A DNA stretch of 64,000 nucleotides from an uncultured Candidatus Rokubacteria bacterium. GTDB taxonomy: Bacteria > Methylomirabilota > Methylomirabilia > Rokubacteriales > CSP1-6. Below are positions 1-64,000 of this stretch, one piece after another. How positions within the stretch are numbered: position 1 is the first letter of the stretch; each line of letters starts with the position of its first letter. The position numbers and the translations under genes are program-made. The notes under the pieces were generated by a model. That model saw nothing but the letters and a program-made list of their open reading frames with translations, searched no databases and was not told where the DNA came from. Location of the stretch: positions 1-64,000 of the forward strand of contig CAVVEU010000040.1 of NCBI GenBank assembly GCA_963747235.1. Reading direction: 5' to 3'.

Positions 1-507
1 GTGCTCGACCTCGCCTCCCGAGGGGACCTGGTCGCGGCCTCGGGGCCGGCGCCGGTGATCGTGCCGTTGTCGCAGGCCGACTACCCGGCGGCGTGGGCGA
101 CGCCGAGCGCCCGCTTTGCACCCGTGCCAAGGACGCCCGGGACGATCGCGGCCGAGGTCGGCGTGCCGAGGGCCGGCGATTACGAGATCTGGCTCGGCGG
201 GTCGGTGCGCCCGCGGGTCGAGGTTCGCGTCGACGGCGAGTCGGCCGGGTCCTGCGCCGCCTGACTCAACAACGAGGGCCAGTACGTGCGGCTCGGCGCG
301 GCGCGGATGAGCGCCGGCCGGCATCTGGTCGAGATCGAGATCGCCGACGCGGACCTGCATCCGGGAGCGCCGGCTCGGCGGGCGCGATCGGGCCGCTCGT
401 GTCTCTCCGCGGGCGACGCGGCGGCCTCCCGCCTGATCAAGGTTCCCGCCGCCGGTGCGAGGAGCCTTTGCGGACGAGCATGGGACTGGATCGAGCTGGC
501 GAGCTGA
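1..507 (+). CDS. C-terminal fragment of a large hypothetical membrane/secreted protein (in-frame TGA at 262-264 probably from compensating indels)
   Basis: ORFs 1..264 and 286..507 are in the same frame and read as one beta-rich domain (YEIWLGGS...VEVRVDG...LNNEGQYVRLG...WDWIEL); 5' end lies outside the window. Confidence 0.5.
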
Positions 508-1874
508 ACCCGGACCGGCGCCTGCGCCGCGCGCTAGCCGTCGCGGTCGCGCTCGTGCTTGCCGACTCGTCGGTCGTCGTCCTCGCGCTCCCCGAGATCT
601 ACCGCGAGCTCGACGTCTCGGTCACGGCCGTCACCTGGGTGCTCGTCGCGTTCAACCTCGTGCTCGCGCTGGCGGCGCTGCCGGCCGCGAGTGCCGCGCG
701 GCGCTTCGGCCCGGCGCCGGGTCGCGCTCGCCGGCCTGCTCTGCTTCGGGCTCGCCAGCCTCATCTGCGGGCTCGCGGGGTCGATCGGGCTACTGCTCGC
801 GGCGCGTTGCGCGCAGGCGATCGGCGGCGCCGGCGCCGTCTGCGCGTCGCTCGAGCTGCTTCCGTCCGCGGTCGGATCGGAGCGGCGCGCCGCCACGATC
901 TGGGCGGCCTCGGGGGCGCTCGGGGCCGCGCTCGGGCCGGGGATCGGCGGCCTGCTAACCGAGCTGATCTCGTGGCAGTCGATCTTCTTCGTCCAGGTGC
1001 CGGTGGCGCTCGCCTGCGCCGTCGTCCTCGTCCCGACCGCCCGCGCGGAGCGCTCCCGGGCCACCCTGGTGGCCGAACTCGAGCCCGCCGGTCGCCCGCA
1101 CCTGGCCGCGAACGCGGCGCTGGCGCTCATCTCGGCGGCGCTGGCCGCGGCGCTGTTCTTGATCGTCCTGCTCTTGATCGAGGGCTGGCGCCTGACGCCG
1201 ATCGCCGCGGCCGCGGCGGTCACCGTGATGCCGATCTGCTCGCTCGCCGCCGCGCCGCTCCCAACCGGGTCGAGTCGGTCGCTGCGCGGGCCGCGCGGGC
1301 GTGATCCTGATCAGCGGCGGCCTCGCCGGTCTCGGCCTCCTGCCCGATGCCTCGCTGGCCCTGACCCTGCCGCCGCAGGCGCTGGTGGGGGCCGGACTCG
1401 CGCTGGCGCTCTCGGCGCTGACCGAGGCGGCGCTCGCCGGGCGCTCCGCCCCAGGCGATCCACGGCGGCTGGACGATCGCCGCTCGCCACGCCGGGGTGG
1501 TCGCCGGGCTGCTCGTGCTGACGCCGGTGTTCACCGCCGACCTCGAGACCGAGCGCGCCGACGCCGAGCAGGCGGGGATCGCCGCCCTGCTCGACGCGAG
1601 CGTCGACCCGTCGTCCAAGCTCGACCTGGCCTCGCGGATCGCCGACCAGATCGACGCCGAGGGCGACAAGGTTCCGGTCGTCGGCCCGGCCTTCGACCCG
1701 CTGCCCACCGATCCGGCCGAGCGCGCGGCAACGGTCGGGCTGCGCGACCGGATCGAGTCCGAGGTCGACAGCGCCGCCACGCACGCGTTCAGCGCCTCGT
1801 TCCTGATCGCGGCGGCGTTCGCGCTGGCGGCGCTGCTGCCGATCGTCCTCTCGCGCCGGCGGGTGGAGCTGTGA
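504..1874 (+). CDS. MFS transporter (DHA2-like), frameshifted about three times
   Basis: Hydrophobic segments spread over ORFs 93..1304 (LADSSVVVLALPEI), 559..1521 (LLAARCAQAIGG, GPGIGGLL), 1301.. and 1497..1874. Confidence 0.7.
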
Positions 1875-2381
1875 GCGGCCGGGCCCTGGTTCATCGGCGA
1901 CCGCCGCGGCGGTCGCGCTCGTCTGCGTCTACCTGGCGGCGGGCGGTGGCTCGTATGAGCCAACGCCGGTCGCCGACGCGTGTGCGCCTCGCGAGTGGAC
2001 GTCGCCCGAGGGCGCGGAGGAGATCGCCCAGCAGTTCCTGCTCTCGGCGCTGGACGGGGCCGCCTGCGAGCTCGGGGTCGCCGCGAGACCGTCGCGGCGG
2101 CGCTCGCGACCGATCAGTCGCGCCGGCGCTTTGCCGCCGAGCAGGGAATCGACGACGCCGAGCTCGAGGCCGCGGTGCGGGCCGGAGTGGTGCGGGCGAT
2201 CGACGATGCCGAGGCCGCCGGCGCGATCGGCTCCGTCGTCGCGTCGGGCCTGCGAGCTCTGGCCGAGCGGCTCCCCGTCGACGAGGCGATCGGGCTGATC
2301 GCCGACGCGAGCTCGCTGCTCGACGGCGCCGACGGAGCGGTCGGCGGGCTTCTCGACCAGGTCGGGGGGCTGTTGCCTTAG
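1871..2381 (+). CDS. Hypothetical membrane-anchored protein, frameshifted
   Basis: GTG overlaps the MFS stop; pieces YLAAGGGSYEP, LSALDGAACELG and ETVAAAL...GGLLP fall in different frames. Confidence 0.5.
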
Positions 2382-2382
2382 C

Positions 2383-2901
2383 TCAGCAGCTCCGCGGCGC
2401 TCCAGCAGTGCCCGAGCGGGCGAACCCGGGTGGGGTGATGTCGCCCTCGTAATGGGTCTTGAGGCCCGGCGGCGCGGCCGTCGGCGTGTCGACCATCATC
2501 AGGAAGCCGGTCGTCCCGGTGAGGCCGCCGCTCGCCGCGACGATGCGGTGGGCGCAGGTCCCGAGCTCGATCACCTCGCCGTCCTGAATCGCGGCCCAGT
2601 AGCGGAACCTGAACTCCAGCTTGCCGGTTGGATCGCCGCTGCACGAGCCGTCGCGGGCGACGTCGACGCAGCCGTTGAAGCGCTCGCGTCCCTTTGCCTT
2701 GAACACGGGCTTCGTCTTCTTGACGTGGAAGGCGGTGACCTTCCACTTGCCCTTCAGACCTCCGGTCATCCGGAACTTCTCGCCGTTGTTGCCGACCGGC
2801 TTCTGCTGGCCCGACACGTAGAAGGCTCCGGCGGTCGGGACAACGACCAGGATGAGCAGAATCGAGAGCGCGAAGCCGAACCGCGCCGATCTGAGTTGCA
2901 T
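2383..2901 (-). CDS. Secreted hypothetical protein (172 aa)
   Basis: N-terminal signal peptide, GGGAG SD upstream, beta-strand-rich body with three Cys. Confidence 0.7.
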   Translation of the reverse strand: MQLRSARFGFALSILLILVVVPTAGAFYVSGQQKPVGNNGEKFRMTGGLKGKWKVTAFHVKKTKPVFKAKGRERFNGCVDVARDGSCSGDPTGKLEFRFRYWAAIQDGEVIELGTCAHRIVAASGGLTGTTGFLMMVDTPTAAPPGLKTHYEGDITPPGFARSGTAGAPRSC

Positions 2902-2999
2902 GGGGGCTCCCTTCGATTTGTCGACGCGGCTTCCGGTCGCGTCGATCCGACCCTAACCCCGCCCTTGCGGAGCGTCAAATCCACGCCCGGCCAAGGTCG

Positions 3000-3375
3000 C
3001 TAGTCGGTGGCTCGCCACGCCCAGAGCATGGCCAGCGGCTGCAGCGGCAGTCGCAGCCACAGGAGCGCGCGCGGGATCCGGTCGATCGGAACGCCGCCGG
3101 CCCGGCGACCCCGCCGGGTCCGCCGCCATGTGGACGTTCGCGGGGAAGACGGCCAGCAGCAGGCCGAGCAGCCACCAGCGCCCGAACCGCCGCGTGCGCG
3201 CCGGCAGCACGGCGAGGCCCCCGGCGATCTCGGCGTAGCCGCTCCACCGGACGGCGTCCTCGGGTGAGATCGGGATGTACTCGGGCACGGTCGCCTCGTA
3301 CTCGCGCGGGCGGATGAAGTGCATCGCCCCGGCGAACAGCCAGAAGACGGCGAGGGGGAATCGCGAGCGGTTCAC
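3000..3375 (-). CDS. DoxX-family membrane protein, one frameshift near 3110
   Basis: AGAMHF...EIAGG...[10 protein letters not shown], continuing in another frame as [10 protein letters not shown]. Confidence 0.75.
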
Positions 3376-3392
3376 GGCCCGATCGTCTCAGC

Positions 3393-4708
3393 TCACCGGT
3401 CGACTTGCGCCGCCGCCGTGCCCGTGGCCAGGTCGCGCTGCGGGGCGAAGACCAGCGCGACCTCGCGTCCGCTCGCCGCGAGCGCCGCAAAGCCGCCATC
3501 GAGGCTCCAGGCGCCGCCGCCGAGCGCCCGAGCGCTCAGCCCTTGTTCGAGATACGGGGCCGCGGCGCGTTCGAACTCGCGCGCGTCTGCCTCGGTGTCG
3601 AAGGCCCACTCGGCTGCGAGCGCCAGGTCGGCGCGACACGGGTACTCGCAGTCGCCGGGCGCAACGTCGCGGCGCCAGAGCTCGTAGCGGTCGCCGTCCC
3701 AGCCGGCCGCGGCGCCGGCGGCGAGCGCGGGCTCGGCGCCGACCCGGAGCAGGTAGGAGGTCGCCAGCTCGCCGAACACGTTCGCGTCGGCGAGCCGCCA
3801 GCCACGCTCCCGCAGCGGAGCGCCGTCGATCCGGAGCGGCCCGGGGCGCTCATCGCGCACGTACTTGCGCGGATGCAGGACCTGCTCCGTGCTCGCCGGC
3901 GGGCGCGAGCCGAGCGCGTAGTCGACGAGCTTCCAGCCGCCGCCGAGCGCCCGGAGGTCGGCGACGAAGCGCATCCCGCCGAGGTAGGACCAGGTGAGCT
4001 GGTCGACGTACGCCTGCGGCACGTCGCCGGTGCCCTCGTCGATCGTCTGGCTCGCGGCGAGCAGCTCGAACGGGTCGAGGGCGCTGTTGCCGAACTCGGT
4101 GATCAGCTCGGTCGCAGATCCCTCGGTCAGCGCCTGGCGGGCGAGCGCCTCGTCGTCGTTCAGACGGGAGCCCCCGCCGATCCCGAAGGCCTGGTGCTCG
4201 AGCGCGTGGTCGAGCTCGTGGGCGAGGACGAACTCGACCAGCGCCCGGTTGGCGACGACCGCGTCGGAGACGATGTAGAGCCGCTTCGTCTTCGGGTCGT
4301 AGGCAGCCGCCGCGAGATCGCCGGTCGACTCGTAGGCGGATTCGAGCTGCTCGCCCGGCTCGAGCAGGCCGATGATCGCTCCGGTCGCGTCGTCGGCCCC
4401 GAGGCCGAGCCCGCCCGGCTGGTCGGCGAGCTCGCGCAGGCCGAGCCGGTTGAGGAAGGCGCTGGTCACGACCTCCGGCTTCGGCAGCTTGTCGAAGCGA
4501 AGGCCGCGCACCCGCTCGACCTCGCGCGCCACCCGGGGTGTCGCGGCGATGCTGATCCTGGTCAGCTGCTCGGGGTCGAGCCGATCGCCGGCCTCCGCGG
4601 CGGCCGGCTCGGCCGCGGGGGCGGGTCGCCCGCCGGCCCGGCGAGCGCCAGCGCCCCGCCGAGCGCCAGCAGGATCAGCAGTGAGGACCAGAGCTGCGCC
4701 CGCCGCAT
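3393..4708 (-). CDS. Secreted putative zinc metalloprotease-like protein (frameshift in N-terminal region)
   Basis: HELDHALE (HExxH) plus downstream EGSA; [20 protein letters not shown] and AAAGWDGD motifs; signal-like [16 protein letters not shown] at 4708. Confidence 0.65.
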
Positions 4709-4745
4709 CGGTGCCGAGTATGACGGCCGCTATGTTGGGTCGGCG

Positions 4746-6746
4746 ATGCCCGACTTCAAGCTCAACCCCGCCTACTCGCCGACCGCGGACCAGCCGCGGG
4801 CGATCGAGTCGATCGCCGAGGGTCTCGAGGCGGGCGAGGAGTTCGTCACCCTGCTCGGCGCGACCGGGACCGGGAAGACGTTCACGATGGCGGCGACGAT
4901 CGAGCGGGTCCAGCGGCCCGCCCTGGTGATCGCCCACAACAAGACCCTCGCCGCGCAGCTCTGCAACGAGTTCCGCGAGTTCTTCCCCGACAACGTGGTC
5001 GAGTACTTCGTCAGCTACTACGACTACTACCAGCCCGAGGCCTACGTCCCTCATCAGGACCTCTACATCGAGAAGGACTCGTCGATCAACGACGAGATCG
5101 ACCGGCTGCGCCACGCCGCGACCGCCTCGCTGCTGGCCCGCCGCGACGTCGTCATCGTCGCCTCGGTCTCGTGCATCTTCGGGATCGGCTCGCCGGAGCT
5201 GTACCGGCGCCAGATGCAGCTGTTCAAGGTCGGCGAGTGGATCGACCGCCACGAGCTCTTCCGCAAGCTGGTCGGGATGCAGTACACGCGCAACGAGACC
5301 GCGCTCACCCGCGGCACCTTCCGGGCCCGTGGCGAGATGCTCGAGATCTTCCCCGCCTACGCCGAGTCCGCGTATCGCGTCAACCTGTTCGGCGACGAGA
5401 TCGAGTCGATCCACCACTTCGACCCGCTGACCGGTGAGATCTACGACGAGATCGACCACGTCGCAGTGTGGCCGGCGAGCCATTACGCGACCGAGGAGGA
5501 GACCCTCGAGCGCGCGGTGATCGAGATCAAGGCCGAGCTCGACGAGCGGCTGGCCTGGTTTCACGAGCGCGGCAAGGAGCTCGAGGCGCACCGCCTGCTG
5601 CAGCGCACCCAGTACGACATCGAGATGCTCAAGGAGCTCGGCTTCACGTCCGGGATCGAGAACTACTCGCGGATCTTCGACGGCCGCGAGCCGGGATCGC
5701 CGCCGCACACGCTGATCGACTACTTCCCCGACGACTTCGTCACCTTCGTCGACGAGTCCCACCAGACGGTGCCCCAGATCGGCGGCATGTACGAGGGGGA
5801 CCGCTCGCGCAAGCAGACCCTCGTCGACTTCGGCTTCCGGCTGCCCTCGGCGATGGACAACCGGCCGCTCAAGTTCGACGAGTTCTTGCCCCGCGTCGGC
5901 CAGCTGGTCATGGTCTCCGCGACCCCCGGCGAGTTCGAGCGATCGACCGCGAGCCGGATCGTCGAGCAGATCGTCCGCCCGACCGGGATCGTCGACCCCG
6001 AGATCGAGGTCCGCGAGACCCGCAACCAGATCGACGACCTGATGAACGAGGTCCGCCGCCGCGCCGACCGCCAGGAGCGGACGCTGGTGACGACGCTGAC
6101 CAAGAAGATGGCCGAGGACCTGACCGGGTACCTGCTCGAGCATGGGCTCAAGGTGCGCTACCTGCACTCCGAGGTCGACACGCTCGAGCGGATCCAGATC
6201 ATCCGCGACCTGCGCCTCGGCGAGTACGACGTCCTGGTGGGCGTCAACCTGCTGCGCGAGGGCCTCGACCTGCCGGAGGTGACGCTGGTCGCGATCCTCG
6301 ACGCCGACAAGGAGGGCTTCTTGCGTGGCGAGACGTCGCTGATCCAGACGATCGGGCGCGCCGCCCGCAACGTCGACGGCAAGGTGCTCATGTACGCAGA
6401 CCGGGAGACGGCGGCGATGCGCAGCGCGATCTCCGAGACGGACCGCCGTCGCGAGATCCAGCTCGCCTACAACCGCGAGCACGGGATCACCCCGGAGACG
6501 GTCAAGAAGGGCATCTCCGACATCGCGGAGTTCCTGTCGATGGAGACGCGCGCCACGCCCGACCGGCGTCGCCGCGTCAGCGCCGGCGACGGCGAGCCGA
6601 TGAGCCGCGAGCAGCTCGAGAAGGTCGTGGTCGAGCTCGAGGAGGAGATGCTCGCCGCCTCGGAGGAGCTGCGCTTCGAGGAGGCCGCGCGGATCCGCGA
6701 CGAGCTCAAGGAACTGCGCCGCGACCTCGAGGGCCTGACCGCCTGA
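4746..6746 (+). CDS. uvrB: Excinuclease ABC subunit B
   Basis: GATGTGKT Walker [44 protein letters not shown] and C-terminal UVR motif FEEAARIRD. Confidence 0.98.
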
Positions 6747-6755
6747 GCGCTGGCC

Positions 6756-8591
6756 ATGTCGGCGCTCGGCGACCTCTCGGCGGCGCTGCTACCTCCGGAG
6801 GCGGGAGGCCCCGGTCCCGAGCGCGTCGCCGGCGCGGCGCGGACGATGATCGCCGCGATGCCAGCCTCCACCCGTGTGGCGCTGGGCGCCGGCCTGCTGG
6901 CGCTCGAGGGGGCCTCGCTGGCCCGCTACGGGCGCCCGCTCGGGCGGCTGGCGCCGCGCCGGCGCAGCGCGCTTCTGGGTTCGCTCGCGGCCTCGGGCGC
7001 GCTCGGGGCCGGGGCCGTCGACGCGCTCAAGGCGGTCGTGATGATGGCCGCCGGGGCGCAGGAATACGCCGCCGAGATCGCTGCCACCGCAACCCGCCTT
7101 CCGCCGGTGATCCCGGATCCGCCGCTGACGCTGGTCGCGGCGGGCGAGATCGGGCCGACGGCGTGCGACGTGATCGTGATCGGGTCCGGCGCGGGCGGCG
7201 CCTTCGCCGCTCGCGAGCTCGCTCGCGCCGGTCTCGGCGTGCTGGTGCTCGAGGAGGGCGAGCGGTGGGACTCGGCCCGCCTGCGGGCCGCCGGCCCGTT
7301 GCAGCGGTTTGCATCGCTGTATCGCGACGGCGCCGCGACGATGGCGCTCGGGACGCCGCCGATCGCATTGCCGCTCGGGCGCGCCGTCGGCGGCACCACC
7401 GTGATCAACTCGGGCACCTGCTATCGGCCCCCGGAGGCGGTGGTCGCCCGCTGGCGCGACGAGCACGGCAACGCGCTGGCCGGTGACGGCTACGCGGACC
7501 GCCTGGCCGAGGTCGAGGCGGCGATCGGCGTCGGCCCGGTGCCCGCCGAGGTGATGGGCCGAAACGGCGAGCTCGCGCTCGCGGGAGCGGCGGCGCTCGG
7601 CTGGCGCTCGGGGCCGCTCCAGCGCAACGCTCCCGGGTGCCGGGGCGCCTGTCAGTGCGCGATCGGGTGTCCCAACAACGCGAAGGCCGGCGTGCACCTG
7701 AACGCGCTCCCGGACGCCTGCGAGGCGGGCGCGAGGATCGTCACCGGGCTGCGGGTCGAGCGCGTCGTGCACGATCGGGGGCGCGCGACCGGGGTGCGGG
7801 CGCGGCGCCCGGACGGCACGTGGTCGAGCTCCGAGCGCCGCGCGTGATCGTCGCTTGTGGAGCGATCGAGACGCCGCCGCTTCTGCGCCGCAGCCGGCTC
7901 GCTGGTCACCCGCAGCTCGGTCGGGGGCTGTCGATCGCACCCGGCGCTCGCCGTCCACGGCTCGTTCGACGAGCCGGTGTTCGCCTGGCGCGGGGTGTTG
8001 CAGAGCGCCGGGATCGAGGAGCTGCACCAGCGCGACGGGATCCTGATCGAGGCGACTTCGACCCCGCCCGGAATGGGGGCGATCGCCTATCCGGGGGCCG
8101 GGGAGGAGCTGGTCAGCGCGCTCGCGAGAGCCGAGCGCACCGCGACGCTCGGGGCGATGATCGCCGACGGTCCCCCTCGGGCCGGGTGCTCGGCCGCCGC
8201 CGCCCGGTGGTCCTCTACCGGCTCTCGGCCGCCGACGGGGGGCGCCTGCGCCGGGCGCTGGCGGCGGTCGCCCGCATCCTGCTCGCGGCTGGAGCCGAGC
8301 GGGTCGAGCTCGGCGCGGGCCTGGCACCGGCGACCGCTGCCGATCGCCTCGACGAGGTCGTGGTCGAGGCCGACCTGCGGCGGTTGCGCCTCGCGGCGTT
8401 TCACCCGACCGGCACCGCCGGTGCGGGCGCCGACCGGCTCGCCACCCGGCCGGCCCGACCGGGGCCCTGCGCGGCGTCGACGGCGTCTGGGTCGCGGATG
8501 GCTCGATCCTGCCGAGCTGCCCCGGCGTCAACCCGCAGGTCTCGATCATGGCGATGGCGAGCGCGGTCGGCCGGCCGCCGCCACCGTCTGA
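6756..8591 (+). CDS. GMC-family FAD oxidoreductase, several frameshifts
   Basis: VIGSGAGG, GRAVGGTTVIN, CxxCxxGC; later frames give ACGAIETP, AFHPTGT and DGSILPSCPGVNPQVSIMA. Confidence 0.85.
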
Positions 8592-8605
8592 GTACCCTGA
8601 CCCGT

Positions 8606-8790
8606 ATGGATGGAGAGCAGATCGTTCACGAGGTGGCGGAGAAGGTCAGAGCCCTGATCACCGATGCGGAGGCGAGGGCGGCCGAGATCGTCCGCGACGC
8701 CGAGGCGGAGGCGAAGCGGATCCGCGAGTGCGCGCAGGCGGAGTCCGACGAGCGGCTCGCGGCAGCGCGCAGCGCCTTCGAGGAGTTGAC
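8606..8790 (+). pseudogene. Coiled-coil (DivIVA-like) protein truncated at the junction
   Basis: MDGEQIVHEVAEKVRALITDAEARAAEIVRDAEAEAKRIRE...FEEL, then an abrupt switch to unrelated coding sequence. Confidence 0.5.
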
Positions 8791-9135
8791 ACCGGCTATC
8801 CCGACGTGGCGGGAGCCTGGGTGAACACCGGCGCCTTGCTGTCCCGGATGAACTTCGCCCTGGCGCTGTCCCAGAATCGGCTACCCGGAGTCCGCGTGGA
8901 CCTGGCGGGCTCCCTCGGCGCGGTCGATCGCGCGCGGCCCGCCGCGGTGCTCGACCGCATCATCGCGGTGGTCCTCCACGGCGACGTCTCGCCGAAGACT
9001 CGCGAGGTGCTCCGCGCGCAGCTCGACAGCCCGGAGATCGTGCGCGCCACCGCCGACGACCGCGGCCCACGCAACACGGACGTGGAGAAGCTCGCCGCGC
9101 TGGTGCTGGGCTCACCCGAATTCCAGAGGAGATAG
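8791..9135 (+). pseudogene. DUF1800-family protein, C-terminal fragment only
   Basis: TGYPDVAGAWVNTGALLSRMNFA...LVLGSPEFQRR is the typical DUF1800 C-terminus; lies directly upstream of DUF1501; no 5' part present. Confidence 0.8.
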
Positions 9136-9136
9136 C

Positions 9137-10411
9137 ATGCATTCCTGCACGCGGCGGGCGTTCATGAAGTCGGGCGCGCTCGGCCTCTTCGGCGCCGGCC
9201 TGGCCGGCATCCCCCAGTTCCTCGTTCGCGCCGCCCATGCCCAGGCGCCGGCGGGCCGGCCCAAGGTGCTGATCGCGGTATTCCAGCGGGGCGCCGTGGA
9301 CGGGCTCAGCATGGTGGTGCCGCACGGCGATGCCGACTACTACGCCGCGCGCAGCAGCACCGCGATCGCGCGGCCCGCGGCCGGGCGCGACGATGCCGCC
9401 CTCGATCTCGACGGCTTCTTCGGCTTCCACCCCGCGCTCTCCCCGCTCAAGCCGCTCTGGGATGCGCGGCGCCTCGCGGTGGTGCACGCCTGCGGATCAC
9501 CGGACACCACCCGCTCCCACTTCGACGCGCAGGACTACATGGAGTCCGGCACGCCCGGCGTGAAGGCCACCGCCGACGGCTGGCTCGCCCGCGGCATGCA
9601 GGCCCTGCCGCGCGGCGGCGCCTCGCCCCTCCGGGCCGTCTCGATGGGCCCGCAGCTCCCGCGCATTCTCCGCGGAGAGGCGGGAGCGGTCGCGATGGGG
9701 AGCATCGGGGAGTTCGACGTGAAGGCCGAGCCCGCGGCGATGCCGGGCGCGGTGGACCCGCGGCGCGGCTTCGAGTCCATGTACGAGCAGGGCGTGCGCG
9801 ACCTCATCTACGGGACCGGCCGCGAGACCTTCGAGGCGGTGAAGATGCTGCGCGGGGTCAGCCCGCAGCGCCTCGCGCCCGCCAACGGCGCCCAGTATCC
9901 GCGCGGCCGCTTCGGCGAGAGCCTCAAGCAGATCGCCCAGCTCGTCCGGGCCGACGTGGGCGTGGAGGTGGCCTTCGCCGACACCGGCGGCTGGGACACG
10001 CATGTCGGCCAGGGCAACGAGCGCGGCCCGCTGGCCAACCGTCTCACCGATCTTGGCCAGGGGCTCGCCGCGCTCGAGCGCGACCTCGGGGAGCGGATGG
10101 AGGATGTGGTGGTGCTCACCATGTCCGAGTTCGGCCGCGAGGTTCGCGAGAACGGCAATCGCGGCACCGATCACGGCCACGCGACGGCCATGCTGGTCCT
10201 GGGCGGACCCGTCCGCGGCGGCCAGGTGCGCGGGCGCTGGCCCGGGCTCCAGCGCGATCAGCTCTTCGAGGGCCGCGACCTCGCCGTCACCACCGACTTC
10301 CGCCACCTCTTCGCCGAGGTCGCCCAGCGCCACCTGCGCGTGCCCGCCGCGGCGCCGCTGTTCCCCGGCTTCACGGCCAACCCGGCCGGCTATCCCGGCG
10401 TGCTCGCGTAG
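9137..10411 (+). CDS. DUF1501-family Tat-exported protein
   Basis: TRRAFMK twin-arginine signal; QRGAVDGL, TRSHFDAQ, GGWDTH, SEFGR, GTDHG. Confidence 0.9.
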   Translation: MHSCTRRAFMKSGALGLFGAGLAGIPQFLVRAAHAQAPAGRPKVLIAVFQRGAVDGLSMVVPHGDADYYAARSSTAIARPAAGRDDAALDLDGFFGFHPALSPLKPLWDARRLAVVHACGSPDTTRSHFDAQDYMESGTPGVKATADGWLARGMQALPRGGASPLRAVSMGPQLPRILRGEAGAVAMGSIGEFDVKAEPAAMPGAVDPRRGFESMYEQGVRDLIYGTGRETFEAVKMLRGVSPQRLAPANGAQYPRGRFGESLKQIAQLVRADVGVEVAFADTGGWDTHVGQGNERGPLANRLTDLGQGLAALERDLGERMEDVVVLTMSEFGREVRENGNRGTDHGHATAMLVLGGPVRGGQVRGRWPGLQRDQLFEGRDLAVTTDFRHLFAEVAQRHLRVPAAAPLFPGFTANPAGYPGVLA

Positions 10412-10456
10412 CTCGACCCGGTCCTGCTTCACGGGGCCGTCAGCGTGTCGCGCGTG

Positions 10457-10861
10457 TCAGGGCAGCGTCTTGGCCACCGTCGTCTTCGTCGAGCCGTCGC
10501 TGCGCGTCAGGACGATCGCGCGCCGCCCGTCACCCTCGTGGACCCACCCCTGGCCGGTGGCGACCCGCCCCTGGCCCAGCATCTCGTTGTACTGATAGGT
10601 GAGGGAGCCGTCCGAGACCAGCGCCATCTGCCCGACCGTCCGGAAGCCCTTGGGGTCGCCGACGACGAGCTCGAACGAGCCGTTGGGCTCCAGCACGAGC
10701 CGGACCGCGCGGTTGAGCTCGCTCGCCTCGTTCATGGTGCCCGTGTACGTCCCGGCCAGGCTCCGGAAGTCGCTCACCGCCACGCGGTTGGGCGGCAGCG
10801 TGGGAGCACACGCGGCCACCGTGATCGCGATCAGGCCGAACGCCAGCTGTCGCATCCTCAT
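10457..10861 (-). CDS. Hypothetical lipoprotein
   Basis: Signal peptide with lipobox VAAC; GGAG SD upstream. Confidence 0.7.
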   Translation of the reverse strand: MRMRQLAFGLIAITVAACAPTLPPNRVAVSDFRSLAGTYTGTMNEASELNRAVRLVLEPNGSFELVVGDPKGFRTVGQMALVSDGSLTYQYNEMLGQGRVATGQGWVHEGDGRRAIVLTRSDGSTKTTVAKTLP

Positions 10862-10907
10862 CGTCGCTCTCCTCCTCCGTCCAGCATGGCACGGGGAGCA
10901 AGAGGGG

Positions 10908-11906
10908 CTAGGGCTCCGAGCCGGGCGTGGGCGCGGCGGGATCGAGGAGCCCGGCGTCCTTCAGATCCGCCCACAGCCCGGCCGGGATGGGACGCTCGAG
11001 CAGGCCCACGTTCTCCTCGACCTCGGCGATCGAGCGCGCGCCGGGGATCACCGAGACGATGGCCGGGTGGGCGAGCACGAACTGGAGCGCGGCCGCGCGC
11101 AGGTCCACCTCGTGGCGGGCGCACACGGCCGCGATGCGCTGGGCCTTGCCCATCATCGCCGCGTCGGCCGGACGGTAGTTGTACGTCGCGCCCTCGCGCG
11201 GGCCCACCGCGAGGATCCCGCTGTTGTAGGGGCCGCCCGCCACGACCGCGATCCCGCGCTCCCGGCAGTACGGCAGGAACTCCGGCAGCGCGCTCTGGTC
11301 GAGCAGCGTGTAGCGGCCGGCGAGCAGGAAGCAGTCACAGAAGCCGCGCCGCGCGAAGTCCAGTTCCATCTGCCACTGGTTCATCCCGGCGCCGATGGCC
11401 TTCACCTGCCCCTGCGCGCGCAGTTCCATCAGCACGGGGAACGCCTCCGCCACGGCCTGGGCGTGGTGATCGTCCGGATCGTGAACGAAGAGGATGTCCA
11501 CGCGCTCGAGCCCCAAACGCTCCAGCGAGGACTCGAACGAGGCGCGCACCCCGGCCGCGCTGAAGTCGAAGGCCCAGGTCGGCGGCGTGCCAGGCCGCAG
11601 CACGCGCCCCACCTTGGTCGACAGCACGAAGCGGTCCCGTGGCACCCCGCGCAGCGCCCGACCGTAGCGCGCCTCGCTCTGGCCGACCCCGTACATCGGC
11701 GCGGTATCAAGGTAGGTCAGCCCGAGCGCGAGGCTCCGGCGGATGAGCGCGACGCCCTCGTCCTCCGGCGTGGCGCGCTGGGGGTCGGTGGCGGGCGGCG
11801 CGCCGGAGAGCGCCACGCCGCCCAGCCCCAGCCGCGAGACGCGCACGCCGGTGCGCCCGATCTCGGCGGTGTCGGTGGCGCGGGGAGCCGGCGAAGGCGA
11901 GGCCAT
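10908..11906 (-). CDS. Aldo/keto reductase
   Basis: SRLGLGG, DTAPMYG, STKVG, SLERLG...HDPD, LLAGRYTLL, GPYNSG. Confidence 0.92.
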   Translation of the reverse strand: MASPSPAPRATDTAEIGRTGVRVSRLGLGGVALSGAPPATDPQRATPEDEGVALIRRSLALGLTYLDTAPMYGVGQSEARYGRALRGVPRDRFVLSTKVGRVLRPGTPPTWAFDFSAAGVRASFESSLERLGLERVDILFVHDPDDHHAQAVAEAFPVLMELRAQGQVKAIGAGMNQWQMELDFARRGFCDCFLLAGRYTLLDQSALPEFLPYCRERGIAVVAGGPYNSGILAVGPREGATYNYRPADAAMMGKAQRIAAVCARHEVDLRAAALQFVLAHPAIVSVIPGARSIAEVEENVGLLERPIPAGLWADLKDAGLLDPAAPTPGSEP

Positions 11907-12026
11907 GGGCGCGTGCAGGGCGATACTGGGTGGCTGCGGTGTGCTTGTCAACCACGGAGCGACGAGATCCCTTTTTTACAGGATCTTTACTGGACACGGC
12001 CTGGGAGCCGGTTCACCGTGATCTAC

Positions 12027-12251
12027 ATGGCGCCACGCTGGCGGCTACCCAAGTCGAGCAGCACGGACCGCTGGCGGCTGACATGCAGCTGCGGCCGCTG
12101 GCGCGGCTTCACCGAGACCGACGTGGACGCACACCGACTCGCGGCGGAGCATCAGCGCGAGAAGGGCGCGCACGTCGTCAACATCGAAAGTCGGGACGAC
12201 TACCGCCGCCGAGAGCAAACCGCGCGTCCCCCGCATCCGCGCTCGATCTAG
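12027..12251 (+). CDS. Small hypothetical protein with CxC...H...H putative Zn site (74 aa)
   Basis: WRLTCSCGRW...AHRLAAEH...GAHVV in the 3' part of ORF 10599..12251; fills the intergenic gap. Confidence 0.55.
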   Translation: MAPRWRLPKSSSTDRWRLTCSCGRWRGFTETDVDAHRLAAEHQREKGAHVVNIESRDDYRRREQTARPPHPRSI

Positions 12252-12281
12252 CGGTTGCACCGCGACACTTTCCCGACTCCC

Positions 12282-13070
12282 TCAGCCCTTGCTGTACTCG
12301 TCGTTGCGGCGCCACCAGAGGCCCGCCTCGTTGCGCCCCTTGGGGGCGCGGTCGAGCCACTGGTACATGCCCCAGAGGCCGTCCACGCCGCGCGAATAGG
12401 TGGAATAGGTGTGGTAGACCACGCCGTCCTCGAGTGCGAACGCGCTCACGCCCGGCCTCTCGCGCGTATACGTGGCCACGTCGGTTCCGGTCGTGGCCGC
12501 GAAGGCGACGGGCCCATCAGCCGTCGAGCGCGAGGGAATCTCGGCCCCCTCACCGCCGCGTGGCGGCAACGCCGCCTCGCGCCGGTAGTTGTATTCGATG
12601 CCTTCTCGCTGTTGCTCCTCGGTGAACGAGGCGGTGAAGTCGAGATTGAAGTCGCTGCCGGACGAGGATGCCCAGGGGAACGTCCACCCCAGCCGCCGCT
12701 TGTACGCCTGCAGCTTCCCGAGCGGCGCCCGCGACACCGCCGATAGCATCACGTCGTGGTTGGCCAGGTGCACGGCGAACCCGTTGAACCCGTCCGCGAT
12801 CGCCGAGCAGGACGGACACCCCGCCTTGTAGTCGGGCCCGAACATGAAGTGGTACACGAGAAGCTGCGAGCGGCCCCGGAAGAGGTCTGCCAGCGAGGCG
12901 CTCCCCTCGTCGGTCTCGAATCGATACTCCTTGTCGATGCGGACCCACGGCAGCCCCTGCCGACGCCGTGCCAGCTCGTCGCTGCGCCGCGTCAGATCCT
13001 TCTCCGCCTCGAGCAGCTCCAGCCGGGCCGCGAGCCATTCCTTACGTGTGCCGGTCGTGTGCTTCGTCAT
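12282..13070 (-). CDS. DUF899 thioredoxin-like protein
   Basis: EWLAARLELLEAEK, QLLVYHFMF, GCPSC, HTYSTYSRG, LDRAPKGRNE. Confidence 0.9.
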   Translation of the reverse strand: MTKHTTGTRKEWLAARLELLEAEKDLTRRSDELARRRQGLPWVRIDKEYRFETDEGSASLADLFRGRSQLLVYHFMFGPDYKAGCPSCSAIADGFNGFAVHLANHDVMLSAVSRAPLGKLQAYKRRLGWTFPWASSSGSDFNLDFTASFTEEQQREGIEYNYRREAALPPRGGEGAEIPSRSTADGPVAFAATTGTDVATYTRERPGVSAFALEDGVVYHTYSTYSRGVDGLWGMYQWLDRAPKGRNEAGLWWRRNDEYSKG

Positions 13071-13109
13071 CACGCTTCCCTCCTTCGGCGTACTGGACAC
13101 ATCGCGCGG

Positions 13110-13751
13110 TCAGGGCTTGCGCACGGCGCGCACCTTGCCGCTGGTGCTTCCGCCGCAGTAGAAGACCCCGACGCCGTCGGCCTCGAGGCCGCTCACGACG
13201 ATGCCGGCGGGCATCTCGAGCTGTTCGAGGACCTCGCCCGTCTCCGGATCGACGCGGCGGAGATCGCTGCGCTCGTCCTCCAGGGTGGCGTGCCAGAGCT
13301 CGCCGTTCACCCACGAGACGCCGGTGACGAAGCGATCCGATTCGATCGTGCGCAGGATCGCGCCGGTCTCGGCGTCGATCTGGTGGATCTTGCGGGCGCG
13401 GTACTCGCCGACCCAGAGCGTCCCCTCGGCCCACGTCAGGCCCGAGTCCCCGCCGTGGGCCGGTGCCGGGATGGTGGCGACCACCTGGCCCGAGCGCGGA
13501 TCCACTTTCTGGATCCGGCCCTGGGCGATCTGCCAGAGGTACGTGCCGTCGAAGGCGGTGCCGCTCTCGGCCACCACGGCCAGCTCGCGGACCAACGCGC
13601 CGCCGCCAGGATCGACGGCGACGATGCTCTGGCCGCGGGCGAACCAGACGAGGGCACCGTCGAAGGTCACCCCATGGACCTTGTCGATGCCGGGATACGG
13701 TCCGTACTCGCGGAGGATCTCTGCCTGCTTGGTCTTGTCTGTCCTTGCCAT
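13110..13751 (-). CDS. Glutaminyl-cyclase-like beta-propeller protein
   Basis: Repeated blades (HGVTFDG, GTAFDG, SGLTWAEG, TGVSWVNG, SGLEADG); no signal peptide. Confidence 0.7.
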   Translation of the reverse strand: MARTDKTKQAEILREYGPYPGIDKVHGVTFDGALVWFARGQSIVAVDPGGGALVRELAVVAESGTAFDGTYLWQIAQGRIQKVDPRSGQVVATIPAPAHGGDSGLTWAEGTLWVGEYRARKIHQIDAETGAILRTIESDRFVTGVSWVNGELWHATLEDERSDLRRVDPETGEVLEQLEMPAGIVVSGLEADGVGVFYCGGSTSGKVRAVRKP

Positions 13752-13760
13752 GGCCCCACC

Positions 13761-14981
13761 CTACCCAATTGGCAGCGCCCCCGGGAGTAACAAGGTTGTC
13801 GCGAATCCGCCCGGCGCCGGCGCAAGCCAGCGGCGGGATCGACCCCGGCCGACGGCGCGCACCGCCGCCGCTTCCTCGAGCTGCCGCAATGCACGCTGAA
13901 CGGTTCGCTGGCTCGACCCTAGCGCACCCGCGAGCGCCGAGGTCGACCAGGACTCGCCGCCCTCGAGCAGCGCGAGGATGGCGCCGGCAGGACCGTCGAT
14001 CGGCGGCGCCAGCACGACGACCGCACGGCCGCCGACGGGGACGAGCGCGAAGCCGCGCCGGGTCGCCTCGATCCGGCCGAGCGGGCGCAGGGCGGCTCGC
14101 AGCCGGCCCAGCTCGACGCGCAGCCGGGCACGGTACGATTCATCCCCGGTGCGCGCCCCGAAGACGCGCTCGATGAGCCGGTCGCGCGGAACGTCGGCCG
14201 GCCAGGCCTCGGCGAGGGCGCCGACGAGCGCGAACAGGACCGGGCGTCCCCTGAGCGGAACGGACCGACCCGGGCCGCGCACCGCGCGCCGGCAGGCGTC
14301 GACAACGAGGTCGCCGGAGGCGAACAGGGCCTCGACCTCCTCGAGACGGACCGAGCGGACCACGCCGCCGCGAATCAGGCGAGCCGAGGGCGCCGACAGG
14401 GCACGCCGGGCCCGGTCGACCTCCGCGACCAGGGCCGGGATGCCGGCGGCCTGGGCGGCGATGTGGGCACGGCCGATCGCGGCGGCCGCGTCCGCGGCCC
14501 GGACACGGCGGAGCGCGAGCTCGGCTCGGGTGAGCTCGGCGCGGGCCGCGAGCGGCGGCGGCGCACCGGCGGCGTCGACTGCGGCGAGCACCCGCTCGGC
14601 GGCCGCGAGGTCGCCGACGAGCAGGTGCCGTCGGGCCCGGAGAAGGCGCGCGAAGAGAGCGTTCGCGTGATCACCCAGCCCATCCAGCACCCGCGCGGCC
14701 GCGGCGAGCCCGCGCACGGGCGCGCGCAGGTCGCGCGCGACGAGGGCAACCTCCGCCTCGGCGACCTGGCAGCGCGCCTGGGCGAGGCGGTCGCGGGGGC
14801 CGAAGGCCCGGGCGGCGCGCCGGAGGAGCTGGCGCGCCCGGGCGTAGTCGCCCAGCTGGGCCATGGCGATGCCGCGCAGGGCCAGCGCCGGCGGGTCCTC
14901 GCGCAGCGCGACGTAGTTGAGGGCGCCGAGGGGATCACCGGCCGCCAGCGCCCGCGCAGCCGAGCCGACGAGGGAGTCCAT
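13761..14981 (-). CDS. TPR-like repeat / winged-helix transcriptional regulator
   Basis: N-terminal helical repeats (GDPLGAL...ALRGIAMAQLG), OmpR-like wing region, C-terminal HTH WSTSALAGALGSSQRTVQRAL. Confidence 0.75.
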   Translation of the reverse strand: MDSLVGSAARALAAGDPLGALNYVALREDPPALALRGIAMAQLGDYARARQLLRRAARAFGPRDRLAQARCQVAEAEVALVARDLRAPVRGLAAAARVLDGLGDHANALFARLLRARRHLLVGDLAAAERVLAAVDAAGAPPPLAARAELTRAELALRRVRAADAAAAIGRAHIAAQAAGIPALVAEVDRARRALSAPSARLIRGGVVRSVRLEEVEALFASGDLVVDACRRAVRGPGRSVPLRGRPVLFALVGALAEAWPADVPRDRLIERVFGARTGDESYRARLRVELGRLRAALRPLGRIEATRRGFALVPVGGRAVVVLAPPIDGPAGAILALLEGGESWSTSALAGALGSSQRTVQRALRQLEEAAAVRAVGRGRSRRWLAPAPGGFATTLLLPGALPIG

Positions 14982-15574
14982 GTCTACGCACGTTACTTGA
15001 CAGGGCGCGACACGACGAGGAATCGGAGCATCATTCGCTGCGGGAAGTGGCGCCCCCACGATAGCCCGTTTAGCTCCGGGGATCAGCCGACATCTAGCAT
15101 CTCCAGGGTCTTCGCTCCCGCTTGGACGTGCGCGTTGATGAGCGTGGGGCCGTCATCGTTACCGAATCTGGAGCCCGTACTCCCGTTCCATTTCATTTCC
15201 GTTCGGGCGGATCAGGGCCTTCTGCGGCTTTCCGAGGTCTCTCGCACCGTCGAGGGAATTGCGCGACCACGTTTTCTCCCATTCGATCCACTAGTTGCAA
15301 GGCCATCCGACCGTAACACGGCCATGCGACTAAGACACGCGGCGTAACGCTCCCCAACGACTTGCGGGCGAAAGAACCAACTTCCCGCTCTCGCTCGCCG
15401 TCCGTCGGCGCCGGCCTCCAGAAGGTGGCGAATCCTGGGTCCGTCACCGCGTCTGCACCTCAGGCGCGCCGTTCGGCACCAGGGCTTTTGCCGGCGTCTT
15501 CGAGCGCGCGGATTGAGCGCTTTGACGCGCACCGTGTCGCTGTGCCAGGATTGCCGCTGGAGACGCGGCCCGCC

Positions 15575-17371
15575 ATGACCAACCAGCTGCCACGCGTTCA
15601 CGAAATGGAGCATCACGCAGCCCACTGGGCGACGACGCGGCCCGTCGTCGCGGGGACGCAGGGCGTCGTCGTCACCGGACACCCGCTGGTGTCCATCGCC
15701 GGCATGCGCATGCTCCTGTCCGGCGGCAACGCCGTCGACGCGGCGGTGGCGGCCGGCTTCGCCGCGGCCGTCGTGGAGCCGACCGCGTCCTACACGCTGT
15801 GCGGCGAGTGCGTGGCGCTCGTGCACGACGGACGCACGCGCGAGACGGTCGCGGTCAGCGGCCAGGGCGTCGCGCCGAAGCTGGCGACGGTGGCCTTCTT
15901 CCGCGGGCGGGGCCTCGATCGCATTCCGACCGGCCCGGGCGCGGACGCCCATCTGTCGTTCACCGTGCCGGGCGCCGTCGACGCCTACCTGACCCTGCTC
16001 GAGACCAGGGGTACCCGGACGCTCGCCGAGGTGCTCGCGCCTGCCGTCCACTATGCGCGCCACGGCTTCCCGATGTACGAGTACATGCACCGCATGCTGG
16101 CCATCCCCGAGAGCCGCACGCAGTTCGACCTCTACCCCCCGGGCGGGACCGACGTCTTCTATCCCGGCGGCCGCGTGCCCGAGGTCGGCGAGCTGTTCCG
16201 CCAGCCGGCGCTCGCCGCGACGCTCGAGCGGCTCGTCGAGGCCGACGCATCAGCCCGCGGCCATCGCGTCGCGGGCATCGCCGCCGCGCGCAAGCGGTTC
16301 TATCGCGGCGACATCGCCGCGACGATCGGCGGCTTCTCCGAGCGCGTGGGCGGTCTGCTCCGCGCGAGCGACCTGGCCGCCTACCGCACGCGACTGGAAG
16401 CGCCGGTCTTGGTCGCCTTCGCCGGACGCGAGATCCTCGGCCAGGGCCCGTGGACCCAGGCGCCCGTGCTCATGCAGGCGCTCGCCATGCTGGCGGGGTT
16501 CGACCTGCGCGCGATGGGTCACAACTCCTCGCGCTACATTCACGTCGTGACCGAGGCGCTGAAGCTCGCGTTCGCCGACCGCGAGCGCCACTACGGCGAC
16601 GCCCCCGTCCCGCTCGCGGACCTGCTGGGGCCGGCGTACGCGCGCGAGCGCGTGGCCCTGATCCGCATGGACCGTGCGATGCCCGAAGCGCCCGCGCCCG
16701 GCGACCCCCTCCACACCGCCTCGCCCCTGGTGGACGCACGCGCGCACGCGGGCGGGGCCTCGCCGCCGGCGAGCGGCATGGCGCCGGCCGCCGACGGCAC
16801 GACGCACATCGCGGCCATCGATCGCGACGGCACCATGATCTGCCTGACGCCGAGCGGCGGCGTGTTCCGCAAGTCCGCGTTCGTGCCGGAGCTGGGCTGC
16901 ACGCTCAGCACGCGCAGCGAGATGTTCGTGCTGGAGGACGGCCATCCCAACGGCCTGGTGCCGGGCAAGCGACCCCGGACGACGCTGATCAGCTACCTGA
17001 TCTCCAAGGACGGGGTGCCCATCACGACGGTCGGCTGCCCGGGCGGCGACGACCAGGCGCAGGCAGATCTTCAGATCGTGCTGAACCTGCTCGTCTGGGG
17101 GATGAATCCCCAGCAGGCCGTCGAGGCTCCGCGCTTCTCGACGCAGACGCTCGTGAACTCGTTCTGGCCGCGTGTGTACCGGCCCGGTCAGCTCAACGTG
17201 GAGGCGGGGATTCCCGAGCGCACCCGCGGAGAGCTGCGCGCGCTCGGTCACGCCGTGTCCGAGATCGGCGCGTGCGGTGTCGGCGCCGTGGTGACGAGCC
17301 GGGATCCGGTGACGGGCGTGCTGTCCGCCGGCGCGGATCCACGCCGGCCGACCTACGCCCTGGCCTGGTAG
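15575..17371 (+). CDS. Gamma-glutamyltransferase family (Ntn hydrolase)
   Basis: GGNAVDAA, TVPG, FYRGDIA, KLAFADR, nucleophile GTTHIAAID, PGKRP, GADPRR. Confidence 0.92.
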   Translation: MTNQLPRVHEMEHHAAHWATTRPVVAGTQGVVVTGHPLVSIAGMRMLLSGGNAVDAAVAAGFAAAVVEPTASYTLCGECVALVHDGRTRETVAVSGQGVAPKLATVAFFRGRGLDRIPTGPGADAHLSFTVPGAVDAYLTLLETRGTRTLAEVLAPAVHYARHGFPMYEYMHRMLAIPESRTQFDLYPPGGTDVFYPGGRVPEVGELFRQPALAATLERLVEADASARGHRVAGIAAARKRFYRGDIAATIGGFSERVGGLLRASDLAAYRTRLEAPVLVAFAGREILGQGPWTQAPVLMQALAMLAGFDLRAMGHNSSRYIHVVTEALKLAFADRERHYGDAPVPLADLLGPAYARERVALIRMDRAMPEAPAPGDPLHTASPLVDARAHAGGASPPASGMAPAADGTTHIAAIDRDGTMICLTPSGGVFRKSAFVPELGCTLSTRSEMFVLEDGHPNGLVPGKRPRTTLISYLISKDGVPITTVGCPGGDDQAQADLQIVLNLLVWGMNPQQAVEAPRFSTQTLVNSFWPRVYRPGQLNVEAGIPERTRGELRALGHAVSEIGACGVGAVVTSRDPVTGVLSAGADPRRPTYALAW

Positions 17372-17387
17372 CGCGCGCCGAGCGGCA

Positions 17388-18335
17388 TTGTCAGGTAGTC
17401 TTCGCCGCCTCGCCGTCGTACTGCTCGCCGTGTGCGCGATCGCGCTCCCGTTCCTGTTGTGGGGCTTCCGCACCTACCAGCTCGCCTTTGCCGCCACGCA
17501 CGCGATCGCCATCCTCGGCCTCAACCTGATCGCGGGCCAGGCGGGGCTGATCTCGCTCGGACATGGCGCATTCTACGGGCTGGGGGCGTACACCCTGGCG
17601 GTGATGATGCGCCATGGGAGCATGTCCGCCTACGCGGGAATCCCCGCCGCCGCGCTCGTGTGCCTGGTCGCCGGGTACCTGTTCGGGCGTGTCGTGGCGC
17701 GGCTCGCCGGCTTCCACCTCGCCCTGACCACGTTCGCCCTTGCCCTCGCGGTGCCGCAGACGCTCAAGTCGAGCTATCTGAGTCCCTGGACGGGCGGCGT
17801 GCAAGGCCTCTACCTCGATCGGCCCGGCGCGCCGCTCGGCCTGCCCTTGAGCCAGGATCAGTGGTGGTACTTCGTGACCCTCGGCATCCTCGCCCTGTCG
17901 CTGTGGATGGCGCGGAACCTGGTAGCCGGGCGCACGGGCCGTGCCATCCGGGCCATGCGCGACCATCCGATCGCCGCCCAGGCCTTCGGGATCGACGTCG
18001 CCCAGTACACCGCCCTGACCTTCGCGGTGGGGGCGGCGTACGCGGGTGTTGCCGGCGCACTCGCGGCGCTGCTCCTCGACTTCATCGCGCCCGAGAGCTT
18101 CACCTACTGGCTCTCGATCCTCTTGCTGGTGGGCTCGGTATTCGGTGGCATGACATCGGTCTGGGGCGCCGTGGTCGGAGGACTCTTCCTTCAGTTCTGG
18201 CCCGATATCGCCAGCATGGTTTCCCGCGATCTGGTGCTCACGGTATTCGGAGCGCTCCTCGTGCTCTCGATGCGGTTCATGCCCGGCGGCGTCGCCGGGA
18301 TGGTGGCGGCGCAGCGGCCCCGGCAACCGCCATGA
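17388..18335 (+). CDS. Branched-chain amino acid ABC permease (LivM-like), no partner genes nearby
   Basis: GLNLIAGQAGLISLGHGAF, GRAIRAMRD...AQAFGI, GG...WGAVVG, MPGG. Confidence 0.88.
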   Translation: MSGSLRRLAVVLLAVCAIALPFLLWGFRTYQLAFAATHAIAILGLNLIAGQAGLISLGHGAFYGLGAYTLAVMMRHGSMSAYAGIPAAALVCLVAGYLFGRVVARLAGFHLALTTFALALAVPQTLKSSYLSPWTGGVQGLYLDRPGAPLGLPLSQDQWWYFVTLGILALSLWMARNLVAGRTGRAIRAMRDHPIAAQAFGIDVAQYTALTFAVGAAYAGVAGALAALLLDFIAPESFTYWLSILLLVGSVFGGMTSVWGAVVGGLFLQFWPDIASMVSRDLVLTVFGALLVLSMRFMPGGVAGMVAAQRPRQPP

Positions 18336-18540
18336 CATTCACGCCGCGCGCTGGTCGGATCTACGAGGGGGGACGCGACGCGGGCGCCTCCTGGCGGCAC
18401 TTTCGGCAGAGCTAGAGTAGACCGTGAAAAGGGCACGCGACTAAAACACACATGGCCCCTGAGTCTAGGGCACCTCTCTGAGATGAACAACGGGCGCCGA
18501 GACGTGGACCCGCTTGCGTTCGCCCTCAAGCGCCTCCGCG

Positions 18541-21500
18541 TCAGGGGCTGTCGGGGCTTCCGGCGCGGCCCTGCGCCAGGACCGCGCGCACCGCCGGGGT
18601 GTGGAGGAACGACTCGCGCAGCTCGGCCGGGCCGGCGTGGCTCGCGATGTGGTCGATGACCTCCCGCGCTCGACCGAGCAGGAGCTGCGCGCTCGTCGCG
18701 TCGCCGCGCTCCGTCTCGATCTCCGAACGCGATGCCAGGATCCGCCACGCGTACCGCCGCTCCCCCATCGCCTGAGCTACGACGCAGGCCCGTCCGAGCG
18801 CCTCGAGCGCCTCGTCCCGCCGGCCGAGCCCGCGCAGCGCCTGGCCCTTGAGGTACAGGGTCTGGGGCAGACAGGCCTCACAGTGCAGCACGCCGCTGAG
18901 CCTCTCCAGCTCGTCCATGAGCGACAGCGCGCGGGGGAAGTCGCCGGTCGCCAGGGCGAGCGCGCCGTGCGCCGAGAAGACGAGTGGCACGGTCAGGAGC
19001 GCCATCAGTCCTTCCCGGTTCATATCCGTCCGCACCGTCGCGATCTCCGCCTGCGCTTCCCCGATGTCGTTCCGCGAGAGATGGAGCCCGGTAAGGATCG
19101 CGTGCGCCCACTGCCCCGCGTCCGGCAACACGGTCGCCGGCCCCCCGATCACTCGACGGCACGAGTCCATGGCGCGCTCGGTCGCGCCGAGCGTCTCGTA
19201 GCCCTGGGCGAGAGACATGAGGAGGAGGCCGTGGATGAACGGCAAACGCTCCATGCCGGTCAATCCGATCGCGGCGTCCAGCGCTTCGATGGCGCGGCCG
19301 ACCTCACCGCGCTCCGTGTGGACCCAGCCGAATACCACTCCACTGGAGCCCAGATTCCACAGGTTGCCGATCGACTCGCTGATCCGCCGAGACTCCGTCG
19401 CCGCGGCGAACGCCCCGTCGAGGTCGCCGGACCTCGCGAGACGGTACGAGGCCTGGCCGTAGGAGTCGGCCAGCATCGGGAGGTTGCCCAGCTCCCGGAA
19501 GAGCTGTCGGGATTCCTCGGCCGCCACGTTCGCCCGTTCCGGGAGGGCGAGGGTGTTGTAGATCATCACCAGATCGTTGAGCGTCAGGGCCATCTGCTCT
19601 CGCAGGTTGCTCTCGCGAGCGATCGCCACCGACGCTTCCCCGTAACCCAACGCGCGATTGAGATCCCCTTCGCGCGCGCGGCCCAGCATCAGGAGCATCA
19701 GGTTCCAGTTGATCCGGGCCGCCGCCGTGCGATCCCCGAGGTCCCGGGCGAGCGCGAGTCCCTCCGCGGCGAGCGCCTCGGCCTGCGCCTCATCGTAGAG
19801 CGGGGTCTTCGTGGAGTGGACCGTGCCGCGGGCCACCAGGGCGCTGAGCCGCAGAGCGGGATCGCCCCTTCGCTCGGCGGCGGCCGCCATCTCGGTGTAG
19901 CGGGCTAGGGCCTCTTCGTATCGCGTCCCGAGCTCCAGCGCCCGGCCCCGAAGGGTGTAGAGCCTCGAGAGTTCCGGCGTAGGGGTGCCGACGCGCTCGG
20001 CCCGCTCCAGGGCCGCCGAGTAGTGAGCGACCGCCTCGACGTACGCCGACAGACGATAGGCGGCGTCGCCCGCGACGGTGAGGTAGTGCAACGCGCGCGC
20101 ATCGTCCCGGGCCTCGGAGAAGTGGTGGGCCAGCACTGGAGCCAGCTCCTCGCGCCGCTCGGGGAAGAGCGATTCGAGCGCATCGCCGACTCGTCGATGG
20201 AACTCGCGGCGGTGGCGCAGCAGGATGGTGTTGTAGGCAGCCTCGTGGGTCAGGAGGCTGCGGAAGGTGTACTGCAGCTCCGGCTCCCGGCTCGTCTCGC
20301 GGATCATGTCTGCCCGGACCAGCGTGGCGATCTGGCGATCCAGCCCCACCTTCTCGCCGGCGATGCCCGCCAGAACGCGATAGAAGAAGGCCGGACCCGC
20401 CACTGCGGCCAGCTGGAGCGTACCGCGGGACGCTTCGTCGAGCCTATCGATGCGGGCCACCAGCAGGGCTTGCAGGTTGTCCGGGACGTCGATCTCGTCC
20501 ACGCTGGTGAAGGCGGCCCAGCGGAAGCCGCCATTGAGCCGCTCGATGAGGCCACGGTCGATCAGGCTCCGGGCCACCTCCTCGATGAAGAACGGTACTC
20601 CCGAGGCCTTCGCGAGGATGCGGGCGCGCGTGGCCACGGGCACCTCCGCCCCCGGCAGCACTGCCTGGAGCAGGGCGTCGGCTTCGGGCTCCGACAGCGG
20701 TTCCAGCGCGACCTCGGTGTATCGATGGGCATACTCGGCATCGGCGACGAGCTTGAGGCGCCAGCACGGGGCCTGCCGGTCGCGTCGGAAGGAGCAGACC
20801 ACGAGCAGCGGCACCTCGTCCGTGAGGGCGAGCAGCTGGAACAGGAGTTCCACGGAGGCGGTGTCCGCCCAGTGGAGATCGTCGCAGACCATCACCGCGG
20901 GCCGGCCGGGGGCCGACCCGCTCGACGAGACCGCGAGCCGCTTCCACAAGATCCGGTTCGCGGTCAGGAAGAGCTGCTTGAACGTCTCGCCTTCGAGGGG
21001 GGGCTCGCCGGAGACGTCGGGCACGCCGAGCACGGACTCGACCACCCGCTGCCACTGGGCGCGCTGGTCGGCGGCCAACCCGTCGAAGAGCCCGGCAATC
21101 TTCTGGCGCAGCACGTCCGCCGGGTCGTTCGGCCCGGCCCGCGCCAGGCGCCGGATCAACCGCCCGAAGAGGGCGTACGGTCGCGTCGCTTCATAGGACC
21201 GGCTCCCGGTCTCGAACCAGGACTCACCACCTTCCTCGCGGAGGAACGAGGCCTTCAGCTCGCGGACCAGCCGGGTCTTGCCGAGCCCGGCGTCGCCGAT
21301 CAGGCACACGACGGCACCGAATCCCTCCCGCGCCCTGCCGAGCGCCGCGCCCAGCGCGGCCATCTCGTGGTCCCGTCCCACGAGCGGTCCCTCGTCGCCG
21401 GACACCGCCTCGAATCGAACGGCCTCTGCCTTGCGCGCCAGCACCCGGTAGGCCTGCACGGGCTCGTCCTTGCCCTTGACCTCGATGCCGCCAAGGTCCT

Positions 21501-22317
21501 CGACCTCGAACAGCGGGCGAATCAGCCGGTGCGTGGCGCCGGAGATCTGGACCGTGCCCGGGCGCGCCGTCTGCTCCATCCGGGCCGCGACGTTGACGGC
21601 GTCGCCCATGGCGGTGAACTCGATCCGGAGATCGGACCCGACCTGATCGATCACGACCAGACCGGTGTTGATCCCGACCCGCACGTCGAACGACAGCCCG
21701 CGCTCGCGCTCCACGCGCACCCCGTACTCCCGGATCGCCGCGACGATGTCCAGGCCGGCGAGCACCGCGCGCTGCGCGTCGTCTTCGTGCGCGATGGGCG
21801 CCCCGAAGAAAGCCAGGATGCCGTCCCCCAGCAGCTGCGCCACCGTGCCCTCGTAAAGGTAGACCGGAGCCACGAGGTGCTCGACGGTGCCCTTCATCAC
21901 GTCCGCCCACTCCTCGGGGTCGAGACGCCCCGCCATGGCGGTCGAGCCCTTGATGTCGCAGAAGAGCATCGTGACGATGCGGCGCTCGCCCACCATGCCC
22001 CCGCCCGCCTGTGCGGCGTCGACCCTGGACTTGAGCTCCGGTGGGATGTACTGGCGCAGGTCGGGAGGGAGAGCGACCGGGTCCGGGCCGCCGGGGTGAG
22101 CCGCACCGGCATCCGCCGAGCCGAGCCGATCCGGCTGGGGCCAAGCCTGAGGGGAGAGCGGTAGCCCGCAACTGTCGCAGAAATCCGAGTCCGCAGCGTG
22201 TTCCTGGCCGCAACGAGGGCAGCGGCCCTCCAGCAGGACGCCGCAGCGTCGACAGAAGTTGGCGCCCGCACGGTTGGTCGCGCGACAGCGGGGACAGCTC
22301 ATCTCGCCCGCGATCAT
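18541..22317 (-). CDS. Double zinc ribbon + class III adenylate/guanylate cyclase + AAA/STAND ATPase + TPR protein
   Basis: Four CxxC pairs; ERRIVTMLFCD, GDG, GDAVNVAARM; GDAGLGKT, DDLHWAD, GVPFFIEE; C-terminal TPR-like helices. Confidence 0.92.
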   Translation of the reverse strand: MIAGEMSCPRCRATNRAGANFCRRCGVLLEGRCPRCGQEHAADSDFCDSCGLPLSPQAWPQPDRLGSADAGAAHPGGPDPVALPPDLRQYIPPELKSRVDAAQAGGGMVGERRIVTMLFCDIKGSTAMAGRLDPEEWADVMKGTVEHLVAPVYLYEGTVAQLLGDGILAFFGAPIAHEDDAQRAVLAGLDIVAAIREYGVRVERERGLSFDVRVGINTGLVVIDQVGSDLRIEFTAMGDAVNVAARMEQTARPGTVQISGATHRLIRPLFEVEDLGGIEVKGKDEPVQAYRVLARKAEAVRFEAVSGDEGPLVGRDHEMAALGAALGRAREGFGAVVCLIGDAGLGKTRLVRELKASFLREEGGESWFETGSRSYEATRPYALFGRLIRRLARAGPNDPADVLRQKIAGLFDGLAADQRAQWQRVVESVLGVPDVSGEPPLEGETFKQLFLTANRILWKRLAVSSSGSAPGRPAVMVCDDLHWADTASVELLFQLLALTDEVPLLVVCSFRRDRQAPCWRLKLVADAEYAHRYTEVALEPLSEPEADALLQAVLPGAEVPVATRARILAKASGVPFFIEEVARSLIDRGLIERLNGGFRWAAFTSVDEIDVPDNLQALLVARIDRLDEASRGTLQLAAVAGPAFFYRVLAGIAGEKVGLDRQIATLVRADMIRETSREPELQYTFRSLLTHEAAYNTILLRHRREFHRRVGDALESLFPERREELAPVLAHHFSEARDDARALHYLTVAGDAAYRLSAYVEAVAHYSAALERAERVGTPTPELSRLYTLRGRALELGTRYEEALARYTEMAAAAERRGDPALRLSALVARGTVHSTKTPLYDEAQAEALAAEGLALARDLGDRTAAARINWNLMLLMLGRAREGDLNRALGYGEASVAIARESNLREQMALTLNDLVMIYNTLALPERANVAAEESRQLFRELGNLPMLADSYGQASYRLARSGDLDGAFAAATESRRISESIGNLWNLGSSGVVFGWVHTERGEVGRAIEALDAAIGLTGMERLPFIHGLLLMSLAQGYETLGATERAMDSCRRVIGGPATVLPDAGQWAHAILTGLHLSRNDIGEAQAEIATVRTDMNREGLMALLTVPLVFSAHGALALATGDFPRALSLMDELERLSGVLHCEACLPQTLYLKGQALRGLGRRDEALEALGRACVVAQAMGERRYAWRILASRSEIETERGDATSAQLLLGRAREVIDHIASHAGPAELRESFLHTPAVRAVLAQGRAGSPDSP

Positions 22318-22770
22318 AGGATGCCCTCCCAGCCCGGCGCAACCCGCGGGCTGGGAGTAAACACGAAGACACTTCCACCGCAATCTGACCGTCAGAATCA
22401 GGACCCTGAGCGCCCGGCGTGGTCGCTCAACCGGAGTCCGAGCTCCCCGGCGCGTATCCGACTGGCACACCGCCACCACCGCGCCGCGTGAGCTTGTTGG
22501 GCCCGGGCACCCCTAGAGAACGAAAGCACGGTGTCCTGCCGGTCGCCTCGCGGTGCGTAAGTCCAACGTCGTGGCGCGAACCTCGGTCAGACTCGAGCTC
22601 GCGACTCAGAAGGTACGCGACCGGATTGAAATGGTTCCGGTCCTGCGGGCCAGTAGCGACTGGTCAGAAGTGCGCCGGCGGGTATGGGAGGCGGTACTCG
22701 AAGCAGCGAGAACGGGAGCCGACGCTTCTGCACCAGCGTGAGAAACCTCGGAACATCTTGACTCAGTAGT

Positions 22771-22846
22771 TGGTGGCCCCAACGGGATTCGAACCCGTGT
22801 TTCAGCCTTGAGAGGGCCGTGTCCTAGGCCTCTAGACGATGGGGCC
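22771..22846 (-). tRNA. tRNA-Glu(CTC)
   Basis: Reverse complement GGCCCCA...CGGCC CTCTCAA GGCTG...TTCGAAT...TGGGGCCACCA folds as a cloverleaf with encoded CCA. Confidence 0.97.
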
Positions 22847-22867
22847 GCCCGACTACCGTACCTTAAA

Positions 22868-22941
22868 TGGCTGGGGGTGGAGGGCTCGAACCCCCATTAC
22901 CAGGGCCAGAACCTGGCGTCCTACCATTAGACGAACCCCCA
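22868..22941 (-). tRNA. tRNA-Gln(CTG)
   Basis: Reverse complement TGGGGGT...CCAGG TTCTGGC CCTGG...TTCGAGC...ACCCCCAGCCA. Confidence 0.96.
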
Positions 22942-22953
22942 GCAGCGGGGGTC

Positions 22954-22983
22954 ATTGTACGGGCGGCTGCTGCGGGGTGTCAA
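22954..22983 (-). promoter_or_regulatory. Sigma-70 promoter of the tRNA pair
   Basis: TTGACA-N18-TACAAT on the minus strand, 12 nt upstream of tRNA-Gln. Confidence 0.75.
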
Positions 22984-23013
22984 GGCAAGGCACACCGCGG
23001 ACTTAGCGTGCGG

Positions 23014-23286
23014 CTACTGGAGCGAGTGCTTCAGCGTACGGCTCGGCTTGAAGCGCGGCACCCGACAGGCCGGGATCTTGATGGCCTTGCCGGTGCGCGG
23101 GTTGCGCCCGTTGCGCTCGGCGCGACGGCTCACCATGAAGGTGCCGAAACCGCCGATGGTCACCTTGCGGCCGCGCTTGAGCGAATCGAAGACCCCGTCG
23201 AGGAGGGCGTTGAGCGCCTTCTCGGCGGCGACCTTGGAGCCGCCCGACGCCTTCGCCATCGCCGTGACCAGGTCCGCCTTGATCAT
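23014..23286 (-). CDS. hup: HU-family DNA-binding protein
   Basis: MIKADLV...VTIGGFGTF...GRNPRTG...PRFKP. Confidence 0.93.
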   Translation of the reverse strand: MIKADLVTAMAKASGGSKVAAEKALNALLDGVFDSLKRGRKVTIGGFGTFMVSRRAERNGRNPRTGKAIKIPACRVPRFKPSRTLKHSLQ

Positions 23287-23321
23287 GAGCCTTCCTTACT
23301 ACGCGCGCGCGCGGGCCGAAG

Positions 23322-25157
23322 TCAAGCGCCCACCTGCTCCACCGCGTGGAGCAGCGCCTGCGGCGTGAAGGGCTTCGACAGCACCGGGGCGCGCGTGGCC
23401 TGCAGGACGCGCCACGCGTCCTCGTTGGCGGTGTCGCCGGTCATGAACAGGAAGCGCTTGGCGAGGTCCTTCTGCTGCGCCACCGCGGCGCGGTAGAAGT
23501 CGGCGCCGTCGCCCTCGGGCATGCGCACGTCGGAGAGGACCAGGTCGTAGTGGGTCTGCTGCAGCCGCTCGAGTGCGGCGCGGCCGCCCGAGGCCACGTC
23601 CACGCGCCAGCCCTGGTCGTCCAGCACCGTGGTCACCATCTCCACGATGGCCGGCTCGTCGTCCACCACCAGCACCCGGCGACCCCGGCCCAGCGCCCGC
23701 GCGCGCTCCGACGCGCGGATGGTCTCGGCGGCGGTGTCCGGCTCGGGCTCGCCCGCCGCGGCCGCGGGCAGCTCGAGGGTGAAGACCGTGCGGCCGGGCT
23801 CGCTCGCCACCGACAGGCGCCCGCCGTGCTGCTCCACGATGCCGTAGGACACGCTGAGGCCGAGCCCCGCGCCATCGCCCACCTTCTTGGTCGTGAAGAA
23901 CGGCTCGAAGACGCGCGGCAGCACCGCGGGCGCGATGCCGGGGCCGTTGTCGGCCACCTGCATGATCGCCCAGGTCGCGTCGCCCATCTGCCGGGCGCTC
24001 GTGGTGATGCGGATGTGGTCGCCGGTGCGGCGGCCGCCCACGCCGCTCCCCAGGATGGCCTGCTCGGCGTTCAGGATCAGGTTCAGGACCACCTGCTGGA
24101 GCTGGTGGGAATCACCCTCCGCGCGCGCCGAGTCCGCGGCGAAATCCGTCTCCACGCGAATGCCCGAGACCGCGAGCTGGGTCTCCCGGAGGGTCAGGAT
24201 CTGCCGCACCACGTCCCCCATGTCCACCGGGCGCCGCTCGGGTTTCCGCTGCCGCGAGAAGAGCAGCAGGCTCTGGATGATCTTCGCCATGCGCGCGCCC
24301 TGCGCGACGATGGCCTCGATGGGCCGCCGCGCGTCGTCCGGCACTCCGCGGCTCAGCAGGAGCTGGCCGTAGCCGATCACCACCGAGAGCGGGTTGTTCA
24401 GCTCGTGCGCCACGCCCGAGACGAGCTGGCCCACCGCGGAGAGCTTGCCCGCCTGGAGGAGCTGCGCCTGCGTGTCCTGCAGCTCGCGCAGGCGCTGCCG
24501 CGCCTCGTCGTAGAGCCGGGTGTTGTCGGCGAAGAGCCGCGCGTTCCGCATGGCCACCGCGGCCTGCGCCGCGAAGGAGGGCAGGAGCGAGCGGTCGCCG
24601 CCCTGGGGCAGCCGGCCGCGCTTGAGATTCAGGGAGAGCACGCCGAGCAGCTCCTCGCCCGCCGCGACCGGCACGCCGCAGAGCGCCACCAGGTCCCTGC
24701 TCAGCGCCCACTGCGCGGCCATGATGCGCTCGTCGGTCGCGATGTCCTCCACGAAGAGGGGCTCGCGGTGGCGCGCGATCCAGCCGGTGCCCCCCTGCGC
24801 CATCGTCAGAGACGCGGGCAGCTCCATCGCGCCGATCGAGGGATCCGTGGTCCACGCGCGGCGGGTCAGAAGTCCGGCGGCGCGATCCAGCTCCCAGAGG
24901 ACCACGTTGTGGGCGCCGGTCAGCGTCGCGAGCGCGTCGGTGATCTGCTGGAGCAGGCGATCCGGATCGAGCTGCTGCGAGAGCGCCAGGGTGACCTGCG
25001 CGAGAACCTCGAGGCGCCGCTGGCGCCGCTCGGCGGCGGCCTCCGCGGCCTGCTGCTGCGCCTGCGCGCGCCGCGCCGTGCGACGCATTGCCAGCCATCC
25101 GCCGAGGAGCGCGGCCAGCAGCAAGACGACGAGAACAGAGTCCAGAACCCAGCGCAT
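23322..25157 (-). CDS. Hybrid sensor histidine kinase (TM-GAF-HisKA-HATPase-REC)
   Basis: AHELNNP H-box, NAEQA, DNGPG, FEPFFTTK, GLGL, VVDDE...DVRMP...KP. Confidence 0.92.
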   Translation of the reverse strand: MRWVLDSVLVVLLLAALLGGWLAMRRTARRAQAQQQAAEAAAERRQRRLEVLAQVTLALSQQLDPDRLLQQITDALATLTGAHNVVLWELDRAAGLLTRRAWTTDPSIGAMELPASLTMAQGGTGWIARHREPLFVEDIATDERIMAAQWALSRDLVALCGVPVAAGEELLGVLSLNLKRGRLPQGGDRSLLPSFAAQAAVAMRNARLFADNTRLYDEARQRLRELQDTQAQLLQAGKLSAVGQLVSGVAHELNNPLSVVIGYGQLLLSRGVPDDARRPIEAIVAQGARMAKIIQSLLLFSRQRKPERRPVDMGDVVRQILTLRETQLAVSGIRVETDFAADSARAEGDSHQLQQVVLNLILNAEQAILGSGVGGRRTGDHIRITTSARQMGDATWAIMQVADNGPGIAPAVLPRVFEPFFTTKKVGDGAGLGLSVSYGIVEQHGGRLSVASEPGRTVFTLELPAAAAGEPEPDTAAETIRASERARALGRGRRVLVVDDEPAIVEMVTTVLDDQGWRVDVASGGRAALERLQQTHYDLVLSDVRMPEGDGADFYRAAVAQQKDLAKRFLFMTGDTANEDAWRVLQATRAPVLSKPFTPQALLHAVEQVGA

Positions 25158-25417
25158 CGCTTCGAGCGCCGGGACGCCGACGCCCGGTCAGTATAGCCCA
25201 CCTGACGTATAACGCCGCCTTCGCAGAGGGCCGAGCCGGCGTGATCCAACGTCAGCGTACCGTTCGGAACACTTGCGGACTCCCCGATCAGGGGCCTCTA
25301 ATGATTCGGGCCCTCTGGCGGCGCGACGTTTCCGGAGGACGCCGGGCCGCGCGCCCGCGACCGTCCTCCTTCTGGTCCTTCCAGTCCGCGACCGGGCAGC
25401 ATCCGGGAGGCAGTGAG

Positions 25418-25649
25418 ATGCGAGTCCTGGTGATCGACGATGAACCGGCGCTGCGACGGGTCATCCGGGGCATGCTCGAGTCGGCCGGCCATCAGGTGGT
25501 CGACGCCGAGAACGGGCGCACGGGGCTCGAGACGCTCCGGACGGCCCCGTTCGATGTCCTCGTCACCGACATCCTCATGCCGGAAAAGGAAGGCATCGGC
25601 ACCATCGCGGAGGCGCGGAAGCTCAACAAGACGGTGCGGATCGTCGCGA
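25418..25649 (+). pseudogene. Response regulator receiver, C-terminally truncated
   Basis: MRVLVIDDE...TDILMPEKEG...IVA, then lost; the conserved S/T and KP motifs are missing. Confidence 0.7.
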
Positions 25650-26127
25650 GCCGAGCCTCGGGACCACGGTGCGCATCTACCTGCCGGTCAGCACGGCCGC
25701 CGCGGTGGCGGAGCCCGGACCCGTGGAAGCGCCCGCGGCCGTGACGGAACACGGGCAGGCGACCGTGCTCGTGACCGAGGACGACGCCTTCGTCCGGGGC
25801 CATGCGATCGCCTGTCTGCAGAGCCTCGGCTACCAGGTGATCACGGCGGCCAACGGGCAGGAGGCTCTGGACCGGCTGGAGAGGGGGGCGCAGCCGGATG
25901 TCCTGTTCACGGACATCGTCATGCCCGGCGGGATCAGCGGCTGGGATCTGGCCGAGCGCTTCAGGGTGATCCGGCCGTCCATCAAGGTGCTGTTCACGTC
26001 GGGGTATGCGCTCGAGACGCTGGCGGAGCGGGGACGGCTTCGCCCGGGCGTTGCCGTGCTTAACAAGCCGTACCGGAAGGCAGAGCTGGCGCTCCGTCTC
26101 CGCGAGATCCTCGAGGCGCCCCCTTGA
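25648..26127 (+). pseudogene. 3' remnant of a hybrid histidine kinase (last HATPase strand + REC)
   Basis: EPSLGTTVRIYLP followed by an intact receiver (VTEDD...TDIVMPGG...TSGY...KPY). Confidence 0.7.
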
Positions 26128-26196
26128 GGTAGCCGCGTCGCGGTCTAACCTCGCGTGAATATAAGCTTCCAGAGCGACATGCCGTATAATGCCGCC

Positions 26197-26706
26197 ATGC
26201 CGCGAGGGGGAATCTTCGATGTCTCCTTCCTGATTCTCTCCTCGCTCGCGGTCGTGTTCGCGATCGTCGCCTACGTGAAGGACCCGAGCCTGCCCCTCCT
26301 GGGCGCCCGCAACGGCCTGGCCCTGCTCTGGTTCATCATTCCGCGCCTCGTGCCCGCCCTCATCCTGGCCGGCATGCTCCAGGTGGTGATCCCGCAGGAG
26401 ACGGTCGCGCGCTACTTCGGCCGGCAGTCCGGGTTCGGCGCCATCTGCATGGCGAGCGTCGCGGGCGTGATCACGCCGGGCGGGCCGATGGTGAGCGTGC
26501 CGCTCCTCGTCGTCCTCGCGAACTCCGGGATGGCGCTGGGCCCGCTGGTGGCCTACATGACCGCGTGGTCGCTCTTCGGCATGCAGCGGATCATCGCCTG
26601 GGAGGCGCCGCTCATGGGCTGGCACTTCGTCGCGGTGCGCACCGCCTCGAGCCTGGTCTTCCCGATCCTCGCGGGCTGGCTCGTGACGCTCTACTATCAC
26701 GAGTAA
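26197..26706 (+). CDS. Permease, DUF318/ArsP-like small subunit
   Basis: LILAGMLQVVIP...G...AGVITPGGP...GPLVAYMTAW; TATAAT 6 nt before the ATG. Confidence 0.7.
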   Translation: MPRGGIFDVSFLILSSLAVVFAIVAYVKDPSLPLLGARNGLALLWFIIPRLVPALILAGMLQVVIPQETVARYFGRQSGFGAICMASVAGVITPGGPMVSVPLLVVLANSGMALGPLVAYMTAWSLFGMQRIIAWEAPLMGWHFVAVRTASSLVFPILAGWLVTLYYHE

Positions 26707-26728
26707 GGGCGAGCACCCGCAGCCCGCC

Positions 26729-28180
26729 ATGGCGTTCGCCAACCTCCGCGAGTTCATCGCGCACCTCGAGAAGCAGGGCTCGCTCCGCCGCGTGAGCGCG
26801 CCGGTCTCGCGCGATCTGGAGATCGCCGAGATCACCGACCGCGTGTCCAAGAGCGCGGGCGGGCGCAACGTGGCGCTGCTCTTCGAGAACGTGCAGGGCT
26901 CGGAGATGCCGGTGCTCATCAACGCGTTCGGCTCGTCGGACCGCATGGCCGCCGCCCTCGGTGTCGGCCATCTCGACGAGCTCTCGGCGCGCGTGGCGAA
27001 GCTGATCGACCTGCGCATGCCCGGCTCGGTGTTCGACAAGCTGCGCAAGCTGGGCACGCTCTTCGACGTGGTCAAGGCGGGGCCCAAGCGCGTGAGCGCG
27101 GCCGCGTGCCAGGAGATCGTCGAGGCCGACCGCCCCTCGCTCGCCTCCCTGCCCGTGCTCCGCTGCTGGCCCGGCGACGGCGGCCGCTACATCACGCTGC
27201 CGATGGTGTTCACGCGCGATCCCGTCACCGGCGCGCGCAACGTGGGCATGTATCGGCTCCAGGTCTACGACGACCAGACACTCGGCATGCACTGGCAGAT
27301 CCACAAGGGCTCGGCCGAGCATCAGCGCCTGGCCGAGGAGCGCCGAGAGCCCATGGAAGTCGCGATCGCGCTGGGCGGCGACCCCTGCGCGATCTACTCG
27401 GGCTCCGCGCCCCTGCCCCCCGGCATCGACGAGATGGTCTTCGCGGGCTGGCTGCGCGGCGCGGGCGTGCCGATGGTGCCGTGCAAGACGGTGCACGTGG
27501 ACGTGCCCGCCGAGGCCGAGATCGTGCTGGAGGGCTGGGTGGATCCGGCCGAGCGGCGCCTCGAGGGGCCCTTCGGCGACCATACCGGCTACTACTCCCT
27601 GGCGCGCGACTATCCGGTCTTCCACCTGAAAGCGATCACGCGGCGGAAGAACGCGATCTACCCGACCACCATCGTGGGCCGCCCACCGCAGGAGGACTAC
27701 TGGCTGGGGAAGGCCACCGAGCGCATCTTCCTGCCCATCATCCGCATGATGCTGCCCGAGATCGTAGACATGAACATGCCCGCCGAGGGCGTGTTCCACA
27801 ACCTCGTCATCGTCTCGATCAAGAAGCGCTACCCCGGCCACGCGCGCAAGGTCATGTACGCGCTCTGGGGCCTGGGCCTCATGATGCTGGCCAAGAACAT
27901 CGTGGTGGTCTCCGATCACGTCAACGTGCACGATCTCTCCGAGGTCGCCTGGCGCGCCACCGGCAACATCGATCCCAAGCGCGATCTGGTCATCGTGGAC
28001 GGCCCCATGGACGATCTGGACCACGCGGCCATCCGCCACCGCTTCGGGGGCAAGCTCGGCGTGGACGCCACCGAGAAGACGGAGGCCGACGGCATCGGGC
28101 AGCCCTGGCCCGACGAGATCGTGATGAGCGACGACGTCCGCGCGCTCGTCACGCGGCGCTGGGCCGAGTACGGGCTCTAG
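26729..28180 (+). CDS. UbiD-family menaquinone biosynthesis decarboxylase (MqnL-like)
   Basis: RNVGMYR, MHWQIHK, EGPFGDHTGYY, VGRPPQED, GKLGVDAT. Confidence 0.92.
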   Translation: MAFANLREFIAHLEKQGSLRRVSAPVSRDLEIAEITDRVSKSAGGRNVALLFENVQGSEMPVLINAFGSSDRMAAALGVGHLDELSARVAKLIDLRMPGSVFDKLRKLGTLFDVVKAGPKRVSAAACQEIVEADRPSLASLPVLRCWPGDGGRYITLPMVFTRDPVTGARNVGMYRLQVYDDQTLGMHWQIHKGSAEHQRLAEERREPMEVAIALGGDPCAIYSGSAPLPPGIDEMVFAGWLRGAGVPMVPCKTVHVDVPAEAEIVLEGWVDPAERRLEGPFGDHTGYYSLARDYPVFHLKAITRRKNAIYPTTIVGRPPQEDYWLGKATERIFLPIIRMMLPEIVDMNMPAEGVFHNLVIVSIKKRYPGHARKVMYALWGLGLMMLAKNIVVVSDHVNVHDLSEVAWRATGNIDPKRDLVIVDGPMDDLDHAAIRHRFGGKLGVDATEKTEADGIGQPWPDEIVMSDDVRALVTRRWAEYGL

Positions 28181-28196
28181 GCCCGCGGCCGCCCCC

Positions 28197-29045
28197 GTGC
28201 CCGCCGTCCGCCACTTCCTCGACGCGATCAAGTTCGAGCACACCGTCTTCGCCCTGCCCTTCGCCTACGTGGCCATGGTGCTGGCCGCCGACGGCTGGCC
28301 GGGCTGGGGCGTGCTGATCTGGGTGACGCTCGCGATGGTGGGCGCGCGCACGCTGGCCATGAGCGTGAACCGCCTGGCCGACCGGTTCATCGACGCGGCC
28401 AACCCGCGCACCGCGCGGCGGCACCTGCCGACCGGCCTGCTCACCGCCACCCAGGTGGCGGCCGCGGCGATCCTCTCGGCCGCGCTGCTGCTGGCCTCCG
28501 CCTGGATGCTGAATCCGCTCTGCCTGCTGCTCTCGCCCCTCGCGGTGCTGTTCCTGGTCGGCTACTCCTACACCAAGCGCTTCACCTGGCTCTCCCACTG
28601 GATCCTGGGCTTCACCGACGGCATCGCGGCCGCGGGCGGCTGGATCGCGGTGCGCGCGGCCTTCGATCCGCCGATCTACGTGCTCTGGTTCGCGCTCACG
28701 GTGTGGATCGCGGGGTTCGATCTCCTCTACGCCTGCCAGGACGTGGACTTCGACCGGCGCACCGGGCTTCACTCGATGCCCGCCCGCTTCGGCATCCCCG
28801 CCGCGCTCACCACCGCGCGGGTCTGCCACGCGCTGACCATCGCCGCCTTCGCGCTGCTCGGCTTCCAGATGGGGCTCGGCCTGCTTTACTGGCTCGGCGT
28901 GCTGGTGGTGGCGGGGTTGCTGGTCTACGAGCACTCGCTCGTCTCGCCGACCGATCTCTCGCGCCTCGACGTCGCGTTCTTCAACGTCAACGGTTACATC
29001 GCGGTGATCCTCTTCTTCTCGGTGCTGGGAGGCCGGCTCACGTGA
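28197..29045 (+). CDS. UbiA-family prenyltransferase (MqnP-like)
   Basis: IKFEHTVFALPFA, NRLADRFIDAANPRT, YSYTKRF, FDLLYACQD. Confidence 0.92.
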   Translation: MPAVRHFLDAIKFEHTVFALPFAYVAMVLAADGWPGWGVLIWVTLAMVGARTLAMSVNRLADRFIDAANPRTARRHLPTGLLTATQVAAAAILSAALLLASAWMLNPLCLLLSPLAVLFLVGYSYTKRFTWLSHWILGFTDGIAAAGGWIAVRAAFDPPIYVLWFALTVWIAGFDLLYACQDVDFDRRTGLHSMPARFGIPAALTTARVCHALTIAAFALLGFQMGLGLLYWLGVLVVAGLLVYEHSLVSPTDLSRLDVAFFNVNGYIAVILFFSVLGGRLT

Positions 29046-29758
29046 CCGAGGCGCTCCACGGCGTCGAGAAGGCCCGCTTCGTGAGCGCGATGTTCTCGCG
29101 CATCGCCCGCCGCTACGACCTCATGAACGGGCTCATGACGCTCGGCATGCATCACAACTGGCGCCGGGTGGCCGCGCGGCAGACGATCGCCTCGCCCGAC
29201 GGCCCCGCGCTCGACGTGGCCACCGGCACCGGCGACCTCGCGATCGACCTGGCCGAGGTCCATCCGCATCGTACGGTGGTGGGCGCGGACTTCTCGCTCG
29301 GCATGCTCGCGGTGGCGCGCGACAAGCTGGACGGGCTCGAGGAGACGCGCCGCGTGCGGCTCCTGGCCGCCGACGCGCTCGCCCTGCCCTTCGCGACGCG
29401 CACCTTCGCCTGCGTGACGAGCGCGTTCCTGCTGCGCAACCTGGCCGATCTCGAGCAGGGCCTGCGCGAGATGCAGCGGGTGACCCGGCCGGGCGGCCGC
29501 GTGGTGGCGCTCGAGATCACCCAGATGCGCGCGCCCGGGTTCACCGCGCTGTTCCGCTTCTACTTCCATCATGTCGTCCCGTGGATCGGGCAGCTCGTGG
29601 GCGGCGACCGCGAGGCATACAGCTACCTGCCGCGGTCGGTGGATCGCTTCGTGACGCCGAGCGAGCTGGTGGCGCTGATGGAGAAGGTCGGACTACGGGG
29701 CGTGACCTACAAGCGGCTGGGGCTGGGGACCGTCACCATCCACACCGGGATCGCGTAG
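29042..29758 (+). CDS. menG: Demethylmenaquinone methyltransferase (UbiE/MenG)
   Basis: MFSRIARRYDLMN, LDVATGTGD, LRN, PGG, AYSYLPRS; GTG overlaps the upstream stop. Confidence 0.85.
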   Translation: MTEALHGVEKARFVSAMFSRIARRYDLMNGLMTLGMHHNWRRVAARQTIASPDGPALDVATGTGDLAIDLAEVHPHRTVVGADFSLGMLAVARDKLDGLEETRRVRLLAADALALPFATRTFACVTSAFLLRNLADLEQGLREMQRVTRPGGRVVALEITQMRAPGFTALFRFYFHHVVPWIGQLVGGDREAYSYLPRSVDRFVTPSELVALMEKVGLRGVTYKRLGLGTVTIHTGIA

Positions 29759-29767
29759 GCGCGTCGC

Positions 29768-30043
29768 CTACCACTCGGGGCTGGAGTACTCCTCCCACAC
29801 ACGACGCACGACGCGGATCTGCTGGGCGCGGCCGTCCGTCTGCTCGAGCGTGACGATGTCGCCCGCGTAGAGCTGCGCGAGATCGCGCGTGGTGCCTTCG
29901 TCGGTCACCACCAGCGTCTCTCCGCAGCTCAGGTCGGTACAGACCTCGGCCTCGCCGCGCACGCGCACGGTGCCGGCGGCCTTGTCCACGGAGACGATGC
30001 TGAAGCGGTTGTGCTTGAGGGAATCGGTCAGGCTGTAGGCCAT
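29768..30043 (-). CDS. Hypothetical OB-fold-like small protein (91 aa)
   Basis: AAGGAGG SD before MAYSLTDS; beta-rich, LYAGDIVTLE motif. Confidence 0.65.
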   Translation of the reverse strand: MAYSLTDSLKHNRFSIVSVDKAAGTVRVRGEAEVCTDLSCGETLVVTDEGTTRDLAQLYAGDIVTLEQTDGRAQQIRVVRRVWEEYSSPEW

Positions 30044-30142
30044 GGCACCCTCCTTGTCCGACTTGGCTGCTGTTATATCAGGAGGACGGCCACCCAGCAA
30101 GACCTTCCGGCGGGCAGGCCATGCTAGTATTTTCCGGAACTT

Positions 30143-30820
30143 ATGGCGTTGACCACCCCCCGCGGCCGCATCGCCGAGACCTTCTATTCCATCCAGGGTG
30201 AAGGCGCCACCGCCGGCCTGCCGGCCGTCTTCGTACGACTGCAGGGCTGCACCGTCGGCTGCGGCTGGTGCGACACGAAGTACTCGTGGGACCCGGCGGC
30301 CGGCCGCGAGGTGGAGCTCCCCGCGCTCCTGGATGAGGTGGCGGCCTTTCCGTGCCGTCGCGTGGTGATCACGGGCGGCGAGCCGCTCGAGTCGGCCCTC
30401 TTCCCTCCCCTCGCCGCCGCGCTCGCGGCCCGCGGCTACGTCGTCGAGGTCGAGACCTCCGGCACGCGAGCGCCGGCCGGCGAGGCCGACGCGCGTATCC
30501 AGTGGAACGTGTCGCTCAAGCTGTCGGGCTCGGGTGTGCCCGAGGACACCCGCGTGAACCCGACCGCGATCCGCGCTCTCCTCGCGCGCGGGGCCTGGTG
30601 GAAGTTCGTGGTGAGCGAGTCCGGCGAGATCGGCGAGGTGCTCCGGCTGGCCGAGCGCTTCGCCCTGCCCCGCGAGCGCGTGCTGCTGCAGCCGGAGGGC
30701 CTGCGCGCCGAGGACCTGGTCGTTCGCACCCCATGGCTCGTGGAGGCCTGCAAGACGCACGGCTTCCGCTTCTCGCCCCGGCTCCACATCCTGATCTGGG
30801 GCGCGAAGCGGGGCGTCTGA
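30143..30820 (+). CDS. queE: 7-carboxy-7-deazaguanine synthase (radical SAM)
   Basis: [40 protein letters not shown]. Confidence 0.93.
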
Positions 30821-31512
30821 TGCCGGCGCGCCGCGCGGTGGTCCTGCTCTCGGGTGGCCTCGACTCGACGACGGCGTTCGCGGTCGCCCGGGCGGAGGGC
30901 TTCGACTGCTACGCGCTCTCCTTCGACTATGGCCAGCGGCATGGCCGGGAGCTGGACTCCGCGCGCCGGGTGGCCACCGCCCTCGGCGCCAAGGAGCATC
31001 TGGTGCTGCGCCTGGACCTGCGCGCGATCGGCGGCTCCGCGCTGACCGCCGACATCCCGGTGCCCAAGGGCCGGAGCCACCAGGCCATGGGCACGGGCAT
31101 TCCCGTGACCTATGTCCCGGCGCGGAACACCATCTTCCTGAGCCACGCGCTGGCCTGGGCGGAGGTGCTCGAGTCGCAGGACATCTTCATCGGGGTAAAC
31201 GTGTACGACAGCAGTGGGTATCCCGATTGCCGACCCGAGTACATCGAGGCCTTCCGGAGCATGGCGAACCTCGCCACCAAGGCCGGCGTCGAGGGCCGGA
31301 GCCGGCTCACGATCCACACGCCGCTGATCCGGCTGACCAAGGCCCAGATCGTCCGGCGCGGGGCCGAGCTCGGGGTGGACTTCGGCCTCACCTGGTCCTG
31401 CTACGAGCCCCAGCCCGACGGCCGGGCCTGCGGGGCCTGCGACTCCTGCCTGCTGCGGCAGAAGGGCTTCGCGGAGGCCGGCCTGCCTGATCCCGTGCCC
31501 GCGGCGCACTGA
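30820..31512 (+). CDS. queC: 7-cyano-7-deazaguanine synthase
   Basis: SGGLDS, YGQRH, TYVPARN, GYPDCR, TWSCY...CGACDSC. Confidence 0.96.
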
Positions 31513-31525
31513 GCCACCCCGCCCC

Positions 31526-33532
31526 TTGTCCGAACCCACCGCTGTCCTGAGCCGGTTCCCGCGCGAGCGGACCTGGCTGCTCCCCGCGCTGCACGCGCTG
31601 CAGCATCGCGATCGCTGGCTCTCATCCGCGGCGCTCGAAGAGGCGGCGGACCATCTGCGGGTGCCGAAGACCGAGGTGTATGGCGTCGCGACCCACTATC
31701 CCGAGTTCCGGCTGACCGAGCCCGGGCGGCGCGTGGTCCGGGTCTGCGTGGGGCTCTCGTGCCGGGTGCGGGGCGGGCTCGACGTGCTCGCCGCGTGCGA
31801 GCGGCGCCTCGGCATCGCGGCGGGCTCGACAACCGCAGACGGCGCGGTGACGCTCGAGCGGCTCGACTGCGCGTTCGACTGCGCGATGGCGCCGGTGGTG
31901 GAGGTGGCGGGTGAACATCGCGGACGGGTGCAGGTAGCGGCCGTGGACGCACTGCTGGCCGCGCCCCCTCACCCTGCCCTCTCCCCCTCCGGGGGCGAGG
32001 GTTCCCTCGGTCTCCCTCTCCCCTCCAGGGAGCGGGCCGGGGTGAAGGGCGAGCTCACCCTGGTCGTCGGCTCCGGCACCTGCGGCCTCTCGGTCGGCGC
32101 GGCCGACACGCTGCGCGCCCTGCGCGACGAGATCGCGCGCCGCAATCTTGATGCGCGCGTCATCGCCGGCGGGTGCAATGGCATGTGCTGGGCCGCGCCG
32201 GTCGTCACCGTGCTGCGCGGCGACGAGGCTCCACGCGTCGTCCCGCGTGTGACCGCGGACCAGGCCGCCGCGCTGCTGAACACCGTGAACGCCGGCGTGC
32301 CACCCGAGCACGCCGACGTCACCGCGTTCCTGGCCGGCCAGCGGCGCGAGCTGATGAGCCGCTGCGGCATCACGGACCCCGGCGACATCGCCGACGCGAT
32401 CCGGCTCGGCTCCTACGAGACGCTAAAGCGCGCGCTGGCCGAGGCGCAGCCCGAGCGCATCATCGAGACCATCAAGCGCGCGGGGCTGCGCGGCCGCGGC
32501 GGCGCCTACTTCCAGGCCGCGCTCAAGTGGGAGGGCGCGCGCCGCGCAGCCGGCCCCATCAAGTACCTGATCGTCAACGGCGAGGAGGGCGAGCCCGGCA
32601 TCTTCAAGGACCGCCACCTCCTGGAGGGCGATCCCCACCGGCTCCTCGAGGGCGCGCTGCTGGCGGCTTACGCGGCCGGCGTGTCGCGCGTGATCCTCTA
32701 CATCCACGGCGAGGCGCATCTGGCCGCGCGTCACGTCGAGCGCGCGCTGGACCAGGCGCGCGCTTCAGGCTTCGTGGGCGAGCGCGTGCTCGGCAGCGAC
32801 TTCTCGGTCACGGCCGAGATCCGGCGCGGCGCGGGCGGGTTCGTACTGGGCGAGGAGACGGCCCTGATGGAGTCGCTCGAGGGCCGCCGCGCGATGCCGC
32901 GGCCGAAACCGCCGTTCCCGACTGAGTCGGGCGTCCACGGCCGGCCGACGGTCATCAACAATGTCGAGACGCTGTTCACGGTCCCGCTGATCCTCGGCCG
33001 CGGCGCCGAGTGGTGGACCGGGCTCGGCCGCGGCCATGGGACCAAGGTGTTCGGCCTCTCCGGCCACGTGGCGCGCCCCGGCGTGATCGAGGCGGAGCTC
33101 GGCCTGACGCTGCGCGATCTCCTGGACCGCATGGGTGGCGGCGCGCCGGATGGCCGGCCCGTGACCGCGGTGGCCCTCGGCGGGCCCTCGGGGATCCTCG
33201 TCCCGCCGCGCCGCTTCGATGAGCCGCTGGTGCCCGGCGGCAACCCGAATCCGGGCACCGGCGGCGTCGCAGCGCTGCACGCGGGGGTCCCGGTGGCCGA
33301 GGCGGTGCGCGTGCTGCTCGACTTCAACACACGCGAGTCCTGCGGCAAGTGCACGCCGTGCCGCGAGGGCACCGCGCGGCTGCGCGACATGCTCGATGGC
33401 CGCGCGCCGGTGAGCCAGCAGGCGGTCGCCGAGCTGGCCGACGTGGTGCGGGTGGCCTCGCTCTGCGGCCTTGGTCAGGCCGCGCCGCTCTCGATCCTGT
33501 CCGCGCTCGGCGAGTTCCCGGGCGAGGTCTAG
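31526..33532 (+). CDS. Fused NuoE-like / thioredoxin-like ferredoxin / NuoF-like NAD(H) diaphorase module
   Basis: NuoE C-x4-C...C-x3-C; second domain GTCG...GCNGMC; GLRGRGG, NGEEGEPG, GEETAL, ESCGKCTPCREG...SLCGLG. Confidence 0.88.
   Translation: MSEPTAVLSRFPRERTWLLPALHALQHRDRWLSSAALEEAADHLRVPKTEVYGVATHYPEFRLTEPGRRVVRVCVGLSCRVRGGLDVLAACERRLGIAAGSTTADGAVTLERLDCAFDCAMAPVVEVAGEHRGRVQVAAVDALLAAPPHPALSPSGGEGSLGLPLPSRERAGVKGELTLVVGSGTCGLSVGAADTLRALRDEIARRNLDARVIAGGCNGMCWAAPVVTVLRGDEAPRVVPRVTADQAAALLNTVNAGVPPEHADVTAFLAGQRRELMSRCGITDPGDIADAIRLGSYETLKRALAEAQPERIIETIKRAGLRGRGGAYFQAALKWEGARRAAGPIKYLIVNGEEGEPGIFKDRHLLEGDPHRLLEGALLAAYAAGVSRVILYIHGEAHLAARHVERALDQARASGFVGERVLGSDFSVTAEIRRGAGGFVLGEETALMESLEGRRAMPRPKPPFPTESGVHGRPTVINNVETLFTVPLILGRGAEWWTGLGRGHGTKVFGLSGHVARPGVIEAELGLTLRDLLDRMGGGAPDGRPVTAVALGGPSGILVPPRRFDEPLVPGGNPNPGTGGVAALHAGVPVAEAVRVLLDFNTRESCGKCTPCREGTARLRDMLDGRAPVSQQAVAELADVVRVASLCGLGQAAPLSILSALGEFPGEV
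31961..32049. repeat. REP-like palindromic doublet, copy inside the CDS
   Basis: CCCCTCACCCTGCCCTCTCCC-n-GGGCGAGGG unit followed by a degenerate inverted unit. Confidence 0.85.
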
Positions 33533-33548
33533 GCCGCTCACCCTTAGG

Positions 33549-33635
33549 CCCCTCACCCTGCCCTCTCCCCAGAGGGGAGAGGGTCTTCCGGGAACCCTCG
33601 CCCCCGGAGGGGGAGAGGGCAGGGTGAGGGGGCGC
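33549..33635. repeat. REP-like palindromic doublet between convergent genes
   Basis: Two inverted CCCCTCACCCTGCCCTCTCCCC...GAGGG units; 33590-33635 is the exact reverse complement of 31961-32006. Confidence 0.9.
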
Positions 33636-34787
33636 CTACGGCAGCGCGCGGGCGGGCTGGCCGATGTAGTCCGCGCGCGGCCGGATCAGCCGGTTGTCGG
33701 CGTACTGCTCCATGATGTGCCCGCACCAGCCCGCCACCCGCCCCACCGCGAAGATGGACGTGCAGAAGTCGGGCGGGATGCCGAGCGCGTCGTAGACCAC
33801 CGCGGAGAAGAAGTCCACGTTCACCGGCAGGCTGGTCCGCGCCTTCATCGCGTCGTAGAGCCGCTCCGCGACCTCGAAGAGCTTACCGCGCCCGGTGGCC
33901 TCCGCCATGGACTTGGCCATGCCGCGCAGCACCCGCGCCCGCGCGTCGTCCACCTTGTAGACGCGGTGGCCGAAGCCCGGCATGCGCGACTTGGGATTCG
34001 CGCGATCTCGCTTGGAGAGCCCGGCGCGAGCGCCGATCCGCGCTTCCACGAAGGCCTCGGCCCGCGGCGGCTCGGCGATCTCGAGCAGCATGGCCAGCAC
34101 GTCCTCGTTGGCGCCGCCGTGGCGCGGCCCCTTCAGCGTCGAGATGGCCGCGACCACCGCGGAGTGCATGTCCGCCACCGTGGCCACCGCCACGCGCGCC
34201 GCGAACGTCGAGGCGTTGAGCTCGTGGTCGGCGTGCAGCGTGAGGATCACGTCCAGGATGCGCGCGACCTCCGCGGACGGCTCCTTGCCGTCGAGCATGT
34301 AGAGGAAGTTCGCGGCGTGGGAGCCGTCGGGCCGCGCGGCCACCGGCTCGCGGCCGGTGCGGATGCGCTGCCAGGCCGCCACCGTGGCCGGCACCAGGTT
34401 CATCAGCCGGTAGGCCTTGCGCAGGTTGGCGGCGGGCTCGTCGGAGCGCACGTCCGGATCGGAGGCCGCGGCCAGCGACACCGCGGTGCGCAGCGCGTCC
34501 AGCGGGTGGCACTCCCGCGGGAGGCGGCGCAGCAGGTCGAGCACGGGCGGCGGCAGCGGCCGCGTCTCCGCGAGCCGCGCCGCGAACTCCGCGCGCTCGG
34601 CCGCCGACGGCAGCTCGCCGACCCAGAGCAGCCGTGTGGTGTCCTCGAAGCTGGCCGCCCCGACGAGGTCCGCGATCTCGTAGCCACGGTAGTAGAGGCG
34701 CCCGGCCTCCCCGTCCACCCGGCAGATCGCCGACCGCGCCGCGATGATGTCCTCGAGCCCGTCCTTGTACGCCGCCGTCGTCGTCAT
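33636..34787 (-). CDS. Citrate / 2-methylcitrate synthase
   Basis: GRLYYRGY, HADHELNASTF, GPRHGGAN, PGFGHRVY, PVNVDF, RVAGW. Confidence 0.93.
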   Translation of the reverse strand: MTTTAAYKDGLEDIIAARSAICRVDGEAGRLYYRGYEIADLVGAASFEDTTRLLWVGELPSAAERAEFAARLAETRPLPPPVLDLLRRLPRECHPLDALRTAVSLAAASDPDVRSDEPAANLRKAYRLMNLVPATVAAWQRIRTGREPVAARPDGSHAANFLYMLDGKEPSAEVARILDVILTLHADHELNASTFAARVAVATVADMHSAVVAAISTLKGPRHGGANEDVLAMLLEIAEPPRAEAFVEARIGARAGLSKRDRANPKSRMPGFGHRVYKVDDARARVLRGMAKSMAEATGRGKLFEVAERLYDAMKARTSLPVNVDFFSAVVYDALGIPPDFCTSIFAVGRVAGWCGHIMEQYADNRLIRPRADYIGQPARALP

Positions 34788-34805
34788 GGCCTTTGTCCTC
34801 CCTGG

Positions 34806-34831
34806 TTGATTATAGTTGATTTAGATTGATT
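34806..34831. promoter_or_regulatory. Three TTGATT direct repeats at exact 10-bp period (putative operator)
   Basis: TTGATT starts at 34806, 34816 and 34826 in an AT-rich patch between divergent genes. Confidence 0.65.
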
Positions 34832-34883
34832 AGACCAGACAGAGCCTGACAATGCCGGGCCGGGGGGCGGGGGGACTGCTAGC

Positions 34884-35162
34884 ATGGGGGCCATGGTGGT
34901 GATCGACGGGGACGAGTACCTGACGGGGGACGAGGCGGCGGGCCTGCTCGGGGTGAAGCGCGAGACGCTCTACGCCTACGTGAGCCGCGGGATGCTGAAG
35001 AGCTACCGCCAGGGCATCAAGCGCCAGCGCCTCTACCGGCGCGCCGAGATCGAGGCCCTGGTCCGCCTGGCCCCCTCGATCGCGGTGGATCCGCCCGCTC
35101 CCGAGGGACGCGGCGCCCAGCCGGTCGAAGTGCCGCTCGCCGAGTCCTGGATCAGGGACTAA
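34884..35162 (+). CDS. Excisionase/MerR-like HTH (HTH_17) small regulator
   Basis: YLTGDEAAGLLGVKRETLYAYVSRG...RLYRRAEIE. Confidence 0.85.
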   Translation: MGAMVVIDGDEYLTGDEAAGLLGVKRETLYAYVSRGMLKSYRQGIKRQRLYRRAEIEALVRLAPSIAVDPPAPEGRGAQPVEVPLAESWIRD

Positions 35163-35176
35163 CCAGCGATTCCAGA

Positions 35177-35695
35177 GTGTTCGCCGGCTCGCCGCCGATC
35201 ACGATTCGCGACGCCGACGAGCGTGATCTGCCGGCCATCGTGGCGATCTTCAACGTCGAGATCGCGGAATCGGCCTATGTCTACGTCGAGGCGCCGCTCA
35301 CACTCGACGACCGCCGCCCGTGGCTTCAGATGCACCGGTCGGCCGCCTTGCCCGTGGTGGTCGCCACCGACCCGGGCGACGCGACCGAGGTCCTTGGCTG
35401 GGCGGCGCTCTCTCCATACCGGCCGGCGACCGGCTACCGGTTCACGCTGGAAGCGAGCGTGTATGTCGCTCGCGCGTCGCACGGTCGCGGCATCGGGCGC
35501 CGACTGCTGGGGGCCCTCGACGGAGCGGCGCAGGCGCGCGGAGCGCACGCGATCGTCGCGAGCATCGACAGCGAGAACGCGCCGAGCATCGCGCTGTTCG
35601 AGCGGTTCGGCTACGCCGAGGCCGCGCGGCTGACGGAGGTCGGCCGGAAGTTCGACCGGTGGCGGACCCAGCTGTTGCTGCTCAAGGTGTTCTGA
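35177..35695 (+). CDS. GNAT N-acetyltransferase (phosphinothricin acetyltransferase-like)
   Basis: DLPAIVAIFN, EASVYV...GRGIG, NAPSIALFERFGY, VGRKF. Confidence 0.88.
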   Translation: MFAGSPPITIRDADERDLPAIVAIFNVEIAESAYVYVEAPLTLDDRRPWLQMHRSAALPVVVATDPGDATEVLGWAALSPYRPATGYRFTLEASVYVARASHGRGIGRRLLGALDGAAQARGAHAIVASIDSENAPSIALFERFGYAEAARLTEVGRKFDRWRTQLLLLKVF

Positions 35696-35714
35696 CCCCG
35701 GCCGGGCCAGAACC

Positions 35715-35915
35715 TCAGGCCTGGAAGGCGGCCAGGGCCTCCTGGAGCCGCTCGGCCTCCGGGTCCTCCGCGTAGACCGAGCGGGCGAAGCGCGCCCCGC
35801 ACGGGCAGATGACGGCCAGACGAAATCCCCGATCGATCGGCTTGGTGGCGCCGCGCAGCACACCACACTCTCGATGCGTCAGGACGAAGCCTCGCAGCTC
35901 GGCGTAGACACCCAT
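35715..35915 (-). CDS. Small hypothetical protein with HxxC...CxC putative Zn site (66 aa)
   Basis: MGVYAELRGFVLTHRECG...ICPCGARF at the 3' end of ORF 35715..38453. Confidence 0.6.
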   Translation of the reverse strand: MGVYAELRGFVLTHRECGVLRGATKPIDRGFRLAVICPCGARFARSVYAEDPEAERLQEALAAFQA

Positions 35916-36002
35916 GGTGGTCGGTAGAGTAACAAACCCGGAGGGTCGCGGCACGGGGCGGCGTGTAGAATAGGCTCCCGATCGGGACTGATGGGGTCTC
36001 CG

Positions 36003-38690
36003 ATGAACGCCACCACCGTACACGTCACCGTCGACGAATCCGCGGTCGAGGTACCCGAGGGCGCCACCGTCCTGGATGCCGTGAATCGCCTCGGCGTCGC
36101 GCTGCCCCAGCTCTGCAAGGACCCGGACCGCGCGCCGCTCGGCGCCTGCCGTACCTGTCTCGTCCACGTCGAGGGCCAGCGCGGGGTGCCGGCGGCCTGT
36201 CACCTGCCCGCGCGCGACGGGATGGTCGTCAGCACGGTCCACCCCGAGGCGGTGCGCGTGCGCCGAGCGGTGCTCGATCTCACGCTCTCGATGCTCACGC
36301 CGTCCACGGCCCGCGACGGCTTCGGACAGCTCGGCGCCGCCGCGGCCCGCCACGATCTGCCCCGCGCCCGCCACGCCGCCCACCACCGGTTCGAGACCGA
36401 CGCGTCCAAGTCCTTCTTCGTGCTCGACCGCGAGGCGTGCATCCTGTGCGGCCGCTGCACGGTGGCCTGCGGCGACGTCCAGCTCATCGGCGCCATCTCG
36501 CTGGCCGGCCGCGGCCACGATGCGCGCGTCGGCGTCTTCGGCGACGGCGCCATGGCGTCCTCGGTCTGCACCTCGTGCGGCCAGTGCGTCGCCACCTGCC
36601 CCACCGGAGCGCTGCGACCCAAGGAGACCCCCTCGCCCATCGTCCGAGAAGTCGAGACCACGTGCCCCTACTGCGGCGTGGGCTGCGGCATCACGCTCCG
36701 GGTGCGCGGCGACGGGCGGCTCTCGGTCATGGCCGACGACGTGCCCGCCAACGGCTCGAGCCGCGGCACGCTCTGCGTGAAGGGCCGCTTCGCCACCGGC
36801 TTCGTCCACTCCAAGGACCGCATCACCACGCCGCTCATCAAGCGGGACGGCCGCTGGCACGAGGCGAGCTGGGACGAGGCGCTCGACGCCGCCGCCGACG
36901 GGCTGGCCCGCAACCGCGGCCACTTCGGCGCGCTCGCCTCCGCCAAGGCCACCAACGAGGACGGCTACGTCATCCAGAAGCTCACCCGCGTGGTGATGGG
37001 CACCAACAACGTGGACCACTGCACGCGGCTCTGCCACTCGCCCTCGGTGGAGGCCATGCTGATCTCGATGGGCTCGGGCGCCACCTCGAACTCCTACCAG
37101 GACTACGAGGAGGCGGGCTGCCTCATGGTGGTGGGCGCGGACGCCTCCGCCAACCACCCGGTCATCGCGATCCGCTTCCGCCGCGCGGTGGCGCGCGGGG
37201 CGCGCCTCATCGTGGTGAACCCCAAGCGCGTGGACCTCTGCGACCAGGCCGATCTCTGGATCCGCCAGAAGCCGGGCACCGACGTGGCCCTCTTCAACGC
37301 GATGGCGCGCGTGATCCTGGACGAGGGCCTCGCCGATCTCGACTTCATCCGCTCGCGCACCGAGGGCTTCGACGCGTGGGTCCAGGCGCTCGAGCCCTAC
37401 ACGCTCGAGCACGCCGAGGCGATCACCGGCGTGGCGCGCGCCGACATCGCGCAGGCCGCCCGCTGGTACGCGCGGCCGCCGTTCGCGGGCTCGTGCCTGA
37501 TCTGGGGCATGGGCATCACCCAGCACATCAACGGCACCGCCAACGCCCACGCGGTGCTCAACCTCTCGCTGGCCGCCGGCCAGATGGGCTTCCCGGGCTC
37601 CGGGATCTCCCCGCTCCGCGGCCAGAACAACGTGCAGGGCGCCGGCGACGCGGGGTGCATCCCGACCAACCTGCCCGGCTACGCGGGCTACGGCGCGGGC
37701 GACCTCGACCGCTTCGAGCGGGCCTGGGGCGTCCGGCCGCCGGACGAGCAGGGCCTGGTCGTGACCGAGATGGTGGAGGGCTGCCTCGACGGGCGCGTGC
37801 GGGCCATGTACGTGGTCGGCGAGAACCCGCTGCTCTCCGAGCCCGATCTCCACCACGCCGAGAAGGCCATCGAGCAGCTCGACTTCCTCGTGGTGCAGGA
37901 CCTCTTCATGCACGAGACCGCCGAGCGCGCCCACGTGTTCCTGCCCGCCGCGGCCTTCGCCGAGAAGGACGGGACCTTCACCAACTCCGAGCGGCGCGTG
38001 CAGCGCATCCGGAAGGCCATCGACCCGCCGGGCCAGGCGCGGGCCGACTGGTGGATCGCCTGCGAGCTGGCCAAGCGCACCGCGCGGCGCCTCGGGACCA
38101 CCGTGACCGGCTTCGACTACCAGCACCCGTCCGAGATCTTCGACGAGATGGCGAGCCTCTGGCCGAGCGTGCGCGGCATGACCTACGCGCGGCTCGAAGG
38201 CGGCGGGCTGCAGTGGCCCTGCCCGAGCGCCGAGCACCCCGGCACCCGCTACCTCTACGGCGAGTCGTTCCCCCGCGGCAAGGGACGCTTCGTGCCGGTG
38301 GCCCAGACCGCCACCGCCGCGGAGCTGCCGGATCCGGACTACCCCTTCCTGCTCAATACCGGCCGGCTGCTCTACCACTGGCACGGCGGCACCATGACCC
38401 GCCGGGTCCAGGGCCTGCTCGAGCTGGCCCCGCGGCTCGAGGTCGCCCTGCACCCGAGCGACGCGCAGCGCCTGGGCGTGGGCGACGGGGCGCCCCTGCG
38501 CGTGGTCTCCCGGCGGGGCGAGCTGACCGCCTACGCGCGCCTGACGGAGGCGGTGCGGCCGGGCGCGGTGTTCGTCCCCTTCGTGAAGCTCGCCGACTCG
38601 GCGGCCAACTTTCTCACCAACGCGGCCTTCGACCCCTCCGCCAAGATCCCGGAATACAAGGTCTGCGCGGTCCGCATCGAGCGGATCTGA
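36003..38690 (+). CDS. fdhF: Formate dehydrogenase alpha subunit (FdhF/FdsA type, Cys ligand)
   Basis: N-terminal 2Fe-2S and 4Fe-4S motifs, TCPYCGVGC...CVKG, DHCTRLCH, LRGQNNVQG, EKDGTFTNSERR, IPEYKVCAV. Confidence 0.92.
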   Translation: MNATTVHVTVDESAVEVPEGATVLDAVNRLGVALPQLCKDPDRAPLGACRTCLVHVEGQRGVPAACHLPARDGMVVSTVHPEAVRVRRAVLDLTLSMLTPSTARDGFGQLGAAAARHDLPRARHAAHHRFETDASKSFFVLDREACILCGRCTVACGDVQLIGAISLAGRGHDARVGVFGDGAMASSVCTSCGQCVATCPTGALRPKETPSPIVREVETTCPYCGVGCGITLRVRGDGRLSVMADDVPANGSSRGTLCVKGRFATGFVHSKDRITTPLIKRDGRWHEASWDEALDAAADGLARNRGHFGALASAKATNEDGYVIQKLTRVVMGTNNVDHCTRLCHSPSVEAMLISMGSGATSNSYQDYEEAGCLMVVGADASANHPVIAIRFRRAVARGARLIVVNPKRVDLCDQADLWIRQKPGTDVALFNAMARVILDEGLADLDFIRSRTEGFDAWVQALEPYTLEHAEAITGVARADIAQAARWYARPPFAGSCLIWGMGITQHINGTANAHAVLNLSLAAGQMGFPGSGISPLRGQNNVQGAGDAGCIPTNLPGYAGYGAGDLDRFERAWGVRPPDEQGLVVTEMVEGCLDGRVRAMYVVGENPLLSEPDLHHAEKAIEQLDFLVVQDLFMHETAERAHVFLPAAAFAEKDGTFTNSERRVQRIRKAIDPPGQARADWWIACELAKRTARRLGTTVTGFDYQHPSEIFDEMASLWPSVRGMTYARLEGGGLQWPCPSAEHPGTRYLYGESFPRGKGRFVPVAQTATAAELPDPDYPFLLNTGRLLYHWHGGTMTRRVQGLLELAPRLEVALHPSDAQRLGVGDGAPLRVVSRRGELTAYARLTEAVRPGAVFVPFVKLADSAANFLTNAAFDPSAKIPEYKVCAVRIERI

Positions 38691-38711
38691 TACACTCCCG
38701 CTCCCAACCTC

Positions 38712-39569
38712 TCAGGCGGGCGCGGTGGCTTCGCTCAGGAACGCATCCAGCACCGTGGCGAAAGGCAGTGGCGCATCGAGCACCAGATGATGATACGTGC
38801 CGGCAATCTCCACCAGGCGGGCCCGAGGCAGGCGCGCGAGCATGTCCGCCGCCATCTCGCGGGGCAGGATCGGCGAGTGCTCGCCGCGCACGAGCAGGGT
38901 GGGCGCGGTGATGCGCTCGAGCAGGCTCCAGCCGTCGGTGGGTCGGCGCCGGCCATTGGACGCCGGGTCGAAGCGGTAGAGGAAGCGGCCGTCTCGCTCG
39001 GCGATGCCCTGGCGGGCCAGGTGCTCCAGCAGGCGCGGATCGGCCACCGTCTCGCGCGGCAGCAGGCGGAAGCTCTTGAGCGCGGAGTCGAGCGTCTCGT
39101 GACGCATGGGCCCGCGATCGCCCCGCCGGTGCATGGTCTGCAGCCGCTCGGCCGGGATCGAGGGCCGGCTGTCCACCACGACCAGCCGCTCGGTCCGATC
39201 CGGATGCCAGGCCGCGAAGCCGATGGCGTTGTGGCCGCCCATCGAGTGGCCGATCACGGTCATCCGCACCCAGCCCATGGCGTCGGCCACGCCGACCAGA
39301 TCGCCCACGAAGTCCTCGGTGGCGTAGGCGGGCTCGGGCGCCCACTCGCTGGCGCCGTGGCCCCGCTGGTCGAGCGAGAGCACGTGGAAGCGGCCGGCGA
39401 AGGTGGCCACGACGCCATCGAACCAGTGGGCGTGCGCCGAGCCCCCGTGCAGGAAGCAGAGGGCCGGACGGCCGGGCTCGCCCCATTCCAGGGCGTTCAG
39501 GGTCAGCCCGCCGACCTTGAGGGCTCGGGTCCGGGCGGTCTCGCAGGCGAAATGGGTGGGGTCGGTCAT
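38712..39569 (-). CDS. Alpha/beta-fold hydrolase
   Basis: FLHGG, DQRGHG, GHSMGG nucleophile elbow, C-terminal His. Confidence 0.9.
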   Translation of the reverse strand: MTDPTHFACETARTRALKVGGLTLNALEWGEPGRPALCFLHGGSAHAHWFDGVVATFAGRFHVLSLDQRGHGASEWAPEPAYATEDFVGDLVGVADAMGWVRMTVIGHSMGGHNAIGFAAWHPDRTERLVVVDSRPSIPAERLQTMHRRGDRGPMRHETLDSALKSFRLLPRETVADPRLLEHLARQGIAERDGRFLYRFDPASNGRRRPTDGWSLLERITAPTLLVRGEHSPILPREMAADMLARLPRARLVEIAGTYHHLVLDAPLPFATVLDAFLSEATAPA

Positions 39570-39709
39570 GCGCCGCATTGTACCGAGGCCCTCGCGATTG
39601 TGACCATTCCGCGTTGTCACCTGGCGGACTTTGTCAGCAGGTGGACGCCGGCCGGTCCGGGCCTAGATCGGGGGGACCACGTTTTCAGTCACTTGCCGGG
39701 ACGGGGGAA

Positions 39710-39725
39710 TGGCAAGCGGGTTGCT
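39710..39725 (+). promoter_or_regulatory. Sigma-54 (-24/-12) promoter
   Basis: TGGCAAGCGGGTTGCT fits TGGCAC-N5-TTGCW with GG-N10-GC spacing, ~70 nt before the ATG at 39798. Confidence 0.65.
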
Positions 39726-39797
39726 CATAACTCGCGTGCACATTCGCAATTCGCTTGGTCGCACGAACCCCTTACCCGAATAATCTGAGACCGAACA

Positions 39798-41311
39798 ATG
39801 GACCATAACGCCTCTCCCCGCTCGCTCTCCTGGACCTCGCTCGTCGTCCTGACCGTGCTGGCGGCCTTCGTCGAGGCCATGATCCTGTTCCCCTCGACGC
39901 TCTTCCCGACGACGCGCTTCGCGGCCGCGCTCTCGTGGGACGCAAGCCAGCACGACTTCCCGTCGCCGGAACGGCCGGCCACCGAGACGCCGACGACGCT
40001 GGACGCCAGCCCATCCGAGACCGTGGCACCGGCAACGGCGCCGACGCAGACTCCGGCGCCGGCGGCCCGTCGCGGCGATCCAGCGCCCGATCACCGGCCG
40101 CGTGCTCGATGCCGCCACGGGCGCTCCGCTGCGCGGAACCTCCATCTGGTCGGGCCCGACGGAGATCGTCACGCAATGCCGACGGTCGCTTCACCACCGG
40201 GCCGGTCGATCCGGGCGCCACGGTCTGGGTGAAGGCGCCGGGCTACGCGCGCAAAAAGCTCATCGGCGGCGAAGCCATGGACGTCACCATCAAGCTCGCG
40301 CCGCATCCGATCCGCGCCGCGTACCTCACGTACTACGGCGTGGCCGACCGCGGGATCCGCCAGCGCGTGCTCGATCTCGTGGAGCGTACCGAGCTCAACG
40401 CGGTGGTCATCGACGTCAAGGGCGATCGCGGCCTGATTCCCTATCGCACCTCGGTCCAGGCCGCGATCGACGCGGGCGCGCAGGGACCGGTCATCATCAA
40501 GGACTTCGACGAACAGCTCGCGGCCTGGAAGGCGCAGGGCATCTACACCATCGCCCGGATCGTGGCCTTCAAGGACAACCTGCGCGCCACGACCCGGCCC
40601 GACCTGGCCGTCATCGACACCCGCACCGGCAAGCCGTGGATCGACCGCGAGAACCTGGCGTGGGTGGATCCGTTCCGCGAGGAGAACTGGGACTACATCA
40701 TCGCGGTGGCGAAGGAAGCGGCGCTCAAGGGCTTCGACGAGATCCAGTTCGACTACGTGCGCTTCCCCACCGACGGCAAGCTGGCCGCCGCGCGCTATTC
40801 CCAGCCCAACTCCGCGGCCACCCGGCTGCCCGCCATCGCGGCCTTCCTGGCCAAGGCTCGGCGCGAGCTCGGACCGACCGGCGTGTTCCTGGGCGCGGAC
40901 ATCTTCGGCTACACCGCCTTCAACGCGAACGACACCGACATCGGGCAGCGCATCGAGGAGCTCTCGGTGAGCCTCGACTACATCTGCCCGATGGTGTACC
41001 CGTCGGGCTATCACCTGGGCATCCCGGGCGTCCGGAACCCGGTGCTGAACCCCTACGAGATCGTCAAGGAGAGCGTCCGGCTGACCCGCCAGCGCTCCCA
41101 GAATCCGGGCGCGCAGGTGCGGCCGTGGCTGCAGGACTTCAAGGACTACGCGTTCGACAAGCGGATCTTCGGCCCCGGCGAGGTGCGCGCGCAGATCCGT
41201 GGCAGCGACGACGGCGGCGGCTCCGGCTGGATGTTGTGGAACCCGAAGAACGACTACACGGGCGCCGCGCTCCGTCCCAAGACCTCCGCCATCTCCAAGT
41301 CGTCCCAGTAG
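39798..41311 (+). CDS. Putative glycoside hydrolase (DUF4015-like TIM barrel) with TM anchor and beta-sandwich; frameshifted in the 5' part
   Basis: TELNAVVIDVK, IARIVAFKD, GFDEIQFDYVRFP, PMVYPS, RPWLQDF, GWMLWN. Confidence 0.8.
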
Positions 41312-41313
41312 CC

Positions 41314-42273
41314 ATGCGCACCGCGCTGTCGGCGGGCCTGCTCGGCCTCACCCTGGCTGTCGCCGTCCTGGCGGGCGCCCAGGCCCCCACGCGGGAGCCC
41401 AACGAGCTGGGCCGCGTGATGATCCTCGAGTACCACAAGATCGACACGCCGGAAGCCCGCTGGACCCGCACCCCGGAGAACTTCCGGCGCGACCTGCAGC
41501 GCCTCTGGGAGCGCGGCTATCGCCTGGTGGCGCTCAACGACTATCTCGACGGCAAGATCGCCCTGCCCGCGGGGACCACGCCCCTCATCCTGACCTTCGA
41601 CGACTCCTCCCCGGGCCAGTTCCGCTATATTCAGCGCGGCAGCGACTGGGTCATCGATCCCGAGTGCGGGATCGGCATCCTGGAAGCCTTCGCGCGCGAG
41701 CATCCGGGCTTCGGCCGCGCGGCCACGTTCTACGTGCTGCCGGGCGCCAACCCGCCCAACCGGCTCTTCAACCAGCCCGACCTGGCCACCCGCAAGCTGC
41801 AGCACCTGGTCAGCCAGGGCTACGAGATCGGCAATCACTCCCTCTGGCACGCGGAGCTGGGCCGCTACTCCGAGGCCGTGGTGCGCGAGCAGCTCGCGGG
41901 CGCGCAGGAGTGGGTGCAGCGCCACGTGCCCGGCTATCGCTTCCGCACCCTCGCGCTCCCGCTGGGCAGCTACCCCAAGGAGCTCGGCTGGGCGCTATCG
42001 GGCGAGGCCAAGGGCATGAGCTACAAGCACGACGCCATCCTGATGGTGGCGGGCGGCGCGGCCCCGTCCCCGCACGCGCGGAACTTCGACGCCAATCGCC
42101 TGCCCCGCATCCAGGCGGTGGGGCCCGACCTCGACTACTGGATCACCTACTTCGACCGGAACCCCGGCGAGCGCTATGTGAGCGACGGGGACGCCGCGAC
42201 CGTCACGGTGGCGAGCGGCAGCACCGGCAAGGTGGGGCTGGTCCGTGCCGCCCGCGTGATCGAGCGGCGGTAG
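41314..42273 (+). CDS. Secreted polysaccharide deacetylase (CE4)
   Basis: Signal peptide; ILEYH, LTFDD, EIGNHSLWH, LALPLG. Confidence 0.85.
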   Translation: MRTALSAGLLGLTLAVAVLAGAQAPTREPNELGRVMILEYHKIDTPEARWTRTPENFRRDLQRLWERGYRLVALNDYLDGKIALPAGTTPLILTFDDSSPGQFRYIQRGSDWVIDPECGIGILEAFAREHPGFGRAATFYVLPGANPPNRLFNQPDLATRKLQHLVSQGYEIGNHSLWHAELGRYSEAVVREQLAGAQEWVQRHVPGYRFRTLALPLGSYPKELGWALSGEAKGMSYKHDAILMVAGGAAPSPHARNFDANRLPRIQAVGPDLDYWITYFDRNPGERYVSDGDAATVTVASGSTGKVGLVRAARVIERR

Positions 42274-42299
42274 CCGCCCGCCCGGCGGTTTCTGCCGCG

Positions 42300-44665
42300 C
42301 TACTTGTAGAGCAGGTAGGGCGCGCGGCGCTGCAGGAACGCGTTGCGCGCGGAGTCGGCCCAGGCGAGGATGCGCGCGAACGGATCGCCCCGCAGCATGG
42401 ACCACATCGTGGAGCGGTTCACCAGCAGGTTCTGGATAGCCGCCGGCCGGAAGTTCCCCGGGTAGCGCTCCATCAGCTCGCGGCCCAGCGCGAGCCCCAC
42501 CGGCACCGCGCGGAGCGCGTCGCGGTCCGTCACCTCGAGCCGCACCCCGCCGACCTGCCGCCCCGCGTGGACGCTCGACGTCGGCGTGAAGAACACGGGA
42601 TGGAACTGCACCCCGGCCAGGCCGCGCGCGTTCATCGCGTCGGCCAGCACCTGGGGATCCGCGATCCAGGGCGCCCCGATCACCTCGAACGGCATCTCGG
42701 TGCCGCGCCCGACCGAGAGGTTGGTCGCCTCCAGCAGGCCCACGCCCGAGTAGAGCAGCGCCTGCGTCTGGTTCCGGATATTGGGTGACGGATTCACCCA
42801 CGTGAGGCCGGTCTCGTCGAACCACTGCGTGCGCTGCCAGTTCTCGAGCGGGATCACCGTGAGCTTGACCGGGAGCTTCCGCTCGCCCACCACCATCTGG
42901 GCGAACTCCCCCATGGTCATGCCGGTACGCACCGGGACGGTGTGGGGCGCCGTGAAGGAGCGCATGTCGGGATCCATCAGCGGCCCTTCGACGATGCTGC
43001 CCGTGATGGGGTTGGGCCGGTCCAGCACCACGACCTGGATCCCGCGGCGCCCGCCCTCCTCCAGTGCGTACACCAGCGTGGTGAGGTAGGTGTAGTAGCG
43101 CACGCCGACGTCCTGGATGTCGAAGACGAGCGTGTCGATGCCGCTGAGCTGCTCGGGCGACGGGCGGCGCCCCGGGCCGTAGAGGCTCCAGATCGCCAGG
43201 CCGGTGGCCGCGTCGCGGCTGTGGGGCACGTTGGCGTCCACGAGCCCGGTGATGCCGTGCTCCGGCGAGAAGAGCGCCTTGAGCTTCACCTGCGGGGCCG
43301 CGGCCAGTAGATCCACCGCGCGGCGCCCCTGCGAGTCGATGCCGGTCTGGTTGGTGATGAGGCCGACGGTGCGCCCGGCCAGCGGCGCGAAGTCGTCGGC
43401 CACCAGGCGATCGAGCCCGGTCAGCGTGGAGCCCTCGGGCAGGAGCGGCGCGCCGTCCGCCGCCGGACTCGTGGCTTCCGTCCGGCTCGAGGCGGTCGCG
43501 ACCGGCGGCTCCTCCCGGGGTGCGAAGCGCGTGCCGACCGCGGCGCTGATCCGCCGGCGCAGCTCGGCCACGTCGCCCTTGCCGTAGGGATGGACGCGAT
43601 TGGTGAGCAGGATCATGTACACGCCGGTCGCCGGGATCCATCCAGATCGCGGGACCGGTGAAGCCGGTGTGGCCCACCGAGCCCGCGGGGAAGTAGGCGC
43701 CGAGCGTGCGCGAGTAGGGCGAGGAGATGTCCCAGCCGAGGCCGCGCGTGGACTCGCCGATCACGTGCGGCGCGAACATCGCCTTGACGGTGGCCTCCTT
43801 CAGGTAGCGCCGGCCGCCGAGCTGGCCGCCCGCCAGGAGCATGCGGCAGAACCGGCTCAGGTCGCTCGCGGTCGAGAAGACGCCGGCGTGCCCCGCGATG
43901 CCGTGCAGCAGCCGCGCGTTGCCGTCGTGCACCACCCCGCGGAGCGGGCCGTGGTTGTTCACCACCTCGGTGGGCGCGATGCGCTTGCGCCACGCGGCCG
44001 GGCGGGTCGAACGCGGTATCGCGCATGCCGAGCGGGGCGTAGAACTGCTTCCGCGCGAAGGTGTCGAGCGGCATGCCGCTCACGCGCCGGACCAGCTCCC
44101 CGAGGAGAATGTAGCCGGTGTCGCTGTAGAGGAACGTGAGGCCCGGAGGCACCGCGAGGCCGGCGCGCGCCTGGATGCGCCCGGCCTCCGGGAAGCCCTT
44201 GGCCATCGCCTCGCGCGACGGCAGATCGTTCATGCCCGCCGAGTGGGTGAGCAGGCGCATCACCGTCACGTCCTGGAACGCGGCGGTGTCGAACTCCTTG
44301 AGGTAGCGGCCGAGCGGCGCGTTCAGATCGATCTTGCCCATCTCCCAGAGCCGCAGGACGGAGGGCGCGGTGGCGATCACCTTCGTGAGGGACGCGATGT
44401 CGAAGATCGTGTCCGCGGTCATCAGCTCGGGATGCGGCACGGTGGCGCGCCAGCCCAGGACCTTTCGATGGAGGATCTGATCGCCCTGCCCGACAACCAG
44501 CACCGCGCCCGGGATCTCCGACGAGGCCACCGAGTCCCGGATCGCTTCGTCCACCGCGAGCTGCCAGGTCACGGTCTGGGCCGGGACCGGGGAAGACGTG
44601 GCCGCGACCACCATCACGGGAAGGAGCAGCACGGGGAGCAGGAGCCCGGTCGAGCGAAACCGCAT
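42300..44665 (-). CDS. Serine hydrolase (beta-lactamase fold) fused to DUF1343/NamZ-like exo-N-acetylmuramidase; frameshifts near 44000 and 43630
   Basis: FDIASLTK (SxxK), LLTH, YSD, GVVHD, GHAG, GHTGFTG; then GLITNQTG, FSPEHG, DIQDVGVR, LDRPNP, NPSPN, SVGRGT. Confidence 0.85.
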
Positions 44666-44740
44666 GGCACTATGATACGGGCTGGCGTAGGCGCCGCCGC
44701 GCGAAAATCTCGGCGCCCCGGCCCGTGCTACGATCCGCCC

Positions 44741-45646
44741 GTGGCGCAACGCGTGTTCGTGACCGGCGGCACCGGCTTCGTCGGCAAGGCGGTCATCCGC
44801 GCACTTCTTGCGCAGGGTTTTCTCGTCCGCTGCCTCGTCCGGCCGGGCTCCGAGGGGGACCTCAAGGGCTTCGAATCCATCGACCGCGTTCCCGGTGACG
44901 TGCTCCAGCCGGATGGGCTCACCGCGAGCGTGGAAGGCTGCAGCGCGCTCGTGCATCTGGTCGGCATCATCCGCGAGCAGCGCGGGCGGGGCGTCACCTT
45001 CGAGCGCCTGCACGTCCAGGCCACCCGGAACATGCTCGCGCTCGCGCGCGCGGCCGGCATCAAGCGCTTTGCCCAGATGAGCGCGCTGGGCACGCGATCC
45101 GGCGCCCGCGCGCGGTATCACCAGACGAAGTGGGAGGCGGAAGAAGCGGTGCGCGCGAGCGATCTGGCGTGGACCATCCTCCGGCCGTCCATCATCTTCG
45201 GGCGCGGCGACGCCTTCATGTCCGTGCTGGGACAGGCCGTCAAGCGACTCCCGGTGATGCCGGTGCTGGGCGACGGCCGCTACCGGCTCCAGCCGATCGC
45301 GGTGGAGCAGGTCGCGGACGGCTTCGGTCGCGCGCTGCGCACGCCCGAGAGCGTGCGGCAGACGTACGAGGTGGCCGGCCCGACGCCCTACGCCTTCGTG
45401 GACCTGCTCGACGCGATCGGCCGCGCGGTCGGCCGCGCGCGCGTGCGCAAGCTCCACGTGCCCCTGGCTCCCGTGCGCGTGATGACCCGCGCGCTCGACT
45501 GGCTGCCGTTCTATCCGCTCTCCACCGATCAGCTCGTGATGCTGGAAGAAGAGAGCGTGACCGATCCCTCGCGCTTCTTCACCGAGCTGGGCCTCCAGCC
45601 CGAGCCACTCGCCGCCGGCCTCGCGCGCATGTTCGCCGCGCCATGA
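44741..45646 (+). CDS. NAD(P)-dependent epimerase / NDUFA9-like SDR
   Basis: VTGGTGFVG, HLVGII, MSALG, YHQTKWEAE, RPSIIFG. Confidence 0.88.
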   Translation: MAQRVFVTGGTGFVGKAVIRALLAQGFLVRCLVRPGSEGDLKGFESIDRVPGDVLQPDGLTASVEGCSALVHLVGIIREQRGRGVTFERLHVQATRNMLALARAAGIKRFAQMSALGTRSGARARYHQTKWEAEEAVRASDLAWTILRPSIIFGRGDAFMSVLGQAVKRLPVMPVLGDGRYRLQPIAVEQVADGFGRALRTPESVRQTYEVAGPTPYAFVDLLDAIGRAVGRARVRKLHVPLAPVRVMTRALDWLPFYPLSTDQLVMLEEESVTDPSRFFTELGLQPEPLAAGLARMFAAP

Positions 45647-46101
45647 GCGAGTGGCCGGTGCACGGCGCGTTCCCGCACCAGCACGGTGACGCGCGCGGAC
45701 TCATGGAGCGCATCCAGGCGCAGCTCCGCGAGCGCATCGAGGAAGCCGTGGAGATGGCCGCGCTGAAGCTCATGGTAGATCTGCGCGCGGCCACCGGACG
45801 CCCCGCGCCCGAGACCACCAGCACCGCCGACCGCGCCGAGTTCGAGGCCGGCTCGCGGGCCCTGCTCGCGTGGCTGCGCGACGCGTACGTGGCCGAGCTG
45901 CCGGCGGACCTGCGCCCGAGCTTCGACGAGGTCGAGACCGCCGCGGGCGACGAGCCCGCGCGCCTGCTCACCGGCCAGGTGTGGCTGGCCCGGCGGCTCC
46001 CCGACTACTGGCAGCGCTTCGAGCGCTACCAGCGCCAGTACGCGGAGCAGCGGCTGGCCGACCCGGCCGGGCCCGGGTGGCTCAAGCGGCTTTTCGGCTG
46101 A
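45643..46101 (+). CDS. Hypothetical helical protein (152 aa)
   Basis: ATG overlaps the upstream stop; coding-like composition; ends GWLKRLFG. Confidence 0.7.
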   Translation: MSEWPVHGAFPHQHGDARGLMERIQAQLRERIEEAVEMAALKLMVDLRAATGRPAPETTSTADRAEFEAGSRALLAWLRDAYVAELPADLRPSFDEVETAAGDEPARLLTGQVWLARRLPDYWQRFERYQRQYAEQRLADPAGPGWLKRLFG

Positions 46102-46360
46102 TCCGGGCGGGCGCCTCCGCGCCGTCCTTGCGGAGCCCGGCCACGGCCCAGAGGTCCTCGCACTCCTCGAGCGTGCGCGTCCACTCGTCGTAGCCATCCA
46201 GCAGCGCCGCCCGGAGCGCGGTCAGCCGCTCCTCACAGCGCTCGATGGGAGCCCTCAGATCGGACTTGAGGCCGGCGGCGGTGTCTTCCCCCACGCGCAC
46301 GGCGATCCGGTCCAGCAAGCGGTTCAGCTCGTCCTGTAGCAGCCTCTCCAAGGCATTCAT
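46082..46360 (-). CDS. Hypothetical coiled-coil protein (92 aa)
   Basis: Strong AGGAGGT SD and TTGACA upstream; helical composition. Confidence 0.7.
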   Translation of the reverse strand: MNALERLLQDELNRLLDRIAVRVGEDTAAGLKSDLRAPIERCEERLTALRAALLDGYDEWTRTLEECEDLWAVAGLRKDGAEAPARISRKAA

Positions 46361-46438
46361 CTCAGCACCTCCTGTGGAGACCTCTATACTAAACAGGTGA
46401 AGAGCTTAGACTGTCAAGCAGTCGCCCGGTATTTCCAC

Positions 46439-46477
46439 TTGACCCCGTGAAACAAGAGCCGTACGGTGTTGCAACAC
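46439..46477 (+). promoter_or_regulatory. chr operon promoter with palindromic operator
   Basis: TTGACC-N17-TACGGT followed by the perfect palindrome GTGTTGCAACAC (46466-46477) abutting the ATG. Confidence 0.6.
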
Positions 46478-47404
46478 ATGTTGCACGGATGGCTACTCCT
46501 GTTGCTGAGTCTCCCACCCCGGCCTTCCAGCCTGCGCGTCCGCGCCTGGCGCAGACTGCGAGGGCTGGGCGCCGTGCCGCTCAGGAGCTCGGCCTACCTC
46601 CTGCCCGACTCCCCGGATCGCTACGAGCAGTTCCAGTGGCTCGCCCAGGAGATCCAGCGCGACGGCGGCGAGGCCACCCTGCTTCGCGTGGACCGGATCG
46701 AGAACATGCAGCAGCCGGACGTGGTGCGCCTGTTCCAGGAGGCTCGCAACCAGGACTACGCGGCCCTCGCGGAGCGCTACCGCAAGCTGCTCAAGGGCCG
46801 CCGGCCGCGGCTCGCCGAGGAGCTGGCCCGGCTCGCCCGCGAGATGGGCCGGATCACCGAGATCGACTTCTTCGAAGCGCCCGGCCGCCGGGAGGTGGAG
46901 CGCGCGCGGGAAGCCGTCGAGGAGCGCACGGCCCTGGGACGGGCGCGGCCGGCGGGCGCGGCCCCGCCTCTCGATCTCGCCGCGCTCAAGGGACGGCGCT
47001 GGGTCACGCGGCCGCGGCCCCACGTGGACCGCATCGCGTCGGCGTGGCTCATCAAGCGCTTCGTGGATCCGGAGGCCGAGTTCGTCTTCGCGCCGCCCGA
47101 CCAGATTCCGGGTGACGCCATCCCGTTCGACATGGCCGGCGTGGACTTCGGCCATCAGGGCGAGGACTGCACCTTCGAGACCCTGCTGCGCCGCACCGGG
47201 CTCCGCGACCGCAAGCTCGCCATCCTGGCCGAGATCGTCCACGAGGCCGACATCAAGGACCAGAAGTTCGCGCGCGAGGAAGCCCGCGGGATCGATCTCG
47301 CGCTGCGCGCGCTGCTGAGCGCGATCAAGGACGACCACGAGGCCCTCGCGCACGGGATGACCCTGTTCGACGGCCTCTACGCCACCGTCGGGGAGCGCGC
47401 ATGA
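46478..47404 (+). CDS. chrB: Chromate resistance regulator ChrB
   Basis: WLLL...RVRAWRRL N-domain, IDFF, WVTRPRPHVDRIASAWLIKRFVD, H...CTFE. Confidence 0.9.
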   Translation: MLHGWLLLLLSLPPRPSSLRVRAWRRLRGLGAVPLRSSAYLLPDSPDRYEQFQWLAQEIQRDGGEATLLRVDRIENMQQPDVVRLFQEARNQDYAALAERYRKLLKGRRPRLAEELARLAREMGRITEIDFFEAPGRREVERAREAVEERTALGRARPAGAAPPLDLAALKGRRWVTRPRPHVDRIASAWLIKRFVDPEAEFVFAPPDQIPGDAIPFDMAGVDFGHQGEDCTFETLLRRTGLRDRKLAILAEIVHEADIKDQKFAREEARGIDLALRALLSAIKDDHEALAHGMTLFDGLYATVGERA

Positions 47405-48569
47405 GCGAGCCGCGGACGACCTGGGGCCTCGTTCGTTACTTCCTCTACCTGGGCAGCCTCGGCTTCGGCGGGCCGGTGGCGCTCATCGGCTACATGCAGC
47501 GTGACCTCGTCGAGCGCCGATCGTGGTTCACCAAGCAGGACTACTTGAAGGGGCTGACCCTCTCGCAGCTCGCCCCCGGCCCCCTCGCCGCCCAGCTCGC
47601 CATGTGCCTCGGCTACGTCCACGGCGGGGCCGCGGGCGCCACCCTGATCGGACTCGCGTTCATCCTGCCCTCGTTCCTGATGACGCTGGCGCTGGGCGCG
47701 GTCTACGTCGCCTACGGCGGCCTCGGGTGGATGCAGGCGGCATTCTACGGAGTGGGCGCCGCGGTGATCGGCATCATCGTGCGCTCGGCCTGGAAGCTCC
47801 TGCGCCTGTCGCTCGCGGCGGACCGGTTGCTGTGGGCGATCGCCGGCGCGATGGCGCTCGTCACGGTGTGGACCGAGACCGAGATCGGCAGCCTGTTCAT
47901 CCTGTGCGGCCTCGTGGTGCTGCTGGTGCAGGCGCCACCGCGCCGCTTGCTGGCCTGGGCCGGCTCGAGCAAGAGCCTGCCCGCGCTGGGCTGGCCCCTG
48001 TTCTGATGACGGGCCTGACCGCCACCGCGACGCCCGGCGTGCTGGCCCAGATCCTCTGGTTCTTCACGAAGGCGGGCGCGTTCGTGTTCGGCAGCGGCCT
48101 GGCCATCGTGCCCTTCCTCTACGGCGGCGTCGTGCAGGAGTACCGGTGGCTCACCGACCAGCAGTTCCTCGACGCGGTCGCGGTGGCCATGCTGACGCCG
48201 GGGCCGGTGGTGATCACGGTGGCCTTCATCGGCTATCTCGTCGCGGGCGTGGCGGGCGGCACCGCGGCCGCCATCGGCGTCTTCCTGCCGACCTACCTCT
48301 TCGTCGTCGTGCCGTACCGCTGGTTCGATCGCTTCGGCGAGAACCCGCAGGTGAAGGCCTTCGTCAACGGCGTGACCGCCGCGGCGGCGGGCGCCATCGC
48401 GGGCGCCTGCGTCGTCCTCGGCCGCCGCGCCATCTTCGACCTGCCCACCGCCCTGATCGGGCTGGTCGCGTTCGGCCTGCTCTGGCGCCTGAAGGTGCCC
48501 GAGCCGATCCTGATCGCGGCGGCGGGCGTCACCGGTCTCATCATCTTCTGGATCAAAGGAGCCCTATGA
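47401..48569 (+). CDS. chrA: Chromate efflux transporter ChrA (two halves; break at 48003-48006)
   Basis: GFGGP...QLAPGP in the N-half; VFGSG...MLTPGP in the C-half. Confidence 0.9.
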
Positions 48570-48982
48570 GCACAGCACGATCCGTTCTCTTCGTCTGTCT
48601 GCACGGCGCGGCCAAGAGCGTCCTCGCCGCCGCCGATTTCAGGAAGCTGGCCGCCGAGCGCGGTCTCGCCCTCACCGCCGATGCGGCCGGCACCGAGCCG
48701 GATCCCGTGATCGCTCCCGGCGTCGTGGCCGCGCTGCGGGCGGAAGGGGTCGAGCTCGGCCAGACCCGGCCGCGGCGGGTCACCGCGGACGAGACCGCGC
48801 GGGCCGATCGCGTCGTCACGTTCGGCTGCGAGCTCGGCGAGGCGACGCCGACCGCGGTGCCGGTCGAGCGCTGGGACGACGTGCCCGCGGTGAGCGAGAA
48901 CCTGCCGCTCGCCCGCGTCGCGATCCGCCGCCATCTCGACCGCCTGCTCGACGAGTGCGCGACTACGGGAGCCCAGCGATGA
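48566..48982 (+). CDS. Atypical LMW-PTP / ArsC-fold protein
   Basis: VLFVCLHGAAKS P-loop, AAGTEP, ADRVVTFGC, ERWDDVP. Confidence 0.75.
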   Translation: MSTARSVLFVCLHGAAKSVLAAADFRKLAAERGLALTADAAGTEPDPVIAPGVVAALRAEGVELGQTRPRRVTADETARADRVVTFGCELGEATPTAVPVERWDDVPAVSENLPLARVAIRRHLDRLLDECATTGAQR

Positions 48983-49404
48983 AGTGGGTGACGCGACGCA
49001 AGGCCCGGGTGGACCGCATCGCCTGCCCCTGGCTCATCCAGCGCTTCATCGACCCGCAGGCCGAGTTCCTGTTCGTGGCGGAGGACCAGGTCATGGACAC
49101 CGCGCGGCGCGAAGGCGCCCTGCCCTTCGACGTGCCCGACGTCGAGCTCGGCCACCACGGGGACCGCTGTTCCTTCGACGCGTTCCTCGACAAGTACGCG
49201 CTGACCGATCCGGCCCTTCACGCCCTCGGCGAGATCGTGCGAGGCGCCGACACGGAAGCCCGCGGGATCGCCCGCGAGGCCTGGGGGCTCTACGCGGTGG
49301 CCAGCGGCTTCCGCGCGATCACCCGCGACGACGTCGAGAACATGGCGCTCCAGTTCCCGGTCTACGACGCGCTCTACGCCTACTGCCGGGCCGATCGCGC
49401 GTGA
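48979..49404 (+). CDS. Stand-alone ChrB C-terminal-domain protein (ChrF-like)
   Basis: MKWVTR...VDRIACPWLIQRFID...H...CSFD...IVRGAD...YDALY. Confidence 0.85.
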   Translation: MKWVTRRKARVDRIACPWLIQRFIDPQAEFLFVAEDQVMDTARREGALPFDVPDVELGHHGDRCSFDAFLDKYALTDPALHALGEIVRGADTEARGIAREAWGLYAVASGFRAITRDDVENMALQFPVYDALYAYCRADRA

Positions 49405-50552
49405 GCCGCGACGGGCGCCTGGTCTTCGTCGCGAAGGCGACGCGCACCTTCTGCTACGGCTTTCTCGGCGTCCTCTTCCCGGTCTACCTGGCCGAGCGCG
49501 GCTTCGACGCCCGGCAGATCGGGGTGGCGGTGACGCTGACCCTGCTCGCCAGCGCGGCGATGACCTTCGCGATTCGCCGCCCCGCCGAGCGCTACGGCGC
49601 CCGAGCCGCGCTGGTCGCTCAGGCCGGCCTCATCGTCGTCTCCGCCCTGGTCTTCCTGGTGACCGAGCAGCCCTGGCTGATCGTCGCCGCGGCCATGGTG
49701 GGCAACCTGGCGGTCGGCACGGGCGAGACCGGCCCGTTCCTCACGCTCGAGCAGGTCGCGGTGACCCGCGCCACCCCACGCGAGCGCCTGACCACCGCAC
49801 TGAGCTTCTACAACCTCGTCGGCTACGCCGCCTCCGCGCTCGGCGCCGCCGCCGTCGGATACGCGGGCCCCTCGCCCCGCCTGCTGTTCTCGGTCTTCCT
49901 CGCCGGCGGGCTCGTCCAGATGGGCGCCTATGCGCTGATGCGGCCCGACCCGGGGCGGGCCACCGTCACCCGCCGCGCCGGGTCGGCGCCATCGCGCCCG
50001 CTCATCCACCGCCTGGCCGCGCTCTTCGCGCTCGACTCCCTGGCGGGCGGCTTCGTGCTCCAGAGCCTCATCGCCTACTGGCTCTACACGCGCTTCGAGA
50101 TGGACCTGGCCGCGCTGGGCTGGACGTTCTTCGGCGCCCAGGTGCTCTCGGGCCTCTCCCTGCTCCTGGCCGCGCGCCTCGCGCCCCGCCTGGGCCTCGT
50201 CAACACCATGGTCTTCTCGCACCTGATCTCGAACGTGCTGCTGATCGGGGTCGCGCTGGCGCCGTCCGCCGCGCTGGCGGTGACCCTGCTGCTGGCCCGC
50301 CACCTGCTCTCCCAGATGGACGTGCCCACGCGGCAGAGCTTCCTGATGCTGGCCGTGCAGGATCACGAGCGCGAGGGCGCGGCCAGCCTCACCAACGTGA
50401 GCCGTACGCTCGCCCAGTCGATCAGTCCCGCGCTCAGCGGCCTGGTGATCGCGAGTGGATCCCTCGCCGCGCCGTTCTTCCTGGGCGGAGGCTTGAAGAT
50501 CGTCTACGACCTGATGCTCTACGCGACCATCCGCCACGTCGAGACGCGATGA
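49401..50552 (+). CDS. MFS transporter
   Basis: About 12 hydrophobic segments; GPFLTLEQ, LFALDSLAGG, SQMDVPTRQ, LKIVYD. Confidence 0.88.
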   Translation: MSRDGRLVFVAKATRTFCYGFLGVLFPVYLAERGFDARQIGVAVTLTLLASAAMTFAIRRPAERYGARAALVAQAGLIVVSALVFLVTEQPWLIVAAAMVGNLAVGTGETGPFLTLEQVAVTRATPRERLTTALSFYNLVGYAASALGAAAVGYAGPSPRLLFSVFLAGGLVQMGAYALMRPDPGRATVTRRAGSAPSRPLIHRLAALFALDSLAGGFVLQSLIAYWLYTRFEMDLAALGWTFFGAQVLSGLSLLLAARLAPRLGLVNTMVFSHLISNVLLIGVALAPSAALAVTLLLARHLLSQMDVPTRQSFLMLAVQDHEREGAASLTNVSRTLAQSISPALSGLVIASGSLAAPFFLGGGLKIVYDLMLYATIRHVETR

Positions 50553-51532
50553 CCCTGGTCCTCACCCGCGGAGACGTGGCGGCCCTGCTGACGCTGGACG
50601 AATGCATCGCCGCGGTCGAGCAGGCGTTTGCGCTCCAGGGCGCGGATCGGGCCCTCGGGCCCGGCATCCTCGGGCTCCACGTGCCCGACGGCGGCTTCCA
50701 CGTCAAGGCAGCGGGGCTGCCGCTCGCTCGCCTCTACGTCGCAGTCAAGCTCAACGCCAACTTCCCCGGGAACGGCCCGCGGCGCGGGCTGCCGACGATC
50801 CAGGGGGTCGTCGCGCTCTCCGACGGAGAGACCGGGCAACCCCTGGCGCTCATGGACTCCATGGAGATCACCGTGCTGCGGACCGGCGCGGCCACCGCGG
50901 TCGCAGCCCGGCACCTGGCCCGGCCTGACGCGCGCGTGGCCACCATCGTGGGCTGCGGACGCCAGGGGCGCATCCAGCTCGCCGCCCTCGCGCGGGTGCG
51001 TCCGCTCGAGCGCGCCTACGCGGTGGACACGGACGCCACGGTCGCGCGGCGATTCGCGGAGGAGGCGTCCGCCCAGCTCGGCCTGGACGTGCGCCCGGCC
51101 GGATCGGCCGCCGAGGCGGCTCCGCTCAGCGATATCTGCGTGACGTGCACGCCCTCGCGGCATCCTCTCCTGCGCCGGGAAGACATCGCCGCCGGAACCT
51201 TCATCGCCGCGGTGGGCGCCGACAACGAGGACAAGGTCGAGATCGATCCGGCGCTGATGGCGGCGGGCCTCATCGTGGTGGACAGCCTCGAGCAGTGCGC
51301 GACGATCGGCGATCTCCACCACGCGCTCGCGCGCGGCGTTCTCTCCACGGCCGACGTGCACGCGACGCTGGCCGAGGTGGTCGCCGGCCGCAGGCCGGGC
51401 CGGACGTCGGCCGAGGAGATCACGATCTTCGACAGCACCGGGGTGGCGATCGAGGACGTGGCCGCCGCGGTCGCGATCTACGAGAGAGCCATCACGTTGG
51501 GACGCGGCGTCACGATCGATCTGGCCGGATGA
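50549..51532 (+). CDS. Ornithine cyclodeaminase / mu-crystallin family protein
   Basis: NFPGN...PTIQG, TVLRTGA, GCGRQG, AVGAD, FDSTGVAIED. Confidence 0.9.
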   Translation: MTLVLTRGDVAALLTLDECIAAVEQAFALQGADRALGPGILGLHVPDGGFHVKAAGLPLARLYVAVKLNANFPGNGPRRGLPTIQGVVALSDGETGQPLALMDSMEITVLRTGAATAVAARHLARPDARVATIVGCGRQGRIQLAALARVRPLERAYAVDTDATVARRFAEEASAQLGLDVRPAGSAAEAAPLSDICVTCTPSRHPLLRREDIAAGTFIAAVGADNEDKVEIDPALMAAGLIVVDSLEQCATIGDLHHALARGVLSTADVHATLAEVVAGRRPGRTSAEEITIFDSTGVAIEDVAAAVAIYERAITLGRGVTIDLAG

Positions 51533-51539
51533 GGGCGCG

Positions 51540-52322
51540 CTACCGGCGGAGCACCCGGCGCATGCCCCGGTCCACCAGCCCCGGCGCGAGGACGCTCATC
51601 ACCGCCAGGATGCGCACCGGCCAGTAGGGATAGACCTCCGGGCGGGGCCGACGCACGCAGCGGAGGATCGACCGGGCCACGCGCTCGGCCGACTGCACCG
51701 GGCCCATGGGCCGCCACCGCACCTTCTGGACCTCGGTCTCCGAGAACTCGGTCCCGGTGGTGCGGATGGGGTACACGAGCGTCACCGCGATCCCCGTCCC
51801 GGTCAGCTCCACCCGGAGCGCCTCGCTCAGCGCGCCCAGGGCGAACTTGGTCGCGCTGTAGGCCGAGCGGTAGGGCACCGCGCGGCGCCCGACGACGGAC
51901 GAGATGTTGACGACGTGGCCGCTCCCCTGCCGCCGCATGATGGGCAGCGCCGCCTGGGTGGCGCCGAGCACCGCGACCACGTTCAGCTCCATCAGGTCGC
52001 GCAGCTCCTCGGCGGTGGTCTGCTCGAGCGTGGCCGCGAACCCCCGCCCTGCGTTGTTGACCAGCACGTCGAGCCGCCCCCAGCGCGCGGCGACCTCGTC
52101 CACCATGGCGCGCATCGCGAGGGCATCCGTCACGTCCACCGCGTGCACGGTGACCTCGCTCCCTCGCGCGGTCAACTCGGCCGCGAGCTGCTCCAGGCGA
52201 TCCTTGCGGCGCGCGCAGAGCGCCACGCGCAGCCCCGCGCCCGCGAAGACCCGCGCGGTGGCCGCCCCGATGCCCGATGATGCCCCCGTGACGAGCGCGA
52301 CGCGCCCGCGGGGGTCACCCAC
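51540..52322 (-). CDS. Short-chain dehydrogenase/reductase
   Basis: TGASSGIG, NNAG, NISS, YSATK. Confidence 0.92.
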   Translation of the reverse strand: MGDPRGRVALVTGASSGIGAATARVFAGAGLRVALCARRKDRLEQLAAELTARGSEVTVHAVDVTDALAMRAMVDEVAARWGRLDVLVNNAGRGFAATLEQTTAEELRDLMELNVVAVLGATQAALPIMRRQGSGHVVNISSVVGRRAVPYRSAYSATKFALGALSEALRVELTGTGIAVTLVYPIRTTGTEFSETEVQKVRWRPMGPVQSAERVARSILRCVRRPRPEVYPYWPVRILAVMSVLAPGLVDRGMRRVLRR

Positions 52323-52725
52323 GGCGGGAGCGGCCGAGCATGCAGGAGATCTGGTAGCGGTGGCGCGCCACCCACGCGTAGACGCGCGGCGCGAGCAGCT
52401 CCACGCCGGGCAAGCGGAAGGCCTGCGCCAGCCAGCGCCAGCCACGCAGACGCCGGAGGATCTCGGGGATCGCGGCGTCGCCCGCGAGCACGCGGCCGTC
52501 CGGCAGGATGAGCTGCATGGCCTGCAGGCAGGTGCCCTCGCCCATCCACGGGTAGCGCGCGCGTCGCTCGGCCGCCTGACAGGGCAAGAACTCGAAGTGC
52601 CCCGCCACCGCCCGCCGCGAGAGCCACGCCACCCCACCGCGGCAGAGGCCGCAGGTGCCGTCGTAGATGAGGACGGCCCGCGCGCGGGAAGCCGGGGCCT
52701 GGGGGACTTCCAGCTTGGAGGTCAT
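52315..52725 (-). CDS. DCC / DUF393 thiol-disulfide oxidoreductase
   Basis: IYDGTCGLC (DxxCxxC), YAWVARHRY. Confidence 0.88.
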   Translation of the reverse strand: MTSKLEVPQAPASRARAVLIYDGTCGLCRGGVAWLSRRAVAGHFEFLPCQAAERRARYPWMGEGTCLQAMQLILPDGRVLAGDAAIPEILRRLRGWRWLAQAFRLPGVELLAPRVYAWVARHRYQISCMLGRSRRG

Positions 52726-52752
52726 CGGCCGCTATTGTACGCCCGCCGCGCG

Positions 52753-53967
52753 TCAGCGGTAGGCGCAGGGCGGCACGTTCGTTTTCCAGGCTCCTTGCGT
52801 GAGGTGCTCGCCGTGCGGGAAGAGGCGGAGCTGCTCGGCGGGCAGCACGGCCCTCATGCGACGGCCTCGCAGGGTCAGGAAGAAGCCCGCCCGCCCCGCG
52901 TCCACGCCGAGACGGCGGAGGTCCTGCGCGTCGCGTGGCAGCGTGCGCCGGCGCTCGGTGACGAGGCGACGCGCCGCGGTAGGCCCGATGCCGGGCACGC
53001 GCAGCAGGAGCTCGTAGGGCGCGCGCTCCAGCGCCACCGGGAACTGCTCGGCGTGGGCCAGGGCCCAGGCCGTCTTCGGATCGTGGTCGAGCGCCAGGTT
53101 GCCGTCGCCGCCGAACACGAGCTCCTCCGCCCGGAAGCCGTACTGTCGCAGCAGGTGCTCGGCCTGGTAGAGCCGCCATTCACGCGCGGCCGGCGTGGGC
53201 GGGAGCCCTTCCATCGGCGTCCCGGCCACCGGCTGGAAGGCGCTGAAGTGAGCATGATGGAGGAGGCCGCGCCGCTCGAGACCCCCCACCACGTTCAGGA
53301 TCTCGCGGTCCTGCTCGCCCTGGGCGCCCACCACGAACTGCGTCGTGGTGCCCGCCGCTGCGATGCCCGCCCGCCCCTCGAGCCGCGCCTCGCGGGAGAG
53401 ACGGCCGGCCAGCATCAGGTTCGGGAGCAGGTCACCCGAGTAGTTCTTCTCCCTGGCCAGGCCACGGACCACCGTGTCGTTGGGCCCCTCCAGATTCACC
53501 GAGACGCGCGTGGCCAGGCGGGTGGCCTGCACGACCTGCTCCTGCTCGGCCCCGGGCAGCAGCTTGATGTGGATGTAGCCGGCGAAGCCTTCGCGCTTCC
53601 TCAGGACCTCGATCGCGGCCAGCATGCGGTCCACCGCGCGTGGGGCGCGGCCCGGTACGCCGGAGGTGAGGAACAGGCCCTGTGCCACCCCCGCACGATG
53701 CGACTCCATGAACGTGCGCGCGACCTCCTCGGGCGACAGCGCGGTCCGCTTCACGCGCCCGCCGCAGAAGGTCGGGCAGTAGCCGCAGGAGAGCGAGCAG
53801 GCATTGGTCTGCATCACCCGCATCAGCGTCGTGGACCCGCCCCCGGGGAGGCGCACCGGACGGATCCCGACCGGGCCTTCGTTCAGGCGCGGCCGGCCGG
53901 GCAGGCCGGTCTCCTTGTCGTCCGAGGCCGCCTCCGAGAGGATCGCCAGGCGCTGTCGTCGGTCCAT
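52753..53967 (-). CDS. Putative DNA modification/repair radical SAM protein with HhH motif
   Basis: TNACSLSCGYC, GLFLTSG, YIHIK, TQFVVG, FSAFQP, RLYQA, LLRVPGIG. Confidence 0.88.
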   Translation of the reverse strand: MDRRQRLAILSEAASDDKETGLPGRPRLNEGPVGIRPVRLPGGGSTTLMRVMQTNACSLSCGYCPTFCGGRVKRTALSPEEVARTFMESHRAGVAQGLFLTSGVPGRAPRAVDRMLAAIEVLRKREGFAGYIHIKLLPGAEQEQVVQATRLATRVSVNLEGPNDTVVRGLAREKNYSGDLLPNLMLAGRLSREARLEGRAGIAAAGTTTQFVVGAQGEQDREILNVVGGLERRGLLHHAHFSAFQPVAGTPMEGLPPTPAAREWRLYQAEHLLRQYGFRAEELVFGGDGNLALDHDPKTAWALAHAEQFPVALERAPYELLLRVPGIGPTAARRLVTERRRTLPRDAQDLRRLGVDAGRAGFFLTLRGRRMRAVLPAEQLRLFPHGEHLTQGAWKTNVPPCAYR

Positions 53968-54021
53968 GGCAGATACTAAACACACGACGAGTATCAAAGC
54001 AAGTGCGGTAGAATCGCCACC

Positions 54022-54558
54022 GTGACCCGATCAGGAGTGCTCGCGGCTTTGCTGGTCCTCGCAGTCACCGCTTGCGTTCGGGTCCCCGGCCAGGACGTGC
54101 CGGACGTCCGGACGCCACTCGTGGTGGTCAACGAGATGCTGAGGCTGGCCGAGGTAACTGCGGGCGACGTGGTCTATGACCTGGGGTCGGGCGACGGCCG
54201 CATCCTGATCGCGGCGGCGCGGGATCGAGGGGCGCGCGGCGTTGGGCTGGAGATCGATCCGGCACTGGTCGCCCAGAGCACCGAGCGCGCGCGGCGGCTC
54301 GGGCTGGCCGACAAGCTGACCTTCCGCCAGCAGGACCTCTTCGAGGCCGATCTCACGCCGGCCACGGTGGTGACCCTCTACCTGTCGCCCGACCTCAACC
54401 GCCGGCTACGCCCGAAGCTGCTGCGCGAGCTGCGACCGGGGGCGCGGATCGTATCGCACAGCTTCGACATGGGGGACTGGGCGCCGACACGGACACTGCA
54501 GGTGTCGAGCAACGAGGGGAGCCACACGTTGTACCTGTGGGTGGTGCCGGGGAAGTAG
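54022..54558 (+). CDS. Class I SAM-dependent methyltransferase (possible lipoprotein signal)
   Basis: YDLGSGDGRI, VTLYL, PGARIVSHSF; VTAC lipobox-like. Confidence 0.88.
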   Translation: MTRSGVLAALLVLAVTACVRVPGQDVPDVRTPLVVVNEMLRLAEVTAGDVVYDLGSGDGRILIAAARDRGARGVGLEIDPALVAQSTERARRLGLADKLTFRQQDLFEADLTPATVVTLYLSPDLNRRLRPKLLRELRPGARIVSHSFDMGDWAPTRTLQVSSNEGSHTLYLWVVPGK

Positions 54559-54564
54559 CGGACC

Positions 54565-54599
54565 CCCCTCACCCTACCCTCTCCCCAGCGGGGAGAGGG
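54565..54599. repeat. Single REP-like unit between convergent genes
   Basis: CCCCTCACCCTACCCTCTCCCC-AGC-GGGGAGAGGG hairpin, same family as 31961 and 33549. Confidence 0.85.
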
Positions 54600-54619
54600 T
54601 AAAGAGGAGGAAGGGCGCT

Positions 54620-55975
54620 TCAGATACCCGTGACGGCCTTGATCGAGTCGCGGGTGACCGAGACGAGGCGGTCCACCTGCTCCTCGCTGACGATCAGCGG
54701 CGGGGCGAAGAAGATGTGCTCGAGGCGGGCGCGCGTGATCACGCCGCGCTTGGTCATCTCGGCCAGCACGCGCGGGCCGACCTTCTTGTCGGCGCCGAAC
54801 GGCGCCTTCGTCCCGCGGTCCTCCACCAGCTCGACGGCGGCCAGCAGGCCCTTGCCGCCCCGGATGTCGCCCACGTGCTTGTGGTCGCCGAGCGCCTGCT
54901 GCAGGCCCTTGTGGAGCCGCGTGCCCATGGCCGCCGCGCGCTCCCAGAGCCGCTCGCGCTCCATGATCTCGAGGTTCTTGAGGCCCACCGCGCAGCAGGT
55001 GGGATGCCCCGAGTAGGTGTAGGCGTGCATCCACTTGTCTTCCGGCTTCACCTCGTCCATGGCTTGCTTGATCGCCTTCGAGACCATGATGCCGCCGAGC
55101 GGGAGGTACCCGGAGGAAATGCCCTTCGCGAAGGAGACCATATCCGGGAGCACGTTCCAGTGCTCGAGCGCGAACCACTTGCCGGTCCGACAGAAACCGG
55201 TGATGACCTCGTCGGCGATGAAGAGCACGTTGTGCTTGTCGCAGACCTTGCGCACCAGCGGGAAGTAGTCGTCGGTCGGGTAGAGCACCCCGCCGCCACC
55301 GTGAATCGGCTCGGCGATGAAGGCGGCCACCGTGTCCGCCCCTTCCCGGACGATCGCCTCCTCGAGCAGGCGCGCGGCGGTCTGCCCCGCGGTCTCGCCC
55401 GGCTTGGAGCCCTCCTGACGGTACGGATAACACGTTGGAATATGCACGAAGCCCGGCACGCGCGGCTCGAACATCTTCCAGTAGGCCGCCATGCCGGTGG
55501 CGCTCATCGCCTGCAGGGTCACGCCGTGATAGGCGAGGCTGCGCGCGATGATCTTCACCTTGTCGGGCTTGCCCTTGGTCTTCCAGTAGAAGCGCGCGGT
55601 CTTGAACGCGGACTCGTTGGACTCGGCGCCGCCCGAGGTGAAGAACACGCCCTGCATGTTGGGATACGCGATCGTCATCAGCTTGGAGGCGAGCTGGATG
55701 GCCGGGATATTGGTCGAGCCCGAGTACGCGGAGTAGTAGGCCAGCTCGCGCATCTGCTCGGCCGCCGCGTCCGCCAGCTCGGCGCGGCCGTGGCCCACGT
55801 TCACGTTCCAGAGCCCGGCGAGGCCGTCGATGTACTCGCGGCCCTGCACGTCGGTCAGCACGGCGCCGCGGCCGCGCACGTAGACCATCGGCTCCAGATG
55901 ATCGCTCGGGTGATGCAGCGGGTGGATCAGATGGTCCTGGTCGTCCTTGATGAGCTGCGCTGCCTCGAGCGGCAT
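54620..55975 (-). CDS. Class III PLP aminotransferase (omega-amine transaminase-like)
   Basis: DGLAGLWNVNVGHG, SGGAESNE, YHG, EPIHG, DEVITGF, FAKG, TYSGHP; AGGAGG SD. Confidence 0.93.
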   Translation of the reverse strand: MPLEAAQLIKDDQDHLIHPLHHPSDHLEPMVYVRGRGAVLTDVQGREYIDGLAGLWNVNVGHGRAELADAAAEQMRELAYYSAYSGSTNIPAIQLASKLMTIAYPNMQGVFFTSGGAESNESAFKTARFYWKTKGKPDKVKIIARSLAYHGVTLQAMSATGMAAYWKMFEPRVPGFVHIPTCYPYRQEGSKPGETAGQTAARLLEEAIVREGADTVAAFIAEPIHGGGGVLYPTDDYFPLVRKVCDKHNVLFIADEVITGFCRTGKWFALEHWNVLPDMVSFAKGISSGYLPLGGIMVSKAIKQAMDEVKPEDKWMHAYTYSGHPTCCAVGLKNLEIMERERLWERAAAMGTRLHKGLQQALGDHKHVGDIRGGKGLLAAVELVEDRGTKAPFGADKKVGPRVLAEMTKRGVITRARLEHIFFAPPLIVSEEQVDRLVSVTRDSIKAVTGI

Positions 55976-55985
55976 CGGGCGCCTC

Positions 55986-56415
55986 CTACAGGCTCTGGTG
56001 ATAGATGGACGTCGCGGGCGCGTGCGCCCGGTAGTCACCACCCGGAATGGGCACGCCCCGATCGAGCGGACCGATGTACCAGTAGATGGAGGCGGCCAGC
56101 TCGCGGCCGGCCTCGCTCCGGACGGTGACTACCCGGCGATGATACTGGGGTCCCTCCGCCGAGTCCAGCGCCGCCCACAGCGCCGGATCCACGACCCGGT
56201 AGACCTCGCCGTGGATCGCGACCTCGGGATCGGGCACCGCGCCCGGATACGAGCCGAGATCGACGATCCGTGCCCGCACCTGCCCGCGTCCGACGAAGCT
56301 CGGCGCGTCCCGTGAGCAGCCGATGCAGGCGGAAACCGCGCATCAGCGTCCCGTAGGTGAAGAGGAGCGCGGGCTTACTTCCCGCGATCGCGGGACTCGG
56401 CCTCTTGCTCCTCAC
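55986..56415 (-). CDS. Gamma-glutamylcyclotransferase (AIG2/YtfP-like), frameshift near 56297; start uncertain
   Basis: LFTYGTLMRG, then DLGSYPG, HGEVY, LDSAEG, YHR, IPGGDY. Confidence 0.8.
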
Positions 56416-56527
56416 GGGAGCATCCGGCGGGCGAGGCTCAGGTCTGGATGCCGAAGCGCGGCAGGACCCAGCGGCTGAGCGCGACCCAGCCGACCAGGAT
56501 ACCGATGACGATGAGCGCGGATTCCAT
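56375..56527 (-). CDS. Candidate 50-aa single-TM selenoprotein (UGA at 56440-56438)
   Basis: GGAGG SD, ATG, MESALIVIGILVGWVALSRWVLPRFGIQT-TGA-ASPAGCSREEQEAESRDRGK-TAA, with a SECIS-like hairpin after the TGA. Confidence 0.62.
56400..56437 (-). promoter_or_regulatory. Putative bacterial SECIS of the mini-protein
   Basis: UGCUCC-CGUGA-GGAGCA perfect upper stem with loop at +22 to +26 from the UGA; outer GCCUC/GAGGC pairing. Confidence 0.6.
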
Positions 56528-56533
56528 CGCCGC

Positions 56534-57190
56534 TCAGGCCTCCGGGTCCGGAGCGACCGCCTGGAGCACCGCGCCCAGGAAGTCACGCTCCGGGATCGCG
56601 CCCTCGAAGCCGACCTTGTCGTTGATGACGATCTTGGGGACGGCCATCACCTGGTAGCGCTGGGCGAGCTCGGGGAACTCGGTGGCCTCGATGCACTCCG
56701 CCCGCACCTTCGGCGACGCGATCGCCATGTGCTGCGCCAGGCGCACGGCCCGGGGGCAGTGGGGTCAGGTCGGGGTCGTGAAGACCTTGATCGTGACGTC
56801 CTCGGTGAGCCCGGCCAGCGCCGTCTTGGTCTCCTCGCTCAGGCCCGCCTCCCCGGTGGACACCGCGACGATGGAGTCGATCAGGTTGGAGAACTCGTAG
56901 CCGCCCGGCAGCCCGAGGAAGCGAATGCCGTAGTCCTGTGCCCCCTCCACCACGATCGCGGGCGACTCGCTGATCCCGTACGCGGCGGCCTGGTCCCGCT
57001 CGATGTGCGGGTTCAGCACCGCCACGGAGAGCTGGTCGGACAGCGCCGCCACCTCGCGGACCAGGGCCACCGTCTGGGCATTGTGCTCGCCGCCCAGCTC
57101 GGAGGCGAACACGGTCAGCTTCACCGGCCCGCCGAGGCGCTCGAACTCCTTCCGGACCGCGGCCTCGTCCTGTGCGGAGAGAAAGCCCAT
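56534..57190 (-). CDS. Protein-disulfide oxidoreductase (two thioredoxin folds, AhpF-NTD/PDO type) with selenocysteine UxxC site
   Basis: ORFs 56765..57190 and 56534..56746 are in frame across a TGA: KVFTTPT-U-PHCPRAV...VMAVPKIVIN...FEGA; also GLPGGYEF. Confidence 0.88.
56732..56759 (-). promoter_or_regulatory. Putative bacterial SECIS of the PDO gene
   Basis: CUGC-CC-CCGGGC-CGUGC-GCCUGG-C-GCAG hairpin with loop at +18 to +22 from the UGA. Confidence 0.65.
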
Positions 57191-57299
57191 GGCTCGGAGT
57201 ATACCGGATCGCGTCCTCGAGGCGGGGTTTCGTCTGTGGATCTCCGCCTGTTGCGCCTTCGCGATGACCGGCCGCGGGTTTGGGGGGCCTGCCGACGCG

Positions 57300-58301
57300 C
57301 TACTCGATCACCTGATCCGCCCGCTGAAGGAGCGCCGGCGGGATCGTCAGGCCGAGGGTCTTGGCGGTCTTGAGGTTGAGGACCAGCTCGAACTTGGTCG
57401 GCTGCTCTATCGGGAGATCGCCGGGCTTCGCGCCCTTCAGGATCTTGTCCACGTACTCGGCCGCTCGACGGTACACCTGAAGTCGATCCGCACCGTAAGA
57501 CAACAACCCGCCCGCCTCAGCCCATTCCCTGGACGGATACACTGCAGGAAGCCGCAACTTCGCCGAGAGGTCGGCTATCTCCCGGCGGAGGCTATACGTC
57601 AACGGATCCCCGAGTACGAGCAGGCCACCTACGCCGGCCGAGACCGCCGCGTGCAAAACGGGTGGCACCTGATCGGCGGTTCTCGCTTCGAGGACCTCCA
57701 GACGGGTACGGTCGGCTTCCGCGGCTGTCTTGATCTCTTTGAGCGCCAGCCGCGTGAAGGGCGTCTCCGGGTTCGTCAGCACCGCGATCACTTGCTTTCC
57801 TGGACTGAGCTCCTTCAAGAGCTGTAGGTGCTTGCCCCCAATCTGTGTCACGCCGCTCAGGCCCGTGACGTTTCTCCCGGGCCGGCCGAGGCTGGAGACC
57901 AGCCCGGCCCCTACCGGATCGCCGACGGTCGTGAACACGATCGGGATGGTCATGGTGGCGGCCTTCGCCGCCTGTGCCGTGAGTGTCCCGAATCCAGCTA
58001 TCAACACGTCCGGCCTGCCTCGAACCAGCTCTCTCGCCATCTGTGACAGTCGTTCTGGATGTCCTTCAGCCGATCGGTACTCGAACGCCATGTTCTTGCC
58101 CTCGCCGTACCCCAGCTCGTGGAGCCGCTCCAGCAGCGGCTGCATCGTGGTGTCCTCCCCGGGAGTGAGGGAGAGGAAGCAGATTCGGTACACCTTCCCC
58201 GCCGGCTGCGCCGCGGCGCCGAGCGGCGCGGCGGCGAGGCTGCCGGCGATGAGCACCATGAAAGCGCGTCGCGGCATCTCGGGCGAGCGGACAGAAGCCA
58301 T
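57300..58301 (-). CDS. Orphan ABC substrate-binding protein (ABC_sub_bind family)
   Basis: RRAF signal, TIPIVF...DPVGAGLVSSLGRPGRNVTG, GGLLSYG, YVDKILKGAKPGDLPIEQPTKFELVLNLKTA. Confidence 0.9.
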   Translation of the reverse strand: MASVRSPEMPRRAFMVLIAGSLAAAPLGAAAQPAGKVYRICFLSLTPGEDTTMQPLLERLHELGYGEGKNMAFEYRSAEGHPERLSQMARELVRGRPDVLIAGFGTLTAQAAKAATMTIPIVFTTVGDPVGAGLVSSLGRPGRNVTGLSGVTQIGGKHLQLLKELSPGKQVIAVLTNPETPFTRLALKEIKTAAEADRTRLEVLEARTADQVPPVLHAAVSAGVGGLLVLGDPLTYSLRREIADLSAKLRLPAVYPSREWAEAGGLLSYGADRLQVYRRAAEYVDKILKGAKPGDLPIEQPTKFELVLNLKTAKTLGLTIPPALLQRADQVIE

Positions 58302-58468
58302 CGGATCCCTCCTCGGAGTCTGGCCGCGAGTCTACCAGCGTCGGCAGGGTCTGGGAGGCGCGACGTGTGCTTGGCGTGGCTCGTGTGGGGGAATCGCGGG
58401 GACTCGGCCGGCACGATTGGCCGCGTTCGCCCCGGTTGGCCCCCGGGCGTGGTCCAGAGGATACCGGC

Positions 58469-60112
58469 TTACTTCGGGGCGCCGCGGACGATTTCGAGCA
58501 TCTTGCGGTACCCGGACGGATCGATGCGCGCGTCGATGAGCGTAGGGCCGGGCGCGGTCTGCGCCGCGATCAGCGCGCTCTGCAGCGTCGACTCGCTCGT
58601 GGCCGCCAGCGCGCGGATGCCGAAGGCGCGCCCGAGCGCGACGAGATCGGGCCCCGCGTAGCGCATGGACACCCCCTCGAAGCCCTTCTGCTCCTGCTTC
58701 ACCTCGATCAGCGACAGCGCCAGGTCGTTGAAGACCACGATCACGATCGGCAGGCGCAGGCGCGCCACCGTCTCGAGCTCGGAGGCCACCATCATGAGGC
58801 CGCCGTCACCGGTGAAACACACCACTCGGCGATCCGGGTACACGAGCTGCGCCGCGATGGCCGCGGGCAGCGCGAAGCCCATGGTGGCGAGCCCGTTCGA
58901 GATCAGGAGCTCCCCGGGCTCGAGCGAATGCCAGTAGGTCGTGGTCTGGAACATGTGGGCGCCCGCGTCCACCGTGGCGATGCTGCCCGCCGCGGTCAGC
59001 TCGCGCGCGATCTGGGCCACCCGGTGCGGGGCCAGCCCGGGCACCGGCACCTCGAGGGCCGCCGCGCGCTCGCGGCGGATGCGGTCCACCTCGGCCACGT
59101 CCCAGTCCGCCCGGACGTCCCGGCGCATGATGCGTGGAGCCAGGTCCTCGAGGATCGTGCCCAGATCGCCGACCACCTCGAGCGCGGGCGTGAAGTAGGC
59201 GCCACCGCCCACCGCGCGCAGGCGCGGCTCGCTCGAGGCCACCCGCGCGAGGCTCAGCACCGGCGCGGTGTAGGACCAGCGGCGTGGGATCAGCTCCACC
59301 GTGTCGAGGCCGAAGGTGATGATCAGGTCGGCGCGCCGCACCAGCGGCTCCTCCAGCGCCCCGCCTGTGAAGATCCCCATCGCCAGCGGGTGCGGATCGG
59401 GGATCGCGCCCTTGGCCTTGTAGGTGGTCAGCACCGGCGCGGGCAGCGCCTCGCAGAACGCGCGCAGCCACTTCGCGTCGGCGGGGCGGCAGCCGAGCCC
59501 CGCGATGACGAGCGGCCGCTTCGCGCCCCGGATCATCTCGGCGGCGCGCTCGACGAGGGCGTCGTCCGGCGCCGGCACCGCCGGCGGCGTCATCGCGGTG
59601 GCCACCGGCACCGCCGCCGCGCCCGCGACGTCCGCGGGCAGGTCCAGGTGCACGGGCCCGCGCGGCTCCGCGAGCGCGAGCTGCACCGCGTGGGCCACCC
59701 AGTGGCCCGCCGAGTCCGGCGTCACGGTCACGCTGCCCTTCACGATCGGGCCCAGGTGCGCCGCGTGGTCGAGGTATTGATGCGTGGCGTAGGCGAGCAC
59801 GCCCGACGGATGGCGATCGCTGATGTAGAGCAGCGGCGAGCGGTCGAGCTGCGCGTGGGCCAGGCCGGTGGCGCTCGCGGTGACGCCGGGGCCCAGCGTG
59901 GACACCACCGCGCCCGGCCGGCCGGTGAGCTCGCCGGTGACCGCGGCCATGATCGTGGCGGCCCACTCCTGATGGCAGAGCACGAACGGCAGGCCGCGGG
60001 CCCGCGCGGCTTCGAGAACCTCCAGGTTGGATCCGCCCCCCGGGACGCCGAAGAGGCGCGGGACCTCCGCCCGCAGCAGGCCCTCGACGATCAGCTCGGC
60101 GACGGTGGGCAC
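58469..60112 (-). CDS. Thiamine-pyrophosphate-binding enzyme (acetolactate synthase-like)
   Basis: FGVPGG, HQE, TLGPG, GPVHLDLP, MGFALPAA, GDGG...N. Confidence 0.9.
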   Translation of the reverse strand: MPTVAELIVEGLLRAEVPRLFGVPGGGSNLEVLEAARARGLPFVLCHQEWAATIMAAVTGELTGRPGAVVSTLGPGVTASATGLAHAQLDRSPLLYISDRHPSGVLAYATHQYLDHAAHLGPIVKGSVTVTPDSAGHWVAHAVQLALAEPRGPVHLDLPADVAGAAAVPVATAMTPPAVPAPDDALVERAAEMIRGAKRPLVIAGLGCRPADAKWLRAFCEALPAPVLTTYKAKGAIPDPHPLAMGIFTGGALEEPLVRRADLIITFGLDTVELIPRRWSYTAPVLSLARVASSEPRLRAVGGGAYFTPALEVVGDLGTILEDLAPRIMRRDVRADWDVAEVDRIRRERAAALEVPVPGLAPHRVAQIARELTAAGSIATVDAGAHMFQTTTYWHSLEPGELLISNGLATMGFALPAAIAAQLVYPDRRVVCFTGDGGLMMVASELETVARLRLPIVIVVFNDLALSLIEVKQEQKGFEGVSMRYAGPDLVALGRAFGIRALAATSESTLQSALIAAQTAPGPTLIDARIDPSGYRKMLEIVRGAPK

Positions 60113-60124
60113 CGAGCGAACCGG

Positions 60125-61297
60125 CTAGCCGCCGGCCAGCCGCGCCAGCACCGGCTCCATCCGCTCGAGCGCCTTCCGCAGATTGGCCTCGGCGCTGGCG
60201 TACGAGAGCCGCAGGTACCCTTCCCCGTACTCGCCGAACGCGGAGCCGCCCAGCACCGCGACGCCCGCCTCCCGGAGCAGGGTCTCCGCCACCTCGACCG
60301 AGGGCCGCTTGAGCGCCTTGATGTTCGGGAACACGTAGAAGGCCCCGCGCGGCGAGCGGCAGGAGACGCCGGGCAGCCGGTTGAGCCCGGCCACCAGCAC
60401 GTCGCGCCGCCGCTTGAACTCGGCCACCATCTCGATCACCGGCGTCTGGTCGCCCTGCAGCGCGGCGATGCCCGCCATCTGGGTGAACGAGGCGGTGCAC
60501 GAGTTGGAGTTCACCATCAGGCGCGTCACGTGCTCGGCCAGCGCCACCGGCATCACCCCGTAGCCCAGCCGCCAGCCGGTCATCGCGAACGACTTCGAGA
60601 AGCCGTCCAGGATGATGACCAGGTCCTTCATCCCCGGGAAGCGGGTGATCGAGGCGAACTCGCCCTCGTAGAGGAAGGACTTGTAGATCTCGTCGGAGAG
60701 CACCGGGATGCGGTAGGTCTTCGCGATCTCCGCGATGCGCCCGAGCTGCTCCACTTCCAGCACGCCGCCGGTCGGGTTCTGGGGCGAGTTGATGATGATG
60801 AGCTTGGTCTTGCGCGAGACGCTCTTCTCGAGCACGTCGAGGTCGAAGCCGAAGCCGCTCTCCTCGCGGAGCGGGATCGGCACCGGCTTGCCGCCGACGA
60901 AGTTGATCACGGATTCGTAGATCGGGAAGCCGGGATTGGGATGGACGACCTCGTCGCCGGGATTCACCAGCGCGGTGATCACGAAGTACATGATGGGCTT
61001 GGCCCCGGGCGTCACCACCACCTCGTCGGTGGAGACCGGGATGCTGCGCGTGCCCTCCACGTCCTTGACGATCGCCTCTCGCAGCTCGGGCAGGCCCGCG
61101 GCCGGCCCGTAGTGGGTCGCCCCGCTATCGAGCGCGCGCTTGGCCGCGTCGCGGATGTGGACCGGGGTGTCGAAGTCCGGCTCCCCGATCTCGAGGTGGA
61201 TGATCTCCTTGCCCTGCCGCTCGAGGGCCTTCGCGCGCGCCAGGACCTCGAACGCCGATTCCGTGCCGAGCCGCGACATCCGATCCGCAAAGTTCAT
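60125..61297 (-). CDS. Class I/II PLP aminotransferase (aspartate aminotransferase-like)
   Basis: IGEPDF, NSPQNPTG, SDEIY, GFSKSFAMTGWRLG, GAFY, LRLSYA. Confidence 0.93.
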   Translation of the reverse strand: MNFADRMSRLGTESAFEVLARAKALERQGKEIIHLEIGEPDFDTPVHIRDAAKRALDSGATHYGPAAGLPELREAIVKDVEGTRSIPVSTDEVVVTPGAKPIMYFVITALVNPGDEVVHPNPGFPIYESVINFVGGKPVPIPLREESGFGFDLDVLEKSVSRKTKLIIINSPQNPTGGVLEVEQLGRIAEIAKTYRIPVLSDEIYKSFLYEGEFASITRFPGMKDLVIILDGFSKSFAMTGWRLGYGVMPVALAEHVTRLMVNSNSCTASFTQMAGIAALQGDQTPVIEMVAEFKRRRDVLVAGLNRLPGVSCRSPRGAFYVFPNIKALKRPSVEVAETLLREAGVAVLGGSAFGEYGEGYLRLSYASAEANLRKALERMEPVLARLAGG

Positions 61298-61322
61298 GGT
61301 GGCGCCGATTATACTCGACGCC

Positions 61323-62022
61323 ATGGACCTGGTGCCCACGGACCTGGTGGAGGTCCCCGCCGGCTGGTTCTGGATGGGCTGGGAGCACGGCCATCCGGGC
61401 GAGCGGCCGCGCCACCGGGTCTGGCTCGATCGCTTCGCCATCGCCCGGGCGCCGGTGACCAATCGCGAGTACGCGGGCTTTCTCGCGGACGGCGAGACCG
61501 AGCCGCCGGCCTGGTGGCAGGACTCGCGCTTCAACGACCCCGAGCAGCCGGTGGTCGGGGTGAGCTGGTTCGACGCGACGCGCTTCTGCCGGTGGCTGGC
61601 CGATCGCGAAGGCGTGTCCTGCCGGCTCCCGACCGAGGCCGAGTGGGAGAAGGCCGCGCGGGCCGGCCTCGACGACGCGCGCTTCCCCTGGGGCGACGAC
61701 CGGCCCACGGCGGCCGCCTTCGACCGGCCGCCCCGTCCGACCGACACGCCCGGCCAATGCGCTCGGCCTGGTCGCCCTCTCGGGCGTGTGCCACGAGTGG
61801 TGTCTGGACTGGGAGGACGAGGCCTACTACGCGCGATCGCCGTCGCTCAACCCGCGAGGGCCGGAGACGGGCACGCGCCGCGTGTCACGGGGCGGGGCCT
61901 GGCGGCATCAGGACGCGTGGAGCCCGGTGGCGCATCGCTCCTCGCTGCCACCGGCGCTACGCTACTCGGACTACGGCTTCAGAGTGCTCAGCGAGGCCCA
62001 CGCTCGAGCACGTCGCGCCTGA
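61323..62022 (+). CDS. Formylglycine-generating-enzyme (SUMF1)-fold protein, frameshift near 61752
   Basis: VPAGWFWMG, PVTNREY, PVVGVSW, RLPTEAEWEKAAR, then EWCLDW, RGGAW, GFR. Confidence 0.82.
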
Positions 62023-62524
62023 GCTCCTGGAACGCCACCCGGACGATCGCGTGGGACGCGGTGAAGCGCGAGTCCATCTCCGCCCGGAGGCCCGTGCCGA
62101 GCCGCTCGATGGCCTCCGTGTTGGCCGCCACGCCTTCCGCGACCGCCCGCACGTCGGCGCGGATGGATTCGCCGACCACGTCGAAGTGCCGGCGGGTCTC
62201 CTCGGCAATCTCCCTCATCTCCCGCCGCAGATCATCCGCCTGCGCCCTCATCTCCTGCTTTCGACTCGCGGTTTCCACCCGCAACTGCTGATCCAGATCC
62301 ACCAGCCCTTCCCTCAGGCTCGTCGTCTCCGCCATCAGCGCCTGCCGCAGCTTGACCGTCTCCGTCGTCAAGTCCTGCCGCAGCTCGGACGTCTCCGCCC
62401 GGATGGCTGCCGTCTCCGTCCTGAGCTCCTGCCGCAGCTCGGCCGTCTCGGCGGTGCCGGCGCGGATCTCCTGGCGAAGGCCCGCCAGGGCGGCGTCGAG
62501 GTAGGCGCGCGTCTCGGGGTCCAC
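61988..62524 (-). CDS. Repeat-rich coiled-coil protein (178 aa)
   Basis: 7/11-aa repeats (AETAELRQELR, AETSELRQDLT...) then ETRRHFDVVGESIRADVRAVAEG. Confidence 0.7.
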   Translation of the reverse strand: MDPETRAYLDAALAGLRQEIRAGTAETAELRQELRTETAAIRAETSELRQDLTTETVKLRQALMAETTSLREGLVDLDQQLRVETASRKQEMRAQADDLRREMREIAEETRRHFDVVGESIRADVRAVAEGVAANTEAIERLGTGLRAEMDSRFTASHAIVRVAFQELRRDVLERGPR

Positions 62525-62586
62525 GCGATAACTCTAGCGAGCCGGCCGAAACCACGCAAGTGTCTCCACGCGGAGACGCCCGACCG

Positions 62587-64000
62587 CTACACGTCGCGCA
62601 GGGCGGCCTCGGCCTGGCCAAGCCAGTAGCGCATATCCAGCTCGCGAAGCAAGCCCACCGCCGCGGTGAGCCGCTCCGTCGCCGCGGCCCCGTCGCCCGC
62701 CCGGCGCGCCAGCTCACCCAGCCCGAGCTGGCAGAGCGCCTCCAGCGGGCGCATCTCGAGCGCGCGAGCCCGCGCCAGCGCGTCGGCGTAGTGCTCGGCC
62801 GCGCGCGTGCCCTGCCCGGCCCGCGCCGCAACCTCGCCGGCCATCCGCACCACGATCGCCGCGTACCCCTGCTCGGCATGCTCGGCCGCGAGCCGCTGCG
62901 CCTGATCGGCCACGTCGCCCGCGTCATCCACGCGCCCGGCCAGCAGATAGCCCTCGGCGAGCCACGCCAGGCGCAGCGCGTGCCGGCTCAGGATGCGCAG
63001 CGCGCACGCGCGGCGCACGCCTTCCTCGAGCAGCACGCACGCCGTCCTCCACGCGCCCGCTCCGCGCGTGGGCGACGCCGCGCGCGCAGAGCAGCATGGG
63101 GAGCCACGCGGTGAGATCCATCTCCCGGGAGAATGCGATGCCCCGGTCGAGGACTGGCCCGGCCTCGTCGAGATGCCCCTGGCTCAGGTGCACGAACCCC
63201 AGCGTCATGACCGCGCCCGCCAGGCTCCACGGATGCTCGGGGCTCTCCGCGAGAGCCACGCCCTCGCGCGCGCAGGCCAGCGCGTCGGCGAAATCGCCGG
63301 TGTCGGCCAGCGAGGCGGCGAGCCAGATGCGCGCGGCCACCGAGACGAGGCCCGCCATGCCCCAGCGCTCACGGCTGAGCGCGCCGTCCACCGCGTACAC
63401 CGCGCGGCCGAGATGCCGCTGCGCGGCGCGATAGTCGCCGAGCACGTGATGGGCCTGGCCGAGCCCGAAGGCGGCGACGATCTGGAGCGCGTCGTCCCGC
63501 AGCGCCCGCCCGGCGTCCAGCGCGCGCTCGGCCGCCCGGATGGCGGCGGCCTGCTCGCCCAGCGTGTAGTGCGACTGGGTGAGATACGCCGACACCCAGC
63601 CGAGGCGCCGCCGGTCGCCCAGCGCCTCGGCCTGGACGGCCGCGCGGCGCAGGTGATCGAGGGTACGGGTGAACTCGCCGAGCGGCGCGAGTGACGCGCG
63701 CAGATCGAACACGAGATCGATGGCCGTCTCCAGCGCGGGCCCGCGCGCGCCGTCGGCCTCCAGGATCTCGAGCGCCTGCTCGAAGAAGCCGACCGCCTCC
63801 CGGTGCGCCGAGCGCGCCGCCGCCTTGGTCCCCGCCTGGCGCAGGTAGTCCACCGCCCGGTCGCGCAGACCGCCGCGCAGGGCGTGGTGGGCCAGCCGCT
63901 CCACGTGCTCGCCCAGGCGCCCGGCATACAGCCGCTCGATCGCGTCCACGATGCGCGCGTGCAGCGCGCGCCGTGTCTCGTGCAGCAGGCTGCCGTAGGC
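62587..64000 (-). CDS. C-terminal winged-helix/TPR part of a STAND (cyclase-AAA-TPR type) protein; frameshift near 63037; 5' end outside the window
   Basis: AYGSLL...RRALHARI...LAHHA...AVDYL...AG...SAHREA, TPR helices, ending MRYWL...AE. Confidence 0.82.

Follow-up and report, generated by a model that had tools for sequence, protein, structure and literature searches.

We studied a small gene on the minus strand of a 64,000-nucleotide stretch of DNA from an uncultured Candidatus Rokubacteria bacterium (the whole stretch is called the window here), and comparison with its homologues led us to read its in-frame TGA, at 56440-56438, as a selenocysteine (Sec) codon. We give this reading a probability of roughly 0.86; it rests on sequence comparison, and there is no experimental evidence of selenium in the product. 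A protein of about 50 residues would rank among the smallest bacterial selenoproteins, and this one would be anchored in the membrane. The predicted peptide is a member of a large, widespread and unnamed family with the signature T-[Cys/Sec]-x4(5)-Cys, which annotation pipelines overlook, since its genes are listed as a 29-residue stub or not called at all.

The gene starts with an ATG at 56527-56525, separated by a 6-nt spacer (GCGGCG) from the stop codon of the upstream gene (TGA, 56536-56534) and located 11 nt downstream of a GGAGG ribosome-binding site (56539-56543, minus strand); all of these were read directly. Codons 1 to 29 (56441-56527) translate to MESALIVIGILVGWVALSRWVLPRFGIQT, i.e., a short N-terminal stretch, a single hydrophobic helix and then the juxtamembrane motif RWVLPRFGIQT, which is conserved. 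Past the TGA (56438-56440; putative U30) the frame continues for 20 codons (56378-56437), translated as ASPAGCSREEQEAESRDRGK, up to a TAA at 56375-56377, which was read directly and would be the real stop of the ~50-residue product. Cys36, encoded at 56422-56420, forms with the putative Sec a U30-x5-C36 pair. The ORF list of the window presents only a 29-residue ORF and no extended form. A preliminary description of this DNA had reported an ATG 6 nt after the stop of a protein disulfide oxidoreductase gene and behind a GGAGG, a frame open past the TGA to a TAA with T-U-x5-C, and a 50-residue product absent from the ORF track. All these elements were present as described, and only the strand had to be corrected, to minus.

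A six-frame search with the 50-residue reading gave matches with exactly one internal TGA in 27 of 60 relatives, the window excluded. A profile of those relatives, used on 251 genomes of the window's phylum, produced 56 specific matches (E <= 2.2e-5). The phylum-wide tallies take in the unpublished genomes G029, G094 and G135, and none of the 56 matches came from these three. TGA was found at codon 30 in 56 of 56 phylum homologues (52 were flagged as having one TGA and the other four were read individually); TAA, TAG, TGC and TGT were absent from that codon in all 56. The real stops of the same phylum genes, taken from 54 complete tails, were TGA in 27, TAG in 23 and TAA in 4, so that the constancy of TGA at codon 30 goes beyond the local stop-codon preference.

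A scan with one genome per species revealed 398 loci, mostly in Planctomycetota and also in Desulfobacterota, Myxococcota, Acidobacteriota and others, and the best 80 were kept. The codon at the Sec position in the 79 readable loci of other phyla among these best 80 of 398 was TGA in 61, TGC in 14 and TGT in 4; neither TAA nor TAG was found there in any of the 79. At the protein level, a word-indexed search returned only five 29-residue forms, and an exhaustive profile search was therefore needed: the profile of 28 relatives, compared with 1.84 billion representative proteins, retrieved 1088 of them at E <= 0.001. Among the best 149 of these 1088 proteins, 74 have as their last residue the one just before the TGA position, 70 carry a Cys at that position, and the remaining ones present W (3), R (1) or E (1). 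Because the homologue sequences are mutually related, the counts exaggerate their independence. As a separate observation, the proteins P0009, P0060, P0135 and P0141 have R or W at the Sec position with the tail read through, P0009 being otherwise identical to the peptide of genome G003. These may be natural CGA or TGG variants, or the gene caller may have translated TGA with another code.

Conservation extends beyond the TGA. At the loci of other phyla (best 80 of 398), a Cys occurs in frame at +5 in 60 of 60 TGA forms examined and in 18 of 18 Cys forms, with the motif T-[U/C]-M-S-G-x-C, and the second Cys is likewise at +5 (T-C-M-S-G-x-C) in 53 of the 70 Cys-bearing proteins among the best 149 of 1088. 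This alignment of putative Sec codons with Cys is the classical Sec/Cys signature. Two membership tests were met here, namely an in-frame UGA aligned with Cys in homologues, and a frame and residues conserved 3' of the UGA. The tails past the Sec position span 14 to 156 codons across relatives; the medians in other phyla (best 80 of 398 loci) are 37 codons for TGA forms and 34 for Cys forms, and the 54 complete tails of the window's phylum have 14 to 48 codons after the TGA (median 20). The second Cys of the phylum homologues is at +5 in 7 and at +6 in 31 (38 of 54 in total), and 16 of 54 have none within 10 codons of the TGA, which means that the redox pair is not strictly retained in the phylum. 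The conserved downstream Cys expected beforehand thus held for the TGA forms elsewhere, but is not universal in the window's own phylum.

The preliminary description had called for homologues with TGA or TGC/TGT at codon 30, and had held that the Sec reading would fall if homologues ended there with TAA or TAG, had no Cys versions or conserved nothing past the TGA. The homologues called for exist, and no TAA or TAG was seen at that codon in the 56 phylum forms or the 79 readable loci elsewhere. Cys versions are plentiful (TGC or TGT in 18 of those 79 loci, besides the 70 proteins above), and residues past the TGA are conserved. The same data bear on whether there is a gene at all, since a frame this short could be a chance opening between two real genes in GC-rich DNA, which is rich in open frames. 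That idea is already contradicted by conservation and can be set aside with near certainty: R19, W20, L22, P23, R24 and G26 are invariant across 28 relatives, and the family counts 1088 database relatives and 398 genome loci in several phyla.

One contig of the source assembly contains selA (578 bits), selB (365 bits) and tRNA-Sec (69.3 bits) together; selD (227.8 bits) is located elsewhere in the assembly, and all four score above curated cut-offs. The membership test of finding selA, selB, selD and tRNA-Sec in the genome was met, and the lack of Sec machinery in the source genome, which would also have refuted the reading, does not apply. Within the phylum, selA was detected in 215 of 251 genomes; of the 56 carriers of the TGA form 50 have it, and the 6 in which it was not found are 78-95% complete. 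Outside the phylum it was present in 4 of 5 TGA-form and 4 of 5 Cys-form genomes examined, and the complete genome of Lacipirellula limnantheis (Cys form) gave no selA match above the cut-off. The expectation that TGA forms occur only in sel-positive genomes was met by most carriers and missed by those without a detected selA. The selA distribution is consistent with the Sec reading but weakly discriminating, because a gene near-universal in the phylum (215 of 251) will co-occur with the TGA form in any case.

Bacterial SECIS elements (bSECIS) are modelled as a hairpin that follows the UGA at a fixed short distance and has a G early in its small apical loop. In the window, folding, statistics and covariation point to a SECIS-like element at 56396-56435 (minus strand), composed of an interrupted lower stem and an upper hairpin, UGCUCC-CGUGA-GGAGCA (56422-56406). 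The hairpin has 6 bp and an energy of -8.1 kcal/mol, its stem begins 15 nt and its loop 21 nt past the UGA, and G is the second loop base. The 6-bp hairpin with a CGUGA loop reported earlier is thus real, and the distance of 22 nt given for it was only approximate. The 66-nt stretch past the UGA folds with z = -2.64 (1 of 200 shuffles was as stable), and the 36-nt hairpin region by itself is unexceptional (z = -0.02), so that the weight of the hairpin comes from its conservation in relatives and not from the single sequence. The bSECIS model is mentioned in the available part of a 2026 selenoprotein review (PMC13188914).

Hairpins in the relatives were scored with fixed criteria that follow the bSECIS model: an energy of -7.5 kcal/mol or better, a loop start 17-24 nt past the codon, a G within the first two loop bases, and contiguous hairpins only. 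These were met by 35 of 56 phylum forms versus 2.9 expected from dinucleotide shuffles. At the loci of other phyla (among the best 80 of 398) they were met by 49 of 60 TGA forms versus 1.1 expected and by only 2 of 18 Cys forms versus 0.8 expected. The window hairpin satisfies them as well, and the search for a bacterial SECIS proposed in advance was in this way successful; so was the membership test of a SECIS hairpin with an early loop G. Hairpin energies differed between TGA and Cys forms (p = 2.9e-5, with relatedness uncorrected). The other 21 of the 56 phylum hairpins fell below the energy threshold when only contiguous stems were scored. In a homogeneous subgroup of 13 sequences, 95.2% of the cells pair, and compensatory changes on both sides are seen in 5 of the 8 pairs; the covariation of 0.397 compares with 0.161 for shuffled alignments (0 of 500 reach it) and with at most 0.112 for slid registers. 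When one fixed register is imposed on all 56 phylum sequences, 76.5% of the cells pair, since the register varies from one hairpin type to another. The family has several kinds of loop (CGUGA, GGA, GGGUN, AGUU, GUC and GUU). In one locus of the window's genus (L029) the Cys codon is changed to CGC (Arg) together with a matching change in the opposite stem arm, which indicates that in this genus the Cys codon is shaped by RNA structure too. RNAalifold on unrefined MAFFT alignments of the 48 nt past the UGA returned no consensus structure, and an Rfam scan of 55900-57300 gave nothing relevant, there being no Rfam family for the hairpin.

Two other hairpin observations may be recorded. A second perfect hairpin, CCCGCG-AUCG-CGCGGG, is located at 56380-56395 (minus strand), just 5' of the TAA of the extension. 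Three Cys forms (L145, L166 and L122) still have a strong hairpin at the SECIS position and may be recent Sec-to-Cys conversions.

The hairpin also has to be weighed under the assumption that the gene simply ends at the TGA, with a 29-residue peptide as its only product and the hairpin acting in some other way, for instance by stabilizing the transcript, by terminating it or by regulating the gene downstream. TGA often serves as a stop in this GC-rich genome, 29-residue forms appear in the output of gene callers, the probable GTG start of the downstream gene lies in the hairpin loop (see below), and the 16 phylum tails without a nearby Cys would be no surprise. We nevertheless consider a terminating TGA very unlikely. 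It leaves unexplained why the codon is TGA in 56 of 56 homologues when only half of the true stops are TGA, and why the position aligns with Cys and is followed by an in-frame Cys at +5 in all 60 TGA forms elsewhere. In addition, the hairpin is kept beside other genes and mostly missing from Cys forms, and no U run follows it.

The gene directly upstream offers a comparison for the Sec reading within the same operon. It encodes a thioredoxin-fold protein disulfide oxidoreductase (56534-57190, minus strand) that is itself a selenoprotein, with a score of 253.9 bits to TIGR02187 (PDO_seleno_TRX) against a cut-off of 185. An in-frame TGA at 56767-56765 gives the motif UPHC at residue 142 of 218, and under translation table 11 the gene falls apart into two ORFs (141 and 70 residues). 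Its SECIS consists of a CGUGC loop on a 6-bp stem, the loop starting 17 nt past the UGA. The gene is an internal positive control, its SECIS being built like that of the small gene (6-bp stem and CGUG-type loop). The membership test for TIGR02187, which concerns the upstream gene only, was met, since the cut-off was passed and U/C-x2-C lies in the second thioredoxin-like half. In 35 of 49 phylum loci the oxidoreductase gene immediately precedes the small gene on the same strand.

Downstream, the window carries a GGACT-family (gamma-glutamyl cyclotransferase-like) gene at 55986-56415 (minus strand), identified by PF06094 on the intact gene of a relative. Near 56297 it has one extra base compared with all three close relatives (L019, L020 and L022), so that its coding sequence is divided between two frames; either the gene is a pseudogene or the assembly is in error here. 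A GTG at 56415-56413 (minus strand) lies within the apical loop, in frame with this gene. Neither the window nor the three close relatives have another in-frame start codon ahead of the conserved LLFTYGTL, so this GTG is probably the start of the downstream gene in the window, with an overlap of 41 nt with the extension. The caveat raised in the preliminary description, a possible GTG start of the downstream gene in the same loop, was right about the GTG and its frame. As an explanation of the hairpin it fails, because the CGUGA loop is also kept in relatives where a different gene follows. Of the 49 phylum loci, 31 have a GGACT-family gene downstream and 32 a class-III aminotransferase gene. 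In another locus (L036, genome G013), a 1-nt difference past the TGA makes the tail continue in the reading frame of the GGACT-family gene downstream, with the hairpin kept and the Cys lost.

A coupling of the two genes in the window's lineage remains possible. Bacterial Sec insertion competes with termination. It is conceivable, and compatible with Sec at codon 30, that both the 29-residue and the 50-residue products matter and that the binding of SelB, or the passage of the ribosome through the hairpin, also sets the translation of the GGACT-family gene, as a selenium-dependent switch. That competition, together with the GTG being the sole in-frame start, would fit such an arrangement. We regard the switch as improbable, however: in four genus members (L024, L025, L029 and L031) insertions put the start of the downstream gene past the stop of the extension, the loop is kept where no GGACT-family gene follows, and the proposal has no expression data behind it.

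Under the Sec reading, SelB with Sec-tRNA(Sec) would bind the hairpin ~20 nt downstream of the UGA and insert Sec, and translation would continue for 20 codons past the UGA to the TAA, giving a ~50-residue protein. Some termination at the UGA would be expected, with a 29-residue form alongside. The product would consist of an N-terminal membrane helix, the juxtamembrane segment, the U-x5-C pair and a charged, disordered tail. An AlphaFold model of a Cys-form relative (60 aligned sequences) shows a helix at residues 2-24 (pLDDT 91-93) and a low-confidence coil from the LPxFG segment on. The net charge is +1.6 in the 13 residues past the helix versus about 0 at the N-terminus. The positive-inside rule then assigns the Sec/Cys pair to the cytoplasm; the tail is thus probably on the cytoplasmic side, as an inference from the predicted charges. 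There, at the membrane surface, the pair may cycle between selenol/thiol and selenenylsulfide, a step that is inferred and has not been shown. In the window's phylum its partner would be the thioredoxin-fold selenoprotein encoded 6 nt upstream, also by inference.

Gene neighbourhoods were counted with tblastn of representative neighbours on 3-kb flanks; the rhodanese queries cross-matched and were recounted on core domains. A clustering of the neighbourhoods by longest ORFs was dropped, as it was dominated by spurious GC-rich frames. At the 79 loci of other phyla (best 80 of 398), a rhodanese-YgaP membrane protein was found in 37, in 36 of them on the same strand and at a median of 54 nt upstream. 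A metallo-beta-lactamase (MBL) core of the persulfide-dioxygenase type occurred in 22, TauE/SafE in 17, a CoA-disulfide-reductase (CoADR)-like core in 7 and a second Pyr_redox_2 protein in 5. Taken together, 38 of the 79 loci had one or more of these neighbours, and the other 41 had efflux pumps, anti-sigma factors or thioredoxin as neighbours. The cultured Lacipirellula limnantheis carries, in this order, genes for CoADR-rhodanese, MBL-rhodanese, the small Cys-form protein, TauE, Pyr_redox_2 and a methyltransferase. In a lower-GC class-level relative (L099 in genome G061, 157-1590), the order is an ArsR-family regulator, a thioredoxin-like protein, a Zn-ribbon protein of the FmdB type and the small TGA-form gene. 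The tail of this last gene was seen to be open for ~48 codons, up to the ATG of the next gene.

These neighbours suggest a role in reactive sulfur, or possibly selenium or metal, handling. The function, namely that of a selenol/thiol pair tethered to the membrane and cooperating with partners of the thioredoxin-fold or sulfur-transfer kind, is inferred only, from gene neighbourhood, and so is its redox activity; of the membrane-anchored Sec/Cys redox peptide proposed at the outset, the Sec part is strongly supported and the redox role has only this neighbourhood behind it. In other phyla the partners would be the products of the rhodanese-YgaP, persulfide-dioxygenase-like, TauE and thioredoxin genes, again by inference. 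Clusters of dioxygenase-rhodanese, SQR and TauE genes are described, in the available parts of the sources, as sulfide detoxification systems (PMC12934615, PMC5702731, PMC5823870). About half of the other-phylum loci (best 80 of 398) have genes of sulfur transfer and sulfide detoxification around them, which makes a so far unrecognized participant in that pathway a testable lead. A bolder, joint interpretation is that the family is a missing membrane component of bacterial sulfide/persulfide detoxification, which we hold to be rather unlikely as it stands. The tethered selenol/thiol would pick up sulfane sulfur at the membrane, e.g., from sulfide:quinone oxidoreductase or rhodanese, and either pass it on to persulfide dioxygenase or to partners with a thioredoxin fold, or else gate the TauE exporter. 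Sec would take the place of Cys wherever a faster nucleophile is an advantage, and in the window's lineage the start codon in the SECIS loop would tie translation of the next gene to selenium supply.

Searches of Pfam-A and NCBIfam at E <= 1 gave no credible match for the window peptide or for eight Cys forms, the rows returned being far below cut-offs, so that membership in any family of these collections (including TsoA, MerT PF02411 and SelK/SelS) was not met. The databases name family members only as 'hypothetical protein', and the ESM Atlas does likewise (score 0.88). One Cys form of 208 residues (P0048) has an in-frame thioredoxin fusion (TIGR01068, 105.7 bits) and matched the database through the fused part only; it either speaks for a thioredoxin partnership or is a gene-calling read-through. 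The earlier statement that the peptide cannot be assigned to a characterised selenoprotein family stands as far as curated families go, but the peptide is no orphan, its family having 1088 proteins. Table 1 of the 2026 review, as far as the available part extends, has 119 prokaryotic selenoprotein families and among them no small single-helix U-x4/5-C membrane family (PMC13188914). According to the same part of the review, a 2026 groundwater-genome study (Deng et al.) has 'potentially novel candidate selenoproteins', along with 63 selenoprotein genes in a Methylomirabilota genome (PMC13188914). The present family would enlarge the already large selenoprotein set reported for this bacterial group. 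The curated resources checked contain neither the protein family nor its role; an earlier description in Deng et al. 2026 or Haft & Tolstoy 2025 is not excluded. The recoding mechanism is the known bacterial one.

Compared with known systems, the hairpin resembles the bacterial SECIS of the E. coli fdhF type in lying a short distance 3' of the UGA with an early G in a small loop, and differs from it in its unrelated sequence and in the several loop types of the present family. The upstream PDO_seleno_TRX protein shares with the small protein a Sec/Cys redox motif, the operon and the build of the SECIS, but is a soluble, 218-residue protein with a thioredoxin fold and U-x2-C, whereas the small protein lacks that fold, and its motif is U-x5-C, or U-x4-C in other phyla. 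TsoA (LULAxC, NF045695), the putative mercuric transport protein PF02411 and the dual-CXXC family NF041197 are also short or membrane proteins with Sec near Cys, according to the part of the review available (PMC13188914). They are set apart by a different motif spacing and by the lack of any model match at E <= 1.

In eukaryotes, SELENOS and SELENOK have a single-pass membrane helix and a disordered tail. The small protein is like them in its single N-terminal helix, its disordered tail and a Sec that is perhaps paired with a nearby Cys, which in SelS are Sec188 and Cys174, as given in the accessible part of the source (PMC3628699). It has no sequence relation to either (no Pfam match at E <= 1), and the membership test for the SELENOK/SELENOS type, Sec in the last few residues, was not met, as Sec would be residue 30 of 50. 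The putative Sec is beside the membrane, 21 residues from the C-terminus, whereas that of SELENOK and SELENOS is at the C-terminal end. The small protein is a quarter to half the size of these two, and its SECIS lies inside the reading frame, as in bacteria.
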